Source: a virus
Lineage: Duplodnaviria > Caudoviricetes
Direction: 5' to 3' (one strand)
IMG/VR virus record: IMGVR_UViG_3300011336_000415
Location: 1 to 27,445 of that record
Length of the DNA stretch: 27,445 nucleotides
Part shown: positions 1 through 27,445 of the stretch, piece after piece
How the letters are laid out: the number at the start of each line of letters is the position of its first letter
Numbering within the stretch: the first letter of the stretch is position 1
Notes under the pieces: model-generated
The model's input: only the letters and a program-made list of their open reading frames with translations
The model's database searches: none
What the model was told of the DNA's origin: nothing
Program-made: the position numbers and the translations under genes

Positions 1-449
1 TTAAAAAGACTAGCAGGAGTGCAGTTTCCTTTTTCTCCAAGTGAATAATCATAAGCCCAATTTACTAACTCTGAACATATCATAGAGTTAGGGTCGTCAG
101 TTTTTAACGGTAGCCCTAAGCATCTATTAAGAGTAATCGCCAAGAGTTTATTTGTCTGATAACCCCTTCCCTCAATACTCATCAAAGTCTTTTGAGAGCA
201 TATCTTTGCATTAGGTCTAACGACTACGAAGTTACGCCATTTCTGTAATTTTGTGAGTCCTATAGTTTTACCCCTTTGAGCTTCAAACATAAACTGTTGA
301 CCACCTATTTCACCCCAGTAGATAGCTACATGGGAATAAGGAGAGCCGTCAATCCAAGTTATAATGCTTCCACTGATAGTAAAAGGTTTGAAGAATATTA
401 TATCTCCATACTTTATTTTTTTTAAATCTATAAACTTATTTCTTTTCAT
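1..449 (-). CDS. Permuted papain-like NlpC/P60 amidase (YiiX/YebB-like), truncated at the window edge
   Basis: Not in the ORF track. Translated by hand from ATG 449: MKRNKFIDLKKIKYGDIIFF...SPYSHVAIYWG...MICSELVNWAY...CTPASLF. GDIIFF, then catalytic His (SHVAIY) before Cys (CSELV), is the permuted NlpC/P60 order. Confidence 0.8.
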   Translation of the reverse strand, partial: MKRNKFIDLKKIKYGDIIFFKPFTISGSIITWIDGSPYSHVAIYWGEIGGQQFMFEAQRGKTIGLTKLQKWRNFVVVRPNAKICSQKTLMSIEGRGYQTNKLLAITLNRCLGLPLKTDDPNSMICSELVNWAYDYSLGEKGNCTPASLF

Positions 450-576
450 TTTTAACTTCTACTGCGGGTAATTTATCAAAAAAATCCTGTAAACTTATAT
501 ATGTCTGAATAGGTATATTTAAGTCTTGCATAGTCTTCATTACCGCTTTAATTTGTTCTTGTGTTATTGTTCTCAT
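436..576 (-). CDS. Small hypothetical protein (46 aa), probably leaderless
   Basis: MRTITQEQIKAVMKTMQDLNIPIQTYISLQDFFDKLPAVEVKNEKK*. It overlaps the start of the next gene, and an extended -10 lies 7 nt upstream. Confidence 0.6.
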   Translation of the reverse strand: MRTITQEQIKAVMKTMQDLNIPIQTYISLQDFFDKLPAVEVKNEKK

Positions 577-583
577 ATATACA

Positions 584-592
584 ATTATAACA
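584..592 (-). promoter_or_regulatory. Extended -10 promoter (TGnTATAAT)
   Basis: TGTTATAAT on the minus strand, 7 nt before ATG 576. Confidence 0.45.
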
Positions 593-595
593 TGA

Positions 596-973
596 TTATT
601 CCGTTATTGTAACCTCTGTGTTGATAGCTGTATCAAGTTGAGACTTTGCTATTACGGCTCTGTTTTGCATTACAAGTCCAAAGAACTTATTAATAGAAGG
701 AGATACTATATTTTTAAGACGCATTGTGTAGTCGTTTGAGAGAAACTGTTTAATAAATGTTTCTTGTGACACATCTACAAATATGTCATCTAAAGTAATG
801 GTAAGTATATCAATCTCTGGGTTATTTTTTACAACTTCATCTCGTGCAATTCTCAAGGCCTCATTTTTAGTATTTTCTACCCATTCTTGATATTTCAAGT
901 CCTCAGTCACTACTGGTATAAGAGGCTTATTTTCCTCTGATATATCAAATGTTGTTGTTATTGTTATTTTCAT
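596..973 (-). CDS. Hypothetical protein downstream of the tail fibre (possible fibre-associated or chaperone protein)
   Basis: 125-aa ORF directly after the fibre gene; no recognisable motif. Confidence 0.5.
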   Translation of the reverse strand: MKITITTTFDISEENKPLIPVVTEDLKYQEWVENTKNEALRIARDEVVKNNPEIDILTITLDDIFVDVSQETFIKQFLSNDYTMRLKNIVSPSINKFFGLVMQNRAVIAKSQLDTAINTEVTITE

Positions 974-988
974 TTTGTTTATTTAATT

Positions 989-3316
989 TTATAATCCTAC
1001 TGTATTCCAACTAGAACCATTCCAATAAAACATAAATTTTCCTCCTGCGCCTGCGTATGTATAAATATGCCCCCCTCCATCGTCTACAAACACATTATAA
1101 GTACCATCACAAATGGCAGTAAGCTCTACAAAATCACCCGCTGACGGTGAACTTGGAAGATTAAGAGTGGCGTCACTACCCCAAGCTGAAAGCTGGTATA
1201 TTGTTCCTACTGTAGCTGTTACAGTACCGCCTATCTGATATACAATACCGCTACTTCCTCCTGCTGGTGTTCCCCATGTTCCATCACCTCTCCAGAAGGT
1301 AGCTGATGATGCACCAGAGCCACCATTAAGATTTGTTACTGGAAGGTTGCCTGTAACTTCTGAACTAGATAGATTTATTGCCCCTGATACGAGTTTTTTA
1401 CTTCCATTAGTTTTTACTGGTAGAGAAGCTGTTAAATCACTCCCAACATAACCAGAAGAACCAGTAATTTGGTCAGAAAATGTAAAGCCTGCACCAGAAC
1501 CTACGGCATCAAATGTAACTCCTCCAATAGAACCAACCGTTACATTTGCATAATTTGAAGCATCATATTCCCACTGTTGTTGTTTGGTTGTAAGGCGGTT
1601 TGTAATAAGACCAGTACCAGTAAATCCTACACCATTATAAGTACCGTCTTTATCAATAGATGCCTTGATAGTTCCACCTGTTTTAAATCTTGCTATTACT
1701 GACCCTGCGGTAGAGAAAGTGTTTAATGTGTCAAAACTATAACCCCAAGCAGTAGCACCATCTGTCATTGATGTTTGTAAGTTCAATCCACTGTTGGTAT
1801 CTGTTTTTTTAATATCTAACCAAGTATTATTTCCTGCCTGAATAAAACTTAAATATCCATATTGAACTGTGATTGCACCTCCATTTCCTGCGTTACTTTT
1901 TATAGCACTTGGAGCAATAAAGAATGAACCCTCTAATCCGTAAGTAGTAGCATCTACTGCGTAGAGTTTCATCACACGAAACTTAGTACCATTCAAATCA
2001 ACTTCCCAGTCAAACCAAACTGTACTGTTGTCAGGATACCCAGCATTACCATCTTTAGCATAGAAAGACATTCTAGGACTATCTACAGGAGTACCATAAG
2101 GTACAGTAGACTCTATTAAAGGTGAGGTAACTCTACTGCCTATAACATTTCCTTGTGCTGTTACTGTTCCTAGTGTTATTGCCTGTACTGAAATAGCCGA
2201 AAGAGTAAAGCGTGAAGTGTTTGTAGGTGTAACAATAAACTTATTAGTATTAAATGCCTCTACAAAATAAGTGTATGTACCGTCTGCTGATATAACTCCG
2301 CCTCCACTTCTAGCACCTAGTGTCCAAGTAAATGAACCTACTGTTAAGCCTGTTACAGTAATCGTAACTTTATATAGAGTTCCTATTGTTGGAGCAGTAC
2401 CTGCTGTTTGAGTGAGTAGTCCCGTACCGTTAGAGCTTTTTATTATTCTGTCTGGTGAAGTACCGTATGTCCACCCTGTGCCTAATGACCAATTTCCTGT
2501 CGTAAGAGCAGGTATAAGAGTTGAGCCTAGTGTTGAATACGTATTTAAACTATTACCAGTTCCAGCAACTCCTACCTCGACAGATGCAGTACTAAATGTT
2601 TGTTGTCCTGTCCAAGTATTTGCATTAGCAAGATTAAGCCCGAGTGTAGTACCTGTAAGGGTAAGGGTTGAATTTGTAGCTCCTGTGACAAAACCTGTGA
2701 TAGCAGAATAAGATACACCTAGTGGATTAGTTGAGTCAGCTTTTAAAAAAGTACCGTCTGTTCCTACAGGGATACGAGCATTTGTTGTTGAAAAGCCGTA
2801 TAGGTCGCCTTTTGTTGTGAGAGGGGAGGAAGAACCTGCATCTGCAAACTCTAAACCATCTTCTGTTGCTTTCACTTTAGGAAATTTACCTGCTTGACCT
2901 GAATATGAATTAGGTACATCTGTTAATGCTGTAAACTGTCTAGCACCGCCTCCTCCTTGATACACTTTATTTACTTTAGGTTCTCTCGCTAATTTTGCTA
3001 CCTCATCGTAGTCATCAAGCCCGCGAATAGCACTTTTATCAAGTCGTTTTTCATCTTGTAATAGTTCAAGGCTATCTCTTATAGGTTCTCCAAGTTTAGG
3101 TATATCTTGCTCTATCTGCTCGATAGTAGGTATAGTATGTTTTATTTGCTCTACGACGATTTTAGAGGATTCTAGGGCTATATTTTCAATGTCTACCTCT
3201 GCATCTTTACCATCAAAATAATCAACACCTTTAACAGGGGTATATCCGTCTTTTATATCTAACTTCTTTTTAAGTTCTTGAGCTGATATATCAACTGTGA
3301 TTATTTTTTTCTTCAT
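989..3316 (-). CDS. Tail fibre / receptor-binding protein, mosaic
   Basis: 775 aa, rich in G/S/T. Contains modules recurrent in phage fibres (DGYTPVKGVDYFDG; LTDVPNSYSGQAGK...DGLEF; LTTKGDL...RIPVGTDG; VTGNLPVTNLNGGSGASSATFWRGDGTW) and a CBM-like beta-sandwich (WSLGTGW...GTLYKVTITV). Confidence 0.75.
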   Translation of the reverse strand: MKKKIITVDISAQELKKKLDIKDGYTPVKGVDYFDGKDAEVDIENIALESSKIVVEQIKHTIPTIEQIEQDIPKLGEPIRDSLELLQDEKRLDKSAIRGLDDYDEVAKLAREPKVNKVYQGGGGARQFTALTDVPNSYSGQAGKFPKVKATEDGLEFADAGSSSPLTTKGDLYGFSTTNARIPVGTDGTFLKADSTNPLGVSYSAITGFVTGATNSTLTLTGTTLGLNLANANTWTGQQTFSTASVEVGVAGTGNSLNTYSTLGSTLIPALTTGNWSLGTGWTYGTSPDRIIKSSNGTGLLTQTAGTAPTIGTLYKVTITVTGLTVGSFTWTLGARSGGGVISADGTYTYFVEAFNTNKFIVTPTNTSRFTLSAISVQAITLGTVTAQGNVIGSRVTSPLIESTVPYGTPVDSPRMSFYAKDGNAGYPDNSTVWFDWEVDLNGTKFRVMKLYAVDATTYGLEGSFFIAPSAIKSNAGNGGAITVQYGYLSFIQAGNNTWLDIKKTDTNSGLNLQTSMTDGATAWGYSFDTLNTFSTAGSVIARFKTGGTIKASIDKDGTYNGVGFTGTGLITNRLTTKQQQWEYDASNYANVTVGSIGGVTFDAVGSGAGFTFSDQITGSSGYVGSDLTASLPVKTNGSKKLVSGAINLSSSEVTGNLPVTNLNGGSGASSATFWRGDGTWGTPAGGSSGIVYQIGGTVTATVGTIYQLSAWGSDATLNLPSSPSAGDFVELTAICDGTYNVFVDDGGGHIYTYAGAGGKFMFYWNGSSWNTVGL

Positions 3317-3317
3317 T

Positions 3318-3599
3318 TTATACGATGTTTAGTTTAACGACGATTTCTTCTGGTTCATTTATCAAGTCCATCATTTTCTGCATATGTTCTGTGTGGTCTT
3401 TTTGCTCTGGTATTTCAATAGAAGCTACCTGATTTGATAGTTCTTCTAGTTTAGTGTTAGTTTCTTGTGTAACATTATCTATCTTATCGCTGAGTTCTTC
3501 TTTTACTTCATCTATGGATTGTAACAATACAACATCAGAAGCTCGTTCTAATTTTGATACTTTTTTGAGTTGTTCTTGTTGCTGTTGTGTTAGTTCCAT
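3318..3599 (-). CDS. Small acidic coiled-coil virion-associated protein
   Basis: 93 aa with a heptad-like pattern; abuts the fibre gene. Confidence 0.55.
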   Translation of the reverse strand: MELTQQQQEQLKKVSKLERASDVVLLQSIDEVKEELSDKIDNVTQETNTKLEELSNQVASIEIPEQKDHTEHMQKMMDLINEPEEIVVKLNIV

Positions 3600-3607
3600 T
3601 GTATGCT
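3579..3607 (+). promoter_or_regulatory. Sigma70-type promoter for the opposite-strand peptide gene
   Basis: TTGCTG (3579-3584), 17 nt, TATGCT (3602-3607), 6 nt, ATG 3614. Confidence 0.45.
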
Positions 3608-3613
3608 TAGTTT

Positions 3614-3685
3614 ATGACTATAATTCTTATCTTGATTGCTATATCATTTATAACTTTTTTTATCTCGGAATATCACACGCTTTAA
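3614..3685 (+). CDS. 23-aa single-helix membrane peptide, opposite strand to the virion operon
   Basis: MTIILILIAISFITFFISEYHTL* fills almost the whole 82-nt intergenic gap and has its own promoter-like element. Confidence 0.5.
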   Translation: MTIILILIAISFITFFISEYHTL

Positions 3686-5271
3686 TCATTTGTTAATTCT
3701 CTTAAAGCGTTAATAAACAATACTCTTTCTTCTGGTGCAAATCTTTGTATCTGTTCAAATACTGGTGCAAGTTTTTCTGATGCAATACCCATTTTAGTAG
3801 CAATTTCTCCGATAAATTTAGGTGGTATTACGCTTTGAACTATACCTGATAATTTATCACCAATACTCGCAGCTGAACGAGGAATACCTGATTGTAATTC
3901 TCTACCAGCTTGTCTAGCCAATACATCGCTACCTCCTTGTAGGCTTTCTAGTACATTTCTAGCTACTTCTTTATTCTTAGTAAATAATGTTTGAATTTTA
4001 CCAGCAACAGCCTTAGCATTTTCTGGCGTATTAAATCCTTCACCAGTAGATAAATAAGCATCTAGTTCATCAATAAATCTCTTCTCTTTTGCAAAAGTGT
4101 CATTTAATACCTTAACTTCTGGTACTCTCTTGCCAATATAATCTCTGACATTACTTGATACGCTACCAATAATGGAATTTAGTTGCTTAGACTGTTCACC
4201 TGACTTCTTAAAATTATTTAACTTAGTAGCTAGTGTATTTAATCCTTTTGGCGTTGTATCTTTCCAAGCGTTTATAACACCAAATACCTCTTTTAGTCTT
4301 TTTTCTTCTGTATTGTCTAGTGTAGTACCAAGAAAGTCTAAAGTTCTTTTCTTAGGGTTTACATCTACACCATATTTTCTTAATGTTTCTGTCAAATTAC
4401 TCTTAACACCTTGCATTGATAGAGTATATGTTTTATCTCCAGCTTTTATTGTTGTCTTTTGCCCCGCTGTTATTACTTCTGGATTTCTACCAAGTCTTTT
4501 AGGCAATTCTTCAAGAGCTTTTCCATAGTTTTCTGTTGCCTGTGTAGCTATGTTTTTAACAGAAGATAAAACATTTGTAACATCTTCTTGAATTGTCTTT
4601 AGAGCTGGTATTTTAAGTGCTTTACTGGTTGCTTCTGGTGTCTTTACTGCCTGTTCAATTATATCAGAACCTGTACCAGATAGGACAGCACCAGTTCTTT
4701 TACCGATAGCTCCTAAGAACTTTAATGCTGGACTAACACTTTGAGCTACACCAGAAGCTACACCTGCTGTTACCATTTGACCTTTATCTCCTGTTGTTTG
4801 TAATCCAGTCAATGCTACATCGCCAGCTCCCCTAGCTAATACTCTAGGTATAAAAGACAGGGCTTTGGTAGCCGTTGATATTCTTCCTGTAGGCAATACA
4901 AATTGTGCAACATCACCTATTAACTTTCCTGTTTCCTCTGCTTTAGTTTGTGGTTTTAATGTTTCTGGTGCAAGACCTGTTTTAATATCTTGTAGACCTA
5001 ATACTTTTTTAAATGGTGATAGAGCTAAATTTCCAAGATTTTGTAGTGTTGTTAATCCAGATTTTGCTACACCAGTAGCAACACCCTTCATTCCTACATC
5101 TCCAACAATATCTTTAGGTAAATCTGTAACTTGTGCTTGATAAACTGGATATTTCTGCACTATTTTAGTAACCAATTCTGTATCTGGTATATCAATATAT
5201 TTTCTACCATCACTAGATATGGCATCTGGGTATTTTGTCCTTATTGAGTTTGCAAATTCTTGTGTATTCAT
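3682..5271 (-). CDS. Internal virion / DNA ejection protein
   Basis: 529 aa, helical, with a G/A-rich amphipathic N-half (GKLIGDVAQFVLP...AGVASGVAQ). It occupies the ejection-gene position of podoviruses. Confidence 0.6.
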   Translation of the reverse strand: MNTQEFANSIRTKYPDAISSDGRKYIDIPDTELVTKIVQKYPVYQAQVTDLPKDIVGDVGMKGVATGVAKSGLTTLQNLGNLALSPFKKVLGLQDIKTGLAPETLKPQTKAEETGKLIGDVAQFVLPTGRISTATKALSFIPRVLARGAGDVALTGLQTTGDKGQMVTAGVASGVAQSVSPALKFLGAIGKRTGAVLSGTGSDIIEQAVKTPEATSKALKIPALKTIQEDVTNVLSSVKNIATQATENYGKALEELPKRLGRNPEVITAGQKTTIKAGDKTYTLSMQGVKSNLTETLRKYGVDVNPKKRTLDFLGTTLDNTEEKRLKEVFGVINAWKDTTPKGLNTLATKLNNFKKSGEQSKQLNSIIGSVSSNVRDYIGKRVPEVKVLNDTFAKEKRFIDELDAYLSTGEGFNTPENAKAVAGKIQTLFTKNKEVARNVLESLQGGSDVLARQAGRELQSGIPRSAASIGDKLSGIVQSVIPPKFIGEIATKMGIASEKLAPVFEQIQRFAPEERVLFINALRELTND

Positions 5272-5273
5272 AT

Positions 5274-6932
5274 TTATATTCCTAGAGGGTTATTAGTCGC
5301 ATTTGCGATTGGTGTTAATATTCCTAGAGGGTCTTGTTTCTTACTAGGTTGCGATAATTCTGATTTTAGTTTATTTGTTCTACTAATAATAGAGTTATAA
5401 TCATCTACAAATCCAGATACATTCTGCTGGTTTCTCGCAGCGTCAATTATTGTATTAGAATAAGTCTTTTCAAGAGTGTCTGTAAGTAAATATCTGACAG
5501 CTCTATTTGCATCTTCTGGTGTGTTAATACCTCCAACAGTTTTCTTATAGTTTGCAATATCTGCATCTGTTAAAACACCAACTTCACCATAAATACCTCT
5601 TGCGACAGTAGGTATAAGTCCTTGAATGGTTGCATTTATAGTCGCAGCGTTAGTATCTCCGCCAAGTTGTGACGCTAGAGTTCTTAATCTACCCTGTATT
5701 ACACCTGTGCCTTCTCCAAAGATAGCTTTAGTATCACTACTAGCAACATTTTTACCTTCGGCTAGTTTATTAAGGGTTTCAAGTCCACTTAATGCTTGTT
5801 TAGACTGTGCAATTTTTTGTCTTTGGTCTTGTGCTAGTCCGTCTTTATTCTTAGCTGAGTTTAATATGAGTGCTTTATTATATTCTGGTGAACCTATTTC
5901 AAGTGTAGCCATTCTTGTATCTACTAATCCTGCTGCTCTATCTTTTGCTGCTTCGGCATTTAATTTTCCTATTTGTGCTTGTTTGTATTGTCTATCAAGG
6001 ATTGAATTTAGATAATCTTGTTTTCCTATATATTTACTTCCAGCTGTAGCTACACTAATTAAATCAGTCGCGTTATTAACTGCTTGTATTGTAGATTGGT
6101 CTGCTCCACCTCCATTTTTTGATATTTCAGCAATCATTTGAGCCTTAGCTGTCTGTAAGTCTTGTATGTTTTTCTTTTGTTCTTTTATGTTTTCCTGTAA
6201 AAATGTAATCCTTTCTTTTTCTTTTTTAGATAGATTGTCTAAGTTCGACATTTCCCAATCTTTATAATAAGTTAGAGCGTCATCCAACGGAGCTAGAAGT
6301 AGTTTAGTTTTTCTTTCCGCATCTTGCTGTATACCTTCAATATTTCCTTGTGCTGCGGATTTTAATATAGCCAAGTCTGCTAGACGTCTACCATAAGTAT
6401 CTTGAATGTTATTTAACTCAACATTTCTTTGTGCATCTGACATAGGTAATGCTTTAAGTCTATCTACTTCCTGTCTTATCTGTACATTCTGGTCTGCTAT
6501 ACGAGTATTTATATCGTTAAGTGCTGTTCGTTCTTTAGTAATACCAGCTTGCTCTTCTAAAGTAGCCTGCCCTGCTGTTATTTCACCTTTTTTACTAAAA
6601 ATAGATTTAACAGCATCATTCATAGCTTTATACCCTACACTAGCCTTATCGCCTGTTGCCGCCTGTATAGCATCAAACTCTTTATTGTATTTATCAATCT
6701 CACTTTGTGCCGGCACGGTTATATCAGAGATGATAGAAGAAGCAGGGCTTGTAGTCGTAGTACTAGGTACATTTAACTTAGGAGCTGGTGCAAGTGAAGT
6801 ACCTGTAATATTTGCTGGCTCTCCCGTTGGTTGTGGTAATGGGTCATTAAAATAGATAGGATTATCTGGCGTACCTCCTATACGATTATATTTTATTGTT
6901 TCACCTGTTACTTTGTTTATTGTTTCGTTCAT
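5274..6932 (-). CDS. Internal virion / DNA ejection protein
   Basis: 552 aa, Q/A/K-rich coiled coil with a C-terminal GEVGVLTDADI segment; lies directly after the nozzle gene. Confidence 0.6.
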   Translation of the reverse strand: MNETINKVTGETIKYNRIGGTPDNPIYFNDPLPQPTGEPANITGTSLAPAPKLNVPSTTTTSPASSIISDITVPAQSEIDKYNKEFDAIQAATGDKASVGYKAMNDAVKSIFSKKGEITAGQATLEEQAGITKERTALNDINTRIADQNVQIRQEVDRLKALPMSDAQRNVELNNIQDTYGRRLADLAILKSAAQGNIEGIQQDAERKTKLLLAPLDDALTYYKDWEMSNLDNLSKKEKERITFLQENIKEQKKNIQDLQTAKAQMIAEISKNGGGADQSTIQAVNNATDLISVATAGSKYIGKQDYLNSILDRQYKQAQIGKLNAEAAKDRAAGLVDTRMATLEIGSPEYNKALILNSAKNKDGLAQDQRQKIAQSKQALSGLETLNKLAEGKNVASSDTKAIFGEGTGVIQGRLRTLASQLGGDTNAATINATIQGLIPTVARGIYGEVGVLTDADIANYKKTVGGINTPEDANRAVRYLLTDTLEKTYSNTIIDAARNQQNVSGFVDDYNSIISRTNKLKSELSQPSKKQDPLGILTPIANATNNPLGI

Positions 6933-6935
6933 AAA

Positions 6936-8705
6936 TTATTTGTTTGGTTTGTTATCTAAAATCAATTCATCTATGGTTGTTTCACCGGTACCAAACATAG
7001 CGACTTTTAATTCTATAAGTGTATCTGGTTTACTAATAAGACCAGTATGAAATTTCTGATTTGTCTTGTTTATAGAGCAAATCTTTTTCCAGTTTTCACT
7101 TCTGGCTCTAGCTGTTCCACTTACGATTTCAATAGTTTCATCTAAATTTACAGTATATGTTCCACCACTTTCACTTAGACTTGAAATATGTGCAACACGC
7201 CCAGAACCTTTACCTTGAATAATAGTTATCTCATCACCGACTGATAGACTACTTTCTGTTGTTGTAAATTGTTTTTGTGATGTCCAAGTGATATTAAAAT
7301 CTGTATAACTTGGTTTTTCTGTTCTATATTTTACCACGAAATTAAATCCAGCGGTAGGGTCGTATAGAGTTGTAATACTATTCCACATATCTTCAAAATG
7401 TTCTGCACGAATTTGTTGCGTTGTAAAAAATCCCGCCTTTGAAATATTGTCATAATAATTATCAGTCCATATTCCATAACCTAAACCACTGTCTGTTGCT
7501 GATGTAGTGTAGTAAGAAGCACCTGCTAAGAAATTTCCTTTTGCACTATCTACTGTTGTATATCTATCTGGGATGTTAGCAAGTCCTCCTACACCCGCTA
7601 AAGTAATCTGTCCGTAGTCCTGAATAGCATTTGTTGTTGTCTTGTAGCTTAACGAAGTCTTGTGATACAAACCGTGTTCCTCTGTATATTCCCAAATACC
7701 TGAATGTATATTTTCAAGATATGAAACTGCTGTCGTTGAGTTTTCTTGATTGTTTATCAATATAGAAATAACACCATCAATAGAAGTTAATCCGTTAGGA
7801 TGTATAAATCTCTGGTTAAATATTACTTGTGTAGCTTTATAGAGCAAATTTCTTCGTATTGGCAATCTTCCTTTTTCTAAAAATCCTGAACCTGTAAATT
7901 GTAGTAGCCTAGCGTCAGAAGTTACTACATAAAGTGTTCCGTTTACATCTATATGACCTGCTAAAACTCCTTGTGCTGATACACCATATCTACCCCTCCA
8001 AGTGTCTGCTGTAACACCGTTCCAGTCATAAACATAGGCATCTCCAGCGTTAGAATCTAGTGTACCTATATAAATACCTGCTGAATGTGGTCGCATCCAA
8101 ACTACATCTTGTCCATTAGGGACTTTAAATGTGTATGAAGTCGCTGTTGTGACTGCACTCGTATATGCTGTATCAAAAGAATATATCTGACTTCTAGTAT
8201 CTACCCAATATGCTCGGTTATTGTAAACACAAAGCATATGAGCTGGTGTAGCTCCTGAAACTGTAAATGTTCTACGAGCCGTATAATCACCAGTACCAAC
8301 ACCTCCATTAGTAGCTTTTGAATATAGTTTATCTGTAGCTGATACAAGCAAAACATCTCCAAATACTTCTATGTCAGAATATCTGTAATCGAGCGTTGTA
8401 GTCGGTACACCTGTGGCTGTGTCTTCTGTAAAAACTCCTGTTGCTGTACCGTCATTTTTAAACATTCTTCCTGCACTTGTAAACCAGAAACCAGAAGCTC
8501 CTGCTAGACTATCAAAGAATTTAAATCCAACTGGCACATTCATATTTGTTAGAGTATCTGTAGTCAAAATACTACGAGGAGCTATGCTCATCTTTCCTTT
8601 GTTGTAAGTCAAATCACAATTAAAAGTATTGAAAAGTTTACCTTCTAAAGTTCCAGTGTTCGTTTGTGTAATGTTTCCGTTAAATATTTTATACATTATA
8701 GGCAA
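6936..8705 (-). CDS. Tail nozzle/hub protein (P22 gp10 / T7 gp12-like beta-propeller)
   Basis: 589 aa of beta-rich repeats (DIEVFGDVLLVS, MLCVYNNRAYW, VYDWNG); size and synteny fit. The true start may be ATG 8696 (TAATG overlap). Confidence 0.65.
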   Translation of the reverse strand: MPIMYKIFNGNITQTNTGTLEGKLFNTFNCDLTYNKGKMSIAPRSILTTDTLTNMNVPVGFKFFDSLAGASGFWFTSAGRMFKNDGTATGVFTEDTATGVPTTTLDYRYSDIEVFGDVLLVSATDKLYSKATNGGVGTGDYTARRTFTVSGATPAHMLCVYNNRAYWVDTRSQIYSFDTAYTSAVTTATSYTFKVPNGQDVVWMRPHSAGIYIGTLDSNAGDAYVYDWNGVTADTWRGRYGVSAQGVLAGHIDVNGTLYVVTSDARLLQFTGSGFLEKGRLPIRRNLLYKATQVIFNQRFIHPNGLTSIDGVISILINNQENSTTAVSYLENIHSGIWEYTEEHGLYHKTSLSYKTTTNAIQDYGQITLAGVGGLANIPDRYTTVDSAKGNFLAGASYYTTSATDSGLGYGIWTDNYYDNISKAGFFTTQQIRAEHFEDMWNSITTLYDPTAGFNFVVKYRTEKPSYTDFNITWTSQKQFTTTESSLSVGDEITIIQGKGSGRVAHISSLSESGGTYTVNLDETIEIVSGTARARSENWKKICSINKTNQKFHTGLISKPDTLIELKVAMFGTGETTIDELILDNKPNK

Positions 8706-8968
8706 GGTAATTTATATTCTTCTCCCCTCGATACAAAGACAAGAATTTTTGTCGGATTAACTGGTAAGGTGAGAGAATAAGGTGTCCCTGTAACAATAAC
8801 ATCTCTTGTTACTGCTGTTGCACTATCAATTCCTTTGATAACTTCGTTTCTTATTACTTCCTTAAATTCAAAAGGCATAGAGCCTACTGATAGTTTAGTA
8901 TTTAGTTCTTCCACCTGTTTTGTAAGGTCTGCAACTTGTTTTTGAAGTTTTAGTATTTCAGGATTCAT
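8696..8968 (-). CDS. Small virion protein with N-terminal coiled coil
   Basis: 90 aa; overlaps both neighbouring genes. Confidence 0.6.
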   Translation of the reverse strand: MNPEILKLQKQVADLTKQVEELNTKLSVGSMPFEFKEVIRNEVIKGIDSATAVTRDVIVTGTPYSLTLPVNPTKILVFVSRGEEYKLPCL

Positions 8969-9807
8969 TATGATTTATCGAGATTAGTCCAAGTAGCAGA
9001 ACTTTTCGACTGATTAGTCCATTTCGCTGTATTCGATGGAGAGGCGATATTATATGTTTCTACTGATGTTGATGTTTCATCTATAGGTACAACTCTTTGT
9101 AAAGCATATGAATATCCTTCTGTCTCTGTTGATGTTTCTGCAAAATCAGTAAATGGATAAGTCATACCGCATAGTCCTGAATCATACATAAGATTTCTTT
9201 CATACGAACTTAAAGCACGACCCCATACATATACTTCGTCTTGTATTCCACTAAAGAACTGTATAGGCGTAGTTCTGCCCAAAGCTCCGAGGGCAAACCT
9301 ATCCAGTCCAGAAGTTGAATCAATGGTTGAAGCAGTATTAGTTTCTGTTCCATTTATCTGGATAGTTACACTAGTTGACGAGTTGATAACAACAGCATAG
9401 AAGTACCATGTGTTTACTAAAGCAACTACTCCAGTATCTACATCTGTTGCTCCACCTCCTGTATTAGAACGAACAACTATATGACTATCTGCATTTCTTA
9501 ACTTCAACTGGATATAATCTGAACCACCTGAATTTGCCAAACTAAATACATTTCCATCACCAGTGACTACATTAGCGTAAAACCACCCAATTATAGTTTT
9601 TGGGTAACCTGATGCACTCGTCAATGAATCATTGTAAAGCAATTTCGTACTGTTTGGATTCCCAAAGTTTGCTCCATATCCATTTTTTCCACTTGCCGTA
9701 CTAGTAACAGTATTAACATCAGTAAAAGTATAAGTAGCAAGGACATCTGTTGTGATTGCCCCATTGTTGAATCTATATCCAGCACTTAAACTTGTTGTTA
9801 ATGACAT
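8968..9807 (-). CDS. LamG / concanavalin A-like lectin-domain virion protein
   Basis: TIIGWF...NTWYFYAVV...IQING...FSGIQDEVYVWGRALS is the LamG-like signature. Confidence 0.8.
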   Translation of the reverse strand: MSLTTSLSAGYRFNNGAITTDVLATYTFTDVNTVTSTASGKNGYGANFGNPNSTKLLYNDSLTSASGYPKTIIGWFYANVVTGDGNVFSLANSGGSDYIQLKLRNADSHIVVRSNTGGGATDVDTGVVALVNTWYFYAVVINSSTSVTIQINGTETNTASTIDSTSGLDRFALGALGRTTPIQFFSGIQDEVYVWGRALSSYERNLMYDSGLCGMTYPFTDFAETSTETEGYSYALQRVVPIDETSTSVETYNIASPSNTAKWTNQSKSSATWTNLDKS

Positions 9808-9811
9808 TTGT

Positions 9812-10357
9812 TTATGCGAACTTTAGTGTATAAGTAATGGCTAAAGTATCGTTATTGGTTAATGCTTTTGAACCAGTTAAAGCATGTGAGAGCATAGTAC
9901 CTGATGATGAAGCATTAAATACACCAATTTCTTCTACTGTCTTTGAACCTGTTGCTGTAAAAGTCTTTGATATTTGATAAGTATCATTTGTTACAGTTGT
10001 TGTAGTTCTTGATACTGAACCTGCTGCTCGAGATAGTCCTGTATCTGTAATTTCTGCTGTTAGAGTTGTATCAGTCGCCGCCACAGCTGTGTTTGATGTA
10101 CCTACAGCTACATAAGTGAAAGGTACTGCTGTTGCATCTCCTGCAAGTAGAGCCATTTGAGCTTTACCTGCGTTTGTAAATATGTTTTCTGCTACAGATA
10201 CCTCTTTAAGAGTGGCATTTTTTCCTAAAAATTCTATTGCCTTATTAGCATCAAAATAATTTAATACTTTGAACCATAGTCTATATTGCCACTTTTCCAT
10301 TCTTGAAAATATTTCTAGCCTATAAAATCCTTTTAATTGTTTTGTTGTTTCGTTCAT
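9812..10357 (-). CDS. Virion structural protein (tail/fibre-base type)
   Basis: NIFTNAGK...YVAVGT...DTTLTAEI...VEEIGVFNASSSGTML...DTLAITY is a common phage structural fold. Confidence 0.65.
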   Translation of the reverse strand: MNETTKQLKGFYRLEIFSRMEKWQYRLWFKVLNYFDANKAIEFLGKNATLKEVSVAENIFTNAGKAQMALLAGDATAVPFTYVAVGTSNTAVAATDTTLTAEITDTGLSRAAGSVSRTTTTVTNDTYQISKTFTATGSKTVEEIGVFNASSSGTMLSHALTGSKALTNNDTLAITYTLKFA

Positions 10358-10358
10358 T

Positions 10359-11093
10359 TTATTTATTATCTTGATAACTTGTTTCTAATTTACCCTTTAC
10401 ATCTTTTTCTCTACGAGCATAAAGAGCTGGGATAGTTACCTGTTCCCACTTCATTACTCTATCTGCAAAGGTCTTAGCATTTGACATAGTTCTCATACTT
10501 GCATATTTATCGCAAGCGTAATCAGAGATATATTCGTGATGAGTTGGAGAGAAACCAGCTTGTTTTGAAGTATCTCCATAGACATAGTAATTCATTGGTC
10601 TTTGATACTTAACTTTAATACCTCCTGTAACACTAAAATTAGGTGTAGGCAGTAGTATAAGTGAGTTAGCTGTACGATTAAATGATGTAGGTGTACCGCT
10701 TGTGCTAAATACCTGTGTCATTGATTGGTTATTCTGTGGATATTCTGTTTCATCTACCTCTTTAAGTGGTATCCATACACCATTAGATAGTTGTATTTCT
10801 ATTGAAAGTATCTGCAAGAAGTTAGCTGTAAAAGGATAATCTGCTTGCCCTGATGTTAAATTAGTCGTAGCAATAGAATAATCTGTATATGTTGAATCAT
10901 CTATCTGCCATTTGCCATCAATATTCATTACAATATTTGTATATGAATTAAGAGCTTCATTGAAAAGCCCTGTAAATGCTTGTAATCTGTCTGTATCTCC
11001 ACTTATTTGACCATATCCACCATCACCAAACAAATTAAATTCACATTTTTGTATAAGTCCTGTATTTGTAAGTGTATCGCTAAATTGTGTCAT
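10359..11093 (-). CDS. Head-tail adaptor (P22 gp4 / T7 gp11-like)
   Basis: NLTSGQADYPF...GTP...LILLPTP...KVKY...HHEYISDYA pattern; located after the capsid genes. Confidence 0.7.
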   Translation of the reverse strand: MTQFSDTLTNTGLIQKCEFNLFGDGGYGQISGDTDRLQAFTGLFNEALNSYTNIVMNIDGKWQIDDSTYTDYSIATTNLTSGQADYPFTANFLQILSIEIQLSNGVWIPLKEVDETEYPQNNQSMTQVFSTSGTPTSFNRTANSLILLPTPNFSVTGGIKVKYQRPMNYYVYGDTSKQAGFSPTHHEYISDYACDKYASMRTMSNAKTFADRVMKWEQVTIPALYARREKDVKGKLETSYQDNK

Positions 11094-11115
11094 ATTATTT
11101 TAATTAAGTTGCCTA

Positions 11116-11142
11116 TATGACCCACCATATAGATGAGCCATA
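11116..11142 (-). other. Intergenic RNA hairpin
   Basis: AUGGCUCAUC-UAUAU-GGUGGGUCAU. The G-U pairs work only on the minus (mRNA) strand. Confidence 0.5.
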
Positions 11143-11149
11143 AGGTAAT

Positions 11150-11410
11150 TTAACTTGCTGTTGTTACTGCTACCCATCCTCCTGTACCTGTTGAGTTTAT
11201 ATACATTCGTGTAGCTGTTGTTGAGCCATCTGAACGTAGATAAACAGAACCTTTAGGAGCTGTAAAAGTAGGAGCACCTGAACCAGCAGAGATTACAAAT
11301 CCTGATGAACCTAAACTTAGAAGTGAAGCACCTCCAGCAATAACATCTTGTTCTGTTGCTGAGCTTACTACACCTGGAAATTTTGGGTTTACGCCATTTG
11401 CTACTGCCAT
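11150..11410 (-). CDS. Small head fibre / decoration-type protein
   Basis: GSGAPTFTAPKGSVYLRSDG...MYIN...GW is a short fibre-like motif; lies downstream of the capsid gene. Confidence 0.6.
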   Translation of the reverse strand: MAVANGVNPKFPGVVSSATEQDVIAGGASLLSLGSSGFVISAGSGAPTFTAPKGSVYLRSDGSTTATRMYINSTGTGGWVAVTTAS

Positions 11411-11415
11411 AATAG

Positions 11416-11574
11416 TTATTTGTTAGCTTTTAATTTAGCTTCTAGTTCCGCTTTCTTCTGTTCGTACTTCTTAGGATTAGTAGTTTTATATACCTCTATA
11501 AGTCGTGCAAGTTGAGAATCAAGTTTTACTTCTGCTATTTCAACTTTATCTTCTGATATTATTTTTTTTGCCAT
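11416..11574 (-). CDS. Small hypothetical protein (52 aa)
   Basis: MAKKIISEDK...YKTTNPKKYEQKKAELEAKLKANK. Start moved to ATG 11574 because the upstream extension in the track is a structured RNA. Confidence 0.6.
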   Translation of the reverse strand: MAKKIISEDKVEIAEVKLDSQLARLIEVYKTTNPKKYEQKKAELEAKLKANK

Positions 11575-11583
11575 AATAGTTAT

Positions 11584-11662
11584 CCTTACGGGGGAAGTGC
11601 TAGGTAGAATTGGTGGGCGATTTCTCGCTTTGGCTACCCAGCACACCCCCAATAAGGGGGTT
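11584..11662 (-). ncRNA. Structured RNA element downstream of the major capsid gene
   Basis: A roughly 22-bp stem (CCUUAUUGGGGGUGUGCUGGGUAG / CUACCUAGCACUUCCCCCGUAAGG) encloses a GCGA-GAAA-UCGC tetraloop hairpin and an unpaired CCACCAAUU. Confidence 0.6.
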
Positions 11663-11666
11663 TAAT

Positions 11667-12521
11667 TTATGCTGTCAAAGTAACATCTACGATAAGGTCT
11701 GCAACTGGAGCCCAAAGTTTGAATCCTACATATCCGTAGAACACAACTTCTTTACCAGTCTTACCACTAACACCTTTCTCTTCCATCTGTACATTTCGTA
11801 GAGATGCATACATAGCCTGCTTCTTAACTCCGAATACTCGGTGGTTTGCGTTTGTAACTGTCTTTGTTCCGATAGTAGCATCTGCGAATGTACCAGTTCG
11901 TACAACATAGATGTCAATACCAGCCTGACTTGATACAAGACCATTCTTCATTGCAAGGTCTGAATATGAGAATCCAGAAGCCATCTGTGAACCTAGAACT
12001 CCAGGGACATCAGTGTTTTCAATTATAAGGAATAGACCCTTATATACTTCTGCATAACCCATAACCTTTGATGCAAGGTTTGAAAGGATTGTATTTGTGT
12101 TTGTAGTGTTAAAACCTCCTGATGGTGTTGAGTACGCACCTGTCGCATCTTCACATAGGTTATTTACTACAAAGTAGTCAATCTTCTCTTTGATTCCATA
12201 AGTAGCTGTATCAACAACAGAGTTGAATAGGTCTACTCGTGCAAATCGTGACTCGTAATCTTTGATATGTCCTGCCCACTTAACTTCATTATCTACTGTG
12301 AGAGTATCATCAGTAGTTGTTATATCACTTACATCGTAAGTACCCGTAAGACCAGTAATTGCGACAGTGAAGTTAGTAATGTAAGGATTTTCAATAGTAA
12401 GTGCATTACCATTGTCTACTTCACAAACATCTTCCGCTACAAGTGCCTTTCGGAGCTGTGCGTTAAGTCGTGTTGAAAAGTATTTCTTTCTATAAGTATA
12501 AGTACTTAATGTATTAGCCAT
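11667..12521 (-). CDS. Major capsid protein (HK97 fold, P22-coat-like)
   Basis: 284 aa, follows the scaffold gene. DDTLTVDNE E-loop region and C-terminal GKEVVFYGYVGFKLW. Confidence 0.8.
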   Translation of the reverse strand: MANTLSTYTYRKKYFSTRLNAQLRKALVAEDVCEVDNGNALTIENPYITNFTVAITGLTGTYDVSDITTTDDTLTVDNEVKWAGHIKDYESRFARVDLFNSVVDTATYGIKEKIDYFVVNNLCEDATGAYSTPSGGFNTTNTNTILSNLASKVMGYAEVYKGLFLIIENTDVPGVLGSQMASGFSYSDLAMKNGLVSSQAGIDIYVVRTGTFADATIGTKTVTNANHRVFGVKKQAMYASLRNVQMEEKGVSGKTGKEVVFYGYVGFKLWAPVADLIVDVTLTA

Positions 12522-12556
12522 TTTTAGGATTAAATAAAATTTTAATCCACCAATTC

Positions 12557-13117
12557 TTATCTTTTAGCCAGTTGAGCTTGAATTAGTCTCTCTAGGTCTG
12601 CATCAGTTTCAGGCATAATACCCTTACTTGCTCGCTCTACTAAGATTTCATCAGATACTCTTGAAGAGCCACGTCGAGTTGAAGCTACGTTAGTAGCGTT
12701 AGCTGTTAGTCGTTCTTCTTTTTTCTCTTGTAGAATAGCTTGAACTGATTTTGATTTTAGAGCTTCTGCTACTGTTACACCCTTTAGTTTTGCCATTTCG
12801 ACAACCTGTGGAATGTCATCAGTATCAATATCGGCTTTCATAATCGCAATAGTGTCTATTGTACTTAGATTATCAAGCTTAGTTTCCGTCTTCTTTTCAG
12901 AAGTGATACCAAGTTTCTTTTCTGTCTGTTCTAGCTGTCTTTTAAGACGAGAACGCTTTTGTTCAAGAGTTTCAGTCGGTCTTTCAACTGGCTTATCCTC
13001 CTGTGTTTCTTCTTCCTCAACCTTATCTTCTGCTAGTTCATCTAGTTCTACCTCTATCTCTTCATTGTTTTCTTCTGTGCCAATGATAACCTCCTCTTCG
13101 TTATTTTCATTTTCCAT
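12557..13117 (-). CDS. Capsid scaffolding protein
   Basis: Highly acidic N-terminus and coiled coil; immediately upstream of the capsid gene. Confidence 0.7.
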   Translation of the reverse strand: MENENNEEEVIIGTEENNEEIEVELDELAEDKVEEEETQEDKPVERPTETLEQKRSRLKRQLEQTEKKLGITSEKKTETKLDNLSTIDTIAIMKADIDTDDIPQVVEMAKLKGVTVAEALKSKSVQAILQEKKEERLTANATNVASTRRGSSRVSDEILVERASKGIMPETDADLERLIQAQLAKR

Positions 13118-13171
13118 AAATGATAAGTTTTTTGTTAGTCACTTTTAAGGTGTGATAACCATATGTTTATA

Positions 13172-13200
13172 ATTATACTACTGTTTTAAAAATCAAGCAA
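13172..13200 (-). promoter_or_regulatory. Sigma70-type promoter for scaffold/capsid
   Basis: TTGCTT, 17 nt, TATAAT. Confidence 0.6.
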
Positions 13201-13207
13201 ATATTTT

Positions 13208-13759
13208 TTACTTTGCTGAATTTTTCTTATCCAATTCTTTCAAAGTAGTTTCTACATCTTCATCTTTCTTACCAGCCAAAACAAATATCTGGTTAATTTG
13301 CATTTCTATATGCCCGATAATTGTATTTCTTGTAAGTAAGTCTATGAAGTTTTGCTCTACACCCTTTTCTTTAGAGAATAGGAGAGAATCTATTTTAATA
13401 GTTTCTACTTTTTCATCTCTAAGCTCTTTTAGCATTGCATCAAGGTATTTTATTAGAATATCTCTTGACTCAATATGATAAATAGCTGTTTCAGGTGTCA
13501 TACCATCAAGTTTAATAGTCATCCATAAGTCTATTACTTGGTGGAAAGGAGCATCACCATCAATATTTGGAAGTACACACTTCTCTAATACCTGTATTGT
13601 TTCTCTTGTTTTAACCTGTGATAGTAAAGTTTTCTCTGTATCTGACATAGGTAACTGCAAAAAGAACTTACGCAATATTTTTAGTAGTGCCTTATTCTCT
13701 GCAAATACAGATTTCATTATACCAATCTCTGCATCTGTAAATCGTCTTTCTTTATCCAT
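13208..13759 (-). CDS. Hypothetical protein in the head module
   Basis: 183-aa helical ORF between portal and scaffold. Confidence 0.65.
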   Translation of the reverse strand: MDKERRFTDAEIGIMKSVFAENKALLKILRKFFLQLPMSDTEKTLLSQVKTRETIQVLEKCVLPNIDGDAPFHQVIDLWMTIKLDGMTPETAIYHIESRDILIKYLDAMLKELRDEKVETIKIDSLLFSKEKGVEQNFIDLLTRNTIIGHIEMQINQIFVLAGKKDEDVETTLKELDKKNSAK

Positions 13760-13760
13760 A

Positions 13761-13928
13761 TTATTTTTTAGCCTTACCTGCTTTTGATAATGAGATAGCT
13801 ATAATCTGCTTCATTGGTCTTTTCTTACCATTAGCACCCATAGCTTTCCCTTTCTTTTTGTTATCTTTTATCAGTTCACGAATGTTAGCTGAGATAACTT
13901 TCTTACTCGTACCTTTTTTAAGTGGCAT
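13761..13928 (-). CDS. Small basic protein (55 aa) of the MPLKKG...NIRE...KQ..AI family
   Basis: Not in the track: [55 protein letters not shown]. Resembles small basic proteins often found next to phage portals. Confidence 0.75.
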
Positions 13929-13960
13929 TAGTTTATAGTTAATTGATAATCCCCACCAAT

Positions 13961-15760
13961 TTATGTTGTCATCTGTGGGATTTGTTGAGAAGATTTCATA
14001 GATTGATTAGATTGAGTTTCGTTAGATAATTCTACTTCTGATACCACACCTGTATTGGCGATAATTTTGTTAAACAACATCTTCATATTAGGGTCTTGTA
14101 GTACTGACGGATTGATTGCTAGTGTTTGTAGTACTGTTGTAAGTGTAGTTAATATAGCTTCCTTATCTCTTTGTTCATTAGTTGTTTCAACTTCTACTTC
14201 CCATTCAAAATCCTTAAACAAGTCACGCCAAGTCTGTGTAGACACATCACTAGGAGAAATAAATCGTTGCTTACCAAATTGAGCTAGTTGTTTCTGTAAA
14301 TCCTGTGTTTCTGACTGTATCATTAAATCCTGCTGATATGGGGATACGATTGAGCCTGCGAGTACCTGCTCTTTAATCTTCTTATTAGTTCGTCTAATAG
14401 CTTCATTAGGGATGTACATTGAATCAATCTTCTTAATGTAGTGGTCATCAAGAGTTGCTGATATTTCGTCTGTTGTATTTAACGATTTCTTAACAAAAGG
14501 TAATACAAACTCTCGCATCATAAGTTCAATATAAAACCCTTTATTTTCTGTCATCAACTCAAACAATGAGTGAGCTTCTTGATTAAGTACAGCTACCTGT
14601 CTATAAGCTGTTCCTGACGGCATTGTGTTTCCTGATATAGCATCTGGTGTTGAAGTAATACTATTAGCATTATTTATCCACATTGTAGAGAAATTCTGTA
14701 GTGAAGTTATATCGTGAGAACCATTGTTTATCTGTGTAAGAGGTGCGTTAGGTGCGTGAGTTAGAATATCTCCGTTCTCAATAGATTTTAATACATTTCT
14801 ACCAACAAAATTAACATCTGCTGTCTGGAAGATTAGCTTTGAAGCCAAATCCAACTGGTCTTTCATAGCCTTAGCCGAATGATTAACCATCCACTGTGAG
14901 TCAAATAGATATTCAACAGCACCTATACCTTGTATTCTACCCTCTTCTTTTAGTAGATGAGTAATTAGATAAGGACTTCGTTTTTCTCTACCTTTCACAA
15001 GGGTAAATGGAATATCTTTACCATCTGTTCCTTTTTGAATAGATACAACGTGCATCTGTTGAACGTAAGTATCTTCATCCGCTGGGTTTTCTGTAATGTA
15101 TGATAAAGGTAATACTCCGTGTACTTCATACAACTCAATATACTCTGCAATATTATCTACCTGTGAGCCGTCTAATAGTTTTCTTGACTGTATCAAATCG
15201 CAAATCTCTTCTACCTTTACTTGGTCATAAGCTGGATTATTCTTTAGCTGTGCTTCTGTAAAATATAATCTTTCAATAACAGGGTTGTTATCAAAGTCTA
15301 TCTGGTCGCAAATAATTCTATTCCAAGGCACTACTTCTCTATGAAGTTCTCCGCCTTTCTCTACAAATTTAGTTACTGCCGAGCCATATCCTGCAAGTAC
15401 CATACCCCAGTCATTTAAAAATTGTCCGAAATTACTTTTTCGCATCCACTCTTGAACTTTAATATTAGCTAGAAAGGCTATTATTACCTCTGATTTCTTT
15501 GTAGACTTTATAGTAATATTCTTTCGGTCAATATCAGTAGCTCTCATCCAAATATTACGAGCGGAAGTGACTATATTGAAAAAAGGCTTATCTCTTCCAA
15601 AGGCATCTTTATCACCTGAAATATGCTTAGAATATAAATAAGCCGTTATCTTTTCTGTATTCTCATATTGATTAAATTCTACATACTTACCGAGCTTTGT
15701 AGAGCCGATAGTATAATCCTGCTCCATCTGTGTAATTAACTTATAAAGATTATCTTGCAT
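13961..15760 (-). CDS. Portal protein (P22-like)
   Basis: 599 aa directly after the large terminase; [12 protein letters not shown]...[11 protein letters not shown]...TAY motifs. Confidence 0.8.
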
Positions 15761-15801
15761 TAAATGAATATTCCACCAATTTTTATGGATAATTTAATAT
15801 A

Positions 15802-15830
15802 ATTATATCAGTGATTAAACAAATCAACAA
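15802..15830 (-). promoter_or_regulatory. Sigma70-type promoter for the portal
   Basis: TTGTTG, 17 nt, TATAAT with a TGn extension. Shares TTGATTT...TATAATTATA with the scaffold promoter. Confidence 0.6.
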
Positions 15831-15851
15831 GTCAATACCTTTATTCACAGA

Positions 15852-17138
15852 TTAACGATTGCTAAAATCTTCAAAGTTTTCTTCATTTCTCTCAAATTGT
15901 CTTTTAATTTTAGATGTTGCATCAGTGTCTACATTTATAAATGAGGATAAACCATATCTTATTGCATCCATAGCGTGATTATAAATGTCTTTTGGTATAT
16001 TCATAGACTTGCCGTCCTTATCTTCTAACCAAGAATAATTGTTATATTCTTTTTTGATGTTAGTAGAACGGCTTGTATATGAAATCTTTTGAGCTTGTAT
16101 ATACTGAATACCTTGATTGACTGAGCCTTGACCTTTTGTAGCTGGTTGTACACTCAATCCATATCCATTTATCTCATCTATAGACTTTGGCTCTGAACTA
16201 TCTGCTACGATTAAACTAGATTCCTGCATTTTCAAAATGTTTGCAATATTTGGATTAAGTAATCCTGTTTGATAGGCAACTTCATCAAATATATATCCCC
16301 CATTGTATTTATATATAGCTACAATAGCCGTAGGGTCATTTGAATATCCAAAGTCTAAGCCGTGGCTTATAAGCCTTGCTTCGTGAGGAATAGAGTTTAT
16401 TTCCTGCCAGTTCTTATAAATCTTCCCTCTTACGGTTTCAGGTACATAACCCTTAATCATATTGTAATAGTGATTAGGTTTTGTATCTTTATAGTTTCTA
16501 TATTTATAAACTGTCGCTGTATCAATGTTTTTTATATTACTTTCAAAATCTGAAAATATATATTCAACATCTTTTGCTGTTTCTTTTAATTCTGGTATGT
16601 AAAAACCTTTCTGCCCACTATCTTTTAAATCAAACCATTTCTGAATAATCCAGTGGTCTTTAGATGGTGGGTTAAGTAGTAATATAATCTTAATATCTCC
16701 CTTAACTGTTCTTAAAGAGTCATCTAACTGCATAAAATCTTCTTCATTTATTTCGTCTGCTTCTTCTATGATTACACAGTTATAATTTGCAAGTGATTTT
16801 AATTTAGCTTTCTGGTCGCCACTAGACTTCTTAAAACCTACCGCATTGATAGTATTCTGTCCGTATTCAATTACCATACCACTATCATTTACGCTTAATG
16901 CTTCAATTATTCCATTTTCCTCTGCTCGGTCTTTAATTTCGCGGTATATAGAGTTACGAATGTCACCAAGTATATATCTCATAATTGCACATCTAAAATA
17001 CTCTGGTGCTGTTAGCTTTGCGTTCGCATATTGTGAAGCAACTGTTGAACGCCCAGCTCCACGACCTCCCATCAAGATAATGTATCGCTTATCTGTTGTA
17101 AAAAGACTTTTATATTTTGTATTAACTATTTGTTTCAT
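15852..17138 (-). CDS. terL: Terminase large subunit, PBSX/SPP1-like family
   Basis: Walker A-like GGRGAGRS, Walker B VIIEEADE, LLNP motif, nuclease motifs GLDFGYSNDP, ADSSEPKSI and NHAMDAIRY. Start taken as ATG 17138. Confidence 0.95.
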   Translation of the reverse strand: MKQIVNTKYKSLFTTDKRYIILMGGRGAGRSTVASQYANAKLTAPEYFRCAIMRYILGDIRNSIYREIKDRAEENGIIEALSVNDSGMVIEYGQNTINAVGFKKSSGDQKAKLKSLANYNCVIIEEADEINEEDFMQLDDSLRTVKGDIKIILLLNPPSKDHWIIQKWFDLKDSGQKGFYIPELKETAKDVEYIFSDFESNIKNIDTATVYKYRNYKDTKPNHYYNMIKGYVPETVRGKIYKNWQEINSIPHEARLISHGLDFGYSNDPTAIVAIYKYNGGYIFDEVAYQTGLLNPNIANILKMQESSLIVADSSEPKSIDEINGYGLSVQPATKGQGSVNQGIQYIQAQKISYTSRSTNIKKEYNNYSWLEDKDGKSMNIPKDIYNHAMDAIRYGLSSFINVDTDATSKIKRQFERNEENFEDFSNR

Positions 17139-17583
17139 CAAAATCTGCAAATACTACAGTGTTACCTTTAATAGTTTTATCGTTTGATGTTATATCTTGA
17201 CCCTCTCTATATCCGTGCTTAGTTAATAGGACTTTTGTTATTGTAGAATTATAACCTCCTGATAACCCATTATTTATCAACATTTCCTCTTGAATACTAC
17301 CGAGTTCTTCCATAACGTCGGAAAAATCTTTATATTTACTTGCCCAATCATATAAGGTATCTCTCGCTACACCTAAATATCTAGCCATTCCTCCCTTACT
17401 AGGCAATCTCACACTAACATTTGGTTTATAAAATCTTTTCAATGAGCCCCCGTGACCTTGTGGTTCTTGATAGTCATTCTCCGCATCATCTCCCTTCATC
17501 AATTCATAACATGACGCTAAGTATTCCTTGGCTTTCGTTACATATGTTTGATTGTATTCTATTGGTCTTCCTTGTTTAGCCAT
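17122..17583 (-). CDS. terS: Terminase small subunit (P22 gp3-like DNA packaging protein)
   Basis: GRP.EY N-terminus, HTH (GMARYLGVARDTLYDWA), GLSGGYNSTITKVLL; overlaps terL. Confidence 0.85.
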   Translation of the reverse strand: MAKQGRPIEYNQTYVTKAKEYLASCYELMKGDDAENDYQEPQGHGGSLKRFYKPNVSVRLPSKGGMARYLGVARDTLYDWASKYKDFSDVMEELGSIQEEMLINNGLSGGYNSTITKVLLTKHGYREGQDITSNDKTIKGNTVVFADFDETNS

Positions 17584-17611
17584 TGTTATATCTTTTTACC
17601 TTTAGGTATTC

Positions 17612-17719
17612 TTAATGTTTTTCCAATAAGATAGTTTTAACTTTTTTACCGCTCTCAAATACTTCTGCTTTCCAAGATTTTCCTTTTGCTGTTCCTTTAG
17701 ATATTTTTGCAGTTGCCAT
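17612..17719 (-). CDS. Small basic protein (35 aa), possibly truncated
   Basis: MATAKISKGTAKGKSWKAEVFESGKKVKTILLEKH*; TAATG coupling to the upstream ORF. Confidence 0.45.
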   Translation of the reverse strand: MATAKISKGTAKGKSWKAEVFESGKKVKTILLEKH

Positions 17720-17826
17720 TATAGTTTATATGCAATTATTGCTAAAGCTATCAATCCTAGAACTATCTTTATATATTGGATTATTTTTTCTTCCTTAGAC
17801 ATTATCATTATTTGTTTCTTTTTCAT
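17719..17826 (-). CDS. Small membrane protein (35 aa)
   Basis: MKKKQIMIMSKEEKIIQYIKIVLGLIALAIIAYKL*; coupled to both neighbours. Confidence 0.5.
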   Translation of the reverse strand: MKKKQIMIMSKEEKIIQYIKIVLGLIALAIIAYKL

Positions 17827-17966
17827 TTTAGGTCGTGTAGGTTTCTTAATATATCGTTTACTTCTTCCTCTGAATAGTTATTACACAAGTATTTAGCTAC
17901 TGCATAAGATACTCCGCAAAGTATCATTCCAAACAATAAAATTAGTAAAATTGCTTGTAATATCAC
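17823..17966 (-). CDS. Small membrane protein (47 aa)
   Basis: GTG start, (M)ILQAILLILLFGMILCGVSYAVAKY...LHDLK*; ATGA overlap with the next ORF. Confidence 0.5.
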   Translation of the reverse strand: MILQAILLILLFGMILCGVSYAVAKYLCNNYSEEEVNDILRNLHDLK

Positions 17967-17973
17967 AATTAAA

Positions 17974-18819
17974 TTATACTACTTTATCAGGAAATTGCCA
18001 ACTTTTTAATTCTGCATATTTCTTTCTGTCTTCCCAAGTCATACCCATAAAGTTATAGTCTGACTTATAAGTACACCAATAAATATCTTCTTCTTGTAAT
18101 TTTAGTTTGTCTAAATCAATAGAAATTACTGCTGATATATATGCTTTTTTATAGAAAATTACGGCTAATTTTATCAACTTCACTACCTTAAACACCTTGT
18201 CAGTCCAGTTCATATATAGATTTCTCTCGTAAAACAAATTCATAAGTCTATCTATTTCTTTTGGGTCTTTTAACTTTTTGTTTGTAGTTTCACTGAATAT
18301 ATCCATCAGTCTGTACCTGTAAGCATCATCATTTTCTATGATTGTAGATACTATTTCGGCAAATCTATCTGCTGATTCTTCTGATACTAAATGTCTTGTA
18401 AACTCAAATATTGCAAACTGTAATTCTGTGCCAAAAGTAGTCCTGTGAATGTCTTTGTATATTTCTGGGCTTAGTATTCTGAATGATATGCGATTAAACC
18501 TATCTATAAGTCTTTGTCTAGGTTTCTTAAATGCTAAAGCGTATAAAGTTCCTAAGATATATTGAGGCTCTAATAAGGTCTTAATCGATTCTATAAACAC
18601 AGATTTTACCTGATTGGTATCAAATAGCGTTTTGGCAGTTATATATGTTCTACGGGCAAACTGTGCCTTTTTAGCCACTATTTTAAGCTCTTGGTCTTCT
18701 TCTATACCCTCTATCTTAAAAGCATCTCCGCCTTCTTCTCTAATTTGCTTTTCTCCTTTAGGGTATTTATGATAAAAACCAGAATTATATTTTTTTATAA
18801 ATTCCTCGTAAGAAATCAT
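17974..18819 (-). CDS. Hypothetical phage protein upstream of the terminase
   Basis: 281-aa ORF containing ENDDAYRYRL; function not recognised. Confidence 0.7.
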   Translation of the reverse strand: MISYEEFIKKYNSGFYHKYPKGEKQIREEGGDAFKIEGIEEDQELKIVAKKAQFARRTYITAKTLFDTNQVKSVFIESIKTLLEPQYILGTLYALAFKKPRQRLIDRFNRISFRILSPEIYKDIHRTTFGTELQFAIFEFTRHLVSEESADRFAEIVSTIIENDDAYRYRLMDIFSETTNKKLKDPKEIDRLMNLFYERNLYMNWTDKVFKVVKLIKLAVIFYKKAYISAVISIDLDKLKLQEEDIYWCTYKSDYNFMGMTWEDRKKYAELKSWQFPDKVV

Positions 18820-19082
18820 TATTTAATACAACTTATACCTATACTATCAACTATATCTCCTATACTTGTTGTTCTCTTTGAGTATGAGCCGTAGCAAGTT
18901 ACTTTAGTATCTTTATCTGTGAACTTATAATTAGTTACCCTGTCGCCGTCTATCAGTAAGTTATTGATACGAACGAATGTATCATTATCCTGTGACTTAT
19001 ACATAGCTAAAGCACCTACTGAAGTAGCTACAAATCCCAATGTTAATATCGCAGTTATTACTATTGTTGTTATTGTTTTCAT
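18819..19082 (-). CDS. Secreted or membrane-anchored small protein
   Basis: Hydrophobic N-terminal signal; beta-rich C-domain with two Cys (VTCY...ISCIK). Confidence 0.7.
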   Translation of the reverse strand: MKTITTIVITAILTLGFVATSVGALAMYKSQDNDTFVRINNLLIDGDRVTNYKFTDKDTKVTCYGSYSKRTTSIGDIVDSIGISCIK

Positions 19083-19088
19083 TATTTT

Positions 19089-19117
19089 ATATTACTATTA
19101 TTTTTTAATCTTGTCAA
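19089..19117 (-). promoter_or_regulatory. Sigma70 promoter, leaderless transcript
   Basis: TTGACA, 17 nt, TAATAT, 6 nt, ATG 19082. Confidence 0.55.
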
Positions 19118-19232
19118 CTTTGGGCGTAAAATTATACCTCACCACCACCTTATACTTCTTCTCCATTACCTCCACTAACTTTGCTACCTTATCTTCTAAC
19201 TCCCTTACTATCTCTATTGGTTTAGATTTCAT
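19098..19232 (-). CDS. Hypothetical protein (44 aa)
   Basis: MKSKPIEIVRELEDKVAKLVEVMEKKYKVVVRYNFTPKVDKIKK*, translated by hand. Confidence 0.5.
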   Translation of the reverse strand: MKSKPIEIVRELEDKVAKLVEVMEKKYKVVVRYNFTPKVDKIKK

Positions 19233-19398
19233 AACTATTATAAAGTAAGTACTGTATTGACGCGTTTATAATCCAAAGCAGTAAAAACCAGTCTTTAAAT
19301 GGTGATTTTGTTATATACCACATTAAGGGTGGAAGTAGTGATAAGAATAGGTGTAGTGCTAGTTTTCCTCCTAGTATGTATTTAGTTTTTGTTTTCAT
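19222..19398 (-). CDS. Small two-TM membrane protein (58 aa)
   Basis: MKTKTKYILGGKLALHLFLSLLPPLMWYITKSPFKDWFLLLWIINASIQYLLYNSYEI*; overlaps both neighbours. Confidence 0.5.
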   Translation of the reverse strand: MKTKTKYILGGKLALHLFLSLLPPLMWYITKSPFKDWFLLLWIINASIQYLLYNSYEI

Positions 19399-19777
19399 TT
19401 GCTTTGATTATGTTAGGATTCTCGTAAATGTTTCCAATAATTTCGAGATGTTCTAAATGTGACATCGGTGAATCCTCACACACTTCATCATCACAATAAC
19501 TATAAAATCCTTTTTCGTTCCAAGTTACTATCCAATTTGTGCTACCAATGTCACCATTATTAAGTATGTCAGACTCATATATCTCCTTTCCATTTTTGTC
19601 TTTAAGGCCTGTGTATTGCATAAGTTCTACATTTTCAGGGTGTCTTATGTAGTCTAAATCCTCAGCTACTAATCCTATTTGTTGATACCCACAATTACCA
19701 ATAATTCTTAACATATCAACTGTCATAATTCTTCTTGCTACTTTATCCCAAGCTCTGAACTTGATTTCTCTAGTCAT
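19382..19777 (-). CDS. YopX family protein
   Basis: REIKFRAWD...LMQYTGLKDKNGKEIYESDI...EIIGNIYENP. Confidence 0.92.
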   Translation of the reverse strand: MTREIKFRAWDKVARRIMTVDMLRIIGNCGYQQIGLVAEDLDYIRHPENVELMQYTGLKDKNGKEIYESDILNNGDIGSTNWIVTWNEKGFYSYCDDEVCEDSPMSHLEHLEIIGNIYENPNIIKANENKN

Positions 19778-20048
19778 TTTCTTGTTTTATTATGGATAAT
19801 ACTTCGTCTTTAATTTGCTTTTGAGCCAATATCTCTCGCTCACTGTTTGGTGGGTAAGAAAATCTTATATTCTCTATCTTCTCCTCCACCCTCTCCATAT
19901 CTTCTTTACGGATTTGTTCGAGTTTGGAGAGCCACCAGTCAGATAGTTCTTCAATATCTATAATTGGTTCACAACATATCTTATTGTCTATGGACTGCTG
20001 ACTTAAAAATTCTTTCCATTCTTTTATCAACTCTTCTTTGTTTGTCAT
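19770..20048 (-). CDS. Hypothetical protein
   Basis: 92-aa ORF in a tightly packed operon. Confidence 0.65.
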   Translation of the reverse strand: MTNKEELIKEWKEFLSQQSIDNKICCEPIIDIEELSDWWLSKLEQIRKEDMERVEEKIENIRFSYPPNSEREILAQKQIKDEVLSIIKQEND

Positions 20049-20052
20049 ATGT

Positions 20053-20268
20053 TTATATTATAGCGAATAATTCTTCTACTAATACTATGTCTCCAATACT
20101 TTCTATGTAGCTAGGTAAAGTATTTTTAATCCACGCCTGACTATCTGGCTCTGCCCAGTATTTTAAATAGTCTGTTTCTCTTTCTGTAAGCTTTTTATAT
20201 TTTACAGCAACTTTTAGTAAAGTATTTCCGTTTACTAAGGTGAGCAAATAATTGTATTCGGTGTTCAT
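20053..20268 (-). CDS. Hypothetical protein
   Basis: 71-aa ORF in the operon. Confidence 0.6.
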   Translation of the reverse strand: MNTEYNYLLTLVNGNTLLKVAVKYKKLTERETDYLKYWAEPDSQAWIKNTLPSYIESIGDIVLVEELFAII

Positions 20269-20405
20269 AGGTGTTTTATTTGTTTTTACTTTCTAAGAAC
20301 TCCATAAATCCATCAAATGACCTGTCGCTTGGATAAAACTCGTCTTTATACTCCTCCCAATACTCCATAATTAGTTTTAATATTGCTTCTTTCATAGGTG
20401 TTTTA
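20264..20405. repeat. 15-bp direct repeat TTCATAGGTGTTTTA at two successive gene junctions
   Basis: Exact copies at 20264-20278 and 20391-20405. Confidence 0.85.
20276..20395 (-). CDS. Hypothetical protein (39 aa)
   Basis: MKEAILKLIMEYWEEYKDEFYPSDRSFDGFMEFLESKNK*; bounded by 15-bp direct repeats. Confidence 0.55.
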   Translation of the reverse strand: MKEAILKLIMEYWEEYKDEFYPSDRSFDGFMEFLESKNK

Positions 20406-20945
20406 ATAAGTTTTAGTTACAGTAAGACCCGCGTCTTTACATATTTTAATAGCATTTTCCAAAGTGTCAGAGGAACTAAGTGTCAAAGAGTCATTAGAAC
20501 TAGGTAACTTAGAGTTTAGTTGCGGAACCACGAAGCGATAACGAGACTCGGCAGGCCAGACGTAGTCGTTCGAGAAGCGATGGACGTTGGCGGCGAGCGA
20601 GCCAACGGAGTGGACGTACACGTCAGCAACGAAGACTTTTTCTCCACTTTTGAAAGGAAAAAATGTATACCGATTTTTTGATATTAAATCCTTATGATTT
20701 TCTATGAAGTACAATATCTGCTCTTGTGTAAGAAGACTGTCAGGTGACATCATCTGTTGAAAAGTAGCCTTCTCTTTCATCTCCATTACATCTACTTTCA
20801 TTTCCTCAGTAGCCTTACCTTTTTTATTAGCACCCCAGTTTTTAAAGTCTTGGTCTATCCAATCAAATAGCTTTGAGTTTGCTATAATTTTTGTACCTTT
20901 TAGGTTAGGTATAGTTATTGTTTTTATTAGTTTTAGTGTGTGCAT
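20403..20945 (-). CDS. Putative DGR target protein with a sub-terminal variable region
   Basis: 180 aa. The segment VFVADVYVHSVGSLAANVHRFSNDYVWPAESRYRFVVPQ is encoded by a GC-rich, A-poor block. Confidence 0.7.
   Translation of the reverse strand: MHTLKLIKTITIPNLKGTKIIANSKLFDWIDQDFKNWGANKKGKATEEMKVDVMEMKEKATFQQMMSPDSLLTQEQILYFIENHKDLISKNRYTFFPFKSGEKVFVADVYVHSVGSLAANVHRFSNDYVWPAESRYRFVVPQLNSKLPSSNDSLTLSSSDTLENAIKICKDAGLTVTKTY
20519..20636 (-). mobile_element. Diversity-generating retroelement variable region (VR), putative
   Basis: Hand count over 20521-20636: 70/116 G+C and 13/116 A on the coding strand. 38 consecutive codons have no A at position 3, and many are NNC/NNT codons derivable from AAC/AAT. 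Confidence 0.65.
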
Positions 20946-20946
20946 T

Positions 20947-21165
20947 TTATTTCTTTATTTTCTTATAACCTTCGACCTTTTCTTCTTTGTACTCAATACC
21001 TAGGTATTTTTCTAGTTTATCTAGTCTGCCTAGTATAAGTTTGGTGTATATAATAAAATCTTCTTTATCAACTTTTTCATCTATAAGTTTCGTTACATCT
21101 CCATGTAGTAGACACATACTTCGTCTTATATCCTTTATATCTTGTTTTATTTGTTTGAATAGCAT
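20947..21165 (-). CDS. Hypothetical protein
   Basis: 72-aa ORF in the operon. Confidence 0.6.
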   Translation of the reverse strand: MLFKQIKQDIKDIRRSMCLLHGDVTKLIDEKVDKEDFIIYTKLILGRLDKLEKYLGIEYKEEKVEGYKKIKK

Positions 21166-21183
21166 TGTTATTTTGTTATGTGT

Positions 21184-21354
21184 TTAATTAAAAGTTACTT
21201 CGTCTATAAAGTTTTCTAATATAGACCGAACAATAGTTTGTGGAGATACCTTTTGCTGTTTTGCTACTTTGTGTACCTTCTCAAATACTTCTTTATTAAC
21301 TCTAACATTTCCTATTTGATAATCTTTTGTTTTATTTAATGATATTTCTTTCAT
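21184..21354 (-). CDS. Ribbon-helix-helix (Arc/CopG-like) DNA-binding protein, 56 aa
   Basis: Not in the track: MKEISLNKTKDYQIGNVRVNKEVFEKVHKVAKQQKVSPQTIVRSILENFIDEVTFN*, a strand-helix-(VS)-helix pattern. Confidence 0.7.
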   Translation of the reverse strand: MKEISLNKTKDYQIGNVRVNKEVFEKVHKVAKQQKVSPQTIVRSILENFIDEVTFN

Positions 21355-21360
21355 ATCTAT

Positions 21361-21415
21361 ATGATATATTATGTATAAGGTACTGTAAAGAGCTTTTTAA
21401 TTATCTTGTGGAAAA
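21361..21415 (-). promoter_or_regulatory. Promoter with upstream DnaA-box-like site, leaderless transcript
   Basis: TTTTCCACA (21407-21415), 17 nt, TTTACA, 17 nt, TATCAT, 6 nt, ATG. Confidence 0.6.
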
Positions 21416-21448
21416 CTTCTTAGCGTATACCTTTTCTTTACCTAGTAA

Positions 21449-21772
21449 TTAGATGCCTGATTGTAAGGAATTAAAAGCAGGCGTACCTAAAATGTTGTTT
21501 TTAGTGTTTTCTAATAAATCTCTGCTCTCTTTAACCCTCTTATCTCCAATATGTTCATAATCTTCTCCAGTAAGTTTATAGTCTCGGTTATATCCCATTT
21601 CTCTATTGAAGTCTGGCAAAATACTCATAATGGTTTTACCAGATATAGAACCTTCTTTTAAAAATACCGCTTGTCCTGTTACTTGAGCCTGCATCGTTTT
21701 TTTAAGTTCTGTTTCATCTATAGAAACATAATCATCAATACCGTATCCGATTTTTACTTTAAAATATTTCAT
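21449..21772 (-). CDS. Hypothetical protein following the replication initiator
   Basis: 107-aa ORF 3 nt after the initiator gene. Confidence 0.7.
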   Translation of the reverse strand: MKYFKVKIGYGIDDYVSIDETELKKTMQAQVTGQAVFLKEGSISGKTIMSILPDFNREMGYNRDYKLTGEDYEHIGDKRVKESRDLLENTKNNILGTPAFNSLQSGI

Positions 21773-21775
21773 AGT

Positions 21776-22492
21776 TTATATTGCTAGGCCTCTGCCTTTA
21801 CTTATAATTTCATCTTTTTTTCTTTCAAAGGCGTTTTTTAAAGCTTCCCATTTTTCCTCTAATTGTAGTGGGGTATTGATACTAGGCATATAGGCTATCT
21901 TGTTGGTCTTATTTAATAAACCTACAACTTTTAAAACTTGCTCTAATCCGTGAATATCTATTAAGTTTTTTACAGCTTGTCTTTGAGTTTTGTTTTTAAA
22001 CCACTTTTGATAACTAGGGTTTACTTCTTTAAAAGAATCTATGATTTTTACTACTTCCGCGGAGCTTGTCTCCGCAAGTTCTTCCCTATCCTTACCTATC
22101 CTATCCTTACCTAACCTAACCTGTGTTTCCAAAGTGGATACATTTTGTATACATTCTGTATACGAGCCATTATCTTTTGTGATTAAAGTCTTCTTTTCTT
22201 CAATATATTGAGTTTCATTATATCTATCATTTTGAATATAATTGTGTATTTTCCAATGTTTGATTACAACTACACCTGATTCAAAACTCAATATAAACCT
22301 TTTAGCCAAAAGTATCTTTAAGTCATCATCATTAGCCCCAATCATTTTTGTTATCTTCTTAGGATTTCCAACAAAACCATCATCATCTCCTCTCATTGAG
22401 AGATGAAAATATAGTAGCTGACTACTAGCTGGCATATCCAAGAAAGCATCACTATCAACTATCTTTAAACTAAACATTCTCCTCTGTGCCAT
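21776..22492 (-). CDS. Phage replication initiator / replisome organizer
   Basis: MAQRRMFSLKIVDSDAFLDMPASSQLLYFHLSMRGDDDGFV...VIKHWKIHNYIQNDRY N-domain, then a low-complexity linker RLGKDRIGKDR. Start taken as ATG 22492. Confidence 0.85.
   Translation of the reverse strand: MAQRRMFSLKIVDSDAFLDMPASSQLLYFHLSMRGDDDGFVGNPKKITKMIGANDDDLKILLAKRFILSFESGVVVIKHWKIHNYIQNDRYNETQYIEEKKTLITKDNGSYTECIQNVSTLETQVRLGKDRIGKDREELAETSSAEVVKIIDSFKEVNPSYQKWFKNKTQRQAVKNLIDIHGLEQVLKVVGLLNKTNKIAYMPSINTPLQLEEKWEALKNAFERKKDEIISKGRGLAI
22084..22163. repeat. Short tandem repeats in the initiator linker (candidate origin iterons)
   Basis: CCTATC/CCTTAC/CCTAAC run at 22084-22122 and tandem ATACATT(T/C)TGT x2 at about 22138-22159. 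Confidence 0.5.
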
Positions 22493-22509
22493 ATATTTTT
22501 TAGTATTGT

Positions 22510-22568
22510 TCCTATAATCCACACCCCGCACCTTGCGAGTTCGAGGTATAGATTATAAGACGCAAGGT
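22510..22568 (-). ncRNA. Pseudoknot-capable 5' leader of the replication initiator
   Basis: 18-bp stem (22542-22559 with 22511-22528, 4 G-U pairs) whose loop CGCAAGGU pairs with upstream ACCUUGCG (22561-22568). Confidence 0.65.
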
Positions 22569-22592
22569 TAATTTTTAATGTCCGACCTATAT

Positions 22593-22620
22593 ATTTTACA
22601 CTCACTATAAATATAATCAA
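22593..22620 (-). promoter_or_regulatory. Leftward promoter for the replication operon
   Basis: TTGATT, 16 nt, TAAAAT. Confidence 0.45.
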
Positions 22621-22636
22621 AGTCGTTATTAACACC

Positions 22637-22664
22637 TTTACAAAATATATAAATATGCTATTGT
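22637..22664 (+). promoter_or_regulatory. Rightward promoter
   Basis: TTTACA, 16 nt, TATTGT with a TGn extension. Confidence 0.5.
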
Positions 22665-22770
22665 AATATATAGCCTATTCATACGGCTTAATAGTATAGA
22701 TAGGTCTTAAACCCTATTTGACAACGGGAAAGCTGGCTATTGTCCAAGCACCATAAAGATATATCTCACA

Positions 22771-22800
22771 AGTTCTCTTAATTGGGGACTTTTTGTTTTT
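22771..22800 (+). terminator. Rho-independent terminator
   Basis: AGTTCTC-TTAATT-GGGGACT stem followed by TTTTGTTTTT. Confidence 0.7.
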
Positions 22801-22845
22801 ACCTGTTGATAAGTACATTTATTACTTTAGTTTTCATATATAATT

Positions 22846-23634
22846 ATGATTATGGAATTGAACACTGTGATACAAGGAGATTGTTTAGAAGTGATGAAGA
22901 ATATACCAGATAAAAGTATTGACATGATACTTTGTGATTTGCCTTATGGAACTACTGCATGCAAATGGGACAGTATCCTGCCACAAGATAAGTTGTGGCA
23001 GGAATATAGAAGAATCATAAATGATGGCGGGTCAATAGTTCTATTTTCTTCTGGACAATTTACACCCTATTTAATGGCAAGTAACTTAGATATGTTTAAG
23101 TATAAGTATGTTTGGGTAAAGCAAAATACTACTAACTTTGTTCACGCCAAAAATAGACCAATGACTGAACACGAAGATATACTTGTTTTTAGTAAGGCAC
23201 CAATGGGGCATCTTTCACAACTAGGACAAAAAAGAATGATTTATAATCCACAAGGACTTACAGAAATAAATAAAAATATAAAACTTGGAAATGGTAGGTT
23301 TGGAACCGTTGCAGGTAAAAGACCTAGCCATAAAGAAGTGTTTAAAAGAACTCATACTGGTTATCCAACTGATATTTTATGGCAATTTAATGAAGTGGCT
23401 ACTAATAAAAAATCACACACAAGTGAAAAACCAATAGAATTACTTGAACATCTCATCAAGACCTACACCAACGAAAATGATATTGTATTAGACAACTGTG
23501 CAGGTTCAGGAACTACCGCTATTGCTTGTATAAATACTAAAAGGAATTATTTCCTTATTGAAAAAGAACCAGAGTATGTTGAGATTATAAAAAAGAGGTT
23601 AGACAGTAGTAATAATCTTTTTTCCACAACATAA
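22846..23634 (+). CDS. Orphan N6-adenine/N4-cytosine DNA methyltransferase, beta class
   Basis: Motif IV (DMILCDLPY) is N-terminal to motifs X-I (HTSEKP...VLDNCAGSGTT); no adjacent endonuclease. Confidence 0.92.
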   Translation: MIMELNTVIQGDCLEVMKNIPDKSIDMILCDLPYGTTACKWDSILPQDKLWQEYRRIINDGGSIVLFSSGQFTPYLMASNLDMFKYKYVWVKQNTTNFVHAKNRPMTEHEDILVFSKAPMGHLSQLGQKRMIYNPQGLTEINKNIKLGNGRFGTVAGKRPSHKEVFKRTHTGYPTDILWQFNEVATNKKSHTSEKPIELLEHLIKTYTNENDIVLDNCAGSGTTAIACINTKRNYFLIEKEPEYVEIIKKRLDSSNNLFSTT

Positions 23635-23674
23635 TTTATTTACCTATTCCATTGTTTTAAGTAGGTGGTAGAAT
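23620..23674 (+). promoter_or_regulatory. Extended -10 promoter with upstream DnaA-box-like site
   Basis: TTTTCCACA (23620-23628) and TGG-TAGAAT (23666-23674). Confidence 0.5.
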
Positions 23675-23720
23675 TTATATGTTCACCCATAACTATGGAA
23701 CTCGGCTAATTATAAATAGT

Positions 23721-24038
23721 ATGAAAAAATGCAAAAATTGTAAAAAGGATTTTAACGAAAAACAAAAGACTGAAAAGTATTGTTCTACTGAATGTTCCTA
23801 TAAGGCAATAGATGATAAGAGATATGCTAGAAATAAAACGTGTCAGCTAGTTAAATGTATTGCGTGTAATGGAAAAGGTGTAGTGAAGCGTAGAGTATAT
23901 TCTATCTTATCAGATGAACAAAAGAAAAATATACTTTTACTTTACAGAAAAGGGTATGGAATTAGGGAAATACAAAGAGAAGTAGGAGCTAAACACCCAT
24001 ACACAGTAACTTATTATATAAAAACTTGTAACCAATAA
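23721..24038 (+). CDS. Zinc-finger plus C-terminal HTH protein
   Basis: CKNC..YCSTEC, CIACNGKG, and HTH LSDEQKKNILLLYRKGYGIREIQREVG. ATG 23721 is preferred to 23679. Confidence 0.7.
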   Translation: MKKCKNCKKDFNEKQKTEKYCSTECSYKAIDDKRYARNKTCQLVKCIACNGKGVVKRRVYSILSDEQKKNILLLYRKGYGIREIQREVGAKHPYTVTYYIKTCNQ

Positions 24039-24042
24039 ATAT

Positions 24043-24261
24043 ATGGAAAATATAGAACACAGAATTGCAGAGATTATAGGTGAAGCTAGTATGCTTTGGT
24101 CGGAAACACCAAAAGGAGTATTTAATTCAGAAAAGGCAAAAGAACTGTGTGAAGAAATAATGACACATATTAAATACCCAATTACTGATAAAAGTTTTAT
24201 TCCAAAAGCTAATTGGACACCTTGCATTGGAGATAAGTGTAATCATAGTTCACATAAGTAG
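24043..24261 (+). CDS. Hypothetical protein
   Basis: 72 aa, includes IGEASMLWSETPKGVFNSEKA. Confidence 0.65.
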   Translation: MENIEHRIAEIIGEASMLWSETPKGVFNSEKAKELCEEIMTHIKYPITDKSFIPKANWTPCIGDKCNHSSHK

Positions 24262-24266
24262 TTGTA

Positions 24267-24320
24267 AGAAGTATTACTCCTCAAGGTTTTGCTAAAGCCT
24301 TTTACGAAGCAAATAAATAA
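24267..24320 (+). pseudogene. C-terminal remnant of a phage methyltransferase-like gene
   Basis: Startless frame RSITPQGFAKAFYEANK*, with an in-frame stop at 24255-24257 upstream. Confidence 0.5.
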
Positions 24321-24752
24321 ATGCTAACCAAACAACAAGTAAAAAACGCTCTACAAAATGAACACGAAAGAGAGCAAGCACTTAAAAGACAGCTTAAATG
24401 GTATTTTTGGAATTTACAACAATATAGAAAAGGCGGGATAATATGTGACTGCGATAGAATAGTTCCAGTAAATAAAGTATGCGAATGTGGCAAAATGCCA
24501 TTACATCTCATAAAAAATATGGTATGCAAACAATGTAGTAAAAACTTCGTATCATACAGAGAAAAGGTCTTTTGTAGTCCAAAGTGTTTAGAAAAATGGG
24601 GTAAGGAAAAAAGTACAAATGTATGTGCACAATGTAATCATTACTTTTTAAGACCAAATAGTGCTAGTAGATATCTAAATAGATTTTGTACTCAAAAGTG
24701 TTATAGAAAATATAGAAGTTTGAACGATTCAATGTATAAAGGAGATAATTAA
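24321..24752 (+). CDS. Multi-zinc-ribbon protein
   Basis: CDC..CECG, CKQC..FCSPKC, CAQC..FCTQKC. Confidence 0.7.
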   Translation: MLTKQQVKNALQNEHEREQALKRQLKWYFWNLQQYRKGGIICDCDRIVPVNKVCECGKMPLHLIKNMVCKQCSKNFVSYREKVFCSPKCLEKWGKEKSTNVCAQCNHYFLRPNSASRYLNRFCTQKCYRKYRSLNDSMYKGDN

Positions 24753-24965
24753 ATGATTGACCACACTAAATATTTGTTTAAAGGAAAAGGTATAAATTAT
24801 TTTGATACACCAAATCAAACTAGACAGAGGGTTCAAAGATACACATTAGATACAAGTGGAAATATTAAACTATTAGAAAGTCTTGCACCAGAAGGTAATG
24901 CAAGTATGCAAATATTAAGATATATACAGGAAAATAAGGCTAGAAATAAGGGTAAAAACAGATAA
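24753..24965 (+). CDS. Hypothetical protein
   Basis: 70-aa ORF abutting the upstream gene. Confidence 0.55.
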   Translation: MIDHTKYLFKGKGINYFDTPNQTRQRVQRYTLDTSGNIKLLESLAPEGNASMQILRYIQENKARNKGKNR

Positions 24966-24969
24966 AAAG

Positions 24970-25024
24970 TTATCAACACCCTAATACTTAGATACTTGAC
25001 GAGCGTAAAGTAAAGGTATATTCT
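24970..25024 (+). promoter_or_regulatory. Promoter with upstream DnaA-box-like site
   Basis: TTATCAACA (24970-24978), 17 nt, TTGACG, 17 nt, TATTCT. Confidence 0.6.
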
Positions 25025-25047
25025 ATATATGAAGGTACATTGAAATA

Positions 25048-25193
25048 CTACTCATACCGAGTAGCGAGGACATACAAATCAACTATAGCGAACTCATATA
25101 GCTATTTAGTAGCTACCAGACGATTAAGGCAAACTGGAAAGAAAGCCTGTGTGTTCTCACTACTCCGCAAGGAGTTCTTAATAACTAAATAGC
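25048..25193 (+). ncRNA. Structured 5' leader / candidate ncRNA
   Basis: 17-bp stem (25059-25075 with 25149-25165), GCAA-tetraloop hairpin 25162-25175, and 10-bp inverted repeat 25101-25110/25184-25193. Confidence 0.55.
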
Positions 25194-25199
25194 AACACA

Positions 25200-25352
25200 A
25201 TGAAATATCAAATTGACGGATTGGAGATACATTCAAATTACAAACCACGACGACATAACTTTGCAGTAGCACTAACTATATTTGTAATAGCATTTATAGT
25301 AATAGACTTCTTTGTACAGAATTACTTATCAGCTTTAATCTATACACACTAA
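25200..25352 (+). CDS. Small single-TM protein (50 aa)
   Basis: MKYQIDGLEIHSNYKPRRHNFAVALTIFVIAFIVIDFFVQNYLSALIYTH*. Confidence 0.6.
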   Translation: MKYQIDGLEIHSNYKPRRHNFAVALTIFVIAFIVIDFFVQNYLSALIYTH

Positions 25353-25353
25353 T

Positions 25354-25665
25354 ATGAAAATAAAGGTAACAAAAGAAGGCAGAGATGGAATATATATTCC
25401 AGAAAAAGAAAACCTAAAAAAATGGATAATTGAACAAAAGTTTGAAACAATACACAACTACATTCCATCAAATATGATGATGTTAGGAGCTGACCACGAT
25501 GTATCTGGTGTACTTGAGGATATAGATAGAGCTGACAGACTAGCTATTCTAACAGGTTCTGCACAATCAAATAATATGGGTCACGCATTGGCAATTATAA
25601 CAAATGAGAAGTTAGAGATGTATGACATCGGAAAGATTACTAATGAAGATTTGATAATTAATTAA
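25354..25665 (+). CDS. Hypothetical protein
   Basis: 103-aa ORF in the operon. Confidence 0.65.
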   Translation: MKIKVTKEGRDGIYIPEKENLKKWIIEQKFETIHNYIPSNMMMLGADHDVSGVLEDIDRADRLAILTGSAQSNNMGHALAIITNEKLEMYDIGKITNEDLIIN

Positions 25666-25672
25666 AACTAAT

Positions 25673-25963
25673 ATGAAAAAATCAGTAGAGATAATCCTAG
25701 AAGAAGCTAAAAAGATAGCGGAACGAGCAGAAGAAAAAGCTGGTCGGTGGAATGGTGAAGATACAGTAGGTGAAGAACAAGCACACATAAATAGCGAGAT
25801 AGATGATATGGCTTTGGAGATTATAGAGTGTTGTAAAGAAATACAAAAATTACTATCAGAAGATGAAGACGACGGCGAGAACACAAAGCCAGTACAACTA
25901 GACCACGCAGACATATACGGTGACTTTACTGGAGCTTCAGAAGATAACGGAGAGGGAAGATAA
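25673..25963 (+). CDS. Acidic hypothetical protein
   Basis: 96 aa, rich in E/D. Confidence 0.65.
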   Translation: MKKSVEIILEEAKKIAERAEEKAGRWNGEDTVGEEQAHINSEIDDMALEIIECCKEIQKLLSEDEDDGENTKPVQLDHADIYGDFTGASEDNGEGR

Positions 25964-25975
25964 CTATAAAAATAT

Positions 25976-26158
25976 ATGAAAGAAAACACATACTGGATAG
26001 TACTCAAAGATTTTCCCTCAAGTGCAATAAATAGCTCAAGAGAAATAGTGAAAAAATACCTTGAATTATTTAACAAGTATAAAAACCCATTCTATGCAAA
26101 GGTACTAGAGGACTTTGGTATAGAGCTAGATTATTCACCTTTAGATAACGGAAACTAA
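25976..26158 (+). CDS. Hypothetical protein
   Basis: 60-aa ORF in the operon. Confidence 0.55.
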   Translation: MKENTYWIVLKDFPSSAINSSREIVKKYLELFNKYKNPFYAKVLEDFGIELDYSPLDNGN

Positions 26159-26159
26159 T

Positions 26160-26615
26160 ATGAACTTAAAAGACCTAACAAACAAAATAGATTATAAATG
26201 GAGAGTACAGAGTTTTAGCAAGAACAAGCCGTCGGCTCAATGTGTAGCTTACATAGACGCTAGAGATGTAATGGCACGACTAGACGAAGTAGTCGGTGTA
26301 GAAAATTGGCAAGACGATTATAAGCTAGTAGACGGTAAACTTATGGGAGGTATTGGTATCAAATGTGGAGATAATTGGGTATGGAAATGGGATACAGGTA
26401 ATGAAAGTGCTATGGACGGAGATAAAGGACAAATATCAGATGCTTTTAAAAGAGCTGGTGTAAAATGGGGTATAGGTCGGTTTCTATACGACTTAACAAT
26501 TAAGTATGTAGAAACTAACGAGGCCAAAACAGCTACAAACTATCCTTATGTGATAGATAGTTCAACAGGTAAGAAAGTGTTTGATTTAACAAAGTATATT
26601 AACGAATTAAAATAA
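26160..26615 (+). CDS. Rad52/Sak-family single-strand annealing protein
   Basis: AYIDARDVMARLDEVVGVENW...KWDTG...SDAFKRAGVKWGIGRFLY. Confidence 0.9.
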   Translation: MNLKDLTNKIDYKWRVQSFSKNKPSAQCVAYIDARDVMARLDEVVGVENWQDDYKLVDGKLMGGIGIKCGDNWVWKWDTGNESAMDGDKGQISDAFKRAGVKWGIGRFLYDLTIKYVETNEAKTATNYPYVIDSSTGKKVFDLTKYINELK

Positions 26616-26616
26616 T

Positions 26617-26934
26617 ATGGACAACAAATACCCACAAGGATTTATAGTGAAATCAAAGCACGAAAATGCTCCTGATTTTATCAAAGCAAACATTGCAATT
26701 AAAGTAGCAGAGTTTATACCTTATCTTAACCAGAATGTTAAAAATGGTTGGGTAAATATTCAGATTAAGGAAAGTAAATCAGGTAGACTATATGCCGAAC
26801 TTGATACTTTTGAACGAAAGAAAGATGTTGAGGAGGTAAAAGAAGAGATACGAGATATAGTTCACCCAGAAGATACTACTACTAGTGAAACTGATGAGGG
26901 GGAAGTAATCGACGCTTCGGAAATTCCTTTCTAG
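26617..26934 (+). CDS. Putative single-stranded DNA-binding protein
   Basis: Follows the annealase; beta-rich N-domain and an acidic tail ending EIPF, like the SSB C-terminal tip. Confidence 0.65.
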   Translation: MDNKYPQGFIVKSKHENAPDFIKANIAIKVAEFIPYLNQNVKNGWVNIQIKESKSGRLYAELDTFERKKDVEEVKEEIRDIVHPEDTTTSETDEGEVIDASEIPF

Positions 26935-26952
26935 CATTAAAACAATAAACTA

Positions 26953-27445
26953 ATGAAAACAAAAATAATTAAAGGTTATAAAGGGTTCGATAAAGACTTC
27001 AAGTGTAGAGATTTCCAGTATGAAGTAAGTAAGGAGTATAAACATAGTGGTGATGTATCGGTATGTAGTTCAGGATTTCATTTTTGTGAAAATCCACTAG
27101 ATGTTCTTAATTACTACCCACTAAAAAACGGCAATCAGTTTGCAGAAGTTGAAGCTAGTGGAAATGTTAAAAAAGAAAATGAAAAATCTTCTACTGATAA
27201 CATTAAAATAGTAGCAAAACTTGATTTGCCTATGTTAATAAAAGCATCTGTAGATTTTATTTGGAGCAAAGCATCTGAAAAAGGTATTTTCAAAAAAGGA
27301 AGTGCCACATCAGGTTATGGTGCCCACAGTGCCACATCAGGTAATGGTGCCCACAGTGCCACATCAGGTAATGATGCCCACAGTGCCACATCAGGTAATG
27401 ATGCCAACAGTGCCACATCAGGTTATGGTGCCAACAGTGCCACAT
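26953..27445 (+). CDS. Phage protein with a KGYKGFD...CSSGFHFCENPLDV domain and 9-aa repeats (DUF7666-like), truncated
   Basis: Not in the track. Open from ATG 26953 to the window end: MKTKIIKGYKGFDKDFKCRDFQYEV...SATSGYGAH repeats. Confidence 0.8.
   Translation, partial: MKTKIIKGYKGFDKDFKCRDFQYEVSKEYKHSGDVSVCSSGFHFCENPLDVLNYYPLKNGNQFAEVEASGNVKKENEKSSTDNIKIVAKLDLPMLIKASVDFIWSKASEKGIFKKGSATSGYGAHSATSGNGAHSATSGNDAHSATSGNDANSATSGYGANSAT
27301..27445 (+). repeat. 27-bp coding tandem repeat, at least 5.4 copies
   Basis: AGTGCCACATCAGGT(A/T)ATG(A/G)TGCC(A/C)AC units start at 27301, 27328, 27355, 27382, 27409 and 27436. Confidence 0.95.

Follow-up and report, generated by a model that had tools for sequence, protein, structure and literature searches.

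A hairpin behind the capsid gene whose loop covaries with head-gene leaders in a family of uncultured phages

Joint change of a hairpin loop and several gene leaders, together with the enrichment of matching sites in sense leaders, strongly supports a real and general RNA–RNA circuit, as judged from sequence, in which a long hairpin behind the major capsid gene pairs with the leaders of head genes. The hairpin is likely to be specific to each phage, since the leader word changes in step with the loop between phages. On balance we favour the view that it acts as a phage-specific RNA key, which pairs with head-gene leaders, unfolds the hairpin hiding the start codon and activates translation. 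The starting point was a stretch of 27,445 nucleotides of viral DNA (record IMGVR_UViG_3300011336_000415), referred to in its whole length as the window; all genes and RNA features below are on its minus strand.

The hairpin and its target word in the window

The head genes of the window comprise that of the major capsid protein (284 aa, 11667–12521; PHROG 267 major head protein, E 1e-7), an acidic 186-aa gene (12557–13117) which has no match in PHROG or Pfam, is likely the scaffold by its position and composition and has no guide site, a small basic gene of 55 aa without assigned function (13761–13928; PHROG 2423, E 6e-11), a 599-aa gene (13961–15760; PHROG 332 connector/head-tail adaptor, E 2e-7) and the 244-aa adaptor gene (10359–11093; Pfam SU10_adaptor, 27.5 bits against a cut-off of 27). 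Because of its size and its position between terminase and scaffold, the 599-aa gene is likely the portal. Guide hairpin H1 (11584–11657) lies 3' of the capsid stop and has a long stem of ~22 bp up to an interior loop; on the mRNA strand it folds with -40.1 kcal/mol (z -5.27; all energies here and below are predictions, with no topological penalty for loop pairing), while the opposite strand of the region reaches z -3.0. In this fold CCACCAAUU is entirely unpaired, and the guide word, CCACCAAUU extended by CU (11606–11616), occupies the 3' side of the loop and covaries with the leaders. The preliminary description had drawn the stem as 11584–11662, with the complement of the leader motif in a multiloop beside a GAAA tetraloop hairpin. 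The long stem and the unpaired complement hold, but the stem ends at 11657, and the loop is a 5 × 9 interior loop, in most relatives a simple apical one. The small GAAA hairpin (GCGA-GAAA-UCGC, 11617–11628), which interrupts the loop in its 5' part, exists in the window but is not conserved: the nearest relative (L002) keeps its stem with the tetraloop changed to UUAU, and a side hairpin is missing from most relatives.

Positions 11645–11661 form an alternative 5' hairpin, P0 (CCCCC-UUAUU-GGGGG, -12.4 kcal/mol), mutually exclusive with the outer half of H1. By a strict rule P0 is found in 72 of 94 relatives (median -11.3 kcal/mol), and it is predicted to protect the 3' end of the capsid mRNA. 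We rejected P0 or H1 as a general intrinsic terminator, since a U-tract directly after P0 (at least 5 T in 8 nt) is rare, with 5/88 loci on the sense strand and 12/88 on the antisense strand; the window, where P0 is terminator-like on the plus strand, is among the antisense cases.

The target word AATTGGTGG has four exact copies in the window, one on the plus strand (11608–11616) and three on the mRNA strand, at 15773–15781, 13953–13961 and 12547–12555. An exact search bore out that the latter lie 12, 24 and 25 nt upstream of the ATGs of the portal, small basic and capsid genes, and the longer complementarity claimed for the capsid leader (11 nt) and the 13952 site (10 nt) is also correct. The capsid target site is thus AGAAUUGGUGG (12547–12557), which starts at the scaffold stop codon; the site of the small basic gene (13952–13961) overlaps the portal stop, and that of the portal (15773–15781) sits within a weak hairpin. 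Shuffled sequences hold 0.14 copies of the 9-mer on average and 0 of 100 reach four; with one mismatch allowed there is no enrichment (8 versus 5.7). Since the word was chosen post hoc and one-mismatch copies are not enriched, relatives provide the real test. Record L001 (35,955 bases), with a capsid gene 100% identical to that of the window, has the same four sites only. Three sets of DNA contigs agree with the sequence of the window, and two of them are near-identical and may be its source.

Covariation of loop and leaders among relatives

The capsid family of the window has more than 2,200 homologues, and we surveyed 101 loci with capsid identities of 48–86%, about 94 of them distinct. The post-capsid guide hairpin was found in 99 of the 101. 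The loop was defined from structure alone and then scored against the phage's own leaders, with reverse-complement and shuffled sequences as controls. Pairing with the capsid leader of the same phage occurs in 81 of 99 loci (0 and 3 in the respective controls), with the portal leader in 21/75 (0 and 2), a strong site being absent from the other 54, and with the leader of a conserved gene after the portal in 18/86 (3 and 4); sites are found in 2/91 homologous scaffold leaders and in 0/65 terminase leaders. The 18 capsid leaders below the threshold include many where the site is shorter or further upstream. At least 17 different 7-nt words are used in the pairing of loop and capsid leader; the nearest relative has AGTTGGTGG in each of its three leaders and CCACCAACT in its loop. 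The median duplex energy is -17.3 kcal/mol for cognate words against -10.5 for swapped ones, the cognate being favoured in 2759 of 2852 locus pairs with different words, and changes of the word fall on many different branches of the capsid tree. A single loop and its several leaders have therefore changed jointly many times over the ~94 distinct loci, and so the pairing appears to be under strong selection, although p-values overstate independence because the loci are related by descent. Independent variation of loop and leaders, which the preliminary description had named as evidence against the circuit, is not what these loci show.

The same description had asked whether the 9-mer might be equally common in coding DNA in both orientations. 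It is not: sense leaders have 2.30 matches per kb, compared with 0.146/0.092 for coding DNA and 0.035 for antisense leaders. A pattern search that starts from the RNA leads to the same place, as 14 of its 41 matches sit after a capsid gene, 9 of these being new, and 13 of the 14 come with a capsid-leader site; a looser pattern scan gave 120 loci, mostly by chance. The hairpin itself is maintained as a structure, with double changes at 17 of 18 consensus pairs of H1 in 33 hand-picked sequences.

Could the word be a binding site for a phage protein on DNA, present in four copies, as had been offered as the alternative? An operator would likewise be expected to change jointly in all copies, and the counts of G-U and A-C mismatches in the duplex (10 versus 13, p 0.25, internal positions p 0.09; 8 versus 4 in another count) are compatible with it. 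However, such a protein would have to come in 17 or more distinct 7-nt specificities in phages whose capsids share over 48% identity, the sole inverted copy occupies the tip of a hairpin for which the mRNA strand gives the better fold in 86 of 94 loci, leader matches are oriented 130 sense to 2 antisense, and the arms of the leader hairpins described below change together with the word. We therefore consider a DNA site most improbable.

Leader hairpins and the predicted sign of the pairing

What would the pairing do? SD-like words precede only 40 of 833 genes, and since SD sequences are lacking, the genes of these phages would depend on open start regions. The capsid leader of the window has a hairpin, GGAUUAAA/UUUAAUCC (12527–12548), which ends 5 nt before the AUG and whose 5' GG is the final GG of the target site. 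This arrangement is general: among 77 capsid leaders with a site, the site overlaps the leader hairpin by at least 2 nt in 76, the hairpin ends 0–9 nt from the AUG in 66, and its remainder is unstable in 58. Opening of the region from -15 to +3 is predicted to cost 7.7 kcal/mol in capsid leaders versus 3.2 in 816 other leaders, and 3.0 once the site is blocked, compared to 6.9 with an upstream control block. For the portal the cost falls from 5.8 to 1.6 kcal/mol (control block 3.8), and in the portal leader of the window from 5.1 to 0.7. Net binding is predicted to be favourable for 72 of 77 capsid sites and for all 22 portal-type sites; in the window it amounts to -2.4 kcal/mol at the capsid site, -6.0 at the portal site and -2.4 at the site of the small basic gene, whose leader is not occluded.

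From this anatomy we propose that the exposed 7–12-nt loop word would pair with the capsid-leader site and often with the portal-leader site. The capsid leader is predicted to be closed, and the 5' portion of the site that stays free would offer a toehold; CC(C) of the guide would displace the CC(C) of the leader itself, upon which the AU-rich rest should melt. At the portal, a small hairpin beside the AUG would have the site as its loop and 5' arm. The predicted sign is thus activation at capsid and portal, where binding would open the start region. Sites of the post-portal and adaptor genes do not fit activation: opening of their start regions costs little to begin with (1.4 and 2.7 kcal/mol), and a block on the site does not alter this.

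The same pairing may have the opposite sign, with a hairpin RNA that accumulates late and represses head genes by covering ribosome loading or standby sites, or in a mixed form with the capsid activated and the post-portal gene repressed; we regard this, both forms together, as rather unlikely. Every site is within 41 nt of the AUG, and post-portal sites end 0–3 nt from it in L011, L012, L019 and L108, which looks like repression; post-portal leaders have no inhibitory hairpin, nor is one evident in L064 and L065, where the capsid site is 10–12 nt from the AUG. A 3'-UTR feedback brake has a precedent in icaR, as described in part of PMC3868564. Against repression, predicted binding opens and does not close the start region at capsid and portal, portal-type duplexes end at least 7 nt before the AUG, and a closed hairpin on the most-needed protein would make little sense without an opener.

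It had also been suggested that the pairing recruits ribosomes in place of SD pairing. The distances of 0–41 nt between targets and AUG (20–41 nt for capsid sites) and words such as ACGACGG, ACAAUGG or CUGAUGG, which are not SD-like, speak against this, and the leader anatomy favours unfolding of inhibitory hairpins instead. SD mimicry via a GGUG core was rejected, as the core itself varies between phages. A related idea, that the hairpin is a substitute anti-Shine-Dalgarno which captures the ribosome or a protein and uses the leader word to position it, would suit the scarcity of SD sites and the mostly 7–14 nt, SD-like spacing of portal-type sites. It is nevertheless very improbable, given the spread of the other targets, including unstructured gaps of 17–34 nt, and a weakly conserved stem (mean column identity 46%) with no constant docking motif.

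Another role, quite unlikely in our opinion, would be in RNA processing or stability, where duplexes directly after stop codons and close to 5' ends would hold up a 5'-3' exonuclease, or would hide endonuclease sites or generate new ones. In 53 of 72 loci the start of the capsid site is between -3 and +9 nt relative to the scaffold stop, the post-portal sites are located at the portal stop and their leaders are open, and hbs of B. subtilis is a precedent (from the parts of PMC5737220 used here). The second long hairpin, H2 (11102–11155 in the window, z -3.8), which precedes the adaptor gene there and has a counterpart upstream of that gene in 51 of 60 cases, also belongs here: in seven loci (L024, L038, L077, L132, L141, L158 and L080) its apical loop has a complete site, with no start-site effect. 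By count, sites in adaptor leaders do not exceed the control (7/62 versus 5/62 shuffled), so that the claim for H2 relies on the site falling exactly in the hairpin loop in these seven. The partial copy described before the adaptor gene of the window (11121–11127) is present but degenerate and mostly buried in H2, with unfavourable binding (+5.0 kcal/mol); it is located where several relatives carry the full site. Processing gives no reason, however, for the overlap between the site and a hairpin that hides the start, which takes two different geometries. The closeness of the capsid site to the scaffold stop means that terminating ribosomes could open the capsid hairpin without the guide.

Release of the guide, known systems and phage family

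Action in cis, with the hairpin staying in the message, looping the capsid mRNA, holding its start open and returning terminating ribosomes, is unlikely. The capsid is by far the most constant target, and the hairpin starts 8–18 nt past the capsid stop with a rigid stem of a narrow length range, as a cis element might. In L084, L097 and L324, though, an inserted HNH-type gene puts the guide 600–680 nt from the capsid stop, behind another stop codon, and the pairing is kept; further targets lie both upstream, as far as 4 kb away, and downstream of the hairpin. Two of these loci, L084 and L324, retain at the capsid stop a copy that has P0 and no guide, and their guide copy is without the C-run of P0. 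In L173 and L313 a gene is inserted between site and capsid, and the capsid's new leader has no site.

The H1 stem has 24–32 pairs (10th–90th percentile, weak loop-closing pairs included; 12–16 outer and 11–16 inner), which fits the rule that RNase III substrates have about two helical turns of double-stranded RNA. A known RNase III case is that of T7 gene 1.2. From stem size and this rule we propose that RNase III would cut the stem near its middle, freeing a hairpin RNA of ~50–60 nt that would act in trans and leaving the capsid message with P0 as protection of its 3' end; the guide is thus probably released from the transcript as a small RNA. The purpose may be a threshold switch that holds back the synthesis of head proteins until full-length late transcription has gone beyond the capsid gene. 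Phage late genes are generally regarded as controlled by transcription. Tentatively, and with appreciable doubt, we suggest that RNA-licensed translation is an undescribed layer of late-gene control, where head messages are locked, the freed hairpin unlocks them by a drifting password, and the switch is private and self-amplifying, with H2 as a sponge or timer. If true, co-infecting relatives or satellites with another word could not trigger or exploit the switch, since it would be private to each phage.

In engineered riboregulators and toehold switches, and in the rep pseudoknot of IncI/IncB plasmids, a loop or trigger strand invades a start-hiding hairpin; toehold switches are synthetic, unlike the guide, and in IncI invasion follows termination of an upstream reading frame and the partner loop is just upstream in the same leader, whereas the guide is ~900 nt downstream or acts in trans. 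Rfam 15 gave no match at the gathering score in the window and in 10 related loci, and below it only chance miRNA matches (18 bits). As described in the relevant part of PMC4825925, IsrK of the Salmonella prophage Gifsy-1 comes from the 5' end of its own transcription unit by termination and activates a translationally inactive transcript in trans, with one target and control of an antiterminator. The guide resembles it as a phage RNA from the same transcription unit that is predicted to activate an inactive transcript in trans: capsid and portal starts appear hidden (7.7 and 5.8 versus 3.2 kcal/mol) while post-portal and adaptor starts do not, and the predicted pairing would involve the hiding arm (76/77 capsid leaders, cost reduced to 3.0). 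On that account of IsrK the guide differs in being behind the capsid gene, with one short and variable loop word and several head-gene targets, and we found no link to IsrK by sequence or Rfam. CI of P4 and C4 of P1/P7 are, in the passages of PMC4825925 and PMC5499578 that treat them, short structured RNAs cut by RNase P from their own transcript, which pair up- and downstream and act as immunity repressors, CI by transcription termination. The complementary sites with which the guide would pair are likewise found upstream of it, at the portal, post-portal and capsid genes, and in a subset also downstream, in H2. By these partial descriptions the guide is distinct in that it consists of one long hairpin, is located in the late head operon 3' of the major capsid gene and not in an immunity or antirepressor region, and targets head genes as a predicted translation activator. 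It would work like IsrK and P4 CI but belongs to neither family. The 3'-UTR of S. aureus icaR pairs with its own 5'-UTR, covers the SD, represses and forms an RNase III substrate (part of PMC3868564), and in B. subtilis hbs pairing controls RNase Y cutting (part of PMC5737220). Going by these parts, both share with the guide a C-rich element behind a coding sequence that pairs with the leader of the same gene. They have one target each, while the guide has several, a drifting word that does not pair with an SD (the words are not SD-like and capsid sites are 20–41 nt from the AUG) and predicted start opening.

Our literature search found no described phage RNA that activates translation of its own capsid and portal, and the passages on phage RNA in the review PMC12197685 do not mention the capsid. 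The hairpin alone could be among the unnamed candidates of Fremin 2023 (PMC10690425) or Weinberg 2017 (PMC5737381), as far as the parts of these papers used here go; three supplement files of the former, apart from its alignment archives, gave no match.

If the proposed mechanism is true, it shows how an SD-less phage times its most expensive proteins, and the family would supply, as a natural library, 17 or more orthogonal riboregulator pairs; these naturally evolved RNA switches could be tested cheaply with synthetic leaders or in a cell-free system. By tblastn no cultured phage has a related capsid, and a weak match (L346, 39% over 82 aa) has a hairpin after the ORF that does not match the hairpin model. 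As far as the loci tell, the guide system is widespread in a family of uncultured phages. Capsid homologues occur in bins of Saccharibacteria (4 of 11 loci), Peribacteria, Blastocatellia, Bacteroidales, Chitinophagales, two archaea and one unnamed bacterium. Most of these are phage-sized contigs, which may be misbinned; only one (L169) looks integrated.

A shared word in head-gene leaders and the post-capsid hairpin

The window comes from a tailed-phage genome and encodes, on its minus strand, terminase, likely portal, likely scaffold, major capsid and adaptor. It contains four copies of AATTGGTGG; three read along the mRNA strand, and the one at 11608-11616 is inverted. Shuffled sequences had a mean of 0.14 copies, and no shuffle out of 100 had four. 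As the preliminary description had it, the mRNA-strand copies precede the portal, small basic and capsid genes, at 12, 24 and 25 nt from the respective ATG. Its claim that a complement of the motif is unpaired in the stem after the capsid stop also agrees with the predicted fold: in this long stem (the guide hairpin H1, 11584-11657, mRNA (-) strand, -40.1 kcal/mol, z -5.3), CCACCAAUU forms the entire 3' side of the 5x9 interior loop on the mRNA strand. We call this loop word the guide and the complementary leader word the site. Since AATTGGTGG was picked post hoc from the window, where matches with one mismatch are not enriched, relatives were used as the test.

Pairing and covariation among relatives

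Capsid searches yielded 172 loci (L-numbers), of which 128 were distinct by capsid sequence, 101 had sufficient flank; merging identical loop-leader pairs brought these down to 94. L002 (86%), the nearest relative apart from L001 with its identical capsid gene, carries AGTTGGTGG in each of the three leaders and CCACCAACT in its loop. Behind the capsid stop, 99/101 loci have a hairpin with a depth of at least 16 pairs. The guide window of 22 nt was set from the fold alone (hand-widened for L001 and L002, with a side hairpin within the loop) and scored against the 50 nt preceding each gene, a score of at least 20 counting as pairing. The capsid leader is paired by its own guide in 81/99 loci; the reverse-complement leader gives 0 and a shuffled guide 3. 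Portal leaders follow with 21/75 (same controls, 0 and 2), then those of the post-portal gene, which in the window is the small basic gene (18/86; 3 and 4), and of the adaptor gene (7/62; 0 and 5); scaffold leaders are paired in 2/91 loci and terminase leaders in none of 65. Of the 18 capsid leaders with low scores, many hold a site further upstream or in tandem. Guide matches, counted over whole loci, are denser in sense leaders (2.30 per kb) than in antisense leaders (0.035) or coding DNA (0.146 and 0.092). The word is thus not equally common in coding DNA; equal frequency there in both orientations was what the preliminary description had named as counting against its claim. An independent search of viral contigs, by RNA pattern only, gave 41 matches, 14 of them behind a capsid gene; 9 of these are new, one at 39% identity, and 12 have a site at the expected place. 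In L324, also an RNA-pattern match, an insertion lies between the hairpin and the capsid gene, whose leader holds the site.

The words change jointly; independent change was the other outcome named as counting against the early claim. Among 2852 pairs of loci with different words, the cognate combination is favoured over the swapped one in 2759. Guide words include CCACCGA (most frequent), CCACCAA, CCAGCGU, CCGUCGU, CCAUUGU, CCUAUUU, CCUGCCG, CCAUCAG and others; capsid sites show 17 different 7-mers, and there are 30 different 9-mers in all. Median duplex energy is -17.3 kcal/mol for cognate and -10.5 for non-cognate combinations, and on their own leader 71 of 94 loops outdo 95% or more of the loops with other words. 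On the capsid tree (FastTree) the word changes on many separate branches, as read by eye rather than formally counted. We regard the loop-leader pairing as almost certainly real. That the word is instead a DNA site is extremely improbable, mainly because there are too many different words among the phages, the word is placed at a hairpin tip and leader matches are sense-only. The mRNA strand gives the better hairpin fold in 86/94 loci, a count to be read knowing that this strand was the one used to derive the structure and that G-rich strands fold better anyway. Among hairpin pairs 370 of 2657 are G-U, double changes occur in 17 of 18 consensus pairs (33 hand-picked sequences), and the median opening cost is 1.9 kcal/mol for the 7-nt core vs 13.4 for a stem arm. 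Within the loop-leader duplex, 10 mismatches are G-U and 13 A-C, which is no significant preference for G-U (p 0.25).

Tandem double sites are found in the capsid leaders of L010, L052, L064, L074, L076, L124, L136, L168 and L330, the first one directly behind the scaffold stop. Near position 5000 of L315, L316, L329 and L341, the same loop word sits in a different, GC-rich long hairpin with no capsid gene upstream; the H1 covariance model did not match this hairpin in L315 and L316.

Predicted effect at start regions

Shine-Dalgarno sites are rare in these phages (1/26 window genes, 40/833 genes in relatives). Openness of the start site counts where such sites are rarely used, and should therefore matter here; recruitment of ribosomes by the pairing is very improbable. 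Of the gene classes compared, capsid has the most structured leaders (median -7.4 kcal/mol). The 3' end of the capsid site is the 5' arm of a leader hairpin in 76/77 loci, and this hairpin ends 0-9 nt from the AUG in 66/77; what remains of it after guide binding is predicted to be unstable in 58/77. In the capsid leader, blocking the site would lower the cost of opening positions -15 to +3 from 7.7 to 3.0 kcal/mol, and blocking an upstream control would lower it to 6.9 (other leaders, 3.2). Portal leaders have a second geometry, in which the site makes up both the loop and the 5' arm of a small hairpin adjoining the AUG; here blocking the site lowers the predicted cost from 5.8 to 1.6 kcal/mol, and no duplex comes closer than 7 nt to the AUG. 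Net binding, calculated with no topological penalty, is predicted to be favourable at 72/77 capsid and 22/22 portal-type sites (-2.4, -6.0 and -2.4 kcal/mol in the window). That two geometries have one predicted outcome is our main argument for activation, and we lean towards strand displacement by a probably processed RNA as the best mechanism. Because the capsid site begins directly behind the scaffold stop, ribosomes terminating there may help to open the leader hairpin.

Several loci fit activation less well. Start regions at post-portal and adaptor sites are already open, with no predicted effect; L064 and L065 have no evident capsid leader hairpin; and in L173 and L313 the site has passed to an inserted gene, leaving the capsid gene without one. 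Repression, or activation at some genes and repression at others, is unlikely; it would suit the clade of L011, L012, L019 and L108, where the post-portal site ends 0-3 nt from the AUG. A mixed or stability role is possible, RNA stability as the role of the pairing being improbable.

In that same clade, capsid leaders carry an extra conserved GGUC-GCAA-GACC hairpin between site and AUG. Structure without a guide site is also seen in scaffold leaders (67% of 86 loci), and the window has a hairpin there too (13120-13150, - strand). TATAAT boxes with a weak -35 lie upstream of portal and scaffold (15790-15835 and 13155-13200, - strand); identified by eye, outside the scan's own picks, these boxes suggest that portal is transcribed separately from scaffold-capsid.

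Proposed release of the guide, inserted genes and comparable RNAs

An alternative 5' hairpin, P0 (11645-11661 in the window), competes with the outer H1 stem. It starts 3-9 nt past the capsid stop (median -11.3 kcal/mol) and is present in 72/94 loci under a strict rule; the full H1 stem is predicted to be ~13 kcal/mol more stable. The H1 stem has 24-32 pairs, split roughly evenly at the P0 end, a length consistent with the RNase III size rule. RNase III could cut H1 at this point; the guide would then be set free, and P0 could refold to cap the 3' end of the capsid message. Natural insertions support such a release: in L084, L097 and L324 a gene lies between capsid and guide, now 600-680 nt away, and pairing is maintained. 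In L084 (inserted gene with Pfam HNH and AP2) and L324 a guide-less hairpin with P0 remains at the capsid stop, and the guide copy lacks the C-run of P0; L097 has no such split. A closed loop in cis is decidedly unlikely, as pairing kept across these insertions speaks against ribosomes being recycled strictly at the capsid stop, although it is compatible with a longer cis loop. No regular U-tract was found at P0 on either strand; on the antisense (+) strand the window's P0 resembles an intrinsic terminator, likewise in just 12/88 relatives.

A second long hairpin, H2, precedes 51/60 adaptor genes, two of these being H1 itself. Its apical loop carries the sense word in L024, L038, L077, L080, L132, L141 and L158, a possible kissing partner or sponge for the guide; the window H2 site is degenerate and buried. 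H1 and H2 may share an origin, because the H1 covariance model scores H2 weakly in L024, L084 and L132.

No Rfam family matches the window or ten related loci. IsrK of the Salmonella prophage Gifsy-1 activates in trans a transcript of its own unit, much as in our reading of H1, and P4 CI has targets on both sides, as H1 does, whereas H1 fails the defining context of either; icaR (S. aureus) and hbs (B. subtilis) are precedents for 3'-5' pairing, but with outcomes other than that predicted here. We found no description of such a loop-leader head-gene design in the literature searched, which took in part of the supplementary material of two motif surveys.

Insertions of free-standing HNH or HNH-like genes occur after the capsid stop (L084, L097, L324, L136) and between scaffold and capsid (L173, L313; the L173 gene has no HNH match in Pfam); two of these insertions duplicate the hairpin scaffold and two take over the guide site. 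The window has two HNH-like genes (PHROG 1271; 23679-24038 and 24321-24752, +) and an ORF at 22846-23634 that we take, by eye, to be DNA-methyltransferase-like. One relative, L169 (G001:C22, about 19,000-57,000), appears to be integrated: its 401-kb contig, in a bin named Blastocatellia, has an integrase-like gene, and GC changes stepwise from 0.45 to 0.61 at ~57 kb; its phage part has few Shine-Dalgarno sites, and the flank differs.

Follow-up and report, generated by a model that had tools for sequence, protein, structure and literature searches.

The DGR of Bordetella phage BPP-1 consists of mtd, avd, the template repeat (TR) and brt, and varies a tail receptor-binding protein. The locus considered here lies in a 27.4-kb phage contig with terminase and capsid genes (IMG/VR record IMGVR_UViG_3300011336_000415; the window, meaning the whole stretch of 27,445 nucleotides that was analysed) and resembles BPP-1 in having an adenine-specific variable region (VR) with an IMH-like end in a phage gene, but whereas BPP-1 carries its own cassette and a tail target, the small protein targeted here comes from the early region and has a 38-aa tail, and a hairpin is lacking. 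The chromosomal DGRs of CPR bacteria (Patescibacteria), as covered by the available parts of two surveys (clade 2 of Roux et al. 2021, PMC8144416; the ‘unknown VR’ CPR classes of Wu et al., PMC5758913), share with it the target family of the cassettes found here, the TR codon pattern, the VR end and the lack of a transmembrane segment, its placement in clade 2 or the UVR class being putative. Those systems are described there as almost entirely cellular, whereas the window target belongs to a phage genome in which RT, Avd and TR were not detected. Remote targets have also been described. According to the available text of Wu et al. (PMC5758913) they lie on the same chromosome or prophage as the DGR, as in Treponema denticola, and none are expected in the case of phage-associated DGRs, since remote targets would not be co-inherited; the accessible part of Roux et al. 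(PMC8144416) gives remote targets as not detectable, and that of a third paper reports second distal VRs inside DGR-bearing gut prophages (PMC12629997). The likeness to these lies in a target far from RT and TR and in action in trans; the difference is that the remote targets in the available parts of PMC5758913 and PMC12629997 share a chromosome or prophage with their DGR, whereas here the target is on a phage and the machinery is proposed to be on the host replicon. In DGRec, as described in the available portion of the preprint (bioRxiv 2025.03.24.644984), lambda-vir is diversified by a cell-borne DGR plus a recombinase. In the shared scheme a DGR residing in the cell diversifies the phage that infects it, assisted by a single-strand annealing protein; DGRec was engineered in E. 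coli, and the window case would be its natural counterpart. The available parts of PMC5883640, PMC12135933, PMC8867640, PMC13739734, bioRxiv 2025.05.30.656956 and bioRxiv 2024.11.15.621889 contain nothing further on trans or remote targeting, and the literature searched, largely open-access, gave no natural example of a host chromosomal DGR serving a phage target.

The gene in question (20403..20945, minus strand) encodes a 180-aa protein. A preliminary description made from the sequence had noted a jump in GC and a depletion of A within this AT-rich gene, and measurement bears this out: on the coding strand, GC amounts to 60.3% and A to 11.2% in block 20521-20636, the highest-GC 116-mer of the window, whereas the remainder of the gene has 31.6% GC and 40.7% A. 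GC3 is 0.29 ahead of the block, 0.76 inside it and 0.24 behind. The 38 consecutive codons said to avoid A at the third position are codons 104-141; among 36 window genes the second longest run free of third-position A has 17 codons, and the expected number of runs of 38 is about 6e-6. Q142 is followed by 38 further codons, the number that had been given for the stretch past the VR. Separate assemblies cross the block without change and, because they are independent, it is not an assembly chimera.

No family was recovered for the 180-aa protein in Pfam, PHROG or PDB-sequence searches, and tblastn of INPHARED with it gave no match. Close homologues number 18 (itself included), and a wider search at E<=0.001 gave 1966 cluster representatives, the top 150 of them being considered. 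At the order level of Minisyncoccota the family is present in 49 of 401 genomes, at the class level in 15 of 401 and at the phylum level in five of 401. Its chromosomal members (Minisyncoccota; Paceibacterota, CPR) form target-TR-Avd-RT cassettes, so that the likeness to CPR-associated DGR targets given in the preliminary description holds. One such locus (L007) holds target, TR, Avd-like ORF and a confirmed RT in a single cassette, and in the L007/L015 comparison 18 of 18 mismatches fall at TR adenines. In all, 14 TRs were parsed beside chromosomal targets. The contigs that bear the cassettes seen for this family all come from MAGs or metagenomes, and the neighbouring genes, where inspected, are cellular. 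Three further loci of the family, L074 (G1073:C8), L097 (G1219:C6) and L020 (G284:C6), are likely remote chromosomal targets, with the cassette on another contig of the genome. A cassette (L008, G003) almost the same as L013, whose neighbours are CPR-like, is on a 2.3-kb contig from a MAG labelled Gammaproteobacteria; it is possibly misbinned. Scans of viral contigs with the protein, alignment A1, L009, P0020 and two VR motifs recovered no full-length relative besides the sister record G001, the weak partial matches L002-L004 being disregarded.

Evidence that the block is a VR comes from its alignment with these TRs. A segment of 114 nt (20520..20633, minus strand) aligns without gaps to 114-nt Minisyncoccota TRs and, against five non-cognate TRs, differs at 16-19 of 28-33 TR adenines and at 17-22 of 81-86 other positions, an enrichment at adenines with Fisher p of 3e-4 to 4e-3. 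The VR ends in CCG CAA like the cassette targets (20519..20531, minus strand), while CCG AAA ends 12 of the 14 TRs, a difference in sequence that recalls IMH and IMH*, so that the window end would be of the recipient form. Third-position A is absent from the window VR and occurs 0-1 times in 13 of 13 cassette-adjacent targets; as a control for relics, of 19 chromosomal copies that have no TR next to them, seven carry 2-6 third-position A, against none of the 13 cassette-adjacent targets. The window VR is, by this measure, not ameliorated. The same restriction is found in the variation among relatives. After removal of five multi-domain proteins from 167, the remaining 162 were divided into 61 with the chromosomal architecture (an N-terminal extension and a stop directly after the VR), 85 of a short form (without extension and with at least 20 residues past the VR), to which the window protein belongs, and 16 unclassified. 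At eight columns where the TR codon is AAY the short forms have an entropy of about 3.0-3.3 bits, and K, E, Q, M and W, which lie outside NNY, occupy one of 680 cells in short forms and two of 488 in chromosomal forms, against 1249 of 3847 in variable control columns. Columns 112, 118 and 136 (3/82, 24/85 and 0/85 for the same residues) were excluded from this set because the TR codon varies there. The adenine-biased TR match and the NNY-only variation at TR-adenine codons uphold the DGR reading of the preliminary description: by sequence, the block is a real DGR variable region and its gene an orphan target carried by what is probably a CPR phage.

Among the 18 closest proteins, identity is 0.62 before the VR, 0.76 at constant VR columns and 0.12 at the TR-AAY columns, where 0.12 is the random value. 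Outside the VR, two short forms (P0004 and P0020) are identical; at the AAY columns they differ in eight of eight, and their lengths differ by one codon (compared at the protein level), differences that together suggest overwriting from two template types. In the cluster of P0023 there are 3-5 upstream substitutions with an unchanged VR. A tree of pre-VR columns needs eight changes between short and chromosomal labels, against 46.7 when labels are shuffled, and one from a subsample of 74 rows needs four against 23.8, with just five well-supported branches; a single origin of the short form is possible on this topology. DNA context was seen for four short-form genes (the window and G001 counting as one, and L009-L011) and is phage-like: on contigs of 1.0-4.4 kb, L009-L011 have the gene amid small phage-like genes, without TR or RT. 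P0061, P0118 and P0037 carry in-frame insertions of HNH-like domains (recognised by eye) placed exactly where the VR ends, after VVP and before the QL tail.

The preliminary description had reported no TR or RT in the window, and this holds in every scan made. PF00078 matched neither the window nor G001 (the control was positive in four of 14 genomes), a custom HMM from 14 related RTs gave a best E of 0.17 in the two records and one for Avd, from 17 motif-picked ORFs, a best E of 0.23, and a repeat search and an adenine-tolerant scan of both found no TR. With none of RT, TR and Avd found in it, the window element does not qualify as an autonomous DGR. The sister record is 35,955 bp long and both of its ends lie inside one tandem-repeat gene, one in the N-terminal and the other in the C-terminal half, so that it is probably a circle broken at the repeat and an apparently complete genome; CheckV gives its completeness as 36%. 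The window also breaks there, in a 27-bp tandem repeat (SATSG units) of a DUF7666 gene at 27301-27445. A remote cassette elsewhere in the phage, one of the sources first envisaged, is therefore not supported, none being found in this probably circular 36-kb sister. Most other 1-kb blocks are 93-100% identical between the two records, 6001-7000 being 77%, and modules are swapped in G001 at 3600-6250 (two large virion-region genes) and 21450-22727 (the replication gene region). No integrase was recognised among the phage genes.

The VR itself does not vary among the close strains seen. It is identical in G001 (927 bp), in unbroken contigs of X10 (depth 239) and X11 (depth 78), in X1, possibly the source run, and in fragments of X3, X5, X7 and X8, the pieces of X9 having no VR coverage; X8 and X9, with small shares, were left out of the habitat evidence. 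Adenine-site variation was absent from the contigs of eight runs, contigs being a form of data that drops rare variants. The partner differing only at TR adenines that had been put forward as a check was not found in the genomes searched: the best of the 14 TRs has 14 non-A mismatches in 82-85 positions, the best match to the 3' half has 3 in 44, and searches for TR motifs in two families, of 10 and 121 genomes, yielded near-cognate TRs alone. The invariance of the VR implies that rewriting is episodic, or that the VR is held by selection, or that it was gained by DNA recombination.

Further evidence bearing on the host came from the virion genes. The major capsid gene (11667..12521, minus strand) and a portal-like gene (13961..15760, minus strand; so labelled from size and position, PHROG 332 giving head-tail adaptor) are about 50% and 55% identical, respectively, to genes of a syntenic integrated prophage on a 357-kb contig of the Paceibacterota genome G1068. 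Capsid matches occur in two of 401 genomes of the Minisyncoccota order; two other capsid relatives (L041 and L042) are uninformative on the target because both end before the target region. Housekeeping genes (identified by eye) flank the prophage, and the two copies of a 14-bp direct repeat that bound it stand about 38.5 kb from each other. The host of the window phage is probably an ultra-small bacterium of the Minisyncoccota (CPR). G1068 has three DGR RTs, each with a TR; one serves the family of the window gene, and its TR is among the three nearest to the window VR (14/83 non-A mismatches). The prophage is without the window's target family, RT or Avd. Its early small-gene region has a 126-aa Lcl_C gene of a different target family (G1068:C1:200470-200850; L080:5471-5851), the VR of which differs from a chromosomal TR (G1068:C18:3730-3865) at 15 of 136 bases, and 15 of 15 differences are at TR adenines (hypergeometric 3e-8). 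This TR sits between RT and bAvd, and its own large target is on contig C7 beside smc/rnc/nusB-like genes (by eye), the assembly breaking within the VR. The prophage VR retains the TR adenine at six sites that are mutated in the assembled host VR (by eye) and was therefore not copied from the present host allele. Short relatives of the prophage Lcl_C gene were also seen and may represent a second family of phage genes of this kind.

We consider it likely that the window gene is a phage-borne DGR target rewritten in trans, episodically, by a host chromosomal DGR, since scans of the phage's apparently complete genome found no RT, Avd or template. Diversification in trans by a host DGR had been one of two sources raised initially and is the one now favoured, the prophage Lcl_C gene and its chromosomal TR providing the parallel. 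An ancestral phage would have captured a host DGR target gene, which then shed its N-terminal extension; the stop would have been read through into a downstream cis element and the terminator arm lost, allowing the gene to fit an early operon. During lysogeny or infection in a host with a sufficiently similar TR, the host RT-Avd would make adenine-mutagenised cDNA to replace the phage VR, and a favourable variant would sweep and then stay fixed until the next episode. Replacement might be aided by a Rad52/22-family single-strand annealing protein of the phage (26160..26615, plus strand; Pfam PF04098, E 4e-15), a speculative role by analogy with DGRec. According to the available part of one study, cDNA integration is linked to replication (PMC12875486).

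The postulated cis element is found behind the chromosomal targets as a non-coding pyrimidine-rich stretch with an 8-nt period, leading into a terminator-like hairpin. A profile built from 22 of 32 such regions gave, at 20459..20489 (minus strand), a score of 29 bits, the top site in the window and one that none of 2000 synonymous recodings reach, the test being partly circular because the anchor motif was picked after the window was seen. Here the element, with a presumed role in cis, is translated in frame as SLTLSSSDTL, and an in-frame reading of it occurs in 42 of 85 short-form tails against 3.4 in shuffles. It is kept in L009 and L011 and absent from L010, where the short-form gene (L010:2188-2751) also has Trp at a TR-AAY position and is possibly an early relic. 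The hairpin of host type is absent from the phage genes, in which the 5' repeat part alone is kept and the 3' arm and T-run are missing, and no stable hairpin follows the window VR (z 0.51). In the accessible text of PMC5758913 a downstream inverted repeat is not universal among DGR targets (34%).

The invariance of the VR in close strains and the missing hairpin would also fit a phage gene that was never a retrohoming substrate, with diversified VRs or whole targets taken repeatedly from host chromosomes by ordinary or annealase recombination. The phage has its Rad52/22-type annealase and G001 carries NinB/NinG genes, and the length difference between P0004 and P0020 fits different donors. 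Against this, the G1068 prophage VR retains six TR adenines that are mutated in the host VR, and its strong DNA homology begins at the TR boundary (both by eye), so that it does not derive from the current host allele, although an earlier allele is possible. The clustering of the short form on the pre-VR tree further indicates that whole genes are not captured afresh each time, and we regard this account as unlikely. Slightly less probable again is that the gene is the relic of a phage-borne cassette, the lineage or a co-infecting element having had its own RT-TR until recently. Such loss has a precedent in epsilon crAss-like phages, in which the RT is fragmented or deleted according to the available part of PMC11054128; DNA context is visible for few short-form genes, and genes are readily gained and lost in the region, as at the indel described below. 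However, no remnant of RT, Avd or TR was found in G001, L009 or L010, the cassettes seen for the family are all on the MAG or metagenome contigs described above, and the VR/TR motif has no match on viral contigs other than G001. An ordinary GC-rich insertion or assembly chimera not involving a DGR, for which the lack of a partner repeat on the contig might speak, is highly improbable given the unchanged block in independent assemblies, the gap-free adenine-biased alignment to real TRs and the family-wide NNY restriction.

A wider proposal, to which we would give even chances, is that this CPR phage lineage gave up or never had its own DGR and maintains ‘client’ targets, with a host-type VR end and cis element, to be rewritten by whichever host DGR is met, the phage parasitising host hypermutation. 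The same gene would then be overwritten from the templates of different hosts, as P0004 and P0020 may illustrate, and the VR would therefore record the last host. Were this true, DGR action would cross replicons in nature and phages would exploit a host mutator; DGR-diversified phage genes would be undercounted, because surveys that rely on an RT adjoining the target cannot link a host mutator to phages; and CPR phages, which are hard to assign, would gain a new marker for host prediction in the match between an orphan VR and a TR. Because phages keep copies, there would also be a handle on the role of non-membrane CPR DGR targets. G1068 makes trans-targeting directly testable.

The AlphaFold model of the 180-aa protein has a pLDDT of 85.2 and a pTM of 0.74. 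The variable residues take alternate positions in strands 103-111 and 117-123 of the model's secondary structure, which suggests that in the predicted fold they share one face. There is no hydrophobic segment (maximum 19-residue hydropathy 1.08). Foldseek found no PDB match at E<=0.001; the best VIA-align Z was 4.1, with many weak C-type lectin rows, and the match to TvpA (2y3c) had Z 3.5 and an rmsd of 4.2 over 123 residues, level with RelE/ParE rows. A part in phage-host conflict as a soluble binder could be envisaged and, tentatively and with some doubt, the protein might be a divergent C-type-lectin-like binder derived from a host variable protein that binds or decoys an intracellular target of the host or a competitor.

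The preliminary description placed the target behind an RHH regulator. An upstream 56-aa gene (21184..21354, minus strand) does have an Arc/RHH-like match, a weak one (PHROG 582, E 5e-4), but is separated from the target by a 72-aa gene. A promoter scan gave 17 sites against 15.1 by chance, which is no excess. On the other side of the target, about 500 bp holding two small genes are missing from the window at 20263-20281 and present in G001, X10 and X11, and X7 has loose ends that match this gap. A short motif ahead of the start codon recurs at 20263-20281, before the inserted gene and just past the target gene, a pattern that suggests repeat-mediated loss of a gene cassette at this site.
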